Sequence record: MT995927.1
Reading direction: 5' to 3' (one strand)
Length of the DNA stretch: 64,000 nucleotides
Of this stretch, positions 1 to 64,000 are shown piece after piece. The notes beneath the pieces are model-generated. The model made no database searches, had not been told where the DNA came from, and saw only the letters and a program-made list of their open reading frames with translations. Numbering within the stretch: the stretch's first letter is position 1; each line of letters begins with the position of its first letter. A program made the position numbers and the translations under genes.

Positions 1-132
1 TACAGCTTAATATTCAATCTCAGTCTAAACACTGATCCAATTAGGCTGAGATTGAAGACTACTGGGTCAGCTCATTATTGCCTACTTCTAATTTGATATA
101 GGTAAATTATAAATACAAAGTCAGGTAATGTC

Positions 133-507
133 ATGGATTCATTAAAAATACAAAATATTCTCTTATGCAATAAAGCATTCAAGGCGATTGTTGAGCATCC
201 ACTTCAGATTAAATCTAATAGATCTACTAGTATTCAAGTATTAAATAATGAGTTGAATTATGGGTTGACTTATATCTTTCATGATACCGACTCTACTCGT
301 ACAGTTAAATTAACAGTACGTTACGGTAATGTAGTAATCTCATTAGTGGATAGTAATAATAGATTAGAAAAAGAATTTACCTTTGATAATGAAGCTAACT
401 ATCAATTAATGGGTAAAATAGTTTATTGTTATTTACGTAAAAATAAAGATGATTATTATCGTGGATTAAGTGATAGTGGTTATCTACAATGGTTAGGGAT
501 AACTTAA
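133..507 (+). CDS. hypothetical phage protein
   Basis: 124 aa ORF, AGGT SD, followed closely by the next ORF. Confidence 0.75.
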   Translation: MDSLKIQNILLCNKAFKAIVEHPLQIKSNRSTSIQVLNNELNYGLTYIFHDTDSTRTVKLTVRYGNVVISLVDSNNRLEKEFTFDNEANYQLMGKIVYCYLRKNKDDYYRGLSDSGYLQWLGIT

Positions 508-508
508 T

Positions 509-871
509 ATGATATTTAATAAAATCACTCGATCTATAAAAAGAAGGCGATGTAATAAGTCTGAATTAATTGAAATTAATGAACTTATCTTAAAAGCAGC
601 TCGTCGTCAAAACTATGATTTATGTCATCTGATTAGTTATCTTGGTGATGGTAATGATCCAGTAGTTATTGATATTTTAAAGAAAGAATATTCTGAAATA
701 TATGCCTATTATAAATCTGTATTTGACCCTGCTGATTTTGGTAAGAATTATAAAAATAAATTACATAATGATTTATTAGAGGCTATGACCAAAATAGATA
801 AATTTAAAGAATTATGTGAAAAACATAATATCGACTATTCACACATTGTTGAAGATGAAATACCTTTCTAG
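509..871 (+). CDS. hypothetical phage protein
   Basis: 120 aa ORF in a tight operon; acidic C-terminus DEIPF. Confidence 0.75.
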   Translation: MIFNKITRSIKRRRCNKSELIEINELILKAARRQNYDLCHLISYLGDGNDPVVIDILKKEYSEIYAYYKSVFDPADFGKNYKNKLHNDLLEAMTKIDKFKELCEKHNIDYSHIVEDEIPF

Positions 872-882
872 GCGGAAATAAA

Positions 883-1245
883 ATGGAATTAATCAGTGTC
901 AACTCAATGGCATTATTCTTTGGTTTAATTGTAGCGCACTTCATCTTTGATTTTTCATTGCAAAATGATTTCATTGCAAAGGCTAAAAATCATACTACTG
1001 AACTAGGTTCACTATATTGGAAATGGGTATTACCTGCACACAGCTTCATGCATGGTGGCGCAGTTTATTTCATTACTGGTTCATTAGTTTTAGGACTTAT
1101 TGAAACAATTTCTCACTGCATTATTGATTATTTAAAATGTGATAATAAAATTACATTTAATCAAGATCAGTGGTTACACATTGGTTTTAAACTAATGTAT
1201 ACTTATCTAATTGTTTACGAAGTACCTTTCGTGATGTATGGATAA
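883..1245 (+). CDS. DUF3307-like membrane protein
   Basis: Hydrophobic helices with motifs HFIFDFSLQ, HSFMHG, HCIIDYLK, DQWLH. Confidence 0.7.
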   Translation: MELISVNSMALFFGLIVAHFIFDFSLQNDFIAKAKNHTTELGSLYWKWVLPAHSFMHGGAVYFITGSLVLGLIETISHCIIDYLKCDNKITFNQDQWLHIGFKLMYTYLIVYEVPFVMYG

Positions 1246-1256
1246 AGTTATATATT

Positions 1257-1281
1257 ACCCTCTCCTTCGGGAGAGGGTTTT
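1257..1281 (+). terminator. intrinsic terminator
   Basis: ACCCTCTCC-TTCG-GGAGAGGGT followed by a T-run. Confidence 0.85.
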
Positions 1282-1387
1282 ATGTTTAATATTTTTTTTT
1301 ATTAAGTTTTATTACCCAATCTGATAGGGCTATAATGGAGTTTAGTCTTGTGGAAGTTTATAAAACCCTATTGGGAAGAGAACTACA

Positions 1388-1876
1388 ATGGTTATTACAC
1401 ATCAAACTGTAGACCAGATAGATACACAAGTGAGTTTAGGTTTACCTATTGGTTACTATGGTGCTAATGATGATCTATCTACATTAATTAGGATGATTGG
1501 TGATTGGAACATCAGACCCATTGAAGAGCGTAGGACACTAGGTACAGGTTATATTGTAGCTGTCCCATCGAATACTCGTACACGAGTGATTTACACTGCT
1601 GGTCGTAAGAAATGGCTAGAAGCATTAGATTTTAGCCCCGAATTAGCCGAGAAGTATATTCGTGCTTGTAGTGCAATAAAACGATGCTGGGACCACGATG
1701 TCGCAACCTTTGTCCTAACACATAATAAAATTAGCGACGAATTACTTAAAGAATTGATGAGTGTTGAGAATCCTAAAGCTGTACTCAATCACTATAAAAT
1801 TCCTGTAAAGATTTCTAGAAATAGAATAATTGCAGCTTGTCAAATAATCTTCAATATTCGTGGACTAAAAGTCTAA
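1388..1876 (+). CDS. hypothetical phage protein
   Basis: 162 aa ORF with GGGAAGAG SD. Confidence 0.75.
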   Translation: MVITHQTVDQIDTQVSLGLPIGYYGANDDLSTLIRMIGDWNIRPIEERRTLGTGYIVAVPSNTRTRVIYTAGRKKWLEALDFSPELAEKYIRACSAIKRCWDHDVATFVLTHNKISDELLKELMSVENPKAVLNHYKIPVKISRNRIIAACQIIFNIRGLKV

Positions 1877-1966
1877 TACTTTTATAGGAGAGAACCATGA
1901 TGGTTCTCTCTTTTTGACGTAAGTGCATTATTGTTATGATAAGACTTTCGTACAAGGAAAACTACT

Positions 1967-2398
1967 ATGTTACTTTTTGTTGATACAGAATTTGATACGC
2001 CTACTGGTACTCTTATTTCACTCGGTATTGTTAGTGAAGATCGACGTTGTGAATTCTACGAAGTTCTACCATATGACAATATTGAAGATGAATGGGTTAA
2101 AGAAAACGTTATTCCTATTCTTCAAAAAGAACCAATCTCTTTAGAAGAATTCCATGATAGACTAGCCAAGTTTCTTGGTCAGTTTGCTCGATTACATTTT
2201 ATAGCTAATCATGTTAACGATATGGTTTACACTGGTAAAGCTATGGATATGGGTAAAGGTAAACAAGTTGTTGAGTTACCAACTATATTTGAATTAAATC
2301 ATGAGCTAAGTGGAAAAGGTTCTAAAATGCTTCACAACGCACTATTTGATGCTCGTGCAACTCTAGATGACTGGGAGCGTTTAAATGGTGTGAACTAA
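1967..2398 (+). CDS. DEDDh 3'-5' exonuclease (Rv2179c/RNase AS-like)
   Basis: ExoI motif FVDTEF, ExoIII motif HNALFDA, AAGGA SD. Confidence 0.8.
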   Translation: MLLFVDTEFDTPTGTLISLGIVSEDRRCEFYEVLPYDNIEDEWVKENVIPILQKEPISLEEFHDRLAKFLGQFARLHFIANHVNDMVYTGKAMDMGKGKQVVELPTIFELNHELSGKGSKMLHNALFDARATLDDWERLNGVN

Positions 2399-2417
2399 CC
2401 TTTTTGGGATAGCCATC

Positions 2418-3077
2418 ATGACTAACACCTTTGAGAAGATGTCAGGCGACAAAGATAGAAAAAGTCGTCCAGAAATCGTACTGCGTTTGCTGATCGCAAC
2501 CAGTTTTCCTCAATCCGTTTTAGCCGATTTGACTTTTGATATTACTAAGCAAGTTGGTATTACTGATAACGATGAATTAGAGAAGATTGCTAATGACATG
2601 CGTGATGTTGAACGTAAGTTTGACATGACTGATTTCGTTAGATGTATTGATCTACGTCGTAATGGTAATGACGTAAATATAACTGTTAATTGTTGGGATT
2701 TTGATCCACGTGCTAAAACTATCGAGGATCGTGCGGAGAACCATGAATTCCTGGCAAACAGTAATATTACCTTACATTCACCAGAAGCAGATTTTAATGA
2801 TCCACGTGAACTGGCTAGTAAATTAGTTGGACTATTTTTTCGTAGCAAGATAGGTCAAAAGCCGTCAGCTAGTAATTTTACTAAGGGATGGAAAATTCTT
2901 AGTAAACCAATTAGTAAATCTAAAAATACAGGTGATATAGAATCAATCGATCTAGTTGATGCTATTGAACTAGTAGCTCAGAGTTTAGCTAAACGTAGAT
3001 TTAACATTAAAATTACCACAAGCGCTATTTTATTACTTGATCAGAAAAGACGGTTATTTAATATAACGCGTGGTTAA
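2418..3077 (+). CDS. hypothetical phage protein
   Basis: 219 aa ORF ending at a convergent terminator. Confidence 0.8.
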   Translation: MTNTFEKMSGDKDRKSRPEIVLRLLIATSFPQSVLADLTFDITKQVGITDNDELEKIANDMRDVERKFDMTDFVRCIDLRRNGNDVNITVNCWDFDPRAKTIEDRAENHEFLANSNITLHSPEADFNDPRELASKLVGLFFRSKIGQKPSASNFTKGWKILSKPISKSKNTGDIESIDLVDAIELVAQSLAKRRFNIKITTSAILLLDQKRRLFNITRG

Positions 3078-3088
3078 AACAACATAAT

Positions 3089-3109
3089 GCCCTCCCATTA
3101 CGGGAGGGC
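3089..3109. terminator. bidirectional terminator between convergent genes
   Basis: GCCCTCCC-ATTAC-GGGAGGGC flanked by CATAA and TTATG. Confidence 0.8.
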
Positions 3110-3117
3110 TTATGCCG

Positions 3118-5067
3118 TTAAACTTTTACAAGTTTATCATTTTCTATTTTCCAATTAGCATGGAAAGAAATTGGTTGACCAGTGGTCTCATCAAGAATGT
3201 CACCAGTCTTTAACCTATTTTTAATAGCTCGATTATTTCCAAAGAATGGAACTAGTTTGGCTACTGTTACATCGGCTAATCCTGGATCTTTCATTACATA
3301 CCAGCCAGGCGTTGAAGCCAGTTCATCATACTGGACAACTTTAGAAGTATCTGCAAAGATAACAATATCACCATGTCGTCCGTTCTGGACACGTTGTGAT
3401 AGTTTACCCCATGTGGAGTTATTATCATAAACATATACATTAGCTGTATTTAATGTCTCACCAAGGAATGTACGGCGTAATGCAGTCAATACTATTGGTT
3501 TTATATTAATGTTATTCTTATATGCATTCGCTACACGATACATATACTTGGTCATGCTAAGATTAATATATTCATAAATTTTAGCTTTACTTATCCCTTT
3601 ATAATCATCCCATGCCATTGTACCTATAAGGGATGCTTCATTATAAAGAGAAGCAGGTTTTGAACTAAGTACCACTTGATGCTGCATTGTGTAAGTATAA
3701 GGTACACGTACGTTAATACGTATCTGATCATTATCATGGATTAAAAGAGTTGATCCATGAGTTATCAGATCCCACTGAGTAATGCCCTGACTAAATAAGA
3801 ATGATCCAACTAAATAGCCATTTATTTGAATATCGCCTAGATAATCCTGATGGTCAGTACCATTTGAGTAACCTAGATTAAGATCAAAATAACGCTTAGC
3901 TGTTAGTATCTGAGTAGTATCAATAGCTTGGCCATTATCACGTGCAACAAAGATACCATCATCTACACCAACTTGGAATCTAAATGAAATAGCATACGGT
4001 TTATTAGGATTTTCAGATGTCGTACAAAGAAAATTGTAAATGTACTCGCCAGTATGATCGAAGGTAAATTCAGGAATATCTTCTTTGTTATACGCTGGGA
4101 AAGTAACAAGCTTAATCTCACTTTCACTTGAATCACCTTTGATAACAAAGTCAGTTACTTGACCATTACCAATAGATTTATTCATACCTGTAAACAAACC
4201 AGATGATGCAGCTTTTGGTGACCAGCTTAGCATCTGATTTACAGTATATTGAACATCTGACCTATCAACAACACCAGAGAAATAAGAACCAAAATTAAAG
4301 GCTAGTCTATTAGCGGTAAATGCAAAACTACCATTATTTTCTTTAGCATCTTCAATATTAGTGTAATCTCTTGAAGCAGAATCAGTTATAACAAAGATAC
4401 CATTACCCGATTTACGCCAAGTAGCTAGATTATCAATAGTCGCCTGACTCACTCTTTCAGGAGTTAATGCACCAGTATTATGATCTTTAGTAGAGAATAG
4501 AATACATGCATAATACTTATTAAGATCTGTTAAAGTAAGGTCTACTGTGCCACCCATCATTTCTGGGTAATAAACATCATAGGTAGAATCTTGTACACGA
4601 GCAGCCGTATCTAGTATCTTTTTAAAACCATTACCTGACGTATTGAGGACTGAATAAGGTTCACTAGGATTACTATCTGTGATTACTAAGAATTTCTTTC
4701 CAGTTGATTCGTACTTACTACCATTCCTAATAAACCCAATAGCATTATAAAAATATCTTACCCATCCCCATAGATCTTGAGGGTTTGTTGTATTAGCCGG
4801 AATTTGGTAAGTATCATAGTTTAAATTATAGAATTTTGGAAAACTACAATCATAAAGAACATTACCAGTGCCATCTTGCACAACAGCAATAAATGGACTA
4901 CCACCTGTTGCAGGGTCACCATCATAAGCAATGTATTCAGAGAGCACCGGAGGTAACTCCGGGCTCACTGTATAATACACCTTCTGAATATCTGAACTAA
5001 AGTTAAATTTAACTTTAGAGTTTAGTGCCACAGGACCCGGCACTTGCGACGGGACAATAGAAGGCAT
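3118..5067 (-). CDS. 649 aa probable virion structural protein
   Basis: Large, G/T/N/aromatic-rich, predicted beta-rich ORF in the - strand late block; function inferred. Confidence 0.5.
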   Translation of the reverse strand: MPSIVPSQVPGPVALNSKVKFNFSSDIQKVYYTVSPELPPVLSEYIAYDGDPATGGSPFIAVVQDGTGNVLYDCSFPKFYNLNYDTYQIPANTTNPQDLWGWVRYFYNAIGFIRNGSKYESTGKKFLVITDSNPSEPYSVLNTSGNGFKKILDTAARVQDSTYDVYYPEMMGGTVDLTLTDLNKYYACILFSTKDHNTGALTPERVSQATIDNLATWRKSGNGIFVITDSASRDYTNIEDAKENNGSFAFTANRLAFNFGSYFSGVVDRSDVQYTVNQMLSWSPKAASSGLFTGMNKSIGNGQVTDFVIKGDSSESEIKLVTFPAYNKEDIPEFTFDHTGEYIYNFLCTTSENPNKPYAISFRFQVGVDDGIFVARDNGQAIDTTQILTAKRYFDLNLGYSNGTDHQDYLGDIQINGYLVGSFLFSQGITQWDLITHGSTLLIHDNDQIRINVRVPYTYTMQHQVVLSSKPASLYNEASLIGTMAWDDYKGISKAKIYEYINLSMTKYMYRVANAYKNNINIKPIVLTALRRTFLGETLNTANVYVYDNNSTWGKLSQRVQNGRHGDIVIFADTSKVVQYDELASTPGWYVMKDPGLADVTVAKLVPFFGNNRAIKNRLKTGDILDETTGQPISFHANWKIENDKLVKV

Positions 5068-5077
5068 TTCTCACTCC

Positions 5078-5548
5078 TTACGGGGTATACACGGGAATAT
5101 CAGCCGTCTTAATAGGTGAGTCAACTCGAATATAATAAGTGATTGGTACAGACAGGCTATACCCACGGATATTTAAAATCCCTGTAGATGAATCGAGATC
5201 CCAACCAATACTAGCAGAAGCGCTAATAAGCTTACCACTAGTAGGACTAGTAGTTTCAGGGTCGATAATCTTGAGATCAACGATGGCTGTAGCCAGAGTA
5301 TAATCACCCATAGAAGTAATAACTTTGGAAAGATCATAAGTAACTACATCTCCTGGGTTTAATGTACCAGTTTGAAATAGAATTGGTTTTAAACCAGTAC
5401 TAGGACCTGGACCAGGGCCACCACCAGATTCTAGGATGGTTGTTACTTTGTCAACCCACCTTAAAATCGCATTATACATTTCTTCACTGGTGGCTTCAGG
5501 CCCAAGAATAAGATCTTCACCAGTATTAGATGAATGTGGATCAGACAT
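5078..5548 (-). CDS. 156 aa probable virion protein
   Basis: GGGPGPGP linker then a beta-rich domain; co-oriented between the helicase and the 649 aa ORF. Confidence 0.5.
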   Translation of the reverse strand: MSDPHSSNTGEDLILGPEATSEEMYNAILRWVDKVTTILESGGGPGPGPSTGLKPILFQTGTLNPGDVVTYDLSKVITSMGDYTLATAIVDLKIIDPETTSPTSGKLISASASIGWDLDSSTGILNIRGYSLSVPITYYIRVDSPIKTADIPVYTP

Positions 5549-5559
5549 TTCTGTCTCCT

Positions 5560-7671
5560 TTAAAACCGCATATATGCGGGCTGATATGGTTTATACATAC
5601 GTGTATCAAAGTCATTAAAATCAATTGCGATATCATACTTCTCAAATGATTCTTTTAGCATCTGATAAATGATTTTATTTTCATCAAAATTATTATTTTT
5701 ATCAACATAACTTTCTAATGACTCTGTGATCTCAAATGGAGATTTAATACCCATAATAGCTTCAACCATTGCCTGACTCCATTTTAGAATGTCATCTGAC
5801 CTTGTTGAGATATTCGGTTCATCTTCTGTATCGAGAGTACATTGATATACGACTGTTTGTGAATCCTGACCTTTACGGTAAATTCGAGCAATAGCTTGTT
5901 CTAGAATGTAATGCCTAAACGGTGAATTAATTGTCACCATAGTATCAGCCATCGTCATACGGACCGCTGTTGAAAGGGAAGCATATGTAGCTACCAATGG
6001 ATTTAATTTAGGGTCTTTCTCAAATCTACTGATTATTTGAGGTAAATTGTCATTGGTTTTACCATACACCACCGCCGGATGCATACCTAATTTATTGGTG
6101 TACTTATCAACAGTATCAACAACCTCAACAAACGATGTAAATGCAATCGTTTTCTTCATAGTTGATTCAGTGATACCAACCCAGTCAATATACGGTACCA
6201 TGTCCACATGGCACTGAATGCGTTTAGCACCTAAAACCCTTCCCAAACATTCACCTTGTATCTTTAGCATAACGTATTTTATAACTGATTTAATATCTCT
6301 AAAAGCAGCTATTACATTACGAGGTAAAGTTGGCTCTATAAACATTTTTTCATATTGGTTAGATTCTTTAATTTCTTCACCAATGTATCGCGGGTCTTGA
6401 TTCTTCTGAATTATTTTAATCAAATTCTTATAGCGAGCGAAACCATCTTTCTGCGCCTGGGTCTTAAGAGAGTTCTCGTGTATCGCCATTAGTTTAGCCC
6501 AATACTTCTCATCTTCTGGTCGGCGCGCAGCATAGAACTTTACACGTTCTCTAATAAAAGCTTCACAATCACGTTTAATGGCATTAAGAGTATACTGTGA
6601 TCCATTTGGTATCTTGATACGATACGCTTTTATCCTCGGTGGTAAAACCTCAGTATCTTTCTTTTCAATGACGTACGCAATTAACCCAAAGCGATGTTGG
6701 ACAATATCTAATCCTTTCTGTGTCTCTTTTCCAAATGCTTTCTTAAAACGTTCTTCAACCTCATTGGTGAAGAGATCGTCTAATACTCTTAATGCACTTA
6801 CTAATTCAGAACCAAGTGCTTTAACAGGGGTACCTGACGCTAATAATCTGTTATTAGAGTTAGACATAAAACATATTTGCTGGAACTTAAGAGATTGTGC
6901 AGAATTAGGATCGTTCATATTGTGTGATTCATCCAGAATCACCGTAATGTTCTTACCTTTGAATATACCGCTTCTTAATAGATCAATTATTTTATCTTGC
7001 GCCTGGTAATGGGATATAAGTATTCTTTGACCGTTGTAGGCTTTATCATCAATGGTCGACCATACTTTTTGTCTTTCCTTATACATCTCAATAATAGATG
7101 GCTTCCATATTAGATCAATAGACTTCTTTTCACAAACAACTATAATGATATCCGACTCAACCATTTCAGCAATAGCCATCGTCATGAATGTTTTACCAGT
7201 ACCAGGTTTACCTGCAACAATATCACCACGTAAACCATACTGGTCAATTCGATAATTATAATTTTCAAAATAAGCTTTTTGAGACTCATCTGGTGTAAAT
7301 GTCAATTTGTCTAACATCTTGAAATTGAGTCTACCTGGTACAGAGTTGGTATCTACAGGACGAGTATTTTTTAACCAGGTATATTGAAGCATTGCTTCAC
7401 GGATGGCATTAACAGTTTTAATAGAGATGTATCTACTTCTATAATTCTTTACTGCTTCTAGCATGTAATATATTTCAGGAGCAAAGAATTTATAAAATGA
7501 AATACTACGACGACTAACCGTGTTAAATAACTGCGTAGCTAATTTAGTGGTTCGCCAATACTTGTTAATATCTCTAATGAATGCAGCACCATCAAAACCA
7601 CTGATGATAATTTCTTGATCAGTTTCAGTAATTGATAGCGAGCCCATTAGCTTCCTAAATGAGTCTATCAT
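5560..7671 (-). CDS. SNF2/SF2 family helicase (phiKZ gp203-like)
   Basis: Walker A GKPGTGKT, DESH, motif III ASGTP, motif VI QAIARIYRKGQ. Confidence 0.9.
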   Translation of the reverse strand: MIDSFRKLMGSLSITETDQEIIISGFDGAAFIRDINKYWRTTKLATQLFNTVSRRSISFYKFFAPEIYYMLEAVKNYRSRYISIKTVNAIREAMLQYTWLKNTRPVDTNSVPGRLNFKMLDKLTFTPDESQKAYFENYNYRIDQYGLRGDIVAGKPGTGKTFMTMAIAEMVESDIIIVVCEKKSIDLIWKPSIIEMYKERQKVWSTIDDKAYNGQRILISHYQAQDKIIDLLRSGIFKGKNITVILDESHNMNDPNSAQSLKFQQICFMSNSNNRLLASGTPVKALGSELVSALRVLDDLFTNEVEERFKKAFGKETQKGLDIVQHRFGLIAYVIEKKDTEVLPPRIKAYRIKIPNGSQYTLNAIKRDCEAFIRERVKFYAARRPEDEKYWAKLMAIHENSLKTQAQKDGFARYKNLIKIIQKNQDPRYIGEEIKESNQYEKMFIEPTLPRNVIAAFRDIKSVIKYVMLKIQGECLGRVLGAKRIQCHVDMVPYIDWVGITESTMKKTIAFTSFVEVVDTVDKYTNKLGMHPAVVYGKTNDNLPQIISRFEKDPKLNPLVATYASLSTAVRMTMADTMVTINSPFRHYILEQAIARIYRKGQDSQTVVYQCTLDTEDEPNISTRSDDILKWSQAMVEAIMGIKSPFEITESLESYVDKNNNFDENKIIYQMLKESFEKYDIAIDFNDFDTRMYKPYQPAYMRF

Positions 7672-7690
7672 TGCATTTTTCCTTAAGGGG

Positions 7691-7938
7691 TATGTAAATA
7701 TAACTCTAAGTCATAAGATTAGCTAACGAATAAAAATACGCACAGTGCAATGATATAGAGCAAGGCAGTTTGCGTAAAACGCACTGCACTTTAAGGGGGT
7801 GATCCAGTCGTAAATAAACCGGGGTACTAAAGTATCGTCAGGAACGACACGAACCCCAACTACGGTGCCTTGCTACTCACCGACCTCTAGATAGGGGTCG
7901 GACCTATTACATTAAAGGAGCCCACCAGGGGCTCCTTT
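7691..7938 (+). ncRNA. candidate structured ncRNA (~245 nt)
   Basis: ORF-less GC-rich island starting at TATGTAAA; stems 7744-49/7785-90, 7759-67/7866-74, 7821-25/7853-57, 7880-88/7893-901; ends at a terminator. Confidence 0.6.
7914..7938. terminator. bidirectional terminator
   Basis: AAAGGAGCCC-ACCAG-GGGCTCCTTT. Confidence 0.85.
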
Positions 7939-7967
7939 ATGCCATTCATTATAAATTAATTTAAATC

Positions 7968-7975
7968 TATATTAC
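7968..7975 (+). promoter_or_regulatory. phiKZ-type early promoter
   Basis: TATATTAC with AT-rich upstream sequence, ~45 nt before the 8022 ORF. Confidence 0.75.
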
Positions 7976-8021
7976 AGGATTACCATAAAGATATTTATCC
8001 TTTTATAATGAGGAAAAGATT

Positions 8022-8417
8022 ATGTCCGATATTAATAGCACCAATGTAACAGATGAATTAGTACCTTATTTTCCATCGGCGGATGCCATTACTAGTTCTA
8101 CTATTAGGGATGAAGTAATTCCTAATATTTTGTTATTCTACAAGAATGCTTTTAGTGACTTCCAACACGTTAGTAATATCACAGGTACTAACCAGATTGC
8201 ATCAGGTTATTTACCAGGTGTAGGTTATTATTTCGAGTATAGTGTTACCGGTAATGCTAATCTTATTCCACCTGAAGCAATTAAAGTATTACGTAATGTA
8301 ATCACTAAAAATGGATATAAAGATGACATTACCATCACACCAAAAGGTTTTGGCCTAATCAATTGGTTCATTGTAAGAGTATACGTAGATGAGCAAATTA
8401 AGAAGACTACTCAATAA
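8022..8417 (+). CDS. hypothetical early protein
   Basis: 131 aa, GAGGA SD, first gene after an early promoter. Confidence 0.8.
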   Translation: MSDINSTNVTDELVPYFPSADAITSSTIRDEVIPNILLFYKNAFSDFQHVSNITGTNQIASGYLPGVGYYFEYSVTGNANLIPPEAIKVLRNVITKNGYKDDITITPKGFGLINWFIVRVYVDEQIKKTTQ

Positions 8418-8565
8418 AGAATTAGAAAAAGAGTTAGTTAAAAAACTAGATTTTCTAGAACGTGATTTTAGAGCTATAAAAGAAGTTATCAAAACTGGAA
8501 AATATCCTGATCCTGTTAATCCGAATCGCAGACAAAGTGATTATGATTTATCTTTTAATAATTAA
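8389..8565 (+). CDS. small hypothetical protein (58 aa, below the ORF-track cutoff)
   Basis: MSKLRRLLNKELEK...DLSFNN read by hand; fills the gap between ORFs. Confidence 0.55.
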   Translation: MSKLRRLLNKELEKELVKKLDFLERDFRAIKEVIKTGKYPDPVNPNRRQSDYDLSFNN

Positions 8566-8581
8566 CCTATAAGAGGATGCT

Positions 8582-8983
8582 ATGGAAATCACATTTCCAT
8601 CTGTAAAAGAAGTAATGACAACTGATCCAGCATTTATTGATTTGGTTCTGAAAAGTAAATTACTTACTATCCGTAAAGCAATGATTGATGTTATTCGAAA
8701 TATTGAGAATACATCACTAGCATCTAGTAGGCTTGTTAAACAGAAAAGCTATCCATATCAAACTACTTTCGAACTTGTATTTAACCCAAAGGTTTTTAAA
8801 TGGTTTGATAAAACAGATGCTATCAATATTAAAAATATTCTTCATGCTGAAGTAGTTAACCAGGATTGGGAGAGTATTGATATTTCTTATAATGGTAGGG
8901 ATATACATGGTTTTGAAAAAGTGACTATTGTATTAACTCCTATGAAAGATGAAGCTATTAAATATGATCTTTCAAAAGCATGA
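8582..8983 (+). CDS. hypothetical protein
   Basis: 133 aa, GAGGA SD. Confidence 0.8.
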   Translation: MEITFPSVKEVMTTDPAFIDLVLKSKLLTIRKAMIDVIRNIENTSLASSRLVKQKSYPYQTTFELVFNPKVFKWFDKTDAINIKNILHAEVVNQDWESIDISYNGRDIHGFEKVTIVLTPMKDEAIKYDLSKA

Positions 8984-8999
8984 ATTAAGATAACATATA

Positions 9000-9028
9000 C
9001 CCTCCCCTTTATTGGGGAGGGATTATTT
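9000..9028 (+). terminator. intrinsic terminator
   Basis: CCCTCCCC-TTTATT-GGGGAGGG. Confidence 0.8.
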
Positions 9029-9225
9029 ACTTATATGTTTAATAGAATAAGGACTCTACCTTGGAATAATGCTAATGCTCTTCACCAGAGAAAAGAGATA
9101 TATAGATAGACGTATTACACATTATCAGGTTGAGTAGTAAATTAAAACAACCAATAATACGTTATTCAATATTGAAATAGTTGTTATAAAACATTTATAT
9201 TAATCTAATACAGGAAATAAAGAAA

Positions 9226-9936
9226 ATGGGTGATTATGTATATTTAGAAACTCAAGCTAAAGTAAATAATGAATGGATTGGTATCGAAGATATTGAACTA
9301 ACACAGAATTATGATCTTTATGCATATCTACTTGATATTCGCAATTATTGGGATGTAAAACCATTTGCTTACCATAATGGTGTTCCTGATGATCTGAAAA
9401 AGAAACCAGAATGGTGGAGTAGTTATGATGATGATCCACGCTGTGATGCATGGATTAGTGGTGAAGCTATTCTAAAAGGTATGAGTGAGCTTAAACCAGT
9501 TACTAAAACAGTATATATGAGTCTATATACTTATATGTCCTGGGATCGTATGTCAGAACCAGATTGCTATTCACGGTATAGCCCACGTCTTGTAACAGAT
9601 GAACCAAAAATTAATAAAATCTCTCAAAAACAATTACAGTATTATAAGAATTTAACTGAAAGTTTTTATTCTCTAAACCTTAAAGCTAATTATGATTGGA
9701 AGGTTATCGACGGTCGGTTACAACGAGTCGGGCCTAAATGTGGTAAGAATCACCTACGTAATCTACGTCGAGTATCGCGTTATCTATCTTTCTGCAATGT
9801 TCCTAATGAACCTATCAAAGTAACTTATACACTCACGGCTGATCAACAGCGAAAAGAATTTAAACCTTTTATTTATCAAGTCCGAAATGCCGTTCTTAAG
9901 TACGGTGATATCCGTCTTCTAATGAGGGTTAGATAA
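9226..9936 (+). CDS. conserved phage hypothetical protein
   Basis: 236 aa; N-terminal QNYDLYAYLLDIRN...GVPDD resembles a common phage family. Confidence 0.7.
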   Translation: MGDYVYLETQAKVNNEWIGIEDIELTQNYDLYAYLLDIRNYWDVKPFAYHNGVPDDLKKKPEWWSSYDDDPRCDAWISGEAILKGMSELKPVTKTVYMSLYTYMSWDRMSEPDCYSRYSPRLVTDEPKINKISQKQLQYYKNLTESFYSLNLKANYDWKVIDGRLQRVGPKCGKNHLRNLRRVSRYLSFCNVPNEPIKVTYTLTADQQRKEFKPFIYQVRNAVLKYGDIRLLMRVR

Positions 9937-10589
9937 TGGCAATGACAGCTATTGTCGGTAGTCGCTATGCCCCTACATGGGCCCTAGAATTGATGATACG
10001 CGCAGGAAGAACATTTGTTGATCTAGGTATAGGTATTTCATCAGGCGATGCATATGGATCAGATAGAGCTGGTTGGTATGGTGCAATTCAGTCTGATAAA
10101 TGGGATACAGTAGAAAGTCGTATTTACATTATTCGAAATGGATTTCTTGGAAGACGAATTGAGAATCTAGCGTGGTTTCATGATGCCTCCGTATATACTG
10201 ATACCATTCCCACAGCTATGGCAATGGCCTGTGCAGCTCGGGGAAGTTTCAATGGTTTAGGTAGAACAGGTATTGAACTACATACTCGTAATGTATTTCA
10301 AATTCATGGCCATACTTTACGTGAACCTGTTTCAACTATTATTGCATACGGTGAACAAAAGACACCAACCTCTGTAATTAGTGGTGGTACTAATACAGCG
10401 TGGCAGTTGGCATTAGATGCAAATGTGCCAACTATGTATAACCTATACTGGTCCGATGATGTAAAGAGACTAGAAGAATGGTTAAATAAAAATGAATCTG
10501 ATGAGCCATATATGCCAATTGATTGGTCTGAAATCTTAGATCCTAGAGATAGCCGTCTACCTGAATTGATGGATGAATATAATAATTAA
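9936..10589 (+). CDS. DprA/Smf-like (SLOG superfamily) protein
   Basis: IVGSR, ISSGDAYGSD and SGGTNTA..A motifs. Confidence 0.7.
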   Translation: MAMTAIVGSRYAPTWALELMIRAGRTFVDLGIGISSGDAYGSDRAGWYGAIQSDKWDTVESRIYIIRNGFLGRRIENLAWFHDASVYTDTIPTAMAMACAARGSFNGLGRTGIELHTRNVFQIHGHTLREPVSTIIAYGEQKTPTSVISGGTNTAWQLALDANVPTMYNLYWSDDVKRLEEWLNKNESDEPYMPIDWSEILDPRDSRLPELMDEYNN

Positions 10590-10623
10590 TTTTCTCAAAT
10601 GAATTAGTTATAATAGCCAAAAT

Positions 10624-10649
10624 AAACCCTCCTCTTAGTAGGAGGGTTT
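10624..10649 (+). terminator. intrinsic terminator
   Basis: AAACCCTCCT-CTTAGT-AGGAGGGTTT. Confidence 0.8.
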
Positions 10650-10692
10650 ATATCGTCTCAAATTAGATTATCAATTAGAAAAGGAACATCAA

Positions 10693-11793
10693 ATGAATTA
10701 TCGTAATAGCAAACTTACGTTAGTCCAGCAGAAGTGGATTGATCGTTTTATCTCCATTGCTATGGAGGTTGATAATGGCCGTGCAATTTCCAATGCATAT
10801 CGCTATACTCTTAATGAACAGGGAATTAGTTCAGATAGTGAAGATCTACGTATTCACTATCCTTTTGGAGTTGATAGAAAAGAATTCATCAAAGAACAAA
10901 TTTACAAACTATGTGATGAAGTTATAAGCCCTTTAAATCTGAAAGCATTCAGAATTAGTGGTGGTTTTGCATTACTAGATGATGAAGGAATCATTGGTTT
11001 CCTAATGAATGGAATGGAAGGTACCACTAGTCAGAACTTTAGATTATACTCCAATGAAGAACTGATCAAAGTATTTAAATTACGTTTTGAAGAAGTATTT
11101 GATCAGACTCGTCCACCTAGTATTAAAAGAATTCGGGTTAACTATCAAAATAATGAACTATATAGCTTTAGTGAAGTTATTTCTGTTCGTAACTACAATC
11201 CAAATATGATGGAAATGTATCCATTCCTAGATCGATCTCCAGCTGAAATCTGGACTGAATTCGCTGCATCTGAATCTAATGTTCTACTATTGATTGGTCC
11301 TCCTGGTACTGGTAAGTCTAATTATATCAATGAAATTATTCGGGCTCGTGGTTATAATGATCGTAATGTGTATCTAGCTGATCAAGATGATGTACTTGGC
11401 CACGCCGGTTTGACTAATTTTATTCGTGGTGTTGAGGATAATTCACTCATTATTACAGAAGACTCTGATAAAATGGTGGCTAAACGTGTAGATGGTAATA
11501 GTAATATGTCAGGGCTATTAAATGCTACAGCTGGTCTAGTATCTACTAAGACCAAGATTATCATTTCTACTAATCTTCCGACTCTTCGTGATGTTGATGA
11601 AGCTTTAGTTCGACCTGGCCGTGCTTTCGATATTCTTACCTTCAAAACACTTACTGCTGAACAAGCGAATGCAGCTCGTTTAGCTAATGGTCTAGATCCA
11701 GTTGAGTTTGTCGGTAATAATCTTACTTTAGCTGAAGCATTGAATACTAGTTCTTGCAGTAGCCCACGCAAAGCAAGTCGTGTAGGTTTCTAA
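10693..11793 (+). CDS. AAA+ ATPase (classic clade)
   Basis: GPPGTGKS, Walker B IITEDSD, sensor ISTN, Arg finger ALVRPGR. Confidence 0.9.
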   Translation: MNYRNSKLTLVQQKWIDRFISIAMEVDNGRAISNAYRYTLNEQGISSDSEDLRIHYPFGVDRKEFIKEQIYKLCDEVISPLNLKAFRISGGFALLDDEGIIGFLMNGMEGTTSQNFRLYSNEELIKVFKLRFEEVFDQTRPPSIKRIRVNYQNNELYSFSEVISVRNYNPNMMEMYPFLDRSPAEIWTEFAASESNVLLLIGPPGTGKSNYINEIIRARGYNDRNVYLADQDDVLGHAGLTNFIRGVEDNSLIITEDSDKMVAKRVDGNSNMSGLLNATAGLVSTKTKIIISTNLPTLRDVDEALVRPGRAFDILTFKTLTAEQANAARLANGLDPVEFVGNNLTLAEALNTSSCSSPRKASRVGF

Positions 11794-11900
11794 GGAAAAG
11801 TAAGCTGCTTTTAAACTAGCGAAGAAACATGAATTCCAACGTGTTATTTATAATCCTGATGACCTTAAAGTAAAGCATTATTTCACATACGGAGATCAGC

Positions 11901-12503
11901 ATGCAGCGCAATAATGACCCGCAGCAAGTAATCATGTCGATTGAGATGTACAATAGCCTACTGGCTATGGCTAATGATTCACCTCATTACACGACAAAAC
12001 TTATCCAACGTCACGTGCGAAAGATGAATCCTTTTTTACAACCTGCACATCTAAAGAATGTCAGAACTAAGGAAGCTATTCGGTCCCAACGTATTCGTGA
12101 AGCTCGGGCTTTCTTCGAAGCCAATCATAGAAAAATTCTGTACGCAAAGGTTGATATGGGTAACTGTAAAAAAGGAGATGATCCGGTTTACTTCCCATGC
12201 ATATCTGAACGTATTGCCAAGAATAGACAACTAATCCAAGTTCGTCATGCCAATGAAGTTAGTTATGGACGGTGCATCCGGTTGGTAGAGGCTAAATATC
12301 TCACAACCATTATTCCTGATGGATATATCCAAGGAACTGGGCCGTATAAAAAATATCTTGTTAAAGAGAATGGTCCTTACGATATCCGTGAACAAGAAGA
12401 AAAACGTAAACAAGCTTTTTCGAGTGAGATAGCTAAGAAGTTTGAGTTCAAACATGATTCTTACGATATGGATAATCTCAAAAAGAATTATTATACACAA
12501 TGA
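11901..12503 (+). CDS. hypothetical protein, paralogue of 37729..38112
   Basis: Shared N-terminal ~70 aa pattern. Confidence 0.75.
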   Translation: MQRNNDPQQVIMSIEMYNSLLAMANDSPHYTTKLIQRHVRKMNPFLQPAHLKNVRTKEAIRSQRIREARAFFEANHRKILYAKVDMGNCKKGDDPVYFPCISERIAKNRQLIQVRHANEVSYGRCIRLVEAKYLTTIIPDGYIQGTGPYKKYLVKENGPYDIREQEEKRKQAFSSEIAKKFEFKHDSYDMDNLKKNYYTQ

Positions 12504-12594
12504 GATTAGTATAAATGGACATTAGTTTATCTCCAGTATGAGTATTCCAACTTCTTAAATATTACTAAAGAGCAGACTATGAATATATCAGTGT

Positions 12595-12963
12595 TTGCTC
12601 TTTGGAGGTAATTACTCTGGAGCATCTAATATGTGTGCAATTCCTGTAATACCTGTATCAAATGACATCACTGTTATTAAGCCAGGTGATACAGTTTGGT
12701 CAACAGGTGTTCTCGGTATGAAAGCATCCTGTGAGCATCCACCAGCGCTATTCTGTATACGGGGTGATGAACTTGAAGTTCTAGAAATTAGCCCTCCCAC
12801 GGAATATGAGAAAAAAGCAATGTATAAGTGCCGCTTAAAAAGAGGCACTGGTCATTTCTGGATCTATCGTAGTGGGTTTACTAAAATAAAGCCATTTAAT
12901 CACAATATGACTGGTTATGAGTTTTGGGATGGTGAGAAAATTAGAGAATATGGTGGGCATTAG
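12595..12963 (+). CDS. SH3-like small beta-barrel protein (paralogue family)
   Basis: KPGDTV...GDELEV pattern shared with 46351, 46662, 48739. Confidence 0.6.
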   Translation: MLFGGNYSGASNMCAIPVIPVSNDITVIKPGDTVWSTGVLGMKASCEHPPALFCIRGDELEVLEISPPTEYEKKAMYKCRLKRGTGHFWIYRSGFTKIKPFNHNMTGYEFWDGEKIREYGGH

Positions 12964-12974
12964 AGTAAAAGAAA

Positions 12975-13100
12975 ATGGCTAGCGAAAATAATAAATCAGA
13001 CATGCAACATGAACAAGAAGAACCACCCATATTCAAAATGCTTTTTCTAAGTGCAGTTATAGGTGGATCATTATGGGAAATAATTAGACAGTGGTTTTAG
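12975..13100 (+). CDS. 41 aa single-TM micropeptide
   Basis: MASENNK...MLFLSAVIGGSLWEIIRQWF read by hand. Confidence 0.55.
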   Translation: MASENNKSDMQHEQEEPPIFKMLFLSAVIGGSLWEIIRQWF

Positions 13101-13134
13101 CCACTGTCTTTATAATGTATTTTGAGTTATAAAA

Positions 13135-13299
13135 ATGTCCATAGAAAAAGCCTATTCCAATTTAATAGCTTCAATTAAAACAGTTAGAAAACATTTTCCT
13201 AAATTAATTCAAGAGAAGAATTTAGATGAGGAATTACGACGGGAGTTTACGACTCCTATTCAATTCGACCCGACTAAGAAATCGGGAAACTCCTTTTGA
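13135..13299 (+). CDS. 54 aa hypothetical protein
   Basis: MSIEKAYSNL...GNSF read by hand; GAG SD. Confidence 0.5.
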   Translation: MSIEKAYSNLIASIKTVRKHFPKLIQEKNLDEELRREFTTPIQFDPTKKSGNSF

Positions 13300-13315
13300 T
13301 AACGAACAGTCAGAA

Positions 13316-13483
13316 ATGGATAAGTTAAAACCAATCGATGACTTTTGGAAAACTAAAACAATTAAACCATCAGATGCTTATTTAGAAAGAAAGAATGAGC
13401 AACTAAAGATGATTAATCCGCATAAAGTTTATAATCCATTCAATGAAAAAGATACGGTATTAAAACCTATTTCTAAATTATAA
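13316..13483 (+). CDS. small hypothetical protein
   Basis: 3' part of track ORF 13226..13483; start moved to the ATG at 13316. Confidence 0.55.
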   Translation: MDKLKPIDDFWKTKTIKPSDAYLERKNEQLKMINPHKVYNPFNEKDTVLKPISKL

Positions 13484-13495
13484 AAAGGATTTACT

Positions 13496-13915
13496 ATGAA
13501 ACAAGATCATCAATTCTGGCATGATAAACCATTTTCAGAAAATGAAGTTAGGAAGAAACTTGGCGGATCGTCATTATCCAAACTAAGTACAGAACAGATT
13601 TTAGAAGAGTGGCGAACAGAACATATTGAACGTAATACTCCTTTAAGTAAAAGGCTATATGACATTCGTAATAAAGCCATCAATGATTACTCACTTACTG
13701 ATAATCAACAAGTTAATAATTTGTTGCAATGTGCAGTGGATCAAGTCTTAGCAGATGTGATCATTATGTTAGATGGTTCAGTGCCACATAAGCAATTTCA
13801 AATTTCTGAATATGAAATTGAAATGGACAGTAAGGAATTATCGATTAAAGAACATACTCGTCCAATAACTGAAGATCTACTAAAAAATTATTTTGAATTG
13901 GTGAATGGCAAATGA
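13496..13915 (+). CDS. hypothetical protein
   Basis: 139 aa, AAGGA SD, ATGA overlap with the next gene. Confidence 0.8.
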   Translation: MKQDHQFWHDKPFSENEVRKKLGGSSLSKLSTEQILEEWRTEHIERNTPLSKRLYDIRNKAINDYSLTDNQQVNNLLQCAVDQVLADVIIMLDGSVPHKQFQISEYEIEMDSKELSIKEHTRPITEDLLKNYFELVNGK

Positions 13916-14256
13916 CTGAACGTATTCATTACTCAGATCGTAAGTTACCGCTGTGTTTTAAAGGTGTTTATGACATTCCAGTTGTAACCATCGAAAACTA
14001 TTGTAAGTGGTATGGTCTTAATATTGTCTATCCAGATGGGCGTGTTGAATGGGTTGACACTGATTTACTTGCTGAAATAGAACGGGAAAGCAAGTTCGCA
14101 GTAATGGGTGATCACAACTATCATCCAATTCTGCTGGACAAAGTAGCTGAGAAGATTGGCGGGGCGGCATGTGATGTTGCACGTGAGTTGATGACTGGCC
14201 GTTGGGTACTAGAGGTTATGGACGGTGAAATCCCTGGTCAAGAAAAATTCTGTTAA
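13912..14256 (+). CDS. hypothetical protein
   Basis: 114 aa, translationally coupled. Confidence 0.75.
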   Translation: MTERIHYSDRKLPLCFKGVYDIPVVTIENYCKWYGLNIVYPDGRVEWVDTDLLAEIERESKFAVMGDHNYHPILLDKVAEKIGGAACDVARELMTGRWVLEVMDGEIPGQEKFC

Positions 14257-14809
14257 ATGGATGATTAAAATGGGTATTGATGTTTTCCCTGTAGTTACCA
14301 AACGTTCCACACGTTCTTCAGATGGTGCACGTGTACTTAAATTCATTGACATGCATACATGCGAGGCTCTTAACTTTAGCCGTTGCTATTATCTTTGGGA
14401 TTGGTTAACCGATAATAATGAGTATACCAACCGATTCTGTCGACCGACTCTTAAAGGCTGTGGATTTGGTACACTCGTCAGTGATGACTCGCATCCAGTA
14501 TGGAACAACTTTGAAGGTCGCCTTTCACAAATTGTCAATTCCAAACAGGACAATCTAACACCGTACGCCTATTATAGTGAAGATGGTTGGTACCCACTTA
14601 CAATGATCTTCAATATGGAAGACCTCTGGAACTTCGATTATGATCAGAAGCCAACGATGTTCGATCAAGATGTTAATGGTGAAGTCATTTCGGAAAAAAC
14701 CTATCGCCAGCTATTTTTGAGCAATGGTGTGGATGATGGTTATTTCAAGTTCCTGGAAGAAACTAAAAAGATGGAGTGTGTTCACTTCATCGCCCGATTC
14801 TGGGGATGA
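14225..14809 (+). CDS. hypothetical protein (start uncertain)
   Basis: 194 aa ORF. Confidence 0.7.
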   Translation: MKSLVKKNSVKWMIKMGIDVFPVVTKRSTRSSDGARVLKFIDMHTCEALNFSRCYYLWDWLTDNNEYTNRFCRPTLKGCGFGTLVSDDSHPVWNNFEGRLSQIVNSKQDNLTPYAYYSEDGWYPLTMIFNMEDLWNFDYDQKPTMFDQDVNGEVISEKTYRQLFLSNGVDDGYFKFLEETKKMECVHFIARFWG

Positions 14810-14832
14810 TTACTTAACAGGAAAAGTTAAAA

Positions 14833-15402
14833 ATGGCTATTCTATCTGATAAAACAATCACTGACTTATCTAAAGGTCGTGAACCAATGATTACGGATTT
14901 CATTGGTCACCAGGTCCGTGAAAAAGATGGTAAAAAGATTATTAGTTATGGGCTTAGTTCATATGGGTACGATGTAAGGCTAGCCCGTAATTTTAAGATC
15001 TTTTCTAATGTAACAAGTGCAGTTATTGACCCATTAGACCCTAGTGATGGATTCTTAGTAGATTGGACTGGTGATTATTGTATTATTCCACCTAACAGTT
15101 ATATTCTTGGTCATACTGTAGAATCGTTTAATATTCCAGATGATGTCCTAGCTATTTGCACAGGTAAATCAACCTATGCACGACTAGGTGCAATTGTTAA
15201 TGTCACTCCTATTGAACCAGGTTTCAAAGGACAAGTCGTTATTGAGATTGCAAACTGCACTACACTACCTCTAAAAATTTATGCTGATATGGGTATTGCT
15301 CAGTTTATGTTCTTTAGAGGTGATGCCCCATGTGAAGTTAGTTATGCAAAACGTAATGGTAAATATCAAAATCAAATTGGTATCACAACAGCGAGACTTT
15401 AA
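14833..15402 (+). CDS. dcd: dCTP deaminase
   Basis: GLSSYGYDVRL, GKSTYARLG, TPIEPGFKG, KYQNQ motifs. Confidence 0.95.
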   Translation: MAILSDKTITDLSKGREPMITDFIGHQVREKDGKKIISYGLSSYGYDVRLARNFKIFSNVTSAVIDPLDPSDGFLVDWTGDYCIIPPNSYILGHTVESFNIPDDVLAICTGKSTYARLGAIVNVTPIEPGFKGQVVIEIANCTTLPLKIYADMGIAQFMFFRGDAPCEVSYAKRNGKYQNQIGITTARL

Positions 15403-15404
15403 TA

Positions 15405-15641
15405 ATGATTAGTCCTAACCAAGAAAAGTTTGTCAGTCGGCTAACTGAAATTACAAAGGCATCTGATTCAGAACTTTGTGCAGTTAATGATACAATCTCA
15501 TTTGATATTTCAACTGATAACATGCATGCTGAATTCTTTAATTTGGTTGCTGAACTGCATTTTAAGATTGTTCATATGTTTCCAATTAACCAATATAACA
15601 CTCGTTATCGGGTTGTTATTCATGAACCATTCTATCTATGA
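15405..15641 (+). CDS. hypothetical protein
   Basis: 78 aa, coupled to dcd. Confidence 0.7.
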   Translation: MISPNQEKFVSRLTEITKASDSELCAVNDTISFDISTDNMHAEFFNLVAELHFKIVHMFPINQYNTRYRVVIHEPFYL

Positions 15642-15663
15642 TTGACCAACATAGTGGTTTATA

Positions 15664-15702
15664 CATTTAAAGCATTTTAAACAGTATATCACAAATGTGA
15701 TA
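15664..15702 (+). promoter_or_regulatory. early promoter cassette, family A (TATATCAC variant)
   Basis: 37/39 identical to the copies at 42135 and 62831. Confidence 0.75.
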
Positions 15703-15731
15703 TAATCAACATATATAGGAGATTCTAATAC

Positions 15732-16208
15732 ATGTCACGCAATACTATTTCTTCCTGGAGTGAACTTGGTTCAATGCTGGGTGTACAGCCGAAGCCGGTT
15801 CAGAAGAAACAGAAAAATCGAGCTAAAAAGAATCATGAAGCTGCGGTTCGTAAAAATTCTAGGGAAACCTTTATGGACATTGCTGCAAAACAAACTAAAT
15901 CAAGTCCTAACTTCCGTAAGAACAAACAAAAAGATGTTCGTCATTGCAGTGTATGTGATAATATTAAACTAAAAGAAAATGGTATCGAAGAAGGGCGGGC
16001 CAAACCAATTGGTATGACCGAATTAGCTAAGTTCAAAGTTGAGCTAGCAAAAAATGGTCTTGAGCTATTCGGTTGTGAAGTACGTAAGCAAGAATCTTTT
16101 GCAGATGCATTTTATGGTAATAATACCATTTGTGAAGAAACTGCAAAGCTGATTAAAGCATACCAGGAAGAGTTTGATTCAGTCTTCCGTCGCGCTATTA
16201 CTGCCTAA
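15732..16208 (+). CDS. basic early protein with CxxC
   Basis: 158 aa, GGAG SD, K/R-rich, CSVC. Confidence 0.8.
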   Translation: MSRNTISSWSELGSMLGVQPKPVQKKQKNRAKKNHEAAVRKNSRETFMDIAAKQTKSSPNFRKNKQKDVRHCSVCDNIKLKENGIEEGRAKPIGMTELAKFKVELAKNGLELFGCEVRKQESFADAFYGNNTICEETAKLIKAYQEEFDSVFRRAITA

Positions 16209-16214
16209 CGATAT

Positions 16215-16235
16215 AGGGGACCTTCTGGTCCCCTT
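16215..16235 (+). terminator. intrinsic terminator
   Basis: AGGGGACC-TTCT-GGTCCCCT. Confidence 0.7.
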
Positions 16236-16265
16236 AGTCATTATTATTTTTTTTGGATTTTAGCT

Positions 16266-16457
16266 ATGGATGATATTGAAAAGAAAATAGCCAAAATGGA
16301 AGCTCTATTTAGGTACCATGGTATTACCGTTGATATTAACCATAAGTTGAAACCTAATGCTAAGACAAAATTAACTCGTGCGGAAATTAACCGATTACAA
16401 ATACAATATGATAAGCTTTTAGCTGAACGCGAAGAAGCTTTAAAAGCAATTCCTTAA
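16266..16457 (+). CDS. small coiled-coil hypothetical protein
   Basis: 63 aa. Confidence 0.65.
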   Translation: MDDIEKKIAKMEALFRYHGITVDINHKLKPNAKTKLTRAEINRLQIQYDKLLAEREEALKAIP

Positions 16458-16461
16458 ATTA

Positions 16462-16692
16462 TTGAGGATTTATAAAATGTTCAAGCGCGTTATGAGATAT
16501 ATTCGTGTTTTGAAATTAATTGTTATTTTCTATGTTAGGCGACAACTGGGTTTACACGATTATTGTACACGAAAAAATACAATTGCATTAGATCGTGAAA
16601 ATAATAAACGTGTTCAAATAAATGCTATTTCTCGTAAAGTCGAAGAAGCATTATTTAAAGTTGAACTAGTTGCGATAATGAGTAAGCGGTAA
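16462..16692 (+). CDS. small hypothetical protein (ATG start ~16477 likely)
   Basis: GAGG SD upstream of the internal ATG. Confidence 0.6.
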   Translation: MRIYKMFKRVMRYIRVLKLIVIFYVRRQLGLHDYCTRKNTIALDRENNKRVQINAISRKVEEALFKVELVAIMSKR

Positions 16693-16704
16693 TGTTGTCA
16701 TAAA

Positions 16705-16749
16705 GCCCTCCCTTCGGGGAGGGCTATTGCACTAAATTTTATTTGAGAT
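16705..16749 (+). repeat. 45-bp terminator + promoter cassette, copy 1
   Basis: Identical to 32690..32734; followed by TACATTAT. Confidence 0.9.
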
Positions 16750-16802
16750 CTACATTATAGATTAGCATATACTAATGGAAACATCTACATGAGGTAATTA
16801 TC

Positions 16803-17102
16803 GTGAACGAAGCTATTATTTCACTGGACCGCAGAGGAGCCCATCATTTAGGATCTCGCGGTTATCCAATTAGATCAATTGGAGATGTTACAGTATTTGA
16901 TTTGAATCATAATCAACTATATCCCAAAATCCATTCTCTTAAAGATCAAAATCATGATGGATGGCACTCCATTAGTGTTGATGATGAAAATGGAGTAACA
17001 GCGTATACGTTTGTTTTGAATATGGATCTTAATCTAGGATGGCTAAGACCTAAGCAGCCTAATGTTGGTGGTGGATATATCAAAATCAAATTTGAACAAT
17101 AA
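16803..17102 (+). CDS. hypothetical protein
   Basis: 99 aa, GAGG SD, GTG start. Confidence 0.75.
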   Translation: MNEAIISLDRRGAHHLGSRGYPIRSIGDVTVFDLNHNQLYPKIHSLKDQNHDGWHSISVDDENGVTAYTFVLNMDLNLGWLRPKQPNVGGGYIKIKFEQ

Positions 17103-17151
17103 GCGGTGTGTACACCGCTTTTATTCCGTGTTTATACTCAAAAGGTAATTT

Positions 17152-18285
17152 ATGATTATGTTTAAGTACTTAAAAAATGTTATTGATAGTTTTAACAAAC
17201 CAAAAAAGGTAGATACATTAGAACAAAAGATAGCTGATCTAAATGATAAATACATCAGAGAAAATGTAGATGTTGATAAAATTGATATTTTGTCAGGTTA
17301 CTTCACAGGAATGCTATCTGGTAAATTACATGATCGAAGTTTAGCATGGGGTTATTATACCAAAGAAACTAAGACATGGATGATTTATTTTGTTGAACAA
17401 AATTTTGATTCATTCATGTATAAAGTAACTAATAATTCATTAGATATTATTAATCTAACTGATATAGAAGATCTTAAATTATTCTATTTTTCTAATGAAC
17501 AATACTTACCTTTAAATACACCAATCAATAGTGATCTAAATGTGGCTGTAATTTTCACATCAAAATCACTCACTAAGGATTTCATTGATCCATCTTTAAT
17601 AGATCAAGTTAAATCAGTTAATAGTAATTACAAGATTGTGATGGATGGGTTATCTGATAATTCCAAATTTGATAGTAACCCAATAACTCTAATTGTAGAG
17701 TCTTATGAAGCAGATGGTGATATCGTCGTAGTTGAACTAACTAATGGTACAACTGTGGCCATCAATAGAAAACTACTTAATATGTTTATGTATCAGTCAA
17801 GAATAGTTGATACATGTAATAACTCAAAAGTGCTTATAGATTTCAATGGACGGCTAAAGTTCACACCTATGGAGAATCATTTAGGTGGTATAAATAGTGC
17901 AATGCATTATTGGTCAAGTAATGGAATTATCAAAATTAGGTGTGACTATAGTATCATATTAGATCTAGATAAGTTTCCAGAGATTGCTAATCATATTGGA
18001 AACTGGATACATATTGAAGCTAAGACAATTGCAAAAGTAATTGACTCGGTTGTGGTACCATACTTAACAAATGGGGAGCTTAGTACGCTCATTGTTGATT
18101 TAGATAATATCGATATTCAGTATCGTGGTTTAACATTATCTGGTAATATCAGCTTGCGTGATCGTTTAGATAAATGCAAAATCAAACTGATAAATCCATC
18201 AACTGATCCATATGAGATACCTAGTCTAAATGGTAAACGTGATGTCCATGGTTTTTATAGAGTAGATGGAAGTTTATTAAAATGA
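17152..18285 (+). CDS. hypothetical protein (377 aa)
   Basis: Long ORF, AAGG SD. Confidence 0.8.
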   Translation: MIMFKYLKNVIDSFNKPKKVDTLEQKIADLNDKYIRENVDVDKIDILSGYFTGMLSGKLHDRSLAWGYYTKETKTWMIYFVEQNFDSFMYKVTNNSLDIINLTDIEDLKLFYFSNEQYLPLNTPINSDLNVAVIFTSKSLTKDFIDPSLIDQVKSVNSNYKIVMDGLSDNSKFDSNPITLIVESYEADGDIVVVELTNGTTVAINRKLLNMFMYQSRIVDTCNNSKVLIDFNGRLKFTPMENHLGGINSAMHYWSSNGIIKIRCDYSIILDLDKFPEIANHIGNWIHIEAKTIAKVIDSVVVPYLTNGELSTLIVDLDNIDIQYRGLTLSGNISLRDRLDKCKIKLINPSTDPYEIPSLNGKRDVHGFYRVDGSLLK

Positions 18286-18752
18286 TTAAATTAGTGATTA
18301 GTCTTTTTTATAAAATAGTTAATGAAAAGATGTCTCCCACATATAAGAAATTAGTTACATTAGATAGAAATGGATACATTTTCAATAATAAACAAGATCT
18401 GTATTCGATTAATCTTTCACTCTATCTTGAACTCATTCATTCAGTGACGAATGACTATATTGTTCAAGAAATTATAATGTGTCTAAGTTCTAAGCCACAA
18501 GCAGTGAAAGAACTATTCCTTGAAGACCTAAGTACTAATAATCAACTACATTATTCATTGTTAGCTTGTAAAATAATGAATGAGAGGAAAATCATTAATA
18601 AGAATATTAATAAAGCGTGTGCTAAAAATATGGCTACTTTTTTAAAGGGTTATTTCCCAAGAGACTACTTCACTTGGTATAGTTGTCTCTATTTAGCCCT
18701 ATCGGCTAAAAATAAAGCTGAGAATAACAAAGTATCTGTTATTAATGAGTAA
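18282..18752 (+). CDS. hypothetical protein
   Basis: 156 aa, ATGA overlap. Confidence 0.7.
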   Translation: MIKLVISLFYKIVNEKMSPTYKKLVTLDRNGYIFNNKQDLYSINLSLYLELIHSVTNDYIVQEIIMCLSSKPQAVKELFLEDLSTNNQLHYSLLACKIMNERKIINKNINKACAKNMATFLKGYFPRDYFTWYSCLYLALSAKNKAENNKVSVINE

Positions 18753-18854
18753 ATACAATACTATGTAGTAGTATTTCTATTACGTACCTTTCGAGGCATA
18801 TACTCCATGACTTATGTTGTGGGGTATATGTGTTATAATGTTTAAGAGGTTAAA

Positions 18855-19202
18855 ATGCAAAAGCAACTAAATTCTGATGATCTAGATGTTCTTGACTCCT
18901 TTAATGCAGCATGGGAAATTGTTAAGGAAGAACATACTGATCTATTCTCACGTATAGCGATGATGGCTATTAATAAGTTAACTGATGATGATATCTCAGT
19001 CAATGATACTAAAGTAAGTATTCAACAAGTAGTTAATTTCCATGAGCGAATTCGAGATATCATTCCTAGCTCTGAGATTGTTAATCTTACGATTGTTAAA
19101 ACTATCTTAGGTGAAATGAATGGTTGGTTAGAATTTGATGAACTTAATGAAGAACTATTTACAGCTTTAGGCAAAGCTTATAGCACTGTTAACTTTAATT
19201 GA
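18855..19202 (+). CDS. hypothetical protein, possibly late-expressed
   Basis: 115 aa, GAGG SD, TATGTAG ~80 nt upstream. Confidence 0.75.
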   Translation: MQKQLNSDDLDVLDSFNAAWEIVKEEHTDLFSRIAMMAINKLTDDDISVNDTKVSIQQVVNFHERIRDIIPSSEIVNLTIVKTILGEMNGWLEFDELNEELFTALGKAYSTVNFN

Positions 19203-19270
19203 TCATTAATATGAAAATTAAAACAATATAAGTGAGGCATGTGCCTCACTACATAGTAGAGGACTGACAC

Positions 19271-19603
19271 ATGCAGATTCAATTAGATCCATTAATGGTT
19301 TACCATGGCAGCACTAGATCTTTATTTGATGAAGATTCTAGTTTAAATGTTGTCGATGTAAGAGGCATTCAATTAAATGCTGAAGGGATAGCTGATAATA
19401 AAAATTACTATTTTGATTATGGACGTAAGAAAGATGATGATGGTGAAATACTCACTATTTACGTACATGATCGAAATGCAGCTAAAGATTTTATTGTACT
19501 ATACGTTGAATTCCATTTAGATACACATAAATTTCATACGTATGTACATCCACAATATCGGCATAAATTTCCAGTATTAGTACTGGAATTATTATTTGTT
19601 TAA
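19271..19603 (+). CDS. hypothetical protein
   Basis: 110 aa, GAGG SD. Confidence 0.75.
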   Translation: MQIQLDPLMVYHGSTRSLFDEDSSLNVVDVRGIQLNAEGIADNKNYYFDYGRKKDDDGEILTIYVHDRNAAKDFIVLYVEFHLDTHKFHTYVHPQYRHKFPVLVLELLFV

Positions 19604-19791
19604 CATTAAGGGACTCTCATTAAGAGTCCCTATTTATTTTGCGTAAATACATGTATGAAAAAGAAAGCATTTATTGAAACTAGCCTAAAATATTCAAACA
19701 CCAAATATAACAAAGCGATTATCTGTAATGAAATAAAATTCAAACAGTACTAAACATACTAACCCTATGAATTAAAACGCACGGTGGTTGT

Positions 19792-20190
19792 ATGAAAATC
19801 TATGGTTCTTCTTTTCATGAGGTCACACTAGAATATGGAAAACCCTTTATACGCAATGGGGTTTTAAAACATTTACCTGATCTAGGTACACCAGACTTAG
19901 GATGGACTGATTTTAATATCCTTGAAATTATTCCAGGACCAGGTTATATCGATAAGAATACTCTAAACTTTTATAAAGAAAGAGATTGCTTATTTCCAGC
20001 AATCGTCAGGTTTACTGTATTTGAAGAAGAGCGTAATCGTATTATATCAACAATTAATGTTGATCTGGCGAAAAAGGAATTAGAGTGGAATAAGACTGAT
20101 CGTTTTTGGGAAATCGAAAACTTTGCAATTAGATTCCAATTAACTCAAAATCCTTATTCAGTTTTATGGGCATCCAATGGATCACTATAG
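19792..20190 (+). CDS. hypothetical protein
   Basis: 132 aa. Confidence 0.7.
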   Translation: MKIYGSSFHEVTLEYGKPFIRNGVLKHLPDLGTPDLGWTDFNILEIIPGPGYIDKNTLNFYKERDCLFPAIVRFTVFEEERNRIISTINVDLAKKELEWNKTDRFWEIENFAIRFQLTQNPYSVLWASNGSL

Positions 20191-20611
20191 GTGTCATATG
20201 CTTACAATGGTTCCGTTATACCCTGGTGTGAGAGGATATCTTGAAGACTCGGTATTTTCAAAGAATGGGATTAATGATATTGGTTATCATAAATGGCTAT
20301 CCCCTAAACGAGTGGTAGGTCCAGATGGACTAATCATTAGTGAGGTAAAGATAACTCCACGTATAGCCAGAATGGAAGGCGAAGTAATTCTTAAAGTATG
20401 GGATAAATGGCGAAGAGCCCAGCCTAAGCTAGTTGCTACTGTGTATATTGATCCTAAAGATAATTCATACAGGGTAGAAGTAGAGCCTTTTTATGCATGT
20501 CGTCGGATATTACTTGAAGTGGATTTATGGGCTCAAGTAATACCTGGTGACCGTGCACCATTTGTAAATGACTCTGTAGATGGTACATGGGCATCAAGAG
20601 ATATTATTTAA
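20177..20611 (+). CDS. hypothetical protein
   Basis: 144 aa. Confidence 0.7.
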   Translation: MDHYRCHMLTMVPLYPGVRGYLEDSVFSKNGINDIGYHKWLSPKRVVGPDGLIISEVKITPRIARMEGEVILKVWDKWRRAQPKLVATVYIDPKDNSYRVEVEPFYACRRILLEVDLWAQVIPGDRAPFVNDSVDGTWASRDII

Positions 20612-20907
20612 TGCTTATACCAATTAAACTTCGTAAGACATTTAAAAGACTGGGCAAAAGACATTCTAAAAGAGTGTTGGCTGCCCAGTCATCTTTTCTG
20701 CCGTTTGGTGAATTAACGTTGAGGAAGCAAAGAATGCCTAAGAAAAATAAAGAATATATTCTTGATGTTATTGATACTAATACTAAAGAACTACAGGCAC
20801 AGATTAATACGTTAAGTGAACTTGTATGTGAGCAACAGAAACAAATTAGTTTACTAAACAGAACACTAGTTGAGTTACAAGATAATTTGAAAAAAGATAG
20901 GGATTAA
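20587..20907 (+). CDS. hypothetical coiled-coil protein
   Basis: 106 aa, C-terminal heptads. Confidence 0.65.
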   Translation: MGIKRYYLMLIPIKLRKTFKRLGKRHSKRVLAAQSSFLPFGELTLRKQRMPKKNKEYILDVIDTNTKELQAQINTLSELVCEQQKQISLLNRTLVELQDNLKKDRD

Positions 20908-20909
20908 AA

Positions 20910-21239
20910 ATGAATGTAGATTATGTGTACCTACTTTTGACCTTATTCTGGATAGTTGTTTTATTTTCATTTAGCTATGTATCTCAACGTTATAAACGAA
21001 TTAAAGAAAAACGAAGAGCTGATTTTCTAGTTAAAAGAAAATTAGTATATAATTATTTCAAAGTAACAGATCCTTCTGAATTAACTAATGATTCTATAGA
21101 AAGTATCATACTTAAATTAATTGGTGATAATTATAGAAAATTAACAGATATACAGAAAGTAGTAATTAGGGCAGCAGCAGCTCGTGGTTATATGAATAAC
21201 CCTAATAAACCAATTGGCAAACATTTGAAATATATGTGA
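20910..21239 (+). CDS. single-TM membrane protein
   Basis: N-terminal hydrophobic helix followed by basic residues. Confidence 0.7.
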   Translation: MNVDYVYLLLTLFWIVVLFSFSYVSQRYKRIKEKRRADFLVKRKLVYNYFKVTDPSELTNDSIESIILKLIGDNYRKLTDIQKVVIRAAAARGYMNNPNKPIGKHLKYM

Positions 21240-21249
21240 GTTATAAAAA

Positions 21250-21765
21250 ATGTCAGAAAACTGCCCGTTATATATAGCTGCTATTAAAAAAGATCTTTTA
21301 AAAACAACAGGTTTGTATAAACCTTATAGTGATTCACCAATAGCTGTGGTTAGTAATGAAACCAGTAAGTGGCATGTAATGCTAAATATGTTACGACATG
21401 GTTGGGAATGGATTGAAATACCTGATGGTGAGATTAAACAACCGGAAAGCTACCATGACTATGTTATTCTAGCATTAACCACTGTATTAACTGATACTTT
21501 AGATTATAAAAATGATCCTAACTCTGACAAATATATCAAGCAAATAATCTGTACTGATATAGCACTAAAAGTTGAATATGATAAATTAATCAATGTGTTA
21601 GAGACAAGTAACGAGTTAGATTTAGCTGATGAATACACCTTTACTAAACAAGGTAATCTCAGAGGATATTTTCATTATGATGAGTATTATGGTTTAGATG
21701 TACTGGCATGTGCATCTTATGTGATCTGTTCACATATCGAACTAACACCTAGAAATGTTAAATAA
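21250..21765 (+). CDS. hypothetical protein
   Basis: 171 aa. Confidence 0.75.
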   Translation: MSENCPLYIAAIKKDLLKTTGLYKPYSDSPIAVVSNETSKWHVMLNMLRHGWEWIEIPDGEIKQPESYHDYVILALTTVLTDTLDYKNDPNSDKYIKQIICTDIALKVEYDKLINVLETSNELDLADEYTFTKQGNLRGYFHYDEYYGLDVLACASYVICSHIELTPRNVK

Positions 21766-21777
21766 TAGGAACTACTG

Positions 21778-22377
21778 ATGAAAAAACGTACCGCTTATAT
21801 CGATCGTGCTAAATTCCGAGATTTTCTAGCCGAGAAAAAAATTAGCGTAAGTAGCCGACAGTGGATTGAAAAGAGCCATCCAGATCATAAAGAATATTAC
21901 AAGGCAATCCTAGATTACGTCGTATCTAATGTAAAATTCAAAGAAGAACGTTATATTGAAAAGGCAAATGAGGTTATTATTAATGGGTGTATTCGATATC
22001 ATCTACCCATTCACGCTCAACGTGCACTAACTGTAGTTGAAGAAGAATTCATTAATAATGCTAGTCTTCAATTTACTTATCTGAATGACAATGATACTAA
22101 TATTGCCAATATTAACTTTGAAGAAGTTCTTGATGCACAAGTAACTGAGAATGAAACTGAACTAAGACAAAGTTGGGAATATGTCAATTGTGATATCAAC
22201 CCATCAGAATACTTTATTGATGTTGTTGATGTACCAGAAGAACTAATTCTTCGTCTATCTGTATTCCGTTTTGTACACAGTATCAAGAAACTGGAAGTAA
22301 AAGATAAGTTAGATCTTGCCGATGTTGTAGGTAAAGATCTAGTTATTGAAGATGGTAACGTTAAGGTTGTAGAATGA
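21778..22377 (+). CDS. hypothetical protein
   Basis: 199 aa, AGGA SD. Confidence 0.8.
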   Translation: MKKRTAYIDRAKFRDFLAEKKISVSSRQWIEKSHPDHKEYYKAILDYVVSNVKFKEERYIEKANEVIINGCIRYHLPIHAQRALTVVEEEFINNASLQFTYLNDNDTNIANINFEEVLDAQVTENETELRQSWEYVNCDINPSEYFIDVVDVPEELILRLSVFRFVHSIKKLEVKDKLDLADVVGKDLVIEDGNVKVVE

Positions 22378-22430
22378 TTTAAGGCTATTTTAGTAGCTTT
22401 ATATTCTGATCTTAGCAACCTAGGTACAAC

Positions 22431-22799
22431 GTGATGCAATGTTTAACACACGTAATGAAGTTAGTGGCCGTATTAAGTACGTTGTTATACGTATCAAACC
22501 CACTAGCTGCATCGTTGGTAGTTGACGAGAATTACTGTAATGGTGTTGCACTTATAGCACATGCCACAGCAGAAGCACGTCAGCGTAAAACACCCATTTT
22601 ACAATGGGAAGAAAACCTACGATCCCTAAAAGGGTACGGCGTGAAGAACAAAGATAACGTTCTTTACAATGTTCTCCCAGCAGCAATTAAAGAGGTGCAC
22701 GTTGTGTATTCACGTAGACAAAGCCCACGTGATGCATACGTTACATCATTTAAAACCTGTATGGATAACAACTACGGTAAAGCTGTGGTTGTAAAATAA
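22431..22799 (+). CDS. exported two-Cys helical protein (distant member of the 36-39 kb family)
   Basis: Signal peptide ending NPLAA, ENYC near the N-end, KTC near the C-end. Confidence 0.65.
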   Translation: MMQCLTHVMKLVAVLSTLLYVSNPLAASLVVDENYCNGVALIAHATAEARQRKTPILQWEENLRSLKGYGVKNKDNVLYNVLPAAIKEVHVVYSRRQSPRDAYVTSFKTCMDNNYGKAVVVK

Positions 22800-22801
22800 A
22801 T

Positions 22802-22823
22802 ACCAGCCCTTCGGGGCTGGTTT
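22802..22823 (+). terminator. intrinsic terminator
   Basis: ACCAGCCC-TTCG-GGGCTGGT-TT. Confidence 0.85.
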
Positions 22824-22834
22824 ATTTCATCTAG

Positions 22835-23152
22835 ATGAGAATCTGTGGGTTGCAAATGTATAAAGTATTTGTTATATCAATGATAACACTAACGGCTATA
22901 TCAACATGTGTAACTTTCATTATTAATATAAAAAATCATTATATTCACTGGATGGGTGTTTATAAGGTTAGATATGTATTAGATAAAATGCCCAATGGCA
23001 TAAGTTATTTTTTCTATCAAAATGCTGTCCAAGACATTATAGATAAAGAATCATCTAAAATAACAAATCAACATATTTTTACATCTTTTATTTACGATAT
23101 CAACTCATTGATTATATTAAAATGTAATAATAGGGAAACAGCAAATGAATGA
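22835..23152 (+). CDS. single-TM protein, paralogue of 23145
   Basis: TM helix plus LDKMPNGISYFFY. Confidence 0.7.
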   Translation: MRICGLQMYKVFVISMITLTAISTCVTFIINIKNHYIHWMGVYKVRYVLDKMPNGISYFFYQNAVQDIIDKESSKITNQHIFTSFIYDINSLIILKCNNRETANE

Positions 23153-23435
23153 TATCATGACAGTAATTATAGGTATTTTGTTTCTGATTATAATGATGGC
23201 TTTAATTAACTGGGGTTATTATGCCATCAAACACACGATAAAGTGTAACAGGCTTTATAAAGAAGCACTATCAATTATTGACAATATGAGTGATGGTTTA
23301 TCTGAATACCAGTATACAGTAGCTATTGGACGTTTACGTAAAAAGGCATACTCTATCGACCATTTAACTGCTGTTAAAATGTTTGAAGCATTAGACTTAG
23401 TTATTAAAGATAAGTCAAGAAAGAAAAATAAATAA
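23145..23435 (+). CDS. single-TM protein, paralogue of 22835
   Basis: TM helix plus IDNMSDGLSEYQY. Confidence 0.75.
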   Translation: MNDIMTVIIGILFLIIMMALINWGYYAIKHTIKCNRLYKEALSIIDNMSDGLSEYQYTVAIGRLRKKAYSIDHLTAVKMFEALDLVIKDKSRKKNK

Positions 23436-23443
23436 GCATAAAT

Positions 23444-23467
23444 AGGAGAGCTATTTAGCTCTCCTTT
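23444..23467 (+). terminator. intrinsic terminator
   Basis: AGGAGAGCT-ATTT-AGCTCTCCT-TT. Confidence 0.8.
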
Positions 23468-23471
23468 ATTG

Positions 23472-23501
23472 CATTAAATTTTTTTTGAAATCTATATTAC
23501 A
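23472..23501 (+). promoter_or_regulatory. early promoter cassette, family B
   Basis: CATTAAAT8GAAATCTATATTACA, identical to 39450..39479. Confidence 0.85.
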
Positions 23502-23536
23502 TATTTGGTCAAGTCATATCAAAATAGGTAGTTATA

Positions 23537-23710
23537 ATGCTAGCATTACATTCACTACTATTATTAGTTATAGTGATTTGTTATATAATTCATAAGTGGT
23601 TGTGGTATACTTTCAATATGTTTAAACTAAAAGACATTATTAAAAATAAAGACAATTTAACTAATGATGAACTATTAAAATTACTCATTGATAAAATAAA
23701 GGCAACCTAA
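23537..23710 (+). CDS. 57 aa single-TM early micropeptide
   Basis: MLALHSLLLLVIVICYIIHKWLWY... read by hand; TAATG coupling to the next gene. Confidence 0.65.
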   Translation: MLALHSLLLLVIVICYIIHKWLWYTFNMFKLKDIIKNKDNLTNDELLKLLIDKIKAT

Positions 23711-24177
23711 TGTATCCATTCTTTACAGGTAATGAGAAAGTTACTGTAGATGTTCTTGATGATAAACATAATCTACACAGAAGCTGGACAGATTATAAAC
23801 ATCCCATCACGACGCGTGTGGATGGTAAACTAACTAATGTGTGGTATAAAGTTGAACCACCGATGAGTGCTAAGGATATTGAAAATAACTTTACAATTGA
23901 CAAAGATAAAGTTAAATTATCTAATCGTTTGCACCAGGCTTTAGATGCATCGTTGATTAAAAATGAATTAGATGAGTTTAACAAATTAATTGAGCTATGC
24001 GTAAAACATGTTAATTCAGTTAGTATTCATCTAGGCCTTACTATTTGGAAATTAGCAGATACTGTAAAATATGAAAAAGCAGATTTAAAGAAATTATTTA
24101 ATGTGCATTATACCAAATCTACTGAACTTGTAAAAGAAAAGAATATAGTGCCCTCAGTAGAAGATATCTTCCTATAA
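23710..24177 (+). CDS. hypothetical protein
   Basis: 155 aa. Confidence 0.75.
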   Translation: MYPFFTGNEKVTVDVLDDKHNLHRSWTDYKHPITTRVDGKLTNVWYKVEPPMSAKDIENNFTIDKDKVKLSNRLHQALDASLIKNELDEFNKLIELCVKHVNSVSIHLGLTIWKLADTVKYEKADLKKLFNVHYTKSTELVKEKNIVPSVEDIFL

Positions 24178-24199
24178 TTTATTTAAAGGTAATACAAAT

Positions 24200-25108
24200 A
24201 TGCTTAAGGTAAAATCATTACTCACTGGCCATATTCTTCGAGCTACCTATGATTGGTTTCTTGAAAATAACTTCAGAGATATTCTAATTGTAGCACATAC
24301 TCAATTAGTACCTGATTTATCTGAGGTAGCTCTAAAGCATGCGAAAGAAGATCACACTATCACTTTCAATATCCATCCACGCTGTGCAAAGAATTTTTAT
24401 ATCAGTGACGAATATATCTCTTTCAATGTAACAGTAAATGGAGTTGGGGTCAGTATTAAACTTCCTCTTTATGCAGTATTGGGTGTAGTTACACCTATTG
24501 ATGATAATTCTAACGCATTCTTTGAAATGCCGCTAGTAGATAGATATCTCAATGCAGATACTATTCGTGCAACATTAGAAGGAACTGTTAATAATGTAGT
24601 TGACAAAAACCCAGTATTAACTACTGTAGGTAATGTCACTGAGGTTAATTTTAAAAATAAAGCCGATACCACTAATGGTAAGTTAGTTGTAAGGAATACA
24701 TCTGAGAATGAGCATGATCAGATGATTGAAAACGCCATTAACAGAGTAACTGAATTTAGTAATCCAGAATTAGATGCACATATTAGAGTAGCGGTAACTG
24801 CAATTAAACAGAATGCACCAGAATTAATTATGGATTGGTGTGAACGGGTTATTAATTGTACACGTAATGAAAACTATCAGGATAACATCAATGTACTTAT
24901 GATGGAACTCCTCAGTTACCCTATTTCAAATGTGATTAGTGAATCAACTGTTGACTCAGGTGATGATACATCTAATTCATTTGACAATGATGTAAATAAG
25001 ATGGTTGAGGATTTCAATAATTCTTCCAATTCGCAGGTCATTATTAATAAACCTTCTCGTCCTACTGGTCCACCAAAACTCACTGTTATTAAAGGTGGTA
25101 AGAAATGA
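24200..25108 (+). CDS. sspB: SspB-like ClpXP adaptor with an inserted central domain
   Basis: LRATYDW, ITFNIHP, ISFN...LPLYAVLG match the SspB core; C-terminus PKLTVIKGGKK resembles the ClpX-binding LRVVK tail. Confidence 0.8.
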   Translation: MLKVKSLLTGHILRATYDWFLENNFRDILIVAHTQLVPDLSEVALKHAKEDHTITFNIHPRCAKNFYISDEYISFNVTVNGVGVSIKLPLYAVLGVVTPIDDNSNAFFEMPLVDRYLNADTIRATLEGTVNNVVDKNPVLTTVGNVTEVNFKNKADTTNGKLVVRNTSENEHDQMIENAINRVTEFSNPELDAHIRVAVTAIKQNAPELIMDWCERVINCTRNENYQDNINVLMMELLSYPISNVISESTVDSGDDTSNSFDNDVNKMVEDFNNSSNSQVIINKPSRPTGPPKLTVIKGGKK

Positions 25109-25362
25109 ATGTAACTTTAGCAATTCTTTTTAGTAGTATCAGTATCGCTGGTTATCAAGCCAATGGTGCATCGCAGTCAACCACTGAGTTCTCTGACATG
25201 ACTACTTGTTTTAGCGCGATTGAGCGTATTCAAAAACTAGCTAAAGCAAGTGCTATTCGTAATAATGTAGAGACTGTAAAAATCAGCGATGGTGTTCTAT
25301 TACGTTATTTTTCTTCTAGTACCAGTAAAGTAGAACATACTCTAATCTGTGTAAATAAATAG
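25105..25362 (+). CDS. small exported protein with two Cys
   Basis: Hydrophobic N-terminus, AxG/A cleavage-like site. Confidence 0.65.
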   Translation: MNVTLAILFSSISIAGYQANGASQSTTEFSDMTTCFSAIERIQKLAKASAIRNNVETVKISDGVLLRYFSSSTSKVEHTLICVNK

Positions 25363-25370
25363 GTACGGAT

Positions 25371-26078
25371 ATGTCTGAGAAAATGTATTTATCTTTTTCT
25401 GGAATTGGACACAATGACGTAATCAAACAAGATCTTAATGGATTCATTCCAATGGATGTATCAACTATTGATACTGAAGTGGCTGATCGATTATTTTATA
25501 CTCCATTCAATAGTTCTGAACCAGATACGTCATTACCTAATGTTGCTAATGTGGTATTCAAGGTATTGCCTATCCATATCGAGGATAACACTATCTGTGT
25601 TTTAGATAGTTGTTCTAGTACCGAATACTCATTGAATGACCTAGTTGATACCAGTGTCTCATCATTAGAAACATATGGACCATTATTAGATTTACGTAGT
25701 AGTGATCCAATTGAGACATATGCTAATCAGGCAGTGTATACTTGGTTAAATAAGAATATCTGTAATATCGAATTTGAAGTACATGGCGGGTTGCAAGTGC
25801 AACTAACTGCTGACCAAGTACGTTCCAATGTTAATGCATTTGTAGCAGGTATTGATCTTGACATCGACGATAAATTGATGGTATATGTGGTGATTAAAAT
25901 CAATGATCGTTTATACGATGCTTGGTCTAGTCAACATGTGGTGGAACCATTAACAATGTATCATGTGCAAGGTGGCCATGAACCTATTGTCTATAGTGAA
26001 ACCCATATTGAAAATAGCCTATTGCGATATGCCAAAGAGAAAGGTTGGGCTGAAATTTTGACTCGTATTGGTCTGTAA
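25371..26078 (+). CDS. hypothetical protein
   Basis: 235 aa, AGGT SD. Confidence 0.8.
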   Translation: MSEKMYLSFSGIGHNDVIKQDLNGFIPMDVSTIDTEVADRLFYTPFNSSEPDTSLPNVANVVFKVLPIHIEDNTICVLDSCSSTEYSLNDLVDTSVSSLETYGPLLDLRSSDPIETYANQAVYTWLNKNICNIEFEVHGGLQVQLTADQVRSNVNAFVAGIDLDIDDKLMVYVVIKINDRLYDAWSSQHVVEPLTMYHVQGGHEPIVYSETHIENSLLRYAKEKGWAEILTRIGL

Positions 26079-26142
26079 TAAAAATACTTTTAATAGATTA
26101 ATATTATAGGCAAAATACTGGCCGATTGGTTAGTTGCGCTTA

Positions 26143-26162
26143 GGGAGTCCTTCGGGACTCCC
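26143..26162 (+). terminator. UUCG hairpin upstream of the thyA operon (terminator or 5' stabiliser)
   Basis: GGGAGTCC-TTCG-GGACTCCC with no T-run. Confidence 0.55.
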
Positions 26163-26183
26163 GTATACCGTCTAGGAGGTTTT

Positions 26184-26477
26184 ATGTATACAGTTACACT
26201 TGAACAAGTAGGACACCGTATACAGTCTAGTTTAAGTGCTTTTGTAATTAGACCGTTTGAAAATACCATTACGCATAATGATACGTCTTATTACTTGATC
26301 ATGGGTAAAGATGATTTCGATAACATGCACATGGAATGGCGAGATGTAGCTGTAGTTGATAGTCAAGCCGTTATAGTTGCTACATACACTCCATCGAAAA
26401 ACTCATTTAATCTTGTAAAAAATGAATTAGGTATTCCAGTTAATATCAAATACAAACGGATAGAGGTTGATCTATGA
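26184..26477 (+). CDS. hypothetical protein
   Basis: 97 aa, AGGAGG SD. Confidence 0.8.
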   Translation: MYTVTLEQVGHRIQSSLSAFVIRPFENTITHNDTSYYLIMGKDDFDNMHMEWRDVAVVDSQAVIVATYTPSKNSFNLVKNELGIPVNIKYKRIEVDL

Positions 26478-26504
26478 TTACCAGTAAGGTTAGAGGAATG
26501 AAGT

Positions 26505-26705
26505 ATGGATCGTCTTGATGAAAGAATCGCATTCAGTGTAAAGTCGTACAAAATTTTCAATGCTCTCACCCATGGTCGAGTTCGGGCATTGATTATTAAC
26601 TTTAAAGATGGTAAGGGTACGATCGTATCTATTAGTGATGATCGCCGCCATGATAAACATCTCTGGTTCAACTGTGGACTAGTAGACAATCCGAGGATCA
26701 AGTAA
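26505..26705 (+). CDS. small hypothetical protein
   Basis: 66 aa, GAGGA SD, TAATG coupling to thyA. Confidence 0.7.
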   Translation: MDRLDERIAFSVKSYKIFNALTHGRVRALIINFKDGKGTIVSISDDRRHDKHLWFNCGLVDNPRIK

Positions 26706-27775
26706 TGGAACAATATCTTAATTCAATTCGTTTAGTTAAAGAACACGGTGTGCATAAAGGTGACCGTACTGGTACTGGTACTCAGAGCATGTTTGGTCAA
26801 CAAGAACGTTATAGTTTACGTAACAACGTTCTACCCGTAGTAACTACTAAGAAAATTCATCTTCCATCTGTTATCCATGAATTGTTCTGGATGCTTTCTG
26901 GTGATACTCGTGTAGATTATTTAATTGAAAATGGCGTACGCATTTGGAATGAATGGGTTAAACCAAATACCGCGATGTATCGTGAGTTAAATCAAGAAGA
27001 GCTTGACTCAGCTATTCTAAAGAAAGTTGGTGGTCCATTTGCTCTTTATTTCCATTCTCTAGATGATGACGTAATCATTTATACTAGAGATGATTTCGAG
27101 GTGTCTTTAAATAATGATGAGAAAGTTAGCTTTTGGAATCAATATCCAACCATTAATATCGAAGCTACCCATGTAGTTGGTGTTAACGCCGACCGCTGGA
27201 AGTTAGTATCTACTCTAGATTTCGATGAAAGTGTGACACCAGAACTAATTAAATATGAATATGGTAAACGACTATATAAATTGCTATTTGGTGTTAAGCC
27301 TCTAAAACTCATCGGGGGTGATCTAGGTGCCGTTTACGGTAAGACATGGCGTGATCTCGAAGATACCCGTGTGATCCCAAAACACGAGTGGGCTGTTTAC
27401 GAGGCACGTGGCTTTGACTTCGTAGTTGATATTCCAGGTACTTACATGGAGAATGATCGGTGTGTTGTAACACGTCGTATTGATCAAATTCAAGACGTGA
27501 TTGATCAACTTAAGACAAACCCTGATTCCCGTCGAATCATCGTTTGTGCGTGGTCACCGCAACTCGTTGATGAACAGGCGCTCCCACCATGTCATAGCTT
27601 CTTTCAGTTCTGGACTCGTGAACTGACGCTAGAAGAACGGTATGACTGGGTCAAACTTAACGACACTGAAGCTCAACGTATTTTCCTTGAAGGTGCGCAA
27701 CCGGAAACTGATCACGCACTGTGGGATAAACTTGGTGTTCCTAAACGTGCATTGAGCTGCCAGCTCTACCAGCGT
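26705..27775 (+). CDS. thyA: thymidylate synthase, exon 1
   Basis: DRTGTGT, PVVTTKK, IWNEW, GDLGAVYG, DQIQ, SRRIIVCAW, ALPPCH (catalytic Cys), LSCQLYQR. Confidence 0.95.
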
Positions 27776-28865
27776 TAAATACTAGCGCCTTCTAGGAGCA
27801 ATCCTAGTCGAATAACCTATCTAAACGGGGAAACTCTCTATGAGACAATCCCGTGCTAAATTGACTACGGTCATAAATGCCTAACGACTATCGAAACCAC
27901 TCTGAGAAGAGGAAGGGAGTAGAGTAGGACCAAGTGGTCCGAAAAGGTAGGGGTCTCTTTTTAAGAGATCGTGATATAGTCTGTCCTGCATGGAGACATG
28001 CAGCGGTTTACTTAATGACTCCGCCAGATAAGGAGGGTGTTATTAATGACGTAGCTTATGTGTATTGCCTATTCACCAAAGAAGGAAAGGTATATGTCGG
28101 AAGTGCGCGAGATTTAGTTAAGCGCGTTCAACGACATTTCAGAGACCTTAGTAATTCCAAGCACCATAACTACCCATTACAACAAGAATACGATAACGGT
28201 GAAAGATTCTCGTTAAAGTACTATCGTTGTGAAAGTCGGGAATCAGCATTTACACTCGAACAGATGTGGATAACCAAGCATGAAGAAGAAGGTAACCTTC
28301 TTAATATTGGTAGACACTCCAAGGGTGGTGATAACTTAACCAGGCATAACCTCAAAGAACAAATCATCGAGAAGCGGAGTGATACAATACGTATCAGACT
28401 TGATGAGATTGGAGCCGAGGCTCGTCAGGAAAAGTATGGTCGACCAGGTGAGCAGAATGGGATGTATGGTCGTACTCACACAGAAGAAGTTAAGGTAGCT
28501 CTATCCGAGTTACACACGGGTAACACTTACCGTCTTGGCATTAAAGCTAGTGATGAGACAAGAGCCAGGATGTCGGAGATAGCTTCTCAGAGAACAGGCG
28601 AACGTAATCCATTCTACGGTAAAACACATTCCGAAGAAACCAGAAAAAAGTTGGCGGATAACAAACGCGGTATAAAGCCAACTAACTCAAACAAACTTGA
28701 AGTGGACGGTGTTGTTTATTTATCCCAGGCCGATGCAGCTAAGGCTCTCGGAGTATCACAGGGTACAATAACATACCGAATTAACAGCAAGAATCCAAAG
28801 TATTCTGGTTATAAAGTCATTTAAGTAAACGGCTCAGGATTAACGACCCTGGGTGAACATAAGAG
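27776..28865 (+). mobile_element. group I intron (IA2, T4 td-like), 1090 nt
   Basis: Exon ends in U, intron ends in G; P1 GCGU|UA pairs with UAGCGC; td-like core CTATCTAAACGGGGAA..GACAATCCCGTGCTAAAT, AATGCCTAACGACTATC, GATATAGTCTG..CTGCATGG.GACATGCAGC, GATTAACGACC..TGAACATAAG; splicing restores YQR/SVDTFLG. Confidence 0.95.
28015..28824 (+). CDS. intron-encoded GIY-YIG homing endonuclease (I-TevI/I-BmoI-like)
   Basis: YVY..KVYVGSA.D..KR..RH, catalytic E and N positions, two NUMOD3 repeats (GMYGRTHTEE, PFYGKTHSEE), C-terminal HTH; start codon uncertain. Confidence 0.9.
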   Translation: MTPPDKEGVINDVAYVYCLFTKEGKVYVGSARDLVKRVQRHFRDLSNSKHHNYPLQQEYDNGERFSLKYYRCESRESAFTLEQMWITKHEEEGNLLNIGRHSKGGDNLTRHNLKEQIIEKRSDTIRIRLDEIGAEARQEKYGRPGEQNGMYGRTHTEEVKVALSELHTGNTYRLGIKASDETRARMSEIASQRTGERNPFYGKTHSEETRKKLADNKRGIKPTNSNKLEVDGVVYLSQADAAKALGVSQGTITYRINSKNPKYSGYKVI

Positions 28866-29168
28866 AGCGTCGATACTTTCTTAGGAAAACCCTTTAACAT
28901 CACGTTCTATAGTCTGCTTACTCATATGCTGGCTAACCAAATGAATATGATTGCTGAAGAGTTTATCTGGGCTGGTGGTGATGTACATATTTACTCTAAC
29001 CACCAAGAACAAACTGATCTTCAATTAACTCGTGAGCCAAAGGTTCTACCTATCATCCGCTTTAAAGAAGAAGCTATTGGTAAAGATATTCGGGAAATTG
29101 GTGTAGATGATTTTGTTATCGAGAACTATGAATATCATCCACACATTGCCGGTAAAGTTGCTGTTTAA
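28866..29168 (+). CDS. thyA: thymidylate synthase, exon 2
   Basis: SVDTFLGKPFNITFYSLL...GDVHIYSNH...HPHIAGKVAV; spliced product 457 aa. Confidence 0.95.
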   Translation, partial: SVDTFLGKPFNITFYSLLTHMLANQMNMIAEEFIWAGGDVHIYSNHQEQTDLQLTREPKVLPIIRFKEEAIGKDIREIGVDDFVIENYEYHPHIAGKVAV

Positions 29169-29175
29169 CATAAAC

Positions 29176-29200
29176 GCCTCCCTTCGGGGAGGCTTTATTT
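29176..29200 (+). terminator. intrinsic terminator
   Basis: GCCTCCC-TTCG-GGGAGGC-TTT. Confidence 0.85.
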
Positions 29201-29252
29201 TCCCTTGGTGGAATAATGAACTTCTTGCTTTTTGAAAAAAGGTAGGTGAATA

Positions 29253-30086
29253 ATGGATCCACGTCATCCGGTTAGTGGCGAGATGCGTTCAGTCATTGAT
29301 ACAGAACTAACTAGAATTGAACAGAAATATGGTGTAAAGATTATTTATGCCTGTGAGTCCGGTAGTCGTGGTTGGGGTTTCGCTTCTACTAATAGTGATT
29401 ATGATGTTCGCTTTATTTATGTTAACCATCCGAGACATTACGTTCGTGTGGATAATGAAGCACGTGATACTATCGAAGAGATGGTATCTAAAGAACTAGA
29501 CCTTGCTGGTTGGAACATCACTAAGACTCTTCAACTTGCTTACAAGTCTAACCCCACTCTCTTGGAATGGCTAAACTCCCCAATCGTTTACCGTAAGGTT
29601 GATTGTGACTACAAGTTAATCCGTGATGCTGCACTAAAGCACTTCATCCCTGAATCGAGTTACATGCATTATATCTCGATGGCCAAACAAAACAAAATGC
29701 GTTGGTTGTCAGATGAGAAGGTCCGGATGAAGAAGTACTTCTATTCTCTTCGTCCTCTGTTGGCTGCAATGTGGGTCCGTGAAAGTCCGGAACATCCACC
29801 GATGGTATTCCATGACCTACTGCCTCTTCTGTCAGATCCTATCCTTTATAAACGTATCCAAGAACTGGTTAATGATAAGGTTGGGTCTATTGAACAGGAT
29901 CTGATAGATCGTTGCCCTATATTAGATCAGTTCATCGATTTTCAATTGAGTCGTGAGAAACCAGACTTCGGTAAATACGAACGTCCGGACATCTATACAC
30001 TTACCGATCTAGCCTGGCATTTTGTTGACCAATACAAGCTCGACACATTCGCGAAACTACAGGATATCGAACGAAGAAAATATTAG
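29253..30086 (+). CDS. RlaP/YcgL-type Pol-beta nucleotidyltransferase
   Basis: ESGSRGWGFASTNSDYDVRFIY, DLAGW, SNPTLLEWLNSP, KKYFYSLRPLLA. Confidence 0.9.
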   Translation: MDPRHPVSGEMRSVIDTELTRIEQKYGVKIIYACESGSRGWGFASTNSDYDVRFIYVNHPRHYVRVDNEARDTIEEMVSKELDLAGWNITKTLQLAYKSNPTLLEWLNSPIVYRKVDCDYKLIRDAALKHFIPESSYMHYISMAKQNKMRWLSDEKVRMKKYFYSLRPLLAAMWVRESPEHPPMVFHDLLPLLSDPILYKRIQELVNDKVGSIEQDLIDRCPILDQFIDFQLSREKPDFGKYERPDIYTLTDLAWHFVDQYKLDTFAKLQDIERRKY

Positions 30087-30135
30087 TCAATAAAGAAAAA
30101 AGTTTAATACCATCTTATTAAAAGGAAAATATTTT

Positions 30136-30636
30136 ATGCTATTTAAAGATGAACTATGCATCGAAAATATCTTAGTAAAAGAAAAACTATATCTAGTTAG
30201 AAATATTGGTAGGAATCGTGAGGTATATCCTAATCCAGAAGTAATGTATAAGGATATTAAGAAGTTCACTAAAACGTATGGTGTGATTCCAATGCAGTTC
30301 TTAGGGCCACTACTTCATGAAATCGTTGAACGAGAAGATTTCGCCTTAAGAGAAAAAGAAGCACAGAAATTCATTGATAATAATCCTTATACTTTAGTTG
30401 AACCTATCGGTAATATTCATCTTGACTACGTTATTCGTAATTATATTATCCCAACTACTACTGATCCAGATTGTAATAAATTCACTATTAATCTTTATAA
30501 GTATAAAGAATTTTTAGAAGCGGTTACTAATAGGTTAAACATGCCATCTTTTTGGGCTGGCTGGATGCCTAATCGTAATTACTTACTGGCGATGCGTGAA
30601 CGTCTACTTACCATCCAGGATATTGTGGAAAATTAA
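30136..30636 (+). CDS. hypothetical protein
   Basis: 166 aa, AAGGA SD. Confidence 0.8.
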   Translation: MLFKDELCIENILVKEKLYLVRNIGRNREVYPNPEVMYKDIKKFTKTYGVIPMQFLGPLLHEIVEREDFALREKEAQKFIDNNPYTLVEPIGNIHLDYVIRNYIIPTTTDPDCNKFTINLYKYKEFLEAVTNRLNMPSFWAGWMPNRNYLLAMRERLLTIQDIVEN

Positions 30637-30735
30637 TGAAGTTTAGAATGTTAAAAGTTAATGTATTCAATTTACTCTACTACATACTTTACCCTACTCC
30701 ATATTGGGGTAGGGGTATTAAGGTGGAGTATAAAT

Positions 30736-31029
30736 ATGTCAAGCAACAAACTAACTGCACAACTTAATCGTCATCACAATACTCGTATAGTTAATTATTA
30801 TGTTTCACTAGCCGCGAGTCTTTATAATGACACTAATCCTTCAGCAAAGGCTAAAGGTAAATGGCGTAAACATAATCCGTTTAACTGCGGTAGGTCTCGT
30901 TGTATGCTATGTGGTAATCCGCGTAAACATTGGAATAGGATTACTCTTAATGAATTAAAAATAAATATTTCATTAAAAGAGCAACTCAATGATCTTTATG
31001 TAGATTATGCTACGCTGACTGAGGATTAA
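30736..31029 (+). CDS. conserved phage protein with CxxxxCxxC Zn motif
   Basis: KHNPFNCGRSRCMLCGNPRK; start moved to the ATG after GGAG. Confidence 0.75.
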   Translation: MSSNKLTAQLNRHHNTRIVNYYVSLAASLYNDTNPSAKAKGKWRKHNPFNCGRSRCMLCGNPRKHWNRITLNELKINISLKEQLNDLYVDYATLTED

Positions 31030-31100
31030 ATTATGCATGAAGAATATGAAGCAATTTAATAGTTTAAATTAATCTTTTGAAATAAATTTGGAATTAACAA

Positions 31101-31229
31101 ATGAAAGTTAAAAATAAGCAACAACCTAAGTTTGTCAATCTAGCGACCATGCAAGTTGCTTGGCGTTTAAATAACACCCTGCAAGAGCTTAAAGCTAAGC
31201 GAGAAGCTAAAGAGAAACAAAAAGAGTAA
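31101..31229 (+). CDS. 42 aa basic micropeptide
   Basis: MKVKNKQQPKFVNL...KE read by hand. Confidence 0.5.
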   Translation: MKVKNKQQPKFVNLATMQVAWRLNNTLQELKAKREAKEKQKE

Positions 31230-31317
31230 AACTATTTAGTTGCATAAAGAGAGAGGAATTTATCCTCTCTCTTTTTTATGTTGTTTTATAATTTGTATAC
31301 TACAGGTATATTTCAAT

Positions 31318-31734
31318 ATGGAATCTTATTTACACGTACCACTGCTGAATGCAGCTATTCATGCAATGCATAATGAAATGATGCGTATTCTATCATCGAA
31401 GTATTCTTTAAATAAACTGCCACAAATTTTAAATAAGAAATACGATATTGGGGATGATGTATTTTTTAATATAGCTTGTAACATGGTGAACCATACGCCT
31501 AATTTAATTACAACTACAATTGAAGTTAAAGCATACATTCCGGATTTATCTATATCTGAATATATGTATCGCTTTATTTTTTCTAACACTTATATAAAAA
31601 ATAATGATCTAACATCAATAGCCAATGGAACTATTCAACTAAGTATTAAAGATGATTATGAACTAGATAGAAATATCCTAACTGATATGTTTGTTCTTTA
31701 TTCTCGGATCACTGAACCTAAAGAGGATTTTTAA
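31318..31734 (+). CDS. hypothetical protein
   Basis: Start moved from TTG 31240 to ATG 31318 (AGGT SD). Confidence 0.7.
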   Translation: MESYLHVPLLNAAIHAMHNEMMRILSSKYSLNKLPQILNKKYDIGDDVFFNIACNMVNHTPNLITTTIEVKAYIPDLSISEYMYRFIFSNTYIKNNDLTSIANGTIQLSIKDDYELDRNILTDMFVLYSRITEPKEDF

Positions 31735-31735
31735 G

Positions 31736-32218
31736 ATGGTTGAGCATTTAAATAAAGATAACTTCTTTTCATGGGGTGCTGTAGTAGGTGGTGCGCTATT
31801 ACAGTATTTTGAAAATGGTAAACTTGAAGGTGGGTATGATATATTTAAATTCAGTGATGATACCAACGGCCTAGTTATTACAGGTGGTATAACGCATCGA
31901 AAAAATATCGGGATCCTGAGTGGTCAAGGTGATGATGAAGATCTGTTTTTAGTATTTGTCATAAGTAATACCAATAAACCATATGTCGTATGGTATTATG
32001 ATATTTATAAAGATAATGAAGGTATTTGTTTTACGAATGCTTCACCTACCAGTGGTCGTATTTTTAAATCAGATACTGATGAAAATAATGACCTGTCGAT
32101 AAGTCAATTACTTAAAGTAGTTAAATACCTAGTAGATGAACGAGTTCGTTTAAATAAAAATATAGTTAATTCACCAGGTTATGAAATAATTGAAGAAGAT
32201 AAAGACTTTCAACTATAA
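31736..32218 (+). CDS. hypothetical protein
   Basis: Start moved to ATG 31736 (GAGG SD). Confidence 0.75.
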   Translation: MVEHLNKDNFFSWGAVVGGALLQYFENGKLEGGYDIFKFSDDTNGLVITGGITHRKNIGILSGQGDDEDLFLVFVISNTNKPYVVWYYDIYKDNEGICFTNASPTSGRIFKSDTDENNDLSISQLLKVVKYLVDERVRLNKNIVNSPGYEIIEEDKDFQL

Positions 32219-32245
32219 TAAGTCTTTTACAAAGTTACCATAAAG

Positions 32246-32266
32246 GCCTCCCTTCGGGGAGGCTTT
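32246..32266 (+). terminator. intrinsic terminator
   Basis: GCCTCCC-TTCG-GGGAGGC-TTT. Confidence 0.85.
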
Positions 32267-32303
32267 ATATTGTGTTTTTTTGTATTCAAACATATTTTAA
32301 CAG

Positions 32304-32311
32304 TATATTAC
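32304..32311 (+). promoter_or_regulatory. early promoter (family A-like)
   Basis: TTTTAACAG-TATATTAC. Confidence 0.8.
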
Positions 32312-32347
32312 TAACTTGAATTCAATCTTGAAAAAAGGAGATATGTC

Positions 32348-32677
32348 ATGAATATGTCAACTATTTCCACTGGTGTTCTGGTACTAGGTGGCATCGCATT
32401 TGGTTACCATCTCTTTGATGGGGCACGCTCCATTTATAAAGAATGGTCGATGGAATACATTTACAAAAAGCAAATGGCTAAGGTAAAGGAGCAGCTTACC
32501 GAATATGAAAATAAGTATGTTGAGATTCCATCAATAGCTGAAATAAATATCTATATCGAACCAGTTCTAACTGAAGCTTTAAATAAACTTGATCGGTATA
32601 GCTACAGCTGCTTCTTACATGATGTCGAACAGTACATCGAGTTTATTATTGATAATTATCGTGTAGTTAATCGATAA
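32348..32677 (+). CDS. early N-terminal-TM protein; positional candidate for a phiKZ gp241 homologue
   Basis: Monocistronic early unit; TM GVLVLGGIAFGYHLF; three genes upstream of the gp244-like late gene. Confidence 0.55.
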   Translation: MNMSTISTGVLVLGGIAFGYHLFDGARSIYKEWSMEYIYKKQMAKVKEQLTEYENKYVEIPSIAEINIYIEPVLTEALNKLDRYSYSCFLHDVEQYIEFIIDNYRVVNR

Positions 32678-32689
32678 TAAGAGCATATG

Positions 32690-32743
32690 GCCCTCCCTTC
32701 GGGGAGGGCTATTGCACTAAATTTTATTTGAGATATATATTAC
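32690..32743 (+). repeat. 45-bp terminator + promoter cassette, copy 2, with TATATTAC at 32736-43
   Basis: Identical to 16705..16749. Confidence 0.9.
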
Positions 32744-32788
32744 ATGTGTGTATTACAAAATCAAATTAATGTGTCGAGGTTTTAATAG

Positions 32789-33226
32789 ATGGACGTAGTT
32801 ACTAACATTTGGGAGGACGTTCTTACGAACGTGCATCACAAACTAAAGGTAATGGCCACTACTGCTGGCGATGTCATTCATACAGTGGAACCCAAATTAA
32901 ATGAAATGATTAAATCGAATATTAATCAACTACAGACAGAAAGGTATAGTCTTAGTTTAAACAAAACTAAAGACAATAAATACTACGCAAAATACCATGA
33001 TAATCATCATGGCTGGGATGTTTATTTATTTGTTGAACAAACTAGGTATGGGGCTATTGTTGGTAGTGGGTTACGCCATCGTGCTAAAGAAGCTTGGGGG
33101 CTTAATAAATTCAGAGAATATAATCTTATCAAAGTAAGGTGTACTCGACAAAATAGTGTTGTTGATAGTATTGTCTTCTTCGATGATCCATCTGAATATT
33201 TTCTTAGAGCTGTAAATAAATTTTAA
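32789..33226 (+). CDS. hypothetical early protein
   Basis: 145 aa, GAGG SD. Confidence 0.8.
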   Translation: MDVVTNIWEDVLTNVHHKLKVMATTAGDVIHTVEPKLNEMIKSNINQLQTERYSLSLNKTKDNKYYAKYHDNHHGWDVYLFVEQTRYGAIVGSGLRHRAKEAWGLNKFREYNLIKVRCTRQNSVVDSIVFFDDPSEYFLRAVNKF

Positions 33227-33246
33227 ATTAACTAAAAGGTAAAAAA

Positions 33247-34143
33247 ATGAATAATCTACAAGTTAATACCACTATTAAAGAATTACATAAACTTTTAATC
33301 TGTAATATTATTGATGGTAAACTAATTGAATATAATGATATTGTGAAAGAACTGAAAATTACTAATGATGAATTAGATAATCTACTAATAGCTATTTCAA
33401 AGCTATCTGATACACCAATTAATAATATCTTTAAATCACTTTCACTAGCAATTGATCTACGTACAATTACATCCGTCATTGAAAAACTTAGTAATTCTAC
33501 GAAACTATCTAAAAAAGAAATCCAGCTAGATCTGTTAACTAGGTTAGGAATAAAAGATAATTATTTTTCGAATAGTTTTACCAACGTGTATCATGAACTA
33601 AGTGATATTATCAAAAAGCTTGAATATAGTGATAAACTATATCAATCAGATTATCAAAACTTTATTATTGATAAAGTAACTAGTCATTTTAAAGATGTAT
33701 TATATTCAGCTGGTTATGCAATCAATGATATTTATAAGTACACTGATTCTAAAGTAGTTAATGTAGATGAAAATGGACTATTGATAGGTATGAGCATTAC
33801 CAATTATGACTTCCATAATGAGGACGAACCAATTAGAACTATTGGTTTTTCATTAATTGATGAAACTAAGGGTTGTGTTGGAAAATCTGAAACTATTAAA
33901 AAGTTTGATGTTGAATATTTTCTTAATGCAATGGATACTATCAATATTAACCCTGCTGTTATTATTTTTTCAAATCAGTATCGAGAAAAAGACTTAGCCA
34001 TTCATAATGCTATCATGAATGAATTTAAGGTGAACAAGATTTCAAATAATACACGTGACAATATAGTATCTTATCATACTGTCATGATGGGGCATAACTG
34101 TATTATCTCATTTAATCACAATGGGTTCCTATTGAAAATTTAA
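33247..34143 (+). CDS. hypothetical protein (298 aa)
   Basis: AAGG SD. Confidence 0.75.
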
Positions 34144-34167
34144 TAGAATATCAATTAAAAATTATCT

Positions 34168-34174
34168 TATGTAG
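34168..34174 (+). promoter_or_regulatory. late promoter (TATG type)
   Basis: TATGTAG ~30 nt before the 34201 ORF. Confidence 0.6.
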
Positions 34175-34200
34175 TTTATCTAATTAAGGAAACAAAAAGA

Positions 34201-34557
34201 ATGCCAACTTATATTGAATTAATCAATATTGTCAATGATGATACTCCTGTAGATGATGCAGTTATTAGTGATCTGATGAGTCAAATGAATGATAAACAAA
34301 CTGTTCTTGACAGTTGTCGTATCAATCATAAAGGCTATGCTTATTTTAAGTTCCATGTTAAGGGATCAATTAGTAAGGATAAACTTAAGGCTCTAAATGA
34401 AACTTTAAAAGATTCTAATCTTGTTGTGACTGATGCTAGTACACAACGTGGTTTCATGCCACCTAATAAGTTTGATGATATCACTTATACTGAAGAGAGT
34501 GTTGGTTATAGGGCAATGGTCTGGACAAGCTTCACTATTGAAAAGCTACTTGTATAA
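34201..34557 (+). CDS. probable late/structural protein (phiKZ gp244-like by position)
   Basis: 118 aa, own TATGTAG promoter and terminator inside an early region. Confidence 0.55.
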   Translation: MPTYIELINIVNDDTPVDDAVISDLMSQMNDKQTVLDSCRINHKGYAYFKFHVKGSISKDKLKALNETLKDSNLVVTDASTQRGFMPPNKFDDITYTEESVGYRAMVWTSFTIEKLLV

Positions 34558-34559
34558 TA

Positions 34560-34579
34560 AGAGCCCTTCGGGGCTCTTT
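34560..34579 (+). terminator. intrinsic terminator
   Basis: AGAGCCC-TTCG-GGGCTCT-TT. Confidence 0.8.
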
Positions 34580-34607
34580 CTATTTCGCAATTAGGTATCT
34601 GTATTAA

Positions 34608-35042
34608 ATGGATAAGTATCCTATTCTACAAGCTATGTCTAAAGAAGAGGCATTTAGACTTTTAGACATACAAGGTGAGTTTAGAAAAACTCAAATGAAA
34701 GAAAGGTATTGGAATGAGGAAACTGGTCTATGGTGGTGGGAACAACATCCCGATGTGAAATTAAGGATAGTTGCCGCCTGCAATAGATGGAAGGATGTTT
34801 ATTTCATTGCAGCGAGGCATTCATCAATCCTAATGACACAACAGCAGCTAATGTATGGTGGTCTTAAGGTATTGCATGAATATGCAGGTGATGATCATGA
34901 ACAAGGTTTCATTGATCAATATGAGAATTTCTACACTAGAGAAGAGGCAGCAGTTATTGCAAAGAATAATAATCAGTTATATCGAGCTGAATTAGAAAAT
35001 AGGTTAGTAACTAAATATTTATTTAGTGAAGACCTATATTAG
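34608..35042 (+). CDS. conserved phage hypothetical protein
   Basis: ARH...QGFIDQ..FYTREEA..IA....Q...LFSEDLY family pattern. Confidence 0.75.
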   Translation: MDKYPILQAMSKEEAFRLLDIQGEFRKTQMKERYWNEETGLWWWEQHPDVKLRIVAACNRWKDVYFIAARHSSILMTQQQLMYGGLKVLHEYAGDDHEQGFIDQYENFYTREEAAVIAKNNNQLYRAELENRLVTKYLFSEDLY

Positions 35043-35072
35043 GTTTCCAATAATTTAAATAGGAATATAGCT

Positions 35073-35729
35073 ATGCTAATGAATGAAATTATCGATATTC
35101 TAGAAGGAGGGAAAGAGAATATTCTCTTAACTAACCATCTAGGTAATGGCAAATATTCCAATGCGGGTAATGCAATGGCTGCATCATATGCCATTGCGGC
35201 ACATACTGCTGTTGGTCAATTGCGAGATGGTTCAGGAAAACCTTACTGGCATCATTTATTACAAGTAGCTGAGATGGCGCAATTATTCGACCTATCTCAC
35301 GCTGCTTATAAAGCAGCATGGTTACATGATGTAATTGAGGATACTGCTGTAACTGCTTCTGATCTAACTAAACTATTCTCAATCCCTGTTGTTAATTTAG
35401 TAACTGAACTAACAAATGTAACTTACGAAGGTAATCGTAAAACTAGGATTAGTTTACAACATGAAAGACTTTCTCGCATTTCATGGAGTGGTCAATCTCT
35501 TAAGTTACTAGATTCCATTTCAAACATGTGGTCGATTGTTAATGATAAGCCTGATTTTGCTGAACTGTATCTGACTGAGAAAGCTCAACTAATCAGTAAG
35601 TTAAATAATTGTCACCCCGCTATTAAAGATCTGGCTATATCTGTTCTCTATGGCAGGTGTACTATGGTTGGTGGGGATGCACTAAAAGAATATAATAAAC
35701 TATTTTCTGATAATGAAATTGTATGTTAA
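35073..35729 (+). CDS. RelA/SpoT-type HD hydrolase (small alarmone hydrolase, Mesh1-like)
   Basis: AAH.GQ.R..SGKPY..H...VA, AAWLHDVIEDT, V.ELT, LKLLD..SN. Confidence 0.85.
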   Translation: MLMNEIIDILEGGKENILLTNHLGNGKYSNAGNAMAASYAIAAHTAVGQLRDGSGKPYWHHLLQVAEMAQLFDLSHAAYKAAWLHDVIEDTAVTASDLTKLFSIPVVNLVTELTNVTYEGNRKTRISLQHERLSRISWSGQSLKLLDSISNMWSIVNDKPDFAELYLTEKAQLISKLNNCHPAIKDLAISVLYGRCTMVGGDALKEYNKLFSDNEIVC

Positions 35730-35747
35730 AATAATTACTTAATATAC

Positions 35748-35770
35748 ACCCTCCCTTCGGGGAGGGTTTT
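35748..35770 (+). terminator. intrinsic terminator
   Basis: ACCCTCCC-TTCG-GGGAGGGT-TTT. Confidence 0.85.
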
Positions 35771-35806
35771 ATTTATCTTTTTTTGTATTTAAACTATTTA
35801 AAAAGC

Positions 35807-35814
35807 TATATTAC
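35807..35814 (+). promoter_or_regulatory. early promoter
   Basis: TATATTAC followed by AAATATGA. Confidence 0.8.
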
Positions 35815-35847
35815 AAATATGAATTTAATAACCAAGAGGGCAATACA

Positions 35848-36111
35848 ATGACTGAACGTTTGAAATCCGTATGGTGCGCTTGCAGCTTACTGCGTGAACG
35901 CTGGAGACACATCCAAGACATTGCTGTCGGGGATGAACATCATGTCATAGTAAAAAACGATATGCTGATGGTGTTTCGTGGTCAAGTACCGGTAGGTAGC
36001 ATGTACCGGGGTGACAGTGACCCACTCATCTACGAGGGTGGTGCACTGGAAGAATTTACTAAAGTTGTATTGGATTTAGAATTCAATACTCGTGGTGAAA
36101 CCAATAGTTAA
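35848..36111 (+). CDS. hypothetical early protein
   Basis: 87 aa, GAGG SD. Confidence 0.75.
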   Translation: MTERLKSVWCACSLLRERWRHIQDIAVGDEHHVIVKNDMLMVFRGQVPVGSMYRGDSDPLIYEGGALEEFTKVVLDLEFNTRGETNS

Positions 36112-36137
36112 TAAAATTAATTTTGAGGTAATTCATT

Positions 36138-36545
36138 ATGAAATATGTAATTGTATTTATGTTGTCTATTGTAACTATCACTGCTAACTCGGCTGTCATG
36201 TACACTAATCGTGATTCATGCATCGAGTTTGTAAAACAGGCAGATGAATTGTTTGTAAAAGGTGCATCTGTAACTGAAGTGCAAATGAAGACTTATGAAA
36301 GGATTCATTATATCCTTAATAACACTAAAGATCTAAAGACCAACCAGTCTAAAGTTGAAGAACTCACTGGTCTATTTTACCTATGGTCTAAGGTAGATAA
36401 AATGGCAATTGAGGCAAGTTTGCCACGTGCAACAAATGCTGCTAAAGTCTATAAGACCACTCCTGAGAAATTCATCATTGATGGTTATTTCCAGCGTTGT
36501 GTAGCGGCAGGTGCGTTTGAAGCAAAACCACTTACTCTAAAATAA
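36138..36545 (+). CDS. exported two-Cys helical protein
   Basis: Signal peptide ..TANS/A; RDSC...QRC. Confidence 0.8.
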   Translation: MKYVIVFMLSIVTITANSAVMYTNRDSCIEFVKQADELFVKGASVTEVQMKTYERIHYILNNTKDLKTNQSKVEELTGLFYLWSKVDKMAIEASLPRATNAAKVYKTTPEKFIIDGYFQRCVAAGAFEAKPLTLK

Positions 36546-36557
36546 TGGAGGTACAAC

Positions 36558-36917
36558 ATGCTTAAGAATTGGCTATTATTCCTTTTCCTGCCAATCCTGT
36601 CCATTGCATGTCAGCCTGCCCACGCTGTAGAAGTGGGTATTACTAAGAAATCATGTAATGTGGCAGTAAATCTTTCACAAAAAGCAACTGAGCTTTATGA
36701 TAAGAACCTATCCCAATTTGAGATAATGATGCAGTTAGATATGATCTCTCGTAAGGATATGGATGACTTAGAGTTCTATGCAGGTACCGTATATGCTAAA
36801 TTAAACTTAGTTGATATTCGCGTAAATAAACGAAAAGGATTTACCAATGGAGCTATTCTAGATAGGCTAGCTGAAAACTGTGTTGAAGCAATTGGTACTA
36901 AATTTAACTTGGAGTAG
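36558..36917 (+). CDS. exported two-Cys helical protein
   Basis: Signal peptide ..PAHA; KKSC...ENCVEAIGTKF. Confidence 0.8.
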   Translation: MLKNWLLFLFLPILSIACQPAHAVEVGITKKSCNVAVNLSQKATELYDKNLSQFEIMMQLDMISRKDMDDLEFYAGTVYAKLNLVDIRVNKRKGFTNGAILDRLAENCVEAIGTKFNLE

Positions 36918-36920
36918 AAT

Positions 36921-37715
36921 ATGGTTAGTATTTATATTGTCATTATACTCATGGCTATGCTAGCTGCATTGACATGTGGTAATTTGGTAGATAGCTGGGT
37001 AAGGCCAGCTATTCTAAAGTGGTTAAATGATGATGTCGCTATTCATTTCACCAATGCTACCTGGATGGTTGGGGGGATCCCTAATAGTGTTCCAATGCAA
37101 CTAGGTAAAGCTGTTTGGTTACCCAAATACGTGGGTGACGGAATACGTCTTTATATCACGGCTGATGAAATAAAATTTGGATGGAATGGTAAAGAAAAAG
37201 ATGCTTTAGCACGAGCCATTGTTGAAGTTATCTTTATTGGTAAAAATCCAAATAGTAAACTTCTTGAAGTAAGTATTAAACCTATTTGGTTACACCCTTC
37301 TATCCAAAAAGAAAGTTTCTATTTAATGTTTGATTGGGAAAAGCTTTATACAAAAAATGAAGAGATGCGTATTTGTTGGAAGACAATACGTCACACTTTT
37401 TTCTATGGATTCCTAGGTTTGCTATTTGGCGGTAGTGCCAATGCAGATAACCTTGTATTAACTGAACGTGGATGTGATCAATATGAAGCAATGGTGAGAA
37501 CTATTGCATCTAAAGCTTATATTGGATTAGATCCAGTTATGGGTAGGGAATTCATTATTAATGATCCTGATATGTTAAATGCCCGTGAGAAAGCACAACG
37601 TAATACCCGTATCATTATCGATATGGTGGAAACTGGACAAGAACCCAAAGACATTGCATTATGGATGAATACTCAATGTAAACAAGAAGCAGTGTCAAAT
37701 TTAATCAAACAGTGA
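36921..37715 (+). CDS. TM protein fused to an internal signal peptide and a two-Cys domain
   Basis: N-terminal TM; in-frame ATG at 37365, ..GGSANA/DNLVLTERGC...TQC. Confidence 0.75.
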   Translation: MVSIYIVIILMAMLAALTCGNLVDSWVRPAILKWLNDDVAIHFTNATWMVGGIPNSVPMQLGKAVWLPKYVGDGIRLYITADEIKFGWNGKEKDALARAIVEVIFIGKNPNSKLLEVSIKPIWLHPSIQKESFYLMFDWEKLYTKNEEMRICWKTIRHTFFYGFLGLLFGGSANADNLVLTERGCDQYEAMVRTIASKAYIGLDPVMGREFIINDPDMLNAREKAQRNTRIIIDMVETGQEPKDIALWMNTQCKQEAVSNLIKQ

Positions 37716-37728
37716 AAAAGGCATAGAT

Positions 37729-38112
37729 ATGAAAAGAAATTTTGAAGATGATCACGTGGTAATGGCAGTGGAAGTATATGAGAAACTGAAAGAAGCTGCT
37801 GCTTATTCATTACACTCTTCTGAAATTAGTAAGATCGAACGACATATGCGTAAGTTTAATCGTGTTCAACGCGATAAACATATTGAAAATATGCATATGG
37901 AAATGCTTGAGAAACGCGAGGCTATTAGAAAAGCAAAATCTTTCTTTTCTCAAAATGCCGGTAAAATTGGTTGCGTAGTAGATAGGCTTGTCAAAGTATG
38001 TGAAGTGTATAAAATGGATAAGTCTATGGTGGTTGTTGAGTTTCTCCAACATAAATCTAAAATTAAAGTTCCAGTAAATCCTGAAAAAATTACTATTCTT
38101 ACCATTAAATAA
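37729..38112 (+). CDS. hypothetical protein, paralogue of 11901
   Basis: VMAVEVYEKL..IERHMRK..IRKAKSFF. Confidence 0.8.
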   Translation: MKRNFEDDHVVMAVEVYEKLKEAAAYSLHSSEISKIERHMRKFNRVQRDKHIENMHMEMLEKREAIRKAKSFFSQNAGKIGCVVDRLVKVCEVYKMDKSMVVVEFLQHKSKIKVPVNPEKITILTIK

Positions 38113-38129
38113 ATGAAGAAGGATTTAAA

Positions 38130-38585
38130 ATGAAAAATGTAATTGCAGCAGCTTTCGCTGGTCTCATTGCCATTACCGGTATCATGTTCAATACCGCAAT
38201 GGCTGAAATCAAGATTGGTAAAAAAGATGCTCAACTCACTGTGCAGTCGTGTGCAATGGTTGAAACCATTACTAAACAAGCTGTATTTCGAATGAGTGAA
38301 GGTCATAGCGCAGATGAAGTTGGTGTGCTTATGCTCAACAACTCTGCTAAACTCAAAGATGAGTTGGATACCAATAATTGGATTGCGTTAACATTCGTAT
38401 TCAATAGTCTTAATAAAATCAATAATGACCTTAACAGTAAAGAGATCCATGATTATATCCGTAGTCAAGGTTACAATGTGACTACTCCTAATCTGGCAGC
38501 TTTTATCAGCGGGTATTATGGCAATTACTGCATGAAGCATATTGGTGAGAAATTCACTCACATGGTAATTGTTGAACTCATTTAA
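38130..38585 (+). CDS. exported two-Cys helical protein
   Basis: Signal peptide ..TAMA; VQSC...NYCMKHIGEKF. Confidence 0.8.
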   Translation: MKNVIAAAFAGLIAITGIMFNTAMAEIKIGKKDAQLTVQSCAMVETITKQAVFRMSEGHSADEVGVLMLNNSAKLKDELDTNNWIALTFVFNSLNKINNDLNSKEIHDYIRSQGYNVTTPNLAAFISGYYGNYCMKHIGEKFTHMVIVELI

Positions 38586-38617
38586 TTCATATCGAATACT
38601 TTCAAAAGGAAAATAGG

Positions 38618-38995
38618 ATGAAATACGTCTTCTCGCTCATTATCACTATGGTAGCAATGTCGGTTAATGCACAACCCGTAACCGTGTCATCTTGCTACGT
38701 GCTGCACAGCTTGGCAAAGAATATGGTTCAATTCTACACTAATGGCGGTGAGCCATTGGAGATGTATGCAATACTGCAAGATGAACTATCCATTGCCATA
38801 GATAAAAACCAGAGTGATAAGGCACTCGCTATTAATATCGCATTGGATAATGTCGATGTAATATACCAAAATCTCACTGATCCCGCACTTAAGCTTTTGG
38901 CAAAGAGCGAGGGAAGTGATCTTGGTGAGATGCTGACTGAAAAACTCAGTAATGGGTGTTTCAATATAGTCGGCGAGGAGTTGTATGATAACTAG
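38618..38995 (+). CDS. exported two-Cys helical protein
   Basis: Signal peptide ..SVNA; VSSC...NGCFNIVGEEL. Confidence 0.8.
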   Translation: MKYVFSLIITMVAMSVNAQPVTVSSCYVLHSLAKNMVQFYTNGGEPLEMYAILQDELSIAIDKNQSDKALAINIALDNVDVIYQNLTDPALKLLAKSEGSDLGEMLTEKLSNGCFNIVGEELYDN

Positions 38996-39224
38996 AATCA
39001 TCCTAATTGTTGCATGGGTATGGGTAATCTCTCTTATGGGAATGATTACGTATGTTCTTTATGATACGTATCAATTTCGTAAGAAATTAGAAATGCCTGT
39101 TGTAGAATGGGAAGATAAGGCGAAGGACACTCCTGTTAAGAAGTGTCCAGATGAAGTATTATTCGCTGAAGACCCAAAGGATGGCAAACTCAAAATGGGA
39201 TGCCCTGAGAGTTATAAGAAATAA
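38985..39224 (+). CDS. single-TM protein with a C-terminal Cys pair
   Basis: TM helix; KKCP...MGCP. Confidence 0.7.
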   Translation: MITRIILIVAWVWVISLMGMITYVLYDTYQFRKKLEMPVVEWEDKAKDTPVKKCPDEVLFAEDPKDGKLKMGCPESYKK

Positions 39225-39226
39225 TT

Positions 39227-39250
39227 AGAGGACCTTCGGGTCCTCTTTTT
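39227..39250 (+). terminator. intrinsic terminator
   Basis: AGAGGACC-TTCG-GGTCCTCT-TTTT. Confidence 0.85.
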
Positions 39251-39423
39251 AACCGACTGGACGGTTAAAACTAGGTGGGATAAATTAAACTATTTGAGGA
39301 AATCTAATGCAACTTAGTAATGAACTTTTCTATGTGGGTATGGTAGCTGTATCAATGTCAATCGGTATGCTATTTAGCTATATTTATCACACTCATAAGA
39401 AAAAATATAAATAAAGTCATAAA

Positions 39424-39448
39424 CCCTCTCCCAAAGGAGAGGGCTTTT
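39424..39448 (+). terminator. intrinsic terminator
   Basis: CCCTCTCC-CAAA-GGAGAGGG. Confidence 0.75.
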
Positions 39449-39449
39449 A

Positions 39450-39479
39450 CATTAAATTTTTTTTGAAATCTATATTACA
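39450..39479 (+). promoter_or_regulatory. early promoter cassette, family B
   Basis: 30-bp identity with 23472..23501. Confidence 0.85.
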
Positions 39480-39517
39480 CTAATACAACATTAAACTATT
39501 AAATAGGTAATTAAAAA

Positions 39518-39892
39518 ATGAATGAAAATATTAAACGCTCATTTATTGGTATGCCACTGTCTATCAATATTGGTAAAGATATTGATTTATCAATGTATGA
39601 ACGAATTGTATTTGTATCACAAGTAGATAAAAATGATATAAAATACTTTGTTTATAAATTAAATAAATCCAAATTTAAACATGAACCAAATGTAGTTAAT
39701 TACGCCGAAACAGATAAGGATATTATTATTTATCCCCCGCTTGATTTCATTCAGACAATTAATGAATATTATCGAGTATCATTGGAAAATGAATTTATGT
39801 GTCATCCTGTTATTCTAAAAGCAGATGATAGTAATAATCAAGAAGTATTTTTGAAAACTATTAAAATGGTACATGAGTATGTCGATGAATAA
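39518..39892 (+). CDS. hypothetical early protein
   Basis: 124 aa, AGGT SD. Confidence 0.75.
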   Translation: MNENIKRSFIGMPLSINIGKDIDLSMYERIVFVSQVDKNDIKYFVYKLNKSKFKHEPNVVNYAETDKDIIIYPPLDFIQTINEYYRVSLENEFMCHPVILKADDSNNQEVFLKTIKMVHEYVDE

Positions 39893-40340
39893 CTGCGCAT
39901 TTATTAATTTAAGGCAACGTTTAGTTAATGATAAACTAACCTATGTGATTCATCCCATAGTGAAGGTTTATGATTTCACTAGAAAGGCTATTAGACAATT
40001 AACTGATTTTGCTATTTTAGATAGTTATAACTTCCCAGAGGAAACTTCCAATATTAGTGTTCAGCCAACTATCACAGATGATACTAATAATAGAAATTCT
40101 TTGATACATCTTGGGGTTATAGAAGAGCCTGATTTTGGACCAACTAGATTATACGCCATCTTAGATAGAGAAATCAAAGATGATTCTAATCTAATTGAAA
40201 CAACTGATGATGGCTGGTATACATTGGATGAGTTAATTCTAGTTGAAGACGATATGGATGAATTCGCGCGACTTATTGTTCAGTACTTGCGAACTATCCC
40301 GAGGAAGCCACAATGGTTAACTTCGACAAAAGATGTTTAG
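39873..40340 (+). CDS. hypothetical protein (possible degenerate Nudix-like fold)
   Basis: IHLGV...WYTLDEL; no Nudix box seen. Confidence 0.6.
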   Translation: MSMSMNNCAFINLRQRLVNDKLTYVIHPIVKVYDFTRKAIRQLTDFAILDSYNFPEETSNISVQPTITDDTNNRNSLIHLGVIEEPDFGPTRLYAILDREIKDDSNLIETTDDGWYTLDELILVEDDMDEFARLIVQYLRTIPRKPQWLTSTKDV

Positions 40341-40543
40341 AAATAGAGCCTAATCAGTTAGGTTATGTATTTACAAAGATCGGTTGGGAAATATGTGTTA
40401 CTATTGGCATACGACATATATGTGCTAAAACCTATTATACAGTGTATTCACTTAATGATAAATGCATTTATTACATTGAGCATTCAGCGCAATTTACTAA
40501 ACGCATAAAACCAAACTATATACAAAGGTTTCATGTTCTATGA
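40313..40543 (+). CDS. small hypothetical protein
   Basis: 76 aa, overlaps both neighbours. Confidence 0.55.
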   Translation: MVNFDKRCLEIEPNQLGYVFTKIGWEICVTIGIRHICAKTYYTVYSLNDKCIYYIEHSAQFTKRIKPNYIQRFHVL

Positions 40544-41226
40544 TCAATACAACCGATAAAACTATAGTTGGTATAGGATTTGAAACAAAGGTTTCAGATT
40601 CACCGATTGAACAACCTGTAAAGAAAACTAAGACTCCTAAGATAAATAAACAAAAAGAATGGGAGAAAGTAGATGATCCGAGAGAATATACAAAAGAGGA
40701 ACAAACTTCTCTCTTTGTAAATTGGCTTCAAAGCACACGTAATTACTGGCATAAACAGTATACCGATACTCAAAATACAGATAAGGCACTATCTATCAGA
40801 GATATGCTTGATGGATTTATATATAGCATCGCAGCTGGCCTAGATGGCAATGATCCAAATATACCCGGATTCAAACTTATACCTAATGTTACTCAAGAGG
40901 ATATTGACTACCTAATAAGTATTGGTGAGAATTATTGGCCAGTAAACCCAGTTGAAAATTTAAAAGATAATATCCGTGCAAAGTGTGATGCAGTTGATAT
41001 TTCTGGTAATCTACGTTATCAAGTTTCTAAGACATTTACGGAACCTTTCAAAGGACCACATGCACTATTGAACCATTTCCTTAGTTTAGCAGGTGAGAAA
41101 CCTGTTAAGTATTACTCGGGTAATTTTACGCAAGAGCAACTTGCTATGTTAGTAGAAAAAGCTAAAGAAAAAGCGGAAAAGATACAATCACAAATAGCTG
41201 ATGATATCAGTCGAATAATGCGTTAA
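40540..41226 (+). CDS. hypothetical protein, LDG-PxFxLxP family
   Basis: AAGLDGNDPNIPGFKLIP..GENYWP. Confidence 0.8.
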   Translation: MINTTDKTIVGIGFETKVSDSPIEQPVKKTKTPKINKQKEWEKVDDPREYTKEEQTSLFVNWLQSTRNYWHKQYTDTQNTDKALSIRDMLDGFIYSIAAGLDGNDPNIPGFKLIPNVTQEDIDYLISIGENYWPVNPVENLKDNIRAKCDAVDISGNLRYQVSKTFTEPFKGPHALLNHFLSLAGEKPVKYYSGNFTQEQLAMLVEKAKEKAEKIQSQIADDISRIMR

Positions 41227-41270
41227 TGAACTAATAAATTTATAAGCTACTGATAACAAGGTATGTAATT

Positions 41271-41645
41271 ATGATCTATTTTGAAGGCGATGGTAATGTT
41301 AAACCTGTAACACAGGAACAAGTTAAAGAACTATTTATTAGTAGTGTTGTCAATATGCGTGATAATGCTATCAATAACTCTAAACTTGATCAATTTACAG
41401 AGCCAGCTGATCGGGACAGGGCTGTAGCAGATAGTGTCATTACAGGCATGCTAGATATACTAGATGGCAATAATGACGATTGCCCAGCGTTTCATTTAAT
41501 TCCAGCAGTTGGTGAGGAAGAATATTTAGCGGCTGTAGAAGCAGGTGCTGATTATATCCCTTATGATGATGGTAGTGATAATTATCAACCATTAGATTTA
41601 GCTGGTGAACTACGAGATTATTTTATCTTTGTTAATAGGGGTTAA
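41271..41645 (+). CDS. hypothetical protein, tandem paralogue of 40540
   Basis: DILDGNNDDCPAFHLIP..GADYIP. Confidence 0.8.
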   Translation: MIYFEGDGNVKPVTQEQVKELFISSVVNMRDNAINNSKLDQFTEPADRDRAVADSVITGMLDILDGNNDDCPAFHLIPAVGEEEYLAAVEAGADYIPYDDGSDNYQPLDLAGELRDYFIFVNRG

Positions 41646-41647
41646 TA

Positions 41648-42082
41648 ATGGCTGATATAGTAATTGCACTAATCCTGTCAGCAATTATTGTTTATCTAAT
41701 TAATATTTTTAAACACCCAAAAATAATTTATGCCAATAGTGTAAATGATAATGTCTTCATTGTTACTGGTTGCTCTTATATATCTGAAAATAATGAAGAT
41801 GGTACATTAACAACTTTTTCACCTAAATTAAATAATAGGTTAATAATTGATTTAACTAAAGGTCAACCCAATAAAGACTTTTATATTTCAGTATTAGATA
41901 ACACACTTAAATTCCATCACACTGTTGATGAAATCATCACAGCTAATAAATGGGAAGCTTTATTTAAAATTAGCATAACCAAAGAGGATGTGTGTATCTC
42001 AGGAATGTCTCTTAAAAATAAACACATTAAATGTAATTTACACTGGGTTATAGTACCAGGTAAAATGGCGAATAAATTGTAA
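41648..42082 (+). CDS. single-TM protein
   Basis: N-terminal IVIALILSAIIVYLI. Confidence 0.7.
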   Translation: MADIVIALILSAIIVYLINIFKHPKIIYANSVNDNVFIVTGCSYISENNEDGTLTTFSPKLNNRLIIDLTKGQPNKDFYISVLDNTLKFHHTVDEIITANKWEALFKISITKEDVCISGMSLKNKHIKCNLHWVIVPGKMANKL

Positions 42083-42095
42083 TAGTTATTATATT

Positions 42096-42118
42096 GCCCT
42101 CCCATTGCGGGAGGGCTT
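42096..42118 (+). terminator. intrinsic terminator
   Basis: GCCCTCCC-ATTGC-GGGAGGGC-TT, near-identical to 3089. Confidence 0.8.
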
Positions 42119-42134
42119 ATATTTTATTTTTTTG

Positions 42135-42173
42135 TATTTAAAGCATTTTAAACAGTATATTACAAATGTGATA
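42135..42173 (+). promoter_or_regulatory. early promoter cassette, family A
   Basis: 39-bp identity with 62831..62869; TATATTAC at 42156. Confidence 0.9.
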
Positions 42174-42206
42174 AAACTATCTAAATTTCAAATAGGTAAA
42201 TCAATT

Positions 42207-42566
42207 ATGTTGGATTATGCTTTGGAAAAGTGTCGCGAGATCCCTTATGTAAAACATCGTCAACGTGTTTATTCAGTCATTACTGATAAGCGTGGCAGGA
42301 TTATTAGTGAAAGCCAAAATATGTATGGTAAAACACATCCTGTTCAGAAACGTTATTCTCTAAAAGCAGGATTGTCTGATCTACGTTGTGAGATGCATAG
42401 TGAGTTGCGTTCTATCATCCTCTCCAAAGGAAAAGGATATAGGATCTATGTTGCGCGGGTCGGTGCTGATGGCAGGCCATTGGATGCGTATCCGTGCCCC
42501 ACTTGTCAGATGGCAATTAATGACCATGGTAAATTAAAAGAGGTAATTGTATCTATTGGTAAATAA
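42207..42566 (+). CDS. Zn-dependent deaminase-fold protein
   Basis: HSE ... PCPTC; start moved to the ATG after AGGT. Confidence 0.75.
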   Translation: MLDYALEKCREIPYVKHRQRVYSVITDKRGRIISESQNMYGKTHPVQKRYSLKAGLSDLRCEMHSELRSIILSKGKGYRIYVARVGADGRPLDAYPCPTCQMAINDHGKLKEVIVSIGK

Positions 42567-42619
42567 TAAACCATCAAAACGCGTATTAAAATTTATTTAA
42601 CTCACGGGGAACTGATACG

Positions 42620-42964
42620 ATGACTCTTGGTATTTCAAAATCTCTTTTGGAAAATGCAATCAAAACTCTTCAAATAGAAACTGGCAATTGCTCTATTCCG
42701 ACCAAAAATGAAATTCATGCAATGTTGGTTGAACGGCAAGCCAATGAAGTCTGTGCGGGTATTCGGAGAAAGATGCTTGAAGACCTACCTGGTTTCAACA
42801 ACTTCCATTTTATTCGCAGTTATGAAATTGTTGTCGAACATAAGGATGAAATTGCTCCATCTGTAATGAAGGTTGTTAAAGCACGACTGCGTGAAGCGGG
42901 CTGGAGAAAAGTCGAGTTCGGTGAGCACAATTGCGGTATTACAAAGATTAGGATTAAGCTATGA
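42620..42964 (+). CDS. hypothetical protein
   Basis: 114 aa. Confidence 0.8.
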   Translation: MTLGISKSLLENAIKTLQIETGNCSIPTKNEIHAMLVERQANEVCAGIRRKMLEDLPGFNNFHFIRSYEIVVEHKDEIAPSVMKVVKARLREAGWRKVEFGEHNCGITKIRIKL

Positions 42965-43383
42965 AAAATACACGCTTAGTTGAAGTAGCAACACATGCTT
43001 ATTGTCTGGTTGGTGGACTTCCTAAACCAGAAGAAATGGATGAGGCTGAAAAAGAGTATTGGGCATCTGTACCAAGTGAGGATATTAAATTAGCTTCATA
43101 TTGGAAAATGGTTCAACCACCACTATATGCCCTAGTGATGAAATATAGTGGAATTGATTACGAAAGATTTTATCCTTATCCTGGTGGTCCTTCTCTTAAC
43201 ACTGACGAGCTAAAGACTTTCAGGCTCAATGATATCGATGAAGGTGCGCTTATTTGGCGTGATGTCTGCATTACTTGGTATAAACGACCAGGACGGTGTA
43301 TGTGTGTTTCACGCGACATCGCAGATGATGAACTCGTGCAACTTGAACAGGAACTCATTAAAGCTATCGCAAAACCGAAATAA
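42961..43383 (+). CDS. conserved phage hypothetical protein
   Basis: 140 aa, ITWYKRPGR. Confidence 0.8.
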   Translation: MKNTRLVEVATHAYCLVGGLPKPEEMDEAEKEYWASVPSEDIKLASYWKMVQPPLYALVMKYSGIDYERFYPYPGGPSLNTDELKTFRLNDIDEGALIWRDVCITWYKRPGRCMCVSRDIADDELVQLEQELIKAIAKPK

Positions 43384-43434
43384 CTTATAAAAGAAGTTTA
43401 ACAGATTTTTAATCCAACTAAAAGGAAATTGTAA

Positions 43435-43668
43435 ATGCAACATGTAACTGTAAAAACTATGAACTCTGGACTGAAAGTCATTGATCTGGATGGTATCCGA
43501 CTCAAAGACAAAAATATTATCCAGCTACGTTCTATTATGAATCACGATGCAGCAAAGCAATCGTCAGCTTTTATGCATCACGATAGCCAGTTCAATAATG
43601 TACGTATTGAATTTTGGCGCGAACCATCAGCGCGAATTATCTCGCTGATTAAAGATGCGGTCGCATGA
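43435..43668 (+). CDS. hypothetical protein
   Basis: 77 aa, AAGGA SD. Confidence 0.75.
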   Translation: MQHVTVKTMNSGLKVIDLDGIRLKDKNIIQLRSIMNHDAAKQSSAFMHHDSQFNNVRIEFWREPSARIISLIKDAVA

Positions 43669-43695
43669 CCGCTTTCTTTTAAGAAGGTAACTAAT

Positions 43696-43974
43696 ATGTC
43701 TATCTCTGATGTAGTATATGAAGCCGCTGTCAAAAGTGGTGTTAGTCTTGAACACCTTGGTAAAGAAGAGCCTATTCTAAAAATTCGCTCTGTTAAAGAA
43801 AGTGATGGATGGGATATCATCCTCTATTATCCTGGTAAGATTACCAAGACTGTGAAACTACTATCAAGCGATGTAGCTGGGTCAGATGCATCAAAGTTTA
43901 TTGAACATGTATTTGGAGATGTTCAATTTGCTAAAGAAGCAGTACGCAATGCTGAAGGCATTGTAATAAAATAA
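43696..43974 (+). CDS. hypothetical protein
   Basis: 92 aa. Confidence 0.75.
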   Translation: MSISDVVYEAAVKSGVSLEHLGKEEPILKIRSVKESDGWDIILYYPGKITKTVKLLSSDVAGSDASKFIEHVFGDVQFAKEAVRNAEGIVIK

Positions 43975-44000
43975 TCAATCTGGAAAAAAAGGAAATATAA

Positions 44001-44420
44001 ATGTATATTGATGAAAAGTACTGGGCTCATTCTGTAAAAGCTATGGATAACAAACATCCAGTTTTGGTGAATGTGCATGGTCTTCATTGGTGTTCACCGT
44101 CTTTGGTTAATTGGAGCCTAACTGCCGTCAAACGCGATGGATCACTTTCATCAAAAGAAGTGTTTGATATCACTAGCAAATATGCCAGCCATCTCATTGA
44201 TCATGAAGTTAAAATCGTTAATGATCAATTGGTCTACCTGATCAAAAATAATCTGATTAGTGGCATTACTGAGCTTGATGATGGTTTCTTTGTATTTGCA
44301 AATATTGATGGCGAGTCATGGTCCATGCATGTTGTAATTGAATGCTTGATGGAACATGAAGAAAATTGGGAAAAACTCGCTGCCGTTAAGTGCAATGAGT
44401 TGACCATTTCTGCATTCTAA
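44001..44420 (+). CDS. hypothetical protein
   Basis: 139 aa. Confidence 0.8.
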   Translation: MYIDEKYWAHSVKAMDNKHPVLVNVHGLHWCSPSLVNWSLTAVKRDGSLSSKEVFDITSKYASHLIDHEVKIVNDQLVYLIKNNLISGITELDDGFFVFANIDGESWSMHVVIECLMEHEENWEKLAAVKCNELTISAF

Positions 44421-44498
44421 TTAATTATGAAAATGGGGGTCTAAAGACCCCCTATCTATTTAATAGAATGAAACTAATCTTAATAATGGTGAATACTA

Positions 44499-44795
44499 AT
44501 GAATAAATATTACCATTTGAAGAAACAGAAGGATGCTACATGGACAATTGAATTTCTAGGAAAGATGCGTAATTTTAAATTCAACCATGTAACTAAACAG
44601 AATAATAGCTGGGTTAGCATGGGTATTGAAGGTTATCCAGCACTTAAATTTAACTGTGATGGATTTGGTAGATTAGAAAGTATTCAACCCATTGATGATG
44701 ATTTAACCATCGATGAAATATTTATTCCACGTAAACATTCTGTTTCACAGTGTATCGATATAACAACACTTTACATAGGTGGTCAATGTGACTGA
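44499..44795 (+). CDS. hypothetical protein
   Basis: 98 aa. Confidence 0.7.
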   Translation: MNKYYHLKKQKDATWTIEFLGKMRNFKFNHVTKQNNSWVSMGIEGYPALKFNCDGFGRLESIQPIDDDLTIDEIFIPRKHSVSQCIDITTLYIGGQCD

Positions 44796-45225
44796 GATAA
44801 TATTAGTTATTTTATCATTGTTTGTTCTTTCAGTCATAACCGGCTATTGTATAACCCGGTTAGAGAAAACCGAAGATATAGCCTATTATGTTAAATCAAT
44901 TACGTATTACTTAGGTGAATCCGGTGATACATTTTTTAATAGTGAACCCAAAGTAATACAGCTGGATAACCCTGTAAAACTAGTTTTCACTAATGAACCA
45001 GTTCAAATAAAAACACTTTATTTAGACCTAGATAAGAAAGAATTATATCTTAATCATCCCGAACATGCTTGTATTGTAATGCGTGTTATTTTCTTTTTAA
45101 ATTATCATAACCAGAAAAAACTCATCGGTTATTCAGATGAGTACTATCATGACAATGAGTATGTTGATAGTGAGTTTGATATGGTCATAAAGAAAATTAG
45201 TGTAGAATGCTATAAAGGTTTATAA
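44779..45225 (+). CDS. single-TM protein
   Basis: N-terminal hydrophobic helix. Confidence 0.7.
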   Translation: MVNVTEIILVILSLFVLSVITGYCITRLEKTEDIAYYVKSITYYLGESGDTFFNSEPKVIQLDNPVKLVFTNEPVQIKTLYLDLDKKELYLNHPEHACIVMRVIFFLNYHNQKKLIGYSDEYYHDNEYVDSEFDMVIKKISVECYKGL

Positions 45226-45261
45226 TGGTCAATTTTATAGACCATCAATCAGGAGTTAATA

Positions 45262-45693
45262 ATGAGTGTTCTACAACAGCTAGGAAGTTTCCCAGTATAT
45301 AAGAAAACTAATGGTGAAACTCGATTTCTATTAGACCATGATGTTGCTATCAGCATGGTTACAACTGAGCAAGGTAGTTTTATGACTGCCCCACTAAAAA
45401 CAGATGGGGTAGAGTTCAATCTATCTGAAGTCTTTGGTGATTATAAAAAATTCGATAATGTGATTGTAGATAAACTCTACTATCGTGATTTATCTGGTAA
45501 AATGCAGTCTAAAAAAGTACCAACTATCCCACAGCTTTATAAAGACATGACTGTATTTAAAAGTGGGTATACCACTAAAATAAATAACCTTCGCTGGGGT
45601 TATTGTGTAACTATTAAAAATGATGGTACAGCTAAAATTTGGACAGATTCTAATAGTCCTATTTGTGGTGTGTCAATTCGTTTCACAATGTAA
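45262..45693 (+). CDS. hypothetical protein
   Basis: 143 aa, AGGAG SD. Confidence 0.8.
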   Translation: MSVLQQLGSFPVYKKTNGETRFLLDHDVAISMVTTEQGSFMTAPLKTDGVEFNLSEVFGDYKKFDNVIVDKLYYRDLSGKMQSKKVPTIPQLYKDMTVFKSGYTTKINNLRWGYCVTIKNDGTAKIWTDSNSPICGVSIRFTM

Positions 45694-45703
45694 CGTCATA
45701 ATG

Positions 45704-45725
45704 GCCTCCCTTCGGGGAGGCTTTT
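45704..45725 (+). terminator. intrinsic terminator
   Basis: GCCTCCC-TTCG-GGGAGGC-TTTT. Confidence 0.85.
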
Positions 45726-45755
45726 ATATCCCTTTATATAAACAGGTATATTCAA

Positions 45756-46058
45756 ATGAAAATGAATAATAAGGTAATTGACTCGGCGTCGTATATGTTG
45801 GCTAATACCGATAAGTTCATTAGTACTGTATTCGCTGGTGAAGACCGGTATATTGAGTCCTGTACTGGGCTCATTAGCGCACATGGTGATAAGGTGGAGC
45901 AGTACCGTAATGGTTGGGAAGAGGCTGGATTAGACTTTAATAAAGCACAAATAATCTATCTTCTAACCTATACTAAACTACTAGGTGATACTCCTAAGTA
46001 TATGTCTAATCAATGGGTGATTGACAACTATTCTAAATACAGTGAACTATTGCCATAA
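45756..46058 (+). CDS. hypothetical protein
   Basis: 100 aa. Confidence 0.75.
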   Translation: MKMNNKVIDSASYMLANTDKFISTVFAGEDRYIESCTGLISAHGDKVEQYRNGWEEAGLDFNKAQIIYLLTYTKLLGDTPKYMSNQWVIDNYSKYSELLP

Positions 46059-46350
46059 TGCATAAATGGTTTATTATAAGTAAATTTAAAAATATATAAT
46101 AACCATGCTAAGTTAGATAATCATTATTTGAGGTACTCAAAATGGAAGGAATCAAATATGTAGCACTGTTTTTGATTATAGCTATTTTAAGTAGTACATT
46201 AGTTGGTATTAATAAAATTATTAGTATAGGTGATATCGATGGATATAGATCAGAAAAAGAAAGAATCACCGAAATTCAATCCCATCATAAATAGTATCTT
46301 TAACAAGTCATGGTTAACTGAAGATAAAAGTGGTAAAGAGGTAAAAAGAA

Positions 46351-46653
46351 ATGAGTACAACAGTGAGCTGTCTAGCAAACGTGCTAGCTAATGGTATTAG
46401 TCTTATCGCTAAGAATAAAGTTCAAGTAGGTATGATTCTACAAGCAACACAGGATATTTGGATCATGCGTACTTGTAAAAAGAATGGTTATTTAGAATGG
46501 AAGTTTGCTAATGAAGGTGATGACCTAACCGTATTAGGTGTTGATGAGGGTAATCCCGAAGGCGGCTTTAGAGTTTTAAATGCCGACAATTATAATCAAA
46601 TTGAAACTGTACAATGTACAGATATGGATGATATTCTTCACGCCTATAACTGA
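46351..46653 (+). CDS. SH3-like paralogue
   Basis: VGMILQATQDI...ANEGDDLTV. Confidence 0.7.
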   Translation: MSTTVSCLANVLANGISLIAKNKVQVGMILQATQDIWIMRTCKKNGYLEWKFANEGDDLTVLGVDEGNPEGGFRVLNADNYNQIETVQCTDMDDILHAYN

Positions 46654-46661
46654 GGTGATAT

Positions 46662-46874
46662 ATGTCAAATTCATTTAAAGCCGGTGACAAAGTTGTAGTC
46701 AACACAGATATTATTAATAGCACTGGTGAATGCGGCTATGATCTTACACTATGCAAAGCTGGTACTGTAGTTATAATCGAATCTGTTAATGGAGACCATC
46801 TGTTAGTATATCCATCTAATAGCGGTCCTAGTAATGGATTTTATGTTCATCTACATCAGGTTAATGCACAATGA
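46662..46874 (+). CDS. SH3-like paralogue
   Basis: AGDKVVVNTDI...CKAGTVVII. Confidence 0.7.
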   Translation: MSNSFKAGDKVVVNTDIINSTGECGYDLTLCKAGTVVIIESVNGDHLLVYPSNSGPSNGFYVHLHQVNAQ

Positions 46875-47248
46875 AACTTGAATGCGTAAGAGATACTGCA
46901 CAGATCCTCTACAGTAAAAGAGCTTTTATAAAAGGTAATTATATTGGTAGCGAATATCATATTTACCAATTACTAACCCATCTTCATCATCGTATCGTTA
47001 ATGCGCTTATTGAAATATATGATGATGATTCACTAGCTGATGTGCTAAATAAAAGTCCTGATGATATTATTATCTTATTCTCTAAACATGCGACTAATGC
47101 GTATCAGCATTACAAAGTTCTTCGCCAAAATATAAATGCTAAGATTGAAGAAGTAAATGCATCACGAAATAGGTATACTCTATGGTCTAACTTAGTAGAG
47201 GATATTCTTAAGTTTAGACTATATTGCAGTAAACTAAAGGTGGGTTGA
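46871..47248 (+). CDS. hypothetical protein
   Basis: 125 aa. Confidence 0.75.
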   Translation: MKLECVRDTAQILYSKRAFIKGNYIGSEYHIYQLLTHLHHRIVNALIEIYDDDSLADVLNKSPDDIIILFSKHATNAYQHYKVLRQNINAKIEEVNASRNRYTLWSNLVEDILKFRLYCSKLKVG

Positions 47249-47249
47249 G

Positions 47250-47615
47250 ATGATCGAAATTAATTCTGCTGAAGTGGAAATGCTTGTTAAAACAATTACT
47301 GGCGATTTACTCTACTCTATCCACGATGGTACATATCCAGCTGAAGTTCATTGGATGTTTAAAGCAGATGTTGCAATGCTGGATGCATGGTTTGCTAAAA
47401 TTTATCAGTTTGGTATGTCAAAGCAAATCCCATATGCCAGTATTCCATTTGCCAATCTAGTGGATGTATCAACTGAGTGGCTATTCCAATATATGGCCAA
47501 TCTGTCAGCTAATCTAGGTGATTTTGAAGAGGTCCAAGAACCTATTTTCAATATCATCAATAAGATCCATTCAATGTGGTCAGTTTATGATAAGTATTCA
47601 TGGACTGGTAGCTAA
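47250..47615 (+). CDS. hypothetical protein
   Basis: 121 aa. Confidence 0.75.
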   Translation: MIEINSAEVEMLVKTITGDLLYSIHDGTYPAEVHWMFKADVAMLDAWFAKIYQFGMSKQIPYASIPFANLVDVSTEWLFQYMANLSANLGDFEEVQEPIFNIINKIHSMWSVYDKYSWTGS

Positions 47616-47658
47616 TACTTGACCGTCCAATTAGATAGTTATAGGACGGGAATTAGCC

Positions 47659-47994
47659 ATGTTTATAGTTGATGATAAGTGTTATAGTTGGTCAAGTACT
47701 TCGCACGGTCGTGGGAAAAGAAGCGAAATAGTTGGAGCAGGTGTTTACGTTATTGAACACATTGCAACTGGGAAGTATTTGGTAGGACTTTCAAAGACTG
47801 TTAGTAATGAAGTTGATAAACATATCGCTGCATTACGTAATAATAGTCATCAAAATAAGGCGATGTTAGGTTTAGTACATCGGGATATGGATTTACGTTT
47901 ATTAGAATATCCCATTAGTAAGGTTAGTGATCAGAAAGCTCTTATTGCCAAGATCCGAGCCACTACTGAACCTAAATATCTAATGCTTAACTAG
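47659..47994 (+). CDS. stand-alone degenerate GIY-YIG domain protein
   Basis: GVYVIEHIATGKYLVG...H...LRNNSHQN; catalytic Arg position is Glu. Confidence 0.65.
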   Translation: MFIVDDKCYSWSSTSHGRGKRSEIVGAGVYVIEHIATGKYLVGLSKTVSNEVDKHIAALRNNSHQNKAMLGLVHRDMDLRLLEYPISKVSDQKALIAKIRATTEPKYLMLN

Positions 47995-48039
47995 GGAGGG
48001 TAATACCTCCCTTTCTTATATAAGAAAAGGAAATATACA

Positions 48040-48726
48040 ATGAGTAATCCGTTAGTTATCAAATCGGCAAGTGATTTAGTAGAGCCGAAAGGAACAGACT
48101 ATAAAGCACCTATTTTTAAGACTAGTTATGAATATTCAGCTATTCGTGAAAATAGTCGAAAGCAAATCGAAGAACAAATGAAGCGGTCCAAACAACCATT
48201 CGTTGTGCTTGAACGAGATGGTGATATTGGTTCGAATGTCGTATATTACACGTGCGGATGTAATAAAGAAGATCCTCTGTTTCCTGAACTAGTAATCACT
48301 GCCTGTATTACTAAGGAATCAGCCATCAACACTATCTATGCTATTTTTGAAAAATTAAAAGAAGTTAAGCAAATTACAGGCGGCGTAGAAATTGCAGATC
48401 TTCTAAGTGCATTCGAAGAAGATCAACGAATGGGTCGGCAACCGAAGTTTGGTATTCGTCCAATTGATGCGCATCAATTTGTTTATGGCTTTGGTGGTAA
48501 ACTACATGCGTATTACAATATGGATGACTATTATAACCAATTACCAATTTGGCAAATTCTCATTAGCGATATTGAAGGATTCCTACCTACCGACAGTGGT
48601 TACCTGCAAACAGTTTGCCCACAATTTCTTTTAGCGGATAAACCATTTGGACAGGCTGGTAATATCTATCCGACAGATATTTTCAAAACTATGACATGTC
48701 GTCCTTCTACTGCAATTATTCATTAA
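48040..48726 (+). CDS. DUF4262-like protein
   Basis: YYTCG...FPELVI and WQILISDIEGFLP..GY...PQ. Confidence 0.6.
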   Translation: MSNPLVIKSASDLVEPKGTDYKAPIFKTSYEYSAIRENSRKQIEEQMKRSKQPFVVLERDGDIGSNVVYYTCGCNKEDPLFPELVITACITKESAINTIYAIFEKLKEVKQITGGVEIADLLSAFEEDQRMGRQPKFGIRPIDAHQFVYGFGGKLHAYYNMDDYYNQLPIWQILISDIEGFLPTDSGYLQTVCPQFLLADKPFGQAGNIYPTDIFKTMTCRPSTAIIH

Positions 48727-48738
48727 GAGGTTAATATA

Positions 48739-48978
48739 ATGCGTGAGTTTCGTACTGGTCAATATTGTATTACTAAAATTGATATCCCTCACCCAAAACC
48801 CAATGCATTAACTGGTCCAACTTATTTAACAGCTGGGCAGCAGTGTCAGATCATCGTCTATGATCCATCGAAAACACCTTCTACTGGTATTCGTAAAGAA
48901 GGTGAAAACTTTGCAATGGTTTATGTAGATGAATCTGCATTAATTGCTGATCCATCAAAACCGGTTCCAACTCTATGA
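48739..48978 (+). CDS. SH3-like small protein
   Basis: TGQYCITKIDI...LTAGQQCQII. Confidence 0.65.
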   Translation: MREFRTGQYCITKIDIPHPKPNALTGPTYLTAGQQCQIIVYDPSKTPSTGIRKEGENFAMVYVDESALIADPSKPVPTL

Positions 48979-49334
48979 TATTTAAATTCTTTGATGTTAA
49001 TGGAGAATATGATCCACGTAACTTATGGTTACCCGCTGCACGTCAGCTATACATCTCTATTATTAATCCAGAGGGCCATGATGTACTCTGGTATGCTAGA
49101 AAGCCAGGCACCAATGTTGCCATTTGGACACCAAAGCGAGATGATTATGAGTTAGTTAATTGCTCAGAAATCATAAAAGCTAGACAGGTGCTATTAGCCA
49201 ATCATGAGGCAGGTTCAGTAGAAAAGGCATTACATGAATATGACTTACCTGTTAAAGGTAAATATAAATTAGCAAGTCGTACATGGGAATGTAGTGAACT
49301 ATTCACTCTCCAATTTATTGAATATAATTTTTAA
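48975..49334 (+). CDS. hypothetical protein
   Basis: 119 aa. Confidence 0.75.
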   Translation: MIFKFFDVNGEYDPRNLWLPAARQLYISIINPEGHDVLWYARKPGTNVAIWTPKRDDYELVNCSEIIKARQVLLANHEAGSVEKALHEYDLPVKGKYKLASRTWECSELFTLQFIEYNF

Positions 49335-49348
49335 ACAGGTAATTATAA

Positions 49349-49870
49349 ATGGCTCTTATTTGTGGATATGGTGAAAATGCCGTACTATTCGGCGGTGATG
49401 TTGATGTAGTCGATTATGCAATGTCTCAAAGAAAATATACCTTAGATAATAAATTCATTATCCGTGGTATCGCTGTTATGAGTGCTGATAAAGAAGCACG
49501 ACATAGTTTCTGCCGAGCTAATAGAGAGCTATTTCTTAGTCATCGCACAAAAGACTATAATGTAATCACACAACAATTCCAAGAATCGGTTAATAATTAT
49601 AAAGTGATGGTTTATATTGTATTCGATGATGAGTTAGCTGTCTTTGTACCGAATACACCAATCACTGTACTGAATTATAAAAATAACCCGGATGGAGTTA
49701 CTGTGATTAATAAAGGTTTCCGCTATAAACAGAGGGAGAGGCTTAAAGTTCTCATTAAAACATATCACAATGATCTACTGCTATTGGCTAAGAATATTGC
49801 AGATAATTCATTGAAAGATGTTAATCAACTAACTGTCTTTAAAGACGGAACTACCCAACGGTTTATTTAA
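49349..49870 (+). CDS. hypothetical protein
   Basis: 173 aa. Confidence 0.8.
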   Translation: MALICGYGENAVLFGGDVDVVDYAMSQRKYTLDNKFIIRGIAVMSADKEARHSFCRANRELFLSHRTKDYNVITQQFQESVNNYKVMVYIVFDDELAVFVPNTPITVLNYKNNPDGVTVINKGFRYKQRERLKVLIKTYHNDLLLLAKNIADNSLKDVNQLTVFKDGTTQRFI

Positions 49871-49881
49871 GGTATCTTTAC

Positions 49882-50181
49882 ATGACCACTAAACAACAGC
49901 GCATTACCTATCACTACCACTGTAAAGGTCTTAAACAGACATATCACCCAGTCATTGGTAAAGATGGGGAATTGAAACTGTCTGTACTTACACCTGATAA
50001 TATTTATAGTCAATATCCATTATACGAGGATGTAGAAGATGAAGCTATCGATAAATTATGCGATCAGGTAGAACTACTACTGAGAAAAGAACTTGTGGGT
50101 GTAATTGCTATTAAATATAATGTCGATTATCTAGCTACCCCTGGTGAGAAATTAAAAGAAGTATATAGACTCGTAATTTAA
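49882..50181 (+). CDS. hypothetical protein
   Basis: 99 aa. Confidence 0.75.
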   Translation: MTTKQQRITYHYHCKGLKQTYHPVIGKDGELKLSVLTPDNIYSQYPLYEDVEDEAIDKLCDQVELLLRKELVGVIAIKYNVDYLATPGEKLKEVYRLVI

Positions 50182-50194
50182 TAATGGTATAATT

Positions 50195-50214
50195 GCCCTC
50201 CTTCGGGAGGGCTT
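50195..50214 (+). terminator. intrinsic terminator
   Basis: GCCCTCC-TTCG-GGAGGGC-TT. Confidence 0.8.
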
Positions 50215-50239
50215 CTATTTCGTAAAAAGGAAAATACAA

Positions 50240-50680
50240 ATGAAAGCGTTCATCCCAAAATGGCGCCAAGACCCAAATAACGTTGACCATAAGTATGGTT
50301 ATGAACTGAATGCATACACCTCTGTTTCTGGTACTCGCGTCTTCATCGAACGTCGTGTTGAATACTACAATAAGAAAAAGAAACAATGGTGCGATGAAAC
50401 AATTCAAGTAATTCATCTTGGTAAACTGAATTGTTATATTTGGAAACACTATCCAGTTATCAGTTTCAGAGATGTTGGTGTAATCTACGGTCGGTTAGAA
50501 TTTGATGAACTAAAGAAAGTAAATAAACTTATTCAGAGTTCAAATTCCGTATCTATTGAACTGATGGAATCTATTTCAAAAGAATATCAGGTTTATATCA
50601 CAGCTGTAATTAATAACATCAAATATGTGTTCAGCCCTGAACGTACTTATGTATCTGATGAGGGTTACGTAGATGACTAA
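50240..50680 (+). CDS. hypothetical protein
   Basis: 146 aa, AAGGA SD. Confidence 0.8.
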   Translation: MKAFIPKWRQDPNNVDHKYGYELNAYTSVSGTRVFIERRVEYYNKKKKQWCDETIQVIHLGKLNCYIWKHYPVISFRDVGVIYGRLEFDELKKVNKLIQSSNSVSIELMESISKEYQVYITAVINNIKYVFSPERTYVSDEGYVDD

Positions 50681-51134
50681 AGCAACTACTAATATCGTAA
50701 TACAAGAGAAGCTTAAAGAACTCCGTCATAATAGTGATTGGATGTATTACATGACTTCCCAGTTCACTAACTGGATGTCAATGACTCCAGGTGCACTGAA
50801 TTATAAAAACAACATGACACCAGATGAGTATTACGAGCATCTGGTAACTTGGCGGGTGATGACTGAGGATCTAATCCGAGTTCGTAAATCAATTGGTATC
50901 AGTATGTCAGGTATGATTAGTGATACACTAACACATCTTGATGTAAATGAAGTAATGTGTGAGTTCAGTGTATCAGCTAAACTACGTGTTCATCGCAATC
51001 ATTGGAAAACCAATATGCTTTACTTGGGTCTTGACTGCGGTGATCATCTATGGCGTCCTAAAGAACGAGTATTCGTAGTTGGTCAAACGGAATGGTCTCG
51101 TTTCCGCGATGCTATTGTCAATGGTGTTTACTAA
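50673..51134 (+). CDS. hypothetical protein
   Basis: 153 aa. Confidence 0.8.
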   Translation: MTKATTNIVIQEKLKELRHNSDWMYYMTSQFTNWMSMTPGALNYKNNMTPDEYYEHLVTWRVMTEDLIRVRKSIGISMSGMISDTLTHLDVNEVMCEFSVSAKLRVHRNHWKTNMLYLGLDCGDHLWRPKERVFVVGQTEWSRFRDAIVNGVY

Positions 51135-51166
51135 GTGATTCCTTTATGTATTTAGGATAATTAAAA

Positions 51167-51679
51167 ATGGCAAAAACACTCCGTGTAGTACGTGTCCGTG
51201 ATGGGATCGTTGATAGTCTTAATAACGATGGTCTATGGGTTAACAAACATACCTTTTGTATGGAAGAGGTATGGGAAGCCCACAAACAAACAACCCAATT
51301 CCAGTCTTACAACTGGGGGACTATGTACTTCGTTAGTGAAAATGATGTAGCATGTAATCCATATCCTCATCATCAATACCGTGAAGTATGGATCTGTCAA
51401 CGAGGTGTGCAACAAAAACTAGAACTATGTGAGGATTTAGAATCCGGTATAGTTGGGGATGATCATGTTGTAGTTATTATGACTACCACGGATGGATTAG
51501 ATTATAGTTTTGTGAGTGGTGTGTATGGCGACCGTATTAACTACAGTCCTTACTATGGTGATGCCATTTCTATACCTTGTACCAATAATCAAGAAGCAGA
51601 CGATGTCTATCATATTCTAGCTAAAATGGCTAATGGCATAAGTCTATCTGTTCCTCTAGTAATGAAGCTGATTAAATAA
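51167..51679 (+). CDS. hypothetical protein
   Basis: 170 aa. Confidence 0.8.
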   Translation: MAKTLRVVRVRDGIVDSLNNDGLWVNKHTFCMEEVWEAHKQTTQFQSYNWGTMYFVSENDVACNPYPHHQYREVWICQRGVQQKLELCEDLESGIVGDDHVVVIMTTTDGLDYSFVSGVYGDRINYSPYYGDAISIPCTNNQEADDVYHILAKMANGISLSVPLVMKLIK

Positions 51680-51686
51680 AGGAGTA

Positions 51687-52052
51687 ATGATTATGGATTA
51701 TAAATGGCATGATAAGTTCATTATAGAAATTATTAGTAAAAGTTGTAAAAAAGATGGAATTGGTAAAAGTTACTTAGTGCGTAAAGATTGGAGAGATGTT
51801 AATCAGCGTGATTACGCCATTCTATCACGTATTGGTTTCCATGATGCTCTTTTGCTTGATGAACATGAAGTCGAATACTATTTGAACAATGTAGCATTTG
51901 ATATCGCAAAGGCCGTATGGGAGTCTGAAGGTAAACCAAAAGATACTGATATGCATATTCGGGCATTGCGCGTAGATATGGATAGCCTATCTAATAGATT
52001 CAAGATATATACTGATATAAAACTAGATATGGATAAGCACCGGAAATCGTAA
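51687..52052 (+). CDS. hypothetical protein
   Basis: 121 aa, AGGAG SD. Confidence 0.8.
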   Translation: MIMDYKWHDKFIIEIISKSCKKDGIGKSYLVRKDWRDVNQRDYAILSRIGFHDALLLDEHEVEYYLNNVAFDIAKAVWESEGKPKDTDMHIRALRVDMDSLSNRFKIYTDIKLDMDKHRKS

Positions 52053-52092
52053 AAGATATCCATCGTATACATTTATTAATAGGAACCTACAA

Positions 52093-52449
52093 ATGCAACT
52101 AGATAAAGACAAATTGAAAGAATTGGTAAATATCATTGAAGAGAATACACGCCTTAAAGGTAAAGTATTCCACCAGGAAACCTACTCCAGTATTCATGGT
52201 GAAATAGAGGTTCGCAGTTACGCTGGTAATTTCATTTTCTATAAAAATCATACTACTGAACAATATGCAATGTTCAATGTAGAGTTTGACACACATGGTA
52301 AGGTAGTTAGATTCATAGCACCTGCACTATTACGTGCGACTATTATTTGGGAATTGAACGAAGAACCAGAATACTACAAAATCAACATCGAGCAAATGCT
52401 GATCGAAGCAGTAACCAATCACTTCAATACTGCCACACTACTACCTTGA
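52093..52449 (+). CDS. hypothetical protein
   Basis: 118 aa. Confidence 0.8.
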   Translation: MQLDKDKLKELVNIIEENTRLKGKVFHQETYSSIHGEIEVRSYAGNFIFYKNHTTEQYAMFNVEFDTHGKVVRFIAPALLRATIIWELNEEPEYYKINIEQMLIEAVTNHFNTATLLP

Positions 52450-52483
52450 AGTTAATTGATAACCATAACTCTTATAAAGCATA

Positions 52484-53011
52484 GTGGATTTTATTATGAA
52501 TAAACCAGAATTACTTTACCATGGTTCTCTTTATAAACAAGATGAATTAATGCCAGGATTTAAAAGATCTGGTGAACTTGTTATGTGGGATGGTATTGAG
52601 TCTAACCAATACCTATATGCAACGTCATCTGAAAAAGATGCATCTTATTTAGGTATTGGTAGCGCTATCGAAAAGTTATTTGATAGTGATAGATATGCTA
52701 CTGTTGATAGGGATATTACAATCTATTGTCAAAATAATATCGATAAAAGTGATATTTTAAAAATGGTTGTGTATGTTTATACCATTCCATTTAGGGACTC
52801 TGACAAATGGATTAAGAATAATAATCCTCACAATAGCATTGATACTGAGTGGATTACGAAAAACACTATCCATGATGTTACTGTAAGGAAATTAGATATT
52901 GGTGAATTTTTAAAAGGTGCTCGCTTAACTGTCACTAAAGCACCAGTGGATGTTGATCCATTAAACATCATGTCACAATATCGTTCAGTAACAGAGCGTT
53001 ATCTGTTTTAA
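52484..53011 (+). CDS. ADP-ribosyltransferase-fold protein (Arr-like, H-Y-E)
   Basis: LYHGS..LMPG..SG...NQYLYAT...A...VYVYTIP...TEWIT. Confidence 0.6.
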   Translation: MDFIMNKPELLYHGSLYKQDELMPGFKRSGELVMWDGIESNQYLYATSSEKDASYLGIGSAIEKLFDSDRYATVDRDITIYCQNNIDKSDILKMVVYVYTIPFRDSDKWIKNNNPHNSIDTEWITKNTIHDVTVRKLDIGEFLKGARLTVTKAPVDVDPLNIMSQYRSVTERYLF

Positions 53012-53026
53012 TTAAATAGGTTAATT

Positions 53027-53491
53027 ATGTATCACATATCGACAGTATACCTTGGGGATTATGTTTTATTAAGGCCATATATTCCAAGTAATAGAGCTGA
53101 TGGCGAAGACAGTGTAACCAACCGTATATGTGTGGCCCCATCAGTTATTGAATGTATTGCAGCTAAAAGCGGGAGTTATGATATCGATCTTAATTTACTT
53201 GGTTCTAAATCAACTATTTACGCATACCGAAGTAATTCTACTGACTACATTATAGGAAATGTACCTGATCAAAAACAATATAGGGAACACTGGTATTTAA
53301 AACCAACTTTATTTGCGTATGTTGGCTCTCTGCAATTATTAGAGACTGGGGTGATTAAGGTAAGTAGTGAAGTCGATATGCATTCTAAATTAATGGTATC
53401 ACATCGGTTAAACTACTTCAATAATATTATTAGTAAAGAAGAACTAATACACCATTGGCATATAGAGGCTTTATCTATTTTAAATGGTTAG
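53027..53491 (+). CDS. second ART-fold-like protein
   Basis: MYHIS..LRPYIP..ED..TNRICVAPS..C...IYAY...VPD...REHWYLKP...VG. Confidence 0.5.
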   Translation: MYHISTVYLGDYVLLRPYIPSNRADGEDSVTNRICVAPSVIECIAAKSGSYDIDLNLLGSKSTIYAYRSNSTDYIIGNVPDQKQYREHWYLKPTLFAYVGSLQLLETGVIKVSSEVDMHSKLMVSHRLNYFNNIISKEELIHHWHIEALSILNG

Positions 53492-53511
53492 ATCATAATT
53501 TATTTAAGATC

Positions 53512-53519
53512 TATATTAC
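53512..53519 (+). promoter_or_regulatory. early promoter (family B-like)
   Basis: AATTTATTTAAGATC-TATATTAC. Confidence 0.8.
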
Positions 53520-53546
53520 AAGTGTACTATCAATAAACTAATAGGA

Positions 53547-53909
53547 GTGATACAAGTGGATTTTATAATTGAAATTATCGATAATCCCAATAGTGATACT
53601 GCGTTGTATGTTTATGATTATTGGGGTACCCTAACTACGGTTGTGGGTAATGCAAAAACCCTGGCAGAAGCATATAGTTTTAAATATTCATCCATTGACA
53701 GCATTGAAAAATTAAAAGCTGTCATTGGTAAAAATATCGAATGCATTTTTAAAGAAATGCATGATCAATCGAATAAGGTAATTCGTGTTAATATCGTAAA
53801 AGTAGATCTAGAGAATAAGATTATTAGTAAGCGCATCGAAATTGTAAAAAGCTATAGTGTTATCAATAGTGATGGTGAACTTATTCTAATCACAGATGTA
53901 GTACGGTAA
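53547..53909 (+). CDS. hypothetical early protein
   Basis: 120 aa, AGGAG SD, GTG start. Confidence 0.75.
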   Translation: MIQVDFIIEIIDNPNSDTALYVYDYWGTLTTVVGNAKTLAEAYSFKYSSIDSIEKLKAVIGKNIECIFKEMHDQSNKVIRVNIVKVDLENKIISKRIEIVKSYSVINSDGELILITDVVR

Positions 53910-53950
53910 TTGAATAAATAATTCATTAATTTAACATAGGTGATATAACC

Positions 53951-54823
53951 ATGGCACGTCGTTCTAATAAAATTCGTATTGGTTTTAACGTATCGCTTAA
54001 AGCGCTTGAACGAAATGGATCTGATGTAATTAAACTACATGATGACATCATATCTTGTTTTAGTGAACTATATCAAAATTACGTAAAAATTGATACAACT
54101 ACTGACAAAGATGACAAATCACTAAAACAAGGCATTATTGATGTCGTGGTGTATGTCGATCTAAATACAGCGAACCAAGCCATTCGTTTTAAAGGTATTA
54201 GTGATCTGGTAAACCATCTACAGTTTAATGTAATGGCGAATGATGTTATCGTCGATACAAGTGAATATATTCAGCCTAGCCATATGTCATATATCGAAGA
54301 TGGTCACCTGAATATGTTAGTGCGTCGAGAAGGTAAAGAGGTTATCAAAACCATTTTCACTGATGAATATGGTGTTGATCCACTAGTTAATAATGGATCA
54401 ATAGGAGATGGATGTAGTGTTTCCGGGATCTATCTAATCGGTGAAGAAAATCGGGTTAATAAACTGGCACGTATTGTTTCTAACAACATTCGCAACGGAG
54501 AGTTTAATTTCAAGACCGAAATAGGTATCCGTAAATTCTATTGGAGTGTACTCGGAAAACCAAGTGCGCAATTTAAGTATATCCACAGTGTGGTATTTAA
54601 GTACATCCACAATGAAATATGGAACCGTAATAGTTTCTATGTGGATACACTGATTAAGCTAACCAATGGCAAAGTTTATAGCTATGCTAAGAATGGTTTT
54701 GTTGGTGGACCTACTGAACTAGAATTCCATTATTATGGTGTAACTGATCGAGAAAATTGGGATAATGCGTCAGACAATTTCCTATATCAGGAATTCGAGC
54801 AAAGTTGGTCTGTAAAAATCTAA
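53951..54823 (+). CDS. hypothetical protein, probable paralogue of 54880
   Basis: 290 aa; CSV.GIYLIGEENRVN and KNGF. Confidence 0.8.
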   Translation: MARRSNKIRIGFNVSLKALERNGSDVIKLHDDIISCFSELYQNYVKIDTTTDKDDKSLKQGIIDVVVYVDLNTANQAIRFKGISDLVNHLQFNVMANDVIVDTSEYIQPSHMSYIEDGHLNMLVRREGKEVIKTIFTDEYGVDPLVNNGSIGDGCSVSGIYLIGEENRVNKLARIVSNNIRNGEFNFKTEIGIRKFYWSVLGKPSAQFKYIHSVVFKYIHNEIWNRNSFYVDTLIKLTNGKVYSYAKNGFVGGPTELEFHYYGVTDRENWDNASDNFLYQEFEQSWSVKI

Positions 54824-54828
54824 TACAT

Positions 54829-54857
54829 AAAGGGCTCTTCGGAGCCCTTTATTTTTT
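54829..54857 (+). terminator. intrinsic terminator
   Basis: AAAGGGCTC-TTCG-GAGCCCTTT then a T-run. Confidence 0.8.
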
Positions 54858-54879
54858 CTTTATTTGGCAGGAATATAAA

Positions 54880-55665
54880 ATGCATCGTCGAACTATGTAC
54901 AGATTTAGCTTATCATATTCCAATAAACTTATTAATAATAACCCACTTGGTTTTACAGTCGAGAGTTATCTTGAAAGCTGGTTTGACAAACTCAAGTGTC
55001 GATTAACTAAAGGTTATACCAAAAGCCATGCTATTCATTTTCGTGGAAGTTGGAAATACTTTGAATTAGATCAATATAAGAACAATGCTTTCTTCAATCA
55101 ATATCACATGGTGATGCAGTCACTAGAAGATCTAGAAAGAAAGATTAGTGGAGTGATTGGGTTAAGTATCAAAATCACTAAACCAGAACGACATTTATTT
55201 CATGTTCTATTTAACCATGAAAAGATTATTCTATCCCCTAATGGCATTATCTTTGATGTACGTGTTCCAAAACACACCGTGATAGCTAATCCTGATGTTA
55301 TGGGATATCGTAATTGCAATGTAGATAAACTGACGGTATTTGGCGAGCGCTCTAAAGTTAACTATGTGGTTAAACAAGTACGTTATGCCTTAAAGCAGAA
55401 AGGGGTGACAACTGTTGCCAATAGTTCAATGACTCGTTTTTTATATGACCTATTTCATCCAAAATACAGAGACAATCAAATTTATAACTACGGCATGACT
55501 ATGTCTGATGTTTATGTAATGGCCGTATTCAAAAATGGGTATACGGAAATCTATGGTAAAGATGTAGGTGAAATATTTGAAAGTCATACTCTAGATTTTC
55601 TAGAACGTGAATACATGATCTGTGGACAATATTTTCCTAAGCTATCCAGAGGGATGCTAGTATGA
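54880..55665 (+). CDS. hypothetical protein, probable paralogue of 53951
   Basis: CNVDKLTVFGERSKVN and KNGY; start moved to ATG 54880; ATGA overlap with the Bcs1-like gene. Confidence 0.75.
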   Translation: MHRRTMYRFSLSYSNKLINNNPLGFTVESYLESWFDKLKCRLTKGYTKSHAIHFRGSWKYFELDQYKNNAFFNQYHMVMQSLEDLERKISGVIGLSIKITKPERHLFHVLFNHEKIILSPNGIIFDVRVPKHTVIANPDVMGYRNCNVDKLTVFGERSKVNYVVKQVRYALKQKGVTTVANSSMTRFLYDLFHPKYRDNQIYNYGMTMSDVYVMAVFKNGYTEIYGKDVGEIFESHTLDFLEREYMICGQYFPKLSRGMLV

Positions 55666-57188
55666 TTATAGAAACCTTATTGCAATATTACGCCATGTTC
55701 ATCGATATCTCTCAGAAGAATATGGTTATGGGTGGAGCTATCGGAATGGCAATTGGTGGTTTATTCTGGACCACTCTAAGAGGCTTACCAAGTAAACTAG
55801 CTAGGTTCGCATTAAATCAGTTTACAGTTAGTCTACATATTACCAACATGGGTAATGGGCTGAACGAGAAGAACTTTGATTGTTTCATGGAATGGTATAT
55901 TAAGCAGCCATTAGCTGGATTTAATCGACGTTTTTCAACTAATGTTGATGAGCAAAGTTATAGTGCAACTAAACAGAAAATTGGTGTTGGTTTTGGCTTA
56001 CATTTCTTTCTGTTTAAAGGTAGGTTATTCTGGTTTGTAAAAGCACGCCGGGATAGTCAAAATGCCAGTCGAGATCAAATGGATATTACTATCCGTGGAT
56101 TATCTAGGAGTAGTAAACTAATTATTGATTTAGTAGATGCTTACCATTGGCGCCCAAATGAAAGGGGTCTGACTATTTCACATTGGGATGGTAACCGTTG
56201 GGGCAATGAGATTGAAGTTACTAAACGCGATATCAACACGGTGATTTTGCGTAAAGAGATCAAAGAAGAATTCCTTAATAAGATTGAAGAATTCTATTCT
56301 GATCGGAAATGGTACGATGATCGTGGACTACCCTATAAATTCACTTGTGTTCTAACAGGTCCTCCTGGTACTGGTAAAACCTCAATCAGTAAAGCGATTG
56401 CCTCACATTTTAATAAAAATGTTAGTGCACTGTCATTAGCCTCTATGACCAATGATAGTCTTAGGCGGGCATTTACTACACTACCTAAAGGTAATATTCT
56501 TCTAATTGAAGATTTCGATGATACCCCGGCAGTTAAAGATCGTGTTTTAAATGATCCTGTAAAACTAGATAAAGAGATAAAGGAATTAGAGAGGAAATAT
56601 TCTTTTATTGATTTAATTGAAAAATATCCGTCTGCATGGGTTGATCTTAAAGATGACTATGAAGGATACTCTGTAGTTGGGTTTAATGACACCATCTATA
56701 TCTTTGATGAAAATAGCGATGATCAAGGTTTTGGGATAAGTGCTTATGCTATGGCTGAACTGGGTGTTTCAAAATGGGCCGATGAAAAAGATCCATTATT
56801 TACCACAATTCGCCGATGGTGGAAATTAAAGAAGTGCATGAAGAATGGAATCACGTATGAACAACCAGCTAGCGGATTAACTTTGTCAGCTCTATTAAAT
56901 GGGCTAGATGGCATTGTTCCACTAGATGAGACTATGACCATTCTAACTACAAACCATCCTGAGAATATTGATAAAGCACTTCTAAGGAAAGGTCGCGTTG
57001 ATTACATGGTGGAGATTCCATATCTACGAGATCAAGAAGTTAGGGAGTATATTAAACTAATGTTCCCTGACTTCGATATTCCTGAAGATATCAGATTTAA
57101 AGATCAGCCAGGGTGTGATGTAATGGCGGCTTTTTCAAATAACCGTTATGACCCTAATGCTTTTATCAATAGTCTATTGAAATATTAA
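55662..57188 (+). CDS. Bcs1-like membrane-anchored AAA+ ATPase
   Basis: N-terminal TM (MGGAIGMAIGGLFW), BCS1_N-like FTVSLHIT..FMEW..GFGLHFFLFKG, KWYDDRGLPYK, GPPGTGKT, LLIEDFD, TLSALLNGLDG, TTNHPENIDKALLRKGRVD. Confidence 0.85.
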   Translation: MIIETLLQYYAMFIDISQKNMVMGGAIGMAIGGLFWTTLRGLPSKLARFALNQFTVSLHITNMGNGLNEKNFDCFMEWYIKQPLAGFNRRFSTNVDEQSYSATKQKIGVGFGLHFFLFKGRLFWFVKARRDSQNASRDQMDITIRGLSRSSKLIIDLVDAYHWRPNERGLTISHWDGNRWGNEIEVTKRDINTVILRKEIKEEFLNKIEEFYSDRKWYDDRGLPYKFTCVLTGPPGTGKTSISKAIASHFNKNVSALSLASMTNDSLRRAFTTLPKGNILLIEDFDDTPAVKDRVLNDPVKLDKEIKELERKYSFIDLIEKYPSAWVDLKDDYEGYSVVGFNDTIYIFDENSDDQGFGISAYAMAELGVSKWADEKDPLFTTIRRWWKLKKCMKNGITYEQPASGLTLSALLNGLDGIVPLDETMTILTTNHPENIDKALLRKGRVDYMVEIPYLRDQEVREYIKLMFPDFDIPEDIRFKDQPGCDVMAAFSNNRYDPNAFINSLLKY

Positions 57189-57211
57189 TATACTAAAAAG
57201 GAATCTGTAAA

Positions 57212-57400
57212 ATGAGTCTACTCAACATTCTAAATACCGTTGCGGCTGCTAATGGTAGGGAAGTAGATGATTTTAATATCACCTATTTAAACGATACGGA
57301 TGTGTCATCTAGTTATACCTCATTTCGATATCGGTATGTTGATGAGGATCGTATTGCACATATTTTCATTGTTTCTGAAAAAATCGAACAGGTTCGCTAA
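57212..57400 (+). CDS. small hypothetical protein
   Basis: 62 aa, AAGGA SD. Confidence 0.7.
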   Translation: MSLLNILNTVAAANGREVDDFNITYLNDTDVSSSYTSFRYRYVDEDRIAHIFIVSEKIEQVR

Positions 57401-57548
57401 TTTGTATTGTTGGCAAAACTAACTGGTTACAATGTAACTGTAAATACATGTATTTAATTTTGAAAACATACTGGAGTTATTGATGTATTGAGTTGAAACT
57501 CAATAATAACTCCTACTTTAATTTAAAAAATACAAAAGGAATATTTCC

Positions 57549-58202
57549 ATGGCGTCAATCATTAGTCTACCTTTTATCAAACTAGTAATCAGCCGTAATA
57601 ATAATTACACTGTTAACCATCAGTCAGGTGCTGATAATGTACCTCATCTATGTGTTAAAGTAAAACATTCTAACGGTTATGCCTGGTTCGGTATTATCAT
57701 TGTTGATTATGAAAAACGTACCAGTGGTTGGACTGAAGAAGAATTCAATGCAGTTGTAACTCGTTTCCATGAAGCAATGAATTCTCAATGTGATATCCAA
57801 CGATTAGAAACAGACATTAACCGACTAATGGATTCCATCCAAGATGTTGTTACTGGTCGGAAACGACCAACCCTATTCGGCGGTGATAGTAATGACTTCA
57901 TTCAAATGCATCTTCAAAATAATATCCAACTTGATATTTATCGGAATGAAATTAACGAAGATACTCTAACCTATGGTGGGTATCGTGGTAAAGTAAGTCT
58001 TCGCCATGGTTATGAAGAATATAACTTCTTCCTGTACCATCGTGGTATTATTTTAAATCATTACATCGATGCAGAAATCGCTAAAGAGCTAATTGAAGAC
58101 GCTCTTAATAGAACCTTCCCTGAGATCACTTATCTGCCACAAGCTATTGTTGAAACTACGGCAGTTGAGCGTACTCGCAATAGGCATACGGATAGAAACT
58201 GA
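57549..58202 (+). CDS. hypothetical protein
   Basis: 217 aa, AAGGA SD. Confidence 0.8.
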   Translation: MASIISLPFIKLVISRNNNYTVNHQSGADNVPHLCVKVKHSNGYAWFGIIIVDYEKRTSGWTEEEFNAVVTRFHEAMNSQCDIQRLETDINRLMDSIQDVVTGRKRPTLFGGDSNDFIQMHLQNNIQLDIYRNEINEDTLTYGGYRGKVSLRHGYEEYNFFLYHRGIILNHYIDAEIAKELIEDALNRTFPEITYLPQAIVETTAVERTRNRHTDRN

Positions 58203-58204
58203 AA

Positions 58205-58618
58205 ATGTCAAGTCAGCTTATTGTAGTTGATTTACAAAATCCTAGAAATAAACATATATACAGTGAATTAACTCATGAACATCCTAGAACAATAACATCG
58301 CATCTAGTTGAAGAATTAGATGATTTTGATGTTCATCAATATTCATACCAAGCGGAGTATAAATCTGGGATTGATCTTAGATTAATATTCTTTTGGGATG
58401 GACCATACACTGAACCAAGAGAAGAAGGTTACGAACCAACTGATCTAGAGAAAAGGTGTGTGAAGTTGTGTAAGCAATATGAGGCTGCGATTAACGGGCA
58501 ATTATCTGTAGTTGATCACTCTCGGTTCCGGACGGTGTGTACCTTCAGGTCAGATAATAGTTTACCAACAGCTTTAGATTGGATTCATAAAGAACCCCCA
58601 TCTAAAGAGGTTGTGTAA
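58205..58618 (+). CDS. hypothetical protein
   Basis: 137 aa. Confidence 0.75.
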   Translation: MSSQLIVVDLQNPRNKHIYSELTHEHPRTITSHLVEELDDFDVHQYSYQAEYKSGIDLRLIFFWDGPYTEPREEGYEPTDLEKRCVKLCKQYEAAINGQLSVVDHSRFRTVCTFRSDNSLPTALDWIHKEPPSKEVV

Positions 58619-58645
58619 AAAATAGTAAAAGAAATACACTATTCT

Positions 58646-58738
58646 ATGTAGTTCCTTTACGATTGCTCTTTTATCTTAGTTTCAGTTTTGCTGAAGAAGT
58701 ACCAATGAGATACCCTCCCCTGATCGGGGAGGGTTTTT
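58646..58738 (+). ncRNA. candidate small RNA (~90 nt)
   Basis: TATGTAG start (ATG immediately followed by TAG), TTCAG/CTGAA hairpin, closed by terminator 58712..58738. Confidence 0.35.
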
Positions 58739-58759
58739 GACATCTAAGAGGAAAATATA

Positions 58760-59146
58760 ATGTGCAAACAACACCGCGTCGTATCTATGAAAGTTACATG
58801 CACGCAAGCTCGTTATCCGATCGGTCTACGCGATCTCGGATTTGATAATGCTGCTGAAGCTCGGCAATATCTAATGGATGTCGTCGAATACAATATGGAT
58901 CGTCTCCACCCACAGGATGCTGATACATACCAGTTCCAGCTACAGGATCTGCATGATGGTTTTGTAGTTTCTTACGATATCGAACAAAATGGAAGTATTT
59001 GTTTACGATTAACACTAGCTGCTGTGGCATACCTAACAATCGAACTTGATTTGGGTGTTACTAACAAAGAATCTAAATATATTCCTGTTATAATCAAAAA
59101 GTGGATCAATGGTGATTATACTGAAGGAAATAAATACTTACAGTAA
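58760..59146 (+). CDS. hypothetical protein
   Basis: 128 aa, GAGGA SD. Confidence 0.8.
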   Translation: MCKQHRVVSMKVTCTQARYPIGLRDLGFDNAAEARQYLMDVVEYNMDRLHPQDADTYQFQLQDLHDGFVVSYDIEQNGSICLRLTLAAVAYLTIELDLGVTNKESKYIPVIIKKWINGDYTEGNKYLQ

Positions 59147-59151
59147 TACCA

Positions 59152-59272
59152 TATGTAAAGAATTCCCAAATCGGGATCTCCCGGACTATCTCCCTTCAGC
59201 GTTCCCGTCCGCATATGAAGGTGCCGCAGAGATCCCACCTATTATAATAAAGCTCTCCTTCGGGAGAGCTTT
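59152..59272 (+). ncRNA. candidate pseudoknotted small RNA (~120 nt)
   Basis: TATGTAAA start; closing stem 59173-80/59229-36; crossing stems 59182-86/59207-11 and 59193-98/59216-21; terminator 59249..59272. Confidence 0.6.
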
Positions 59273-59310
59273 ATTTCGTTTAGGGCTTTTATGTTATTTG
59301 AGGAGGATAA

Positions 59311-60045
59311 ATGACTTACATTGTTAATGATGGTAAAGTCATGATTGCTGATTGTCTATTAATTACACGTGATACTGCTACTGATGCACTTGGACGATTA
59401 CCAGTGTTAGACAATAAGTATTTGGACCTTAATGCTAGCGCTAAAGGGGTTGATATTTATTATAATGATTGTCACAAAATCATATTTCACCCAACTGCTA
59501 CATGGCGGGGTAAAAGAATTAAAACACTCGCTTTTGCTGGAACCACAGATAATGTTTATGATTTACTGAATTCACTTACAGCTGGTGTTGATTTAAATGA
59601 CTGGTTTAAAGTTGAAGTAAATATCCTGCCAATTTCAGAACGCAGGATATTTAATGGTAAAACTTCAATGATGTATACCATGGAGGATGGCCGCATTTAT
59701 ACAGCTATTCTCAATAATGTTGATATTGACATTACTGAGAAAAAATGGGCACATTTAGGTAGTGGTGTGGATGCAGTGAATAGTGTAATTGATTTTATCC
59801 CTAATTGTAATAATAATGGGATAATTGAACTAACTGCACTAGAAGCATTTGCTATTGCTTGTGCACATACGCACACAGTAAGCCGTAAGTTTGATTATTT
59901 TATCCATGCTACTGGTGAGTATAAACAGAATCAAGAACTATCTACTAGACAACTTAAATGGATCTTAGCTCGTATTCAGAAACGTATGGATCTTACATGT
60001 ATCTACACTGATGTAAAATATGCTAATGATGTATGGAGTGAATAA
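59311..60045 (+). CDS. HslV/proteasome-beta-like Ntn hydrolase
   Basis: N-terminal M-Thr, MIADC, HKII, LAFAG, HLGSG..A, ALEAF.IA. Confidence 0.7.
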   Translation: MTYIVNDGKVMIADCLLITRDTATDALGRLPVLDNKYLDLNASAKGVDIYYNDCHKIIFHPTATWRGKRIKTLAFAGTTDNVYDLLNSLTAGVDLNDWFKVEVNILPISERRIFNGKTSMMYTMEDGRIYTAILNNVDIDITEKKWAHLGSGVDAVNSVIDFIPNCNNNGIIELTALEAFAIACAHTHTVSRKFDYFIHATGEYKQNQELSTRQLKWILARIQKRMDLTCIYTDVKYANDVWSE

Positions 60046-60047
60046 GC

Positions 60048-60557
60048 GTGAATATTTCTAAGATGGGTATGTTAGATTATTCTAGTAATACTTGGGATGA
60101 GTATTATAGTCATGTAAAACAACGTGCAGATGACACGGTTAAGATAATGTATAAACCGGAATATTCTGATCTTATAGACGATGCCTGTAGACCATTGATT
60201 AAATGGTTTAATCAGTTCTCCAATATTGCAACTGTTTATTGTTGTTCTGGTCATGTCGATGAACAGGATGGTGGAAGCTGCGGGTATATTAGTCTACTAT
60301 TTAAGGATACCGTTACAGAGTGCTCTGTGCTGCGTTTACTGCGAGAATCTATGTGTATAGGGCGTATTAGCAAGATTCCATTTGAAATTGAATTAGGTGC
60401 CTATTACGGACATTTACACGATACTATTGATCAAGATCAATGGGTGCCAAATTTAATTATTCGTACTAATAGTTATAAACGTAAATCTACGTATGATAGA
60501 TATTGGCATAAGCTGTACAACATTATTACTAGTTGTAATAAAGAGGGTTTACTGTAA
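60048..60557 (+). CDS. TYW3/Taw3-like phage protein
   Basis: IDDACRPLI..FN....TVYCCSGH. Confidence 0.6.
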   Translation: MNISKMGMLDYSSNTWDEYYSHVKQRADDTVKIMYKPEYSDLIDDACRPLIKWFNQFSNIATVYCCSGHVDEQDGGSCGYISLLFKDTVTECSVLRLLRESMCIGRISKIPFEIELGAYYGHLHDTIDQDQWVPNLIIRTNSYKRKSTYDRYWHKLYNIITSCNKEGLL

Positions 60558-60728
60558 TTAAAACAATGAGATAACTTAATGAGTGATATTACAAATACAT
60601 TATTAGTTAGATTAAAGAGGAAACAAAAAGCTAAGTGTATAGATAAATTACAAAGACTAGGGTTATGGTCTATTCTATTGTTATGCGTAATTAATCTATT
60701 TGTTCAATTAATAAAAGGTATATTCTAA

Positions 60729-61409
60729 ATGTCAGAAAAGCTCAGTTTTGCTGATATATTTAAGATGGCTAAAGAGGAAAATGTTAAGCTTGAATTGCAT
60801 TGTCTAATTGGTACTCGGCCAGTTAGGGGTCTTATTAAAAGTTTAAACTTTAATCCAATCAGACCTGATGTATACGAATCTGTTAATTTATATGTAGATG
60901 TATTTTCTAAGGTAGTAGAGACTAAAATAGATCCATCAAGTACTACTGCTGATTATGGTTGCTGGAGAATGACGCCAGAAACTAAGAATTATGTAGATAG
61001 TAAATATAACTTACCAGAAAAAATGGATATCACTAATCCAGATATCGTTAGGAGTAATATTAATTATTACCTCAGTTTACCTACTAAGGAACGCACTGAG
61101 TTATTTAATAAAATAAATAATCCTAATGTCATTGATGCGATAAACAAAGAATGGTCTAAAATGGTTGTAGAGTATTATCAATCTGAGATCGATTCGTTTA
61201 TTGGATTAATTGATTTCGATCATGTCCTTATCAGTAAGTTCATGGTATTTAACTGGATGGATGATCTGTTTGAATATGCTTTAAATATCCCATTAAAACA
61301 AACCAATACAGTAAATGAAGGCACCTGTTGCTTACTGGTTCACAAAGATAAAAAGGCAACATATACCCATTTTACTGATATTAAAAATCTTATCAAAGTA
61401 AGTGTATAA
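60729..61409 (+). CDS. hypothetical protein
   Basis: 226 aa. Confidence 0.8.
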   Translation: MSEKLSFADIFKMAKEENVKLELHCLIGTRPVRGLIKSLNFNPIRPDVYESVNLYVDVFSKVVETKIDPSSTTADYGCWRMTPETKNYVDSKYNLPEKMDITNPDIVRSNINYYLSLPTKERTELFNKINNPNVIDAINKEWSKMVVEYYQSEIDSFIGLIDFDHVLISKFMVFNWMDDLFEYALNIPLKQTNTVNEGTCCLLVHKDKKATYTHFTDIKNLIKVSV

Positions 61410-61421
61410 TTACGGCATAAA

Positions 61422-61443
61422 CCCCTCTCCACATGGAGAGGGG
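61422..61443. terminator. bidirectional terminator
   Basis: CCCCTCTCC-ACAT-GGAGAGGGG between convergent genes. Confidence 0.8.
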
Positions 61444-61470
61444 CTATGTCTTTATTTTTTTTATTTAAAC

Positions 61471-61860
61471 TCACTTAGAAAAATCTTCTACTGGAATATC
61501 ATCCAGCCAATCATTAAGTAGTTTAAATTGATGAGGGTGTTGCATCTTAGTAACTTTACCATACTTAACACTAACTGCTTTACCAGTAGACACGGCAAGA
61601 TCAACTAGTTTCTTTTCGTATGCATTAAACTCATCATACCACCGAGTATGAATAAGTTTTGCTAGGCGATCGTAAGCCGTCTTTCGATAATGATCTTCTT
61701 GTTCGCGACGTTGTTCATCAAGTAGTTCTTTTTGACGTTGTTCTTGCTGACGCTTTTCTTCTTCCTTTTTCTCTTTCTCTAGTCGTTTCTTCTCAGCAAA
61801 ATATGATAGAACCGGTAGTTTGAAAAGTAGGCTTAGAAGTAGTTGAAAGAATTGTTTCAT
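61471..61860 (-). CDS. N-terminal-hydrophobic, charged coiled-coil protein
   Basis: Start moved to MKQFF (GAGGA SD); amphipathic N-end plus EK/EQ-rich helix. Confidence 0.75.
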   Translation of the reverse strand: MKQFFQLLLSLLFKLPVLSYFAEKKRLEKEKKEEEKRQQEQRQKELLDEQRREQEDHYRKTAYDRLAKLIHTRWYDEFNAYEKKLVDLAVSTGKAVSVKYGKVTKMQHPHQFKLLNDWLDDIPVEDFSK

Positions 61861-61940
61861 TAGTATTTCCTCAGTTTGATTAAATAGATAATTTACAAAT
61901 GGCAATCCGCCTAGTTACATACTAGATAGCTGTAAGTATT

Positions 61941-62351
61941 TTAATCCGTTACAATATCTGGATAACGTTCATCAATTAATGATTTCCTATATGCAAACTC
62001 ACGCACTTCTACCTCTAACTTTTCTTTAGTTGCATCTGTGGTGCCGATTACAATAATTGAATCATCATTAATTGATAACTCTACATCATTATCTTTCCCA
62101 AATACTAATTTAAAAACAGTATTTAATTCATCTAATTGATCTTGAATGGGTACTGTATCATCATGGATTGCCCTAGACGGTTCCTCTAATAGACCCTCTA
62201 GCGCTTTATAAGACTTTATAAAAAGAGTATCATTAAAATCTTCTTTTAGCCATGCTAATTCAAGTGTATATAAATCAACCACTCTATTAAGATTTGAAGT
62301 AGTTATATCTGTTTTCCATTCATAACCTAGATAGTTAGTTTCATTACTCAT
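61941..62351 (-). CDS. acidic hypothetical protein
   Basis: 136 aa, AAGGAG SD. Confidence 0.8.
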   Translation of the reverse strand: MSNETNYLGYEWKTDITTSNLNRVVDLYTLELAWLKEDFNDTLFIKSYKALEGLLEEPSRAIHDDTVPIQDQLDELNTVFKLVFGKDNDVELSINDDSIIVIGTTDATKEKLEVEVREFAYRKSLIDERYPDIVTD

Positions 62352-62393
62352 TATAAACTCCTTTGATTAATACATATTAAATAATCTGGAGTA

Positions 62394-62570
62394 TTATTTC
62401 TTTGTAATACGATAACCAACTGACCACAAATCTACACGGATGAAACCTTTTCCATCATGTTGACCATATACACATACACGTAACATTCTATTGCCTGGCT
62501 TCATGTCAATTCGTGTTATCTCAAATTTATTAGTAATGTATTCTTGGATGATAAATAATAGATGACTCAT
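62394..62570 (-). CDS. 58 aa hypothetical protein
   Basis: MSHLLFIIQEYITNK...YRITKK read by hand; AGGA SD. Confidence 0.65.
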   Translation of the reverse strand: MSHLLFIIQEYITNKFEITRIDMKPGNRMLRVCVYGQHDGKGFIRVDLWSVGYRITKK

Positions 62571-62601
62571 TTTATACTTTCCTGATTAATGACAAACATA
62601 A

Positions 62602-62621
62602 GCCCCTCCATATGGAGGGGC
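62602..62621. terminator. terminator downstream of the tRNA
   Basis: GCCCCTCCA-TA-TGGAGGGGC. Confidence 0.75.
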
Positions 62622-62699
62622 AATATGATTTACTGAGTCTTTCGCGTTCAATCCCATCCTAACTAATATATTTAAGAATAGTTTAAACCTCAGTAAATT

Positions 62700-62776
62700 T
62701 GGTGCCGCCACTCCGAATCGAACGGAGGACCTACGCATTACAAGTGCGTTGCTCTACCTAGCTGAGCTATAGCGGC
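62700..62776 (-). tRNA. trnT: tRNA-Thr(UGU) with encoded CCA
   Basis: Acceptor GCCGCUA/UGGCGGC-A-CCA, D-arm AGCUCAGCUAGGUAGAGC, anticodon loop CUUGUAA, T-loop GUUCGAUUC. Confidence 0.97.
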
Positions 62777-62784
62777 GGAATCTT

Positions 62785-62791
62785 CTACATA
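62785..62791 (-). promoter_or_regulatory. late-type promoter for the tRNA
   Basis: TATGTAG on the - strand, 8 nt upstream of the tRNA 5' end. Confidence 0.6.
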
Positions 62792-62830
62792 TAGTGTATA
62801 TGAAAGTATTATTTTATTATAATAAAGTTA

Positions 62831-62869
62831 TATTTAAAGCATTTTAAACAGTATATTACAAATGTGATA
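62831..62869 (+). promoter_or_regulatory. early promoter cassette, family A
   Basis: 39-bp identity with 42135..42173. Confidence 0.9.
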
Positions 62870-62915
62870 TTACTAAAAGTAATATTTTCTATTAATTGTA
62901 AATAGGGTACTAAAT

Positions 62916-63053
62916 ATGAACATTGATCCAAAAACTCTTGGTATTATTGTTAGCGCCACTATTGGCACCGTAGGTGCTCTTATTCTTACGTATGGTATCG
63001 TGAGAGCAGTACGCGGAAATAATAAACCCGATGTAAAAGATGTAGCAGAGTAA
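62916..63053 (+). CDS. 45 aa early TM micropeptide
   Basis: MNIDPKTLGIIVSATIGTVGALILTYGIVRAVRG..., alone between promoter and terminator. Confidence 0.75.
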   Translation: MNIDPKTLGIIVSATIGTVGALILTYGIVRAVRGNNKPDVKDVAE

Positions 63054-63061
63054 GATAACAT

Positions 63062-63088
63062 AGAGCTAGCCCCTAGTGGGCTAGCTCT
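63062..63088. terminator. bidirectional terminator
   Basis: AGAGCTAGCCC-CTAGT-GGGCTAGCTCT. Confidence 0.85.
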
Positions 63089-63112
63089 TATATTTATTTT
63101 TTTTTATTTGTT

Positions 63113-63784
63113 TTAACTTGGGGTACTATAATAAATAAATTTAGTTAATTCGGCTTCTTGCTCTTTGGCTATATCATTTTTCGTTTGCTTAACATTAGTG
63201 TAAGATTCAATAAATAACCAACGCTGATCATATTCGGCTAAGTCATTGAATTCAATTTTCTCGAATCGCCATGACTGAACAGTGGTTCTAATCAGATTAC
63301 CCGACTTATTAACAATATATCCTTGCATAGTATCAAATAACTTATCCGATTCACCGGGAATAAATATTAGATATACATCATCTGTATTTTTAGTATGCAT
63401 TGATTTTAATTTATAGACACATGGTCTAAAAGAATCATAATCTTTATAATGTTCTTTGATTTCTAGAACAGCATCAATCATCATCTTGGCACTATTTTGA
63501 ATGCCATTATTAAGTAGATATTCATTAAGTTCTTTTAATGAATCATCCGTCAGTGATGCATCTATATGTTCTTCGCTTATAGGATACCTATAAACTAATT
63601 TATTAATAGCTGAATTAACAATATTTAGTTTATCAACATCATGAACTACTAATGTTTGCTTACCAACTTTTATTTTTAATCCTTTATTTGAATTATTAAT
63701 AAAGTTGTCTAGATCTACTTCAGTAAAATGAAAAGCCATTTTAATCACCTTTATGTTTTCCGTAGTGTTAAATTTTATTAACAC
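63113..63784 (-). CDS. hypothetical protein (start may be ATG 63739)
   Basis: 223 aa ORF. Confidence 0.75.
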   Translation of the reverse strand: MLIKFNTTENIKVIKMAFHFTEVDLDNFINNSNKGLKIKVGKQTLVVHDVDKLNIVNSAINKLVYRYPISEEHIDASLTDDSLKELNEYLLNNGIQNSAKMMIDAVLEIKEHYKDYDSFRPCVYKLKSMHTKNTDDVYLIFIPGESDKLFDTMQGYIVNKSGNLIRTTVQSWRFEKIEFNDLAEYDQRWLFIESYTNVKQTKNDIAKEQEAELTKFIYYSTPS

Positions 63785-63859
63785 CCGGTTTCTAGTTGAG
63801 TTATATGTAGGGTTAACCTACAAATAATATTGACTTTATGTATAATTTTACTTATAAAT

Positions 63860-63883
63860 AGACCCCTCTATATAGAGGGGTCT
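63860..63883. terminator. terminator
   Basis: AGACCCCTCTA-TA-TAGAGGGGTCT. Confidence 0.8.
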
Positions 63884-64000
63884 TATGTCGTATAAAGTTA
63901 TTTTAGTATAGGTCTAAATACAAACATCACATCAACTGCATTAGCTATGTCAACATCATGTTCAATACCATCGTTATCGATAGCAACTAGCATGGTATTA

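Follow-up and report, generated by a model that had tools for sequence, protein, structure and literature searches.

The window analysed here, a stretch of 64,000 nucleotides from sequence record MT995927.1, contains a genuine gene (55662-57188) that is the orthologue of phiKZ gp286 and encodes a Bcs1-like AAA ATPase. We give about an even chance to the reading that its product forms an early, accessory, inner-membrane ring of the Bcs1 type, acting on a folded client other than the Rieske protein. BCS1 orthologues in jumbo phages were reported by Iyer et al. (2021) together with the same translocase idea, so that both the homology and the hypothesis were already known. Added here are the invariant ATPase residues, a signal for N-out/C-in topology, the non-conservation of the Rieske contacts, a clade with a long insert and a gp285-like neighbor, and the closeness of bacterial homologues to mitochondrial Bcs1. 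To our knowledge, Bcs1 is the only AAA ATPase that carries a fully folded protein across a membrane. If the reading is true, a phage Bcs1 working in the bacterial inner membrane would constitute a second route for folded proteins besides Tat, and it would also offer a convenient system in which to study how Bcs1 works.

Gene identity and domain architecture

The gene starts with an ATG whose sequence is shared, as ATGA, with the TGA of the preceding gene, an orthologue of gp285, and it specifies a protein of 508 aa (about 58.5 kDa). Features are collected in Table 1. The product has 100% protein identity with sequences from T2P, PA7 and others and shares 98.2% with its phiKZ orthologue (NC_004629, 259685-261211). 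It is a member of PHROG 7485, the jumbo-phage BCS1 orthologues, whose profile it matches over its full length (E 8.2e-182; residues 3-507 on profile positions 2-414 of 430).

Table 1. Coordinates of the gp286 orthologue, its upstream neighbor and their features (positions in the window)
Feature	Position	Strand	Basis
Upstream gene, gp285 orthologue, 261 aa; translationally coupled candidate partner	54880..55665	+	synteny, early RNA, co-fractionation
GAGGGA ribosome-binding site	55649..55654	+	read directly from sequence
Bcs1-like AAA ATPase CDS, orthologue of phiKZ gp286 (PHIKZ286), 508 aa; start ATG 55662, stop at 57188	55662..57188	+	ORF list
Predicted N-terminal transmembrane helix, residues 21-39, N-out/C-in	55722..55778	+	Kyte-Doolittle, yeast alignment, charge bias
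BCS1_N (Bcs1-specific middle) domain, residues 33-194	55758..56243	+	Pfam PF08740, pLDDT, Foldseek
AAA core, first half (Walker A GPPGTGKT and Walker B ILLIEDFD)	56349..56525	+	motifs read in alignment to Bcs1
Walker A GPPGTGKT, residues 233-240	56358-56381	+	
Walker B ILLIEDFD (ED type), residues 279-286	56496-56519	+	
Lineage-specific insert, about 115 aa, residues about 288-402	56523..56867	+	gap between two Bcs1-aligned stretches
AAA core, second half (sensor-1 N431, arginine fingers R442 and R445)	56868..57071	+	Bcs1 alignment
RKGRVD, arginine-finger motif (R442, R445)	56985-57002	+	

An initial annotation, made from the sequence alone, had placed a transmembrane (TM) segment, a BCS1_N domain and an AAA domain in the order seen in mitochondrial Bcs1/BCS1L, and Pfam, phmmer, AlphaFold2 and Foldseek all bear this order out. 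The BCS1_N profile (PF08740), which it had named as a check, is matched at 44.1 bits (gathering score 28.1; E 3e-11), spanning positions 2-182 of the 182-position profile. The Pfam AAA match (E 1.5e-16) is split over two stretches, as is that to yeast Bcs1 (6sh3), the top PDB match by phmmer (E 4e-38; residues 27-287 and 403-469). In the alignment to 6sh3, the two pairs of motifs that had been proposed as equivalent, KWYDDRGLPYK with KWYSDRGIPYR and TTNHPENIDKAL with TTNHPEKLDAAI, are correctly matched.

The AlphaFold2 model of the protein (pLDDT 88.8, pTM 0.77) gives the BCS1_N region a beta-rich fold with pLDDT above 90, for which the Foldseek match is Bcs1. When the whole model was compared with the PDB, the top 17 Foldseek matches were all Bcs1 chains (E down to 2.4e-26), with TM-scores of 0.66-0.71 over the full length and 0.80 for the AAA domain. 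Yeast (6sh3, 9gs2) and mouse (6uko, 8tp1) Bcs1 are thus the best solved-structure matches both by sequence and by fold, and the resemblance is not a chance match.

At the sequence level, a single AAA cassette carries Walker A, the ED form of Walker B, sensor-1 and two arginine fingers, the last three being shared with mitochondrial Bcs1. Across 103 family members, the Walker A lysine K239 is kept in every sequence, as are N431, R442 and R445, while E283 and D284 of Walker B are retained in 102 and 98, respectively. Conserved trans-acting arginine fingers imply an oligomer, although they do not specify its stoichiometry. The AAA_lid_BCS1 family (PF25426), which 5 of 8 bacterial homologues scanned do match, is not among the best 25 of the 26 Pfam families (E <= 1) for the window protein; the model places C-terminal helices there. 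Aligned with yeast Bcs1, the seal loop is shorter by 5 residues. Because of these two observations, mechanical details may differ from those of Bcs1.

Some GenBank records label this gene FtsH. Like FtsH, the window protein is predicted to be a membrane-anchored AAA protein. The label is nevertheless a mis-annotation, as the protein scores 44.8 with TIGR01241, whose cut-off is 600; the M41 peptidase domain is also missing from the best 25 of the 26 Pfam families matched, and the NCBIfam library yields generic AAA matches only.

Predicted membrane anchor, Rieske contacts and relatives

Hydrophobicity in a 19-residue window peaks at residues 21-39, where the mean Kyte-Doolittle value of 1.51 falls just under the classical 1.6. 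In the alignment this helix coincides with the yeast Bcs1 TM region, and it is conserved, with a median maximum hydrophobicity of 1.61 across the 103 family members. Net charge is -0.04 on the N-terminal side of the helix and +2.17 on the C-terminal side, a difference with the same direction in 90 of the 103. We therefore predict, from a signal that is family-wide, a single N-terminal anchor with the ATPase on the cytoplasmic side, equivalent to the matrix side on which the ATPase of mitochondrial Bcs1 lies.

One departure of the phage protein from mitochondrial Bcs1 lies in the residues that touch the Rieske protein. Yeast Bcs1 contacts Rip1 through EWR (212-214) and DDR (300-302) (PMC12219900). 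The window protein lacks these motifs and has R179-W180-G181 and N264-D265-S266 at the aligned positions. Among the 103 family members the tryptophan alone is conserved; at both positions aligned with the Rip1-contacting arginines, arginine is outside the six commonest residues. Since the Rieske-contact residues are not conserved, the client would appear to be something other than the Rieske protein. The Rieske protein of the phage's bacterial host uses Tat.

The homologues comprise 156 phage records and 782 clusters at E <= 1e-30. PHROG 7485 itself takes in hundreds of divergent proteins from large phages, both nucleus-forming and others, and its presence is patchy across phage lineages. When 25 diverse phage loci and 13 bacterial loci were compared, no conserved gene neighbor emerged, and hence the genomic context of the wider family does not suggest a client.

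Chromosomal bacterial Bcs1-like proteins, found in Rhodobacterales (for example Paracoccus methylarcula), Acidobacteriota and Betaproteobacteria, have the same TM, BCS1_N and AAA arrangement, with a contiguous AAA domain and AAA_lid_BCS1 matches, and are encoded by stand-alone genes. The scan of genome contigs, made with a 14-sequence alignment, was pattern-limited, so that its counts are lower bounds. The bacterial proteins lie outside the phage group in a tree of phage and bacterial homologues. With comparison to the solved chains of yeast and mouse taken as a proxy for phylogeny, the chromosomal bacterial homologues (207 bits, full length) are much nearer to mitochondrial Bcs1 than is the phage branch (135-145 bits).

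The favored reading, whose mechanics follow the solved Bcs1 structures, would run as follows. The ATPase is made by the phage within the first minutes of infection. Its protomers would assemble into a ring, which in Bcs1 has seven of them, and this ring would sit in the host inner membrane with its ATPase part facing the cytoplasm. A folded client would enter the cytoplasmic vestibule; on ATP binding the vestibule would contract and the seal formed by the middle domain would open, so that the client would be driven into the membrane or across it. The role would be an accessory one outside core replication or assembly, for example in taking over the host, remodelling the envelope or countering defence. 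The initial annotation had suggested that the phage might move folded proteins across a membrane or extract them from it. This is reasonable by homology, and the positive-inside signal and the invariant ATPase and arginine-finger residues strengthen it; the non-conservation of the Rieske contacts, the spread of the family beyond phiKZ-like phages, and the early and dispensable nature of the gene narrow it. Counted against the favored reading are the moderate hydrophobicity of the anchor and, in the proteomic data discussed below, recovery of the protein in a size-exclusion (SEC) preparation and its cross-links to ribosomal stalk proteins.

Expression in phiKZ and alternative roles

Published phiKZ data show gp286 to be transcribed early, with 3541, 4784, 1564, 955 and 1011 RNA reads at 5, 10, 15, 20 and 30 min; expression peaks at 5-10 min and is still high under chmA knock-down. 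Insertion mutants were recovered in the published transposon library, where gp286 carried 55 insertions and 26387 reads (13 reads for chmA). ASO knock-down of gp286 left PFU/CFU unaffected and lowered ChmA. The gene is therefore dispensable in PAO1 in the laboratory, and in being both early and dispensable it differs from mitochondrial Bcs1. It is among the few early non-core phiKZ genes that combine a confident fold with a measurable knock-down effect, the lower ChmA, which makes it a realistic target for functional work.

These data bear on the proposal of Iyer et al. (2021) that phage BCS1 is a membrane-proximal virion assembly factor, binding folded proteins at the membrane and translocating them for head packaging. 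LC-MS/MS did pick up the fENko-Kae01 homologue in a phage concentrate, but that sample was a 300-kDa ultrafiltrate of lysate in which many non-structural proteins were also present. In phiKZ, the transcript drops before the late genes rise (the same RNA data show the major head protein going up at 20-30 min), and neither insertions nor knock-down impair plaque formation. Moreover, the site of phiKZ capsid maturation is the phage nucleus rather than the membrane. We consider a role in virion assembly very unlikely.

A different picture could be drawn from published proteomics, in which a deep-learning analysis of SEC-MS data assigned PHIKZ285 and PHIKZ286 to the assembled 70S ribosome, and XL-MS linked PHIKZ286 to rplL, rplK and rplJ, and PHIKZ285 to rpmC. 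On this account gp286, with gp285, would bind host 70S ribosomes, or would be a client-specific cytoplasmic chaperone resembling Bacillus subtilis YjoB, and would not be a membrane translocase. YjoB (7w42), with its AAA core and an N-terminal domain whose fold is related, is the next-best structural neighbor after Bcs1; it is described as a soluble, substrate-specific chaperone (PMC9565160). Its fold match is far weaker, however (E 2e-14 versus 2e-26, a difference of more than ten orders of magnitude in favor of Bcs1), and the phage family differs from YjoB in its conserved, predicted membrane anchor with a positive-inside signal. The ribosomal co-elution could stem from size or from membrane fragments, because membrane complexes such as FtsH-HflKC also stay in the high-molecular-weight fractions of the same preparation. 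As for the cross-links, contacts with L29, which sits at the exit tunnel, and with the mobile stalk formed by L7/L12 would also be expected from nascent chains or co-translational membrane insertion. We regard the ribosomal or chaperone role as unlikely.

The same SEC-MS data reveal that envelope complexes are remodelled on jumbo-phage infection, as they might be if the ring extracted or remodelled a host inner-membrane protein (a defence effector, receptor or transporter) and exported no phage protein. Such a function would suit a gene that is early and accessory, is situated in a variable region of small early genes and is patchily distributed across phage lineages. On the other hand, Bcs1 lacks the substrate-threading pore loop of extractases (Bcs1 literature), and there is no host-range phenotype on record. 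Comparison of the window protein with PADLOC defence models returned just short matches in the P-loop region, to IetA and TRIP13 (<=40.6 bits), which do not go beyond generic AAA similarity. Extraction of host proteins seems to us improbable as well.

The long insert and gp285

In place of the roughly 14 aa that follow Walker B in yeast Bcs1, the window protein and the other phiKZ-type members carry 114-119 aa. The initial annotation had estimated an insert of about 100 aa here, close to the 115 or so found. Residues 288-402, approximately, are taken as the insert because the Bcs1 alignment breaks into two stretches on either side of them. The insert lies directly after Walker B and before helix alpha3, the position of pore-loop 2 in classical AAA proteins. 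It is modelled as a small alpha/beta unit (pLDDT 56-84) and has no match to a known domain in Pfam or PHROG.

The linker between Walker B and alpha3 ranges from 14 to 119 aa in the 103 family members. Most members of PHROG 7485 have 14-70 aa there, often Pro/Ala-rich, and no gp285-like neighbor. The five longest linkers are those of the phiKZ-type sequences, namely the window protein, its 98%-identical relative, PhiPA3 gp347, P0004 and P0005, and these long-insert lineages form one clade of the tree together with P0124 and PS119XW. A gp285-like gene adjoins the upstream side in 5 of the 6 insert-bearing lineages and is absent at all other loci scanned. It is immediately upstream in PhiPA3 (59% identity) and, by hhalign (probability 94.5%, E 7.8e-8) and HMM scan, in L171, L172 and PS119XW. 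As the association of the insert with gp285 is confined to one clade, it counts as one evolutionary event and offers no independent replicates of a correlation.

In phiKZ, gp285 has the same early RNA profile as gp286 and a similar tolerance of transposon insertion, and the two proteins co-elute in SEC-MS. For the phiKZ/PhiPA3/PS119XW clade, the probable source of client recognition or regulation is the insert, placed where the ATPase ring opens, together with the coupled gp285-like protein. A more specific proposal, which we rate as quite unlikely, is that in this clade the ring, the pore-mouth insert and the gp285-like protein make up an early device for carrying a folded phage protein out of the cytoplasm. 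The membrane crossed would come from the host and would be the inner membrane or that of the lipid vesicle enclosing the genome, and the device would be an ATP-driven export route for folded proteins in bacteria that does not depend on Tat. The lumen of a vesicle around the injected genome would be topologically periplasmic, and the drop in ChmA on gp286 knock-down would be a sign that the early stages advance less efficiently. The family is found in many phages that are not phiKZ-like, so its general function cannot be one tied to the nucleus or the early vesicle.

A search of a 5.8-billion-protein collection for homologues of gp285 returned PhiPA3 only. The model of gp285 is poor (pLDDT 60.6, from a four-sequence alignment) and has nothing below E 0.02 in Foldseek; the matches listed are just generic ferredoxin-like or cyclase-like folds. 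An intein was also considered for the insert of gp286 and was rejected: the phiKZ insert lacks intein termini, and the one intein found in the family (P0027) is located in Walker A.

Bcs1-family identity and spread

The window comes from a phiKZ-like Pseudomonas aeruginosa jumbo phage. The 5 kb around its Bcs1-like gene match phages T2P, U1B, U5 and phi9_PA9 at 100% identity, and many further phiKZ relatives at 98-99%. A GAGGGA ribosome-binding site stands ahead of the ATG, which forms an ATGA overlap with the end of the upstream gp285 orthologue, and the gene encodes a protein 98.2% identical to PHIKZ286, or gp286 (NP_803852.1, phiKZ 259685-261211). In the records of U5 (MT995928.1) and phi9_PA9 (PQ093904.1), automatic labels in the part matching window 54000-59000 appear to be wrong: one carries capsid maturation protease, capsid decoration protein, endolysin and u-spanin labels, and the other labels the Bcs1-like gene an FtsH zinc metalloprotease.

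The initial annotation described a Bcs1-like protein with an insert of ~100 aa after Walker B. The ORF, Pfam, phmmer and Foldseek results all bear this description out. The BCS1_N profile, suggested as a check, scored 44.1 bits at residues 33-194 (cut-off 28.1); Pfam AAA was matched in two pieces. Yeast Bcs1 was the top phmmer match among all PDB sequences (E 4e-38), followed by mouse Bcs1, and both motif pairs given for the yeast protein in the initial annotation proved right in the alignment. The gap between the aligned stretches, 27-287 and 403-469, places the insert at residues ~288-402, directly after Walker B (ILLIEDFD, 279-286). An AlphaFold2 model based on an alignment of 103 homologues was confident (pLDDT 88.8) except in the insert (pLDDT 56-84), which was modelled as a small helix/hairpin unit. 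The top 17 PDB matches to this model in Foldseek were Bcs1 chains, followed by Bacillus subtilis YjoB and then generic AAA unfoldases. Membership of the Bcs1 family is secure.

This identity has already been published as a bioinformatic observation, with BCS1 orthologues in all three groups of jumbo phages described by Iyer et al. (2021). Our additions are the absence of the Rieske motifs, a clade combining insert and gp285, bacterial homologues that are closer, and early and dispensable status as compiled from public data; these sharpen hypotheses without establishing function. The family is a good, tractable target.

Over its full length the protein belongs to PHROG 7485 (E 8e-182), which is listed without a function. 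Homologues, nearly all with BCS1_N and AAA, were found in 156 phage records and in 782 clusters (E <= 1e-30) of a representative library of 1.84 billion proteins, many on contigs of 200-360 kb. The carriers are diverse in host and phage type, including phiKZ-like phages, Pectobacterium phage phiTE (142 kb, Vequintavirinae), Caulobacter Colossus-type siphoviruses, a 104-kb Citromicrobium phage and 350-kb Klebsiella/Salmonella phages. A BFVD search with the structure model mc4696227e8bd also matched many Bcs1-fold proteins of eukaryotic giant viruses. Several such proteins are encoded by many of these viruses (Klosneuvirinae, mimiviruses, marseilleviruses, pandoraviruses, medusavirus), and some carry the name mitochondrial chaperone BCS1.

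All 103 aligned family members share Walker A K239, sensor-1 N431 and the arginine fingers R442 and R445, and Walker B E283 and D284 are nearly invariant. Such conservation is in keeping with an active ATPase in which the neighbouring subunit of an oligomeric ring would complete each site. Residues 21-39, the most hydrophobic segment (Kyte-Doolittle 1.51), align with the Bcs1 transmembrane region, and the family retains this helix (median maximum hydrophobicity 1.61, start near residue 19). Mean net charge is +2.17 in the 15 residues after the helix versus -0.04 before it, with the same direction in 90/103 sequences. A short N-terminus outside and a cytoplasmic ATPase are therefore predicted, the bacterial equivalent of Bcs1's own orientation.

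Features discussed in the text (L numbers, loci of relatives; P numbers, homologous proteins; coordinates without a prefix are window positions)
Feature	Location	Strand	Remark
Bcs1-like AAA ATPase CDS	55662-57188	+	508-aa ORF
gp285-like genes	window 54880-55665; L002:3219-4004; L171:3236-3988; L172:1416-2186; L003:3072-3899	+ (window)	directly upstream of Bcs1-like gene
gp284 orthologue	53951-54823	+	SidC N-terminal domain Pfam match below threshold (E 0.0013, 18.2 bits; cut-off 25)
tRNA-Thr (anticodon TGT)	62700-62776	-	counterpart of phiKZ's annotated tRNA-Thr
Chromosomal stand-alone Bcs1-like genes	L101:5692-6927 (Paracoccus methylarcula); P0243-P0362; L091-L104		TM + BCS1_N + AAA
fENko-Kae01 ENKO_448 (Klebsiella phage), Bcs1-like homologue	L085:4908-6143		LC-MS/MS detection in phage preparation

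Departures from mitochondrial Bcs1

Yeast Bcs1 contacts its Rieske client, Rip1, through EWR (212-214) and DDR (300-302) in a structure of the complex from 2025 (PMC12219900). Their counterparts in the phmmer alignment are R179-W180-G181 and N264-D265-S266. Of the Rip1-contact residues the tryptophan alone is kept family-wide (100/103), and neither position aligned to a Rip1-contacting arginine has arginine among its common residues in the 103 members. A Rieske client is therefore unlikely. The seal loop is also 5 residues shorter than in yeast Bcs1, and AAA_lid_BCS1 is not among the Pfam families listed for the window protein (25 of the 26 at E <= 1), although it is matched in most of the bacterial homologues scanned (5/8; BCS1_N and AAA in 8/8).

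A pattern-limited scan of 185,579 species genomes, whose counts are lower bounds, gave at least about a dozen near-full-length bacterial homologues. Such genes are common in Rhodobacterales, where the Paracoccus methylarcula protein has many relatives of 50-65% identity on megabase contigs, and some Acidobacteriota and Betaproteobacteria have them too. Against yeast Bcs1 the P. methylarcula protein scores 207 bits (full length), compared with 145 for an insert-free phage homologue and 135 for the window protein, so that by sequence the bacterial proteins are more similar to mitochondrial Bcs1 than those of the phages. The phylogeny envisaged in the initial annotation was obtained in part: in a tree of phage and bacterial sequences one branch parts the two (SH-aLRT 82), and eukaryotic Bcs1 was compared outside the tree, by bit score. 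Together, split and scores indicate that the phage branch is a divergent offshoot, not the closest prokaryotic relative of mitochondrial Bcs1.

The insert clade and gp285

The linker following Walker B ranges from 14 to 119 aa across the family. Its five longest versions (114-119 aa) belong to the phiKZ-type sequences in the alignment, namely the window protein, a 98%-identical relative, PhiPA3 gp347 and two relatives from metagenomes. All six insert-bearing sequences form one clade (SH-aLRT 90) in a tree made with the insert columns left out. The insert lies at the position of pore loop 2 of classical AAA proteins; in a ring, seven copies would therefore surround the cytoplasmic mouth. At a different site, the 807-aa homologue P0027, from a 116,892-nt metagenomic phage contig, has its Walker A split after GPPGTGK by a ~340-aa element with a LAGLIDADG_3 domain and a terminal HN, then TS; this element looks like an intein.

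Comparison of 25 diverse phage loci and 13 bacterial loci showed no conserved neighbour of the Bcs1-like gene. Within the insert-bearing clade, 5/6 lineages carry a 250-275-aa gp285 homologue directly upstream, often with overlapping stop/start codons; in the sixth (P0124) this place is taken by an unrelated gene of about the same size. gp285 is 59% identical to the upstream protein of PhiPA3 and 26% to that of L171, and profile-profile comparison supports homology for the PS119XW and L172 pair (probability 94.5%, E 7.8e-8). A family HMM had no other match among 6273 ORFs from 175 sources, no relatives were found outside phages of this clade, and a structure model searched with Foldseek gave no assignable fold. 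The gp285-like family is fast-evolving, without a known domain, and found only where the Bcs1-like protein has the long insert. Since all lineages belong to one clade, this association counts as one event, and it is at most suggestive of a gp285-Bcs1-like partnership.

Expression, dispensability and probable role

Normalised gp286 RNA reads in phiKZ were 3541, 4784, 1564, 955 and 1011 at 5, 10, 15, 20 and 30 min, an early-gene profile, and gp286 RNA was still high under chmA silencing; gp285 shows the same pattern in both respects (Gerovac et al. 2025). Knock-down of gp286 with an antisense oligomer left PFU/CFU unchanged, with ChmA clearly lower; the authors class gp286 as non-core and uncharacterised. 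In a 2025 transposon-sequencing preprint, PHIKZ286 has 55 insertions (26387 reads) and PHIKZ285 has 32 (26130 reads), versus about 10-15 reads in essential genes such as chmA; PHIKZ286 and PHIKZ285 are both dispensable in PAO1. Iyer et al. (2021) proposed that phage BCS1 binds and translocates folded proteins in membrane-proximal assembly; a late-assembly role fits poorly with both the early expression and the dispensability of gp286. The sample in which ENKO_448 was detected was a lysate ultrafiltrate (300 kDa) with many non-structural proteins in it as well; the detection agrees with a large complex or with membrane fragments and does not establish a virion component. In the work of Fossati et al. 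(2023), co-elution with 70S ribosomes was predicted for PHIKZ285 and PHIKZ286, and PHIKZ286 was cross-linked to rplL, rplK and rplJ. Membrane complexes such as FtsH-HflKC stay in the high-mass fractions of that preparation, so the case for a true ribosome partner is weak.

Most likely, gp286 would be an early-expressed, ring-forming Bcs1-type ATPase of the inner membrane, acting on a folded client other than Rieske in an accessory role. Movement of folded proteins at a membrane, as initially suggested, is the activity predicted by homology to the Bcs1 translocase. The early vesicle also suggested cannot be the general setting, because the family is too widespread for a function tied to it or to the phage nucleus; such a function may still apply within the insert-bearing clade. 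The insert and gp285 probably serve as elements of specificity or regulation in the phiKZ clade.

The SidC N-terminal match of the gp284 orthologue is probably not meaningful; in phiKZ this gene is among the most abundant early transcripts (public time course). Near the window end, the tRNA-Thr gene sits where GC skew and gene orientation flip.

Follow-up and report, generated by a model that had tools for sequence, protein, structure and literature searches.

Comparative evidence for a conserved, structured non-coding RNA in phiKZ-like giant Pseudomonas phages

The window (the whole 64-kb stretch of DNA analysed in this study) belongs to a phiKZ-like Pseudomonas jumbo phage. In the kilobase that was tested, it showed 100% identity with Pseudomonas phages T2P, U1B, U5 and phi9_PA9 and about 83% identity with phiKZ. 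An RNA element was located at 59173-59236 on the + strand, between the homologues of PHIKZ288 and PHIKZ289. The features of the locus are listed below.

58760..59146, + strand: homologue of PHIKZ288, the upstream neighbour, function unknown
59132..59155, + strand: putative promoter of the phage non-virion RNA polymerase, with an A-rich/TAC box at 59132-59139 and TATG at 59152-59155
59155..59172, + strand: 5' leader, 18 nt
59173..59236, + strand: core of the conserved RNA, in which four nested helices form an irregular hairpin
59173-59180 with 59229-59236, + strand: helix P1
59182-59184 with 59224-59226, + strand: helix P2
59185..59192, + strand: 5' side of the internal loop (an 8x2 asymmetric loop), ACUAUCUC
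59193-59198 with 59216-59221, + strand: helix P3
59199-59201 with 59210-59212, + strand: helix P4
59202..59209, + strand: apical loop, UUCCCGUC
59222..59223, + strand: 3' side of the internal loop, UG, of which G is invariant and U nearly so
59237..59243, + strand: single-stranded tail ACCUAUU directly 3' of P1, with the family pattern N-Y-C-U-A
59246..59277, + strand: intrinsic terminator of the phiKZ type, a hairpin with a UUCG-type loop followed by a U-rich tract
59311..60045, + strand: homologue of PHIKZ289, the downstream neighbour

The PHIKZ289 homologue (59311-60045) matched PHROG 1040, 'peptidase HslV family', with an E value of 2.8e-5. The protein starts with Met-Thr, which fits the expectation for an N-terminal-nucleophile hydrolase, and sequence searches of Pfam and PDB gave no match. 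It is probably a peptidase of the HslV family (N-terminal nucleophile). Upstream, the PHIKZ287 homologue (57549-58202, + strand) showed 96% amino-acid identity to phiKZ, compared with about 80% for its neighbours. It is present in every phage carrying the RNA; it is called an endolysin in the record of U5, and PHROGs gives its function as unknown. The PHIKZ290 homologue (60048-60557, + strand) had a weak Pfam match to TYW3, a tRNA-modifying methyltransferase, with an E value of 0.002 that is below the cut-off, and its homologues were seen only in Phikzvirus and PhiPA3. A link between the RNA and this protein was rejected because of that restricted distribution.

Across the window, Rfam reported only a tRNA-Thr and a group I intron. 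The catalytic intron lies at 27766-28003 on the + strand and was matched over its full length (RF00028, 69.4 bits, E 1.6e-15). The tRNA-Thr (UGU) lies at 62703-62776 on the - strand, has an encoded CCA end and was the sole find of ARAGORN in the window, which placed it at 62700-62776. It is preceded by a TATATG box and an 11-nt leader, in close likeness to the promoter and leader of the RNA studied here.

Public records matching the locus contain no RNA feature; most are blank at this position and a few call a hypothetical protein. A 72-codon ORF (59109-59327, + strand) overlaps the RNA and is recorded as a hypothetical protein in several Phikzvirus genomes, among them ANB1, PhiPizzaParty and KEN19, and Viktualia CDS0139 (L007:1508-1789) likewise overlaps it. 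The ORF at 59109-59327 is probably spurious, and the annotation can be corrected in this respect for the several records in which ORFs, also probably spurious, were called over this locus.

The initial annotation had placed the element between a TATG start and a terminator, and we found both in flanking position: TATG at 59152-59155, and a terminator hairpin with a T-tract at about 59246-59277. TATG with G as position +1 is the late-promoter motif of phiKZ, used by the non-virion polymerase (PMC4666361), and by this motif G59155 is likely the first transcribed base. The TATG or TATAG box, with an A-rich/TAC box about 15-25 nt further upstream, was found in 18 of 19 members, a count that covers all members with upstream sequence read. 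Leader length varies: most relatives have 11 nt, and 201phi2-1-like phages reach about 120 nt. Most members have a GAAC-like motif immediately 5' of P1. A leader-to-P1 hairpin, GAAC/GUUC, is possible in about six of 14 members, too few to call it conserved. In the window, the leader and the first bases of P1 (59164-59176) can form an alternative hairpin, UCCC...GGGA, which was flagged by the terminator scan on the minus strand.

The terminator fits the terminator motif of phiKZ (PMC10914365), and its stem contains compensatory differences between the window and phiKZ. The predicted transcript would run from G59155 to about 59277, with a length of about 120 nt. Short, abundant RNAs extending from promoter to terminator are a documented class in phiKZ, and many terminators of this phage are located in 5'-UTRs, with two modes of read-through (PMC10914365). 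Among the members, the distance from the terminator to the next start codon is 15-35 nt (about 33 nt in the window), so the same structure must also be the leader of any read-through mRNA. The gap in the window contains another TATG at 59283-59286, which is missing in phiKZ, and the PHIKZ289 homologue is therefore probably reached by read-through.

Homologues were collected in three steps. Searching phage genomes with tblastn, upstream of PHIKZ289 homologues, gave RVTF4, D6 and Psa21, and a pattern scan with the invariant motifs gave further jumbo-phage contigs (IMG/VR, metagenomes). A covariance model built from nine sequences then added PA1C, HPP-Temi, PhiPA3, Phabio, Viktualia, 201phi2-1 and five viral contigs, of which four provided new sequences and the fifth was 201phi2-1-like. 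Locus searches with the two flanking proteins used singly recovered close relatives only; tblastn together with an alignment-based search for the PHIKZ287 family reached more distant phages. The resulting 18 distinct homologues come from at least seven phage lineages, comprising Phikzvirus, PA1C-like phages, PhiPA3, Psa21/D6/RVTF4, Phabio, 201phi2-1/Viktualia and uncultured contigs.

In the pattern scans of viral, metagenome and genome collections, true members were located solely on jumbo-phage contigs. All 11 matches in bacterial genomes and most of those in metagenomes were without the fold and were taken as chance. One copy was found per genome stretch examined, always downstream of a PHIKZ287-family gene. 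A search for paralogues in the 64-kb window and 50 kb of phiKZ gave none; two weak matches (L046:11709-11784 and L064:1946-2017) were discarded as accidental. Both 201phi2-1 and Phabio retain the RNA, although tblastn detected no PHIKZ289 homologue in them, indicating that the RNA is more widely conserved than the downstream gene.

The G+C content of the element is 0.61 compared with 0.346 for the window, and only 0.02% of 64-nt windows are as high, which agrees with the GC-richness noticed at the start. An 81-nt stretch gave a folding z-score of -3.26, with one of 200 shuffles as good, and a 115-nt stretch that begins 7 nt upstream of P1 and includes the terminator gave -5.92, with none of 200 shuffles as good. 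The minimum-free-energy fold of the element in the window contains the same four nested helices as the comparative model and is unknotted.

This fold differs from the one drawn in the initial annotation, in which an 8-bp closing stem enclosed two crossing helices. The closing stem is present (GGGATCTC at 59173-59180 with GAGATCCC at 59229-59236) and is kept in the homologues as P1. Of the two enclosed helices, CCTTCA (59193-59198) with TGAAGG (59216-59221) is also present and is kept with compensatory changes as P3. The strings of the other one, CGGAC (59182-59186) and GTCCG (59207-59211), exist and cross P3 on paper, but their pairing is not conserved: the crossing helix was 67% paired with no compensatory changes, and two of its five pairs were broken in six to seven of nine sequences. 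The H-type pseudoknot is therefore not supported. In both the minimum-free-energy and the comparative folds, the bases of these two strings are used instead by nested pairings, CGG/CCG in P2 and GCG/CGC in P4. The junction of P3 and P4 is a bulge of variable size and side across the family.

Through RNAalifold on a plain MAFFT alignment of nine sequences, we obtained four nested helices with compensatory changes in 12 of 19 pairs; 96% of the cells were paired in this alignment, compared with about 40% when the partners were slid. The model-aligned set of 18 distinct sequences showed compensatory changes in 18 of 22 pairs and 94.6% of cells paired (36-46% when slid), but this alignment was made to the covariance model and is hence biased toward structure, so that the unfitted nine-sequence result is important. 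Comparison within Phikzvirus alone gave a near-invariant element, in which selection is visible and covariation is not. With relatives outside the genus included, covariation, which had been proposed as a check of the RNA, is abundant. The alignments thus show the nested fold, and not the pseudoknot, to be the supported structure.

Between the window and phiKZ, 62 of the 64 bases of the element are identical. The flanking genes are 79-82% identical overall and 62-70% identical at third codon positions, which indicates strong purifying selection on the element. PhiPA3 contains stop codons in all three + frames within the core, so a conserved peptide is excluded. Read as + strand, the family contains 12 G-U wobbles versus five A-C mismatches; together with the orientation of promoter and terminator, this excess identifies the + strand RNA as the functional form.

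Conservation of the unpaired parts was also high. On the long side of the internal loop, each of the 18 aligned members has AUCUC (59188-59192) without change, and CCCGUC of the apical loop (59204-59209) is invariant in the family and is retained even where P4 is reduced (L049). The unpaired motifs persist in this way while the identity of neighbouring proteins drops to 29-41%. The tail is less strict, with the variants ACU in PhiPA3, GUC in L049 and CCC in L050.

No Rfam 15 family reached the gathering threshold at the element, and a permissive search (E up to 10) of 59050-59350 returned terminator-driven noise only. The general proposal is supported: the RNA is structured, non-coding and so far undescribed, and it has a TATG-type start and a terminator to itself. 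Of the more specific suggestions, ribozyme, aptamer and decoy are possibilities. Considering the covariation, the selection and the distribution, these comparisons show the element to be a real, strongly conserved structured non-coding RNA of phiKZ-like giant Pseudomonas phages.

The family exists in a short and a long form. In the short form, represented by the window and phiKZ, the terminator follows shortly after the element. In the long form, found in PA1C, PhiPA3, 201phi2-1, Viktualia and several contigs, about 270-300 nt of additional non-coding sequence stand before the terminator, and the RNA is about 400-500 nt long with the element as its 5' domain. The Phikzvirus KEN49 has the long form at the identical site, with the same core as phiKZ. 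In this phage (vB_Pae3705-KEN49, L069:417-812), about 290 nt that are absent in phiKZ and the window lie between the tail and the terminator, and the extra segment is bordered by imperfect 10-nt direct repeats. The short forms could have lost this segment, or KEN49 could have gained it.

The intergenic RNA region of 201phi2-1 (L043:2925-3410), L007:1445-1930, L062, L064 and L065 is 450-500 nt long; on its 5' side the element has about 120 nt of additional sequence, and on its 3' side a domain of about 290 nt. Within this group the 3' domain shows clear homology, with conserved blocks, some covarying helices and a long-range helix, whereas its comparison with PA1C, PhiPA3 and KEN49 revealed short shared blocks only. 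Rfam (E up to 1) had no match to the long forms of Viktualia, PA1C and 201phi2-1. From this distribution of long and short forms, the 64-nt core is the universal module, and the 3' domain is dispensable or repeatedly gained and lost.

For the function of the RNA, we lean toward a trans-acting role, as a tentative preference that stops short of calling it probable: the short RNA released by termination would use its two invariant, pyrimidine-rich loops to bind a partner. Transcription of the + strand by the phage-encoded RNA polymerase would begin at G59155 of the TATG-type start and end in the intrinsic terminator near 59277, with a product of about 120 nt. The helices would merely position the AUCUC and CCCGUC loops, and these loops would contact the partner, which might be a G-rich RNA segment (ribosome-binding-site-like) or a dedicated protein. 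For polymerases that read through, the same structure would be the 5' leader of the HslV-like peptidase mRNA. Bacterial trans-acting small RNAs are usually built from a structured body, an A/U-rich linker and a terminator, and the order of the parts here matches this build. The persistence of the RNA in 201phi2-1 and Phabio, without a detected PHIKZ289 homologue, also argues against a role tied only to PHIKZ289. Several observations weaken the proposal of a trans-acting small RNA. With 15-35 nt to the start codon the element is a leader too, and a cis role fits equally; invariant loops on a rigidly conserved scaffold are seen more typically in catalytic RNAs, or in those that bind a protein or ligand, than in simple antisense RNAs; and the long forms separate element and terminator by about 290 nt. 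The loop motifs of 5-6 nt are too short for target prediction, and, of the complementarity to the ribosome-binding site downstream, no more than a generic purine-rich core is kept. A pairing of the loops with the ribosome-binding site, seen in the window and phiKZ and not in the relatives, was rejected.

A cis-acting leader that sets terminator read-through into the HslV-like peptidase operon is a possible, though somewhat doubtful, alternative. It would act by binding a protein or small ligand, as in riboswitch-like attenuation, or by processive antitermination on the phage polymerase, like put of HK022. All members share the order of promoter, structured element, terminator and gene; in the homologues the space from terminator to start codon is too small for a promoter, and the TATG in the gap of the window is not kept in phiKZ. 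The invariant loops on a covarying scaffold resemble an aptamer or a contact site for a protein or polymerase, and the many 5'-UTR terminators of phiKZ with their two read-through modes (PMC10914365) also suit a leader. The layout of an attenuating riboswitch, a conserved structured element directly 5' of a 5'-UTR terminator, is found in the short forms, and about 290 nt lie between the two parts in the long forms; this variable distance would suit a processive mechanism. By inspection of the short-form members, however, no conserved antiterminator pairing was found between the element and the highly variable terminator stems. One candidate, AUCUC with the 3' strand of the terminator, was rejected, being present in the window and phiKZ and not in relatives. 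The element also persists where the downstream gene differs, it is single-copy in each genome stretch, and transcripts from the upstream gene would contain it as well. We consider it rather unlikely that the element is the sensing or catalytic core of an unrecognised class of large structured RNAs of nucleus-forming jumbo phages. Such an RNA, about 400-500 nt long in 201phi2-1, Viktualia, PA1C, PhiPA3 and KEN49, would have been cut back to the 5' domain on repeated occasions, with the window and phiKZ as examples; its two invariant loops would dock on each other and create a pocket in which a metabolite, the phage RNA polymerase or some other phage-specific protein could bind. If true, this would mean a new class of riboswitch, ribozyme or ribonucleoprotein, and not an ordinary antisense RNA.

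Other functions are less probable than these. RNase III sites occur between genes of phage T7, and the helix of about 22 bp, equal to about two turns, with its internal loop and its intergenic position on a polycistronic + strand might suggest an RNA-processing or stability element, either a target of a host or phage ribonuclease (double-strand-specific or other) or a protective 5' hairpin of the downstream mRNA. This is quite unlikely: one copy in the 64-kb window and in 50 kb of phiKZ is not the pattern of a general processing signal, and such sites do not need strict loop invariance. A tRNA-like RNA had been suggested in the initial annotation, and in the form of an acceptor mimic, with P1 and P2 as acceptor/T stack, the leader removed by RNase P and the tail trimmed, it would decoy or recruit a tRNA-handling enzyme. 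The invariant G-C as the first pair of P1, a tail starting with purine-C-C in most members, the 11-14 bp of P1 and P2 in total, the promoter and leader like those of tRNA-Thr, and the location in a tRNA-rich part of the genome would fit such a mimic. It is nevertheless highly doubtful. The tRNA/tmRNA scan with ARAGORN gave nothing at the element, either in the window or in nine loci, and the Rfam tRNA model (E up to 10) was negative. The RNA is a plain unbranched hairpin, without cloverleaf or T-loop, and its stack length varies within 11-14 bp. The base after CC is always U where CCA would need A, and CC itself is replaced by CU in PhiPA3 and UC in L049, while the tail of L050 is CCC.

A self-cleaving ribozyme, HDV-like or of a new class, is very improbable. 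The apical region had been compared with loop L3 of the HDV ribozyme, and the element is compact, G+C-rich and phage-borne with invariant unpaired nucleotides. This likeness did not hold, as neither the HDV type nor any other Rfam ribozyme family matched 59050-59350 at E up to 10; the element lacks the double pseudoknot required of HDV-like ribozymes, and none of the known small self-cleaving folds resembles a simple rod interrupted by a single internal loop. Scarcely credible is a role other than RNA, as the 72-codon ORF at 59109-59327 or a site at the DNA level. In favour, the window has an ORF across the region, and several records of Phikzvirus annotate it; against this, relatives have stops in the corresponding frames (PhiPA3 in all three), the substitutions compensate pairs and are not codon-patterned, and the wobble pairs favour one strand.

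To our knowledge, the non-coding RNAs of phages are poorly charted, and for nucleus-forming jumbo phages we know of few candidates, none with known function. With its fold and loops kept across genera in which neighbouring proteins are just 30-50% identical, its single copy and its long and short forms, the RNA described here is among the best-supported structured RNA families of these phages, and it offers a concrete way into the study of regulation by RNA in phages whose transcription and translation take place apart.

The put RNAs of phage HK022 are two-hairpin RNAs of about 70 nt, present in two copies, which act on the host polymerase. The studied RNA is like them in being a promoter-proximal structured RNA with conserved unpaired bases upstream of a terminator in a phage operon; it differs in forming one rod-like hairpin and in the polymerase, which is phage-encoded here. 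In staphylococcal RNAs of the RNAIII type, C-rich loops pair with ribosome-binding sites. Pyrimidine-rich invariant loops on stable hairpins, followed by an intrinsic terminator, are shared with these small RNAs, whereas the scaffold studied here is far more rigidly conserved than in such antisense regulators. Compared with an HDV-like ribozyme or H-type pseudoknot, the element has a similar size and G+C richness, and in this one sequence two of its helices can be made to cross on paper, but the crossing helix is not conserved.

Among phage RNAs, the element groups with sRNA005 of 201phi2-1 and the RNA upstream of phiKZ gp182, to date the one small RNA reported to be conserved in jumbo phages (PMC11512511). 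That RNA is likewise a small 5'-UTR RNA conserved in phiKZ, 201phi2-1, PhiPA3 and other giant phages; unlike the studied RNA, it lies at another locus, upstream of a tail-protein gene, its sequence is unrelated, and no covariation statistics were given for it. Closer in layout are the short 5'-UTR-derived RNAs of phiKZ from ONT-cappable-seq, for example those upstream of PHIKZ221 and PHIKZ302 (Putzeys et al. 2024, PMC10914365). As in these RNAs, a phage promoter is followed by a short structured RNA and a terminator just before a gene, in the same genus and with the same terminator motif, and presumably short and read-through forms both exist. In the window, TATG lies at 59152-59155, the terminator ends at about 59277 (a distance below 250 nt), the gene starts at 59311 and no conserved ORF is present in between. 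The RNAs of Putzeys et al. were reported as conserved within the genus, whereas the studied RNA has a covarying fold over many genera and occurs in long and short forms; it may be one of their 17 phiKZ candidates. We found no description of it in Rfam or in the searchable literature. By its layout the element belongs with the terminator-bounded 5'-UTR RNAs of phiKZ, as a phage-encoded structured small or leader RNA; newly described here are its covariation across genera, its invariant loops and its long/short polymorphism.
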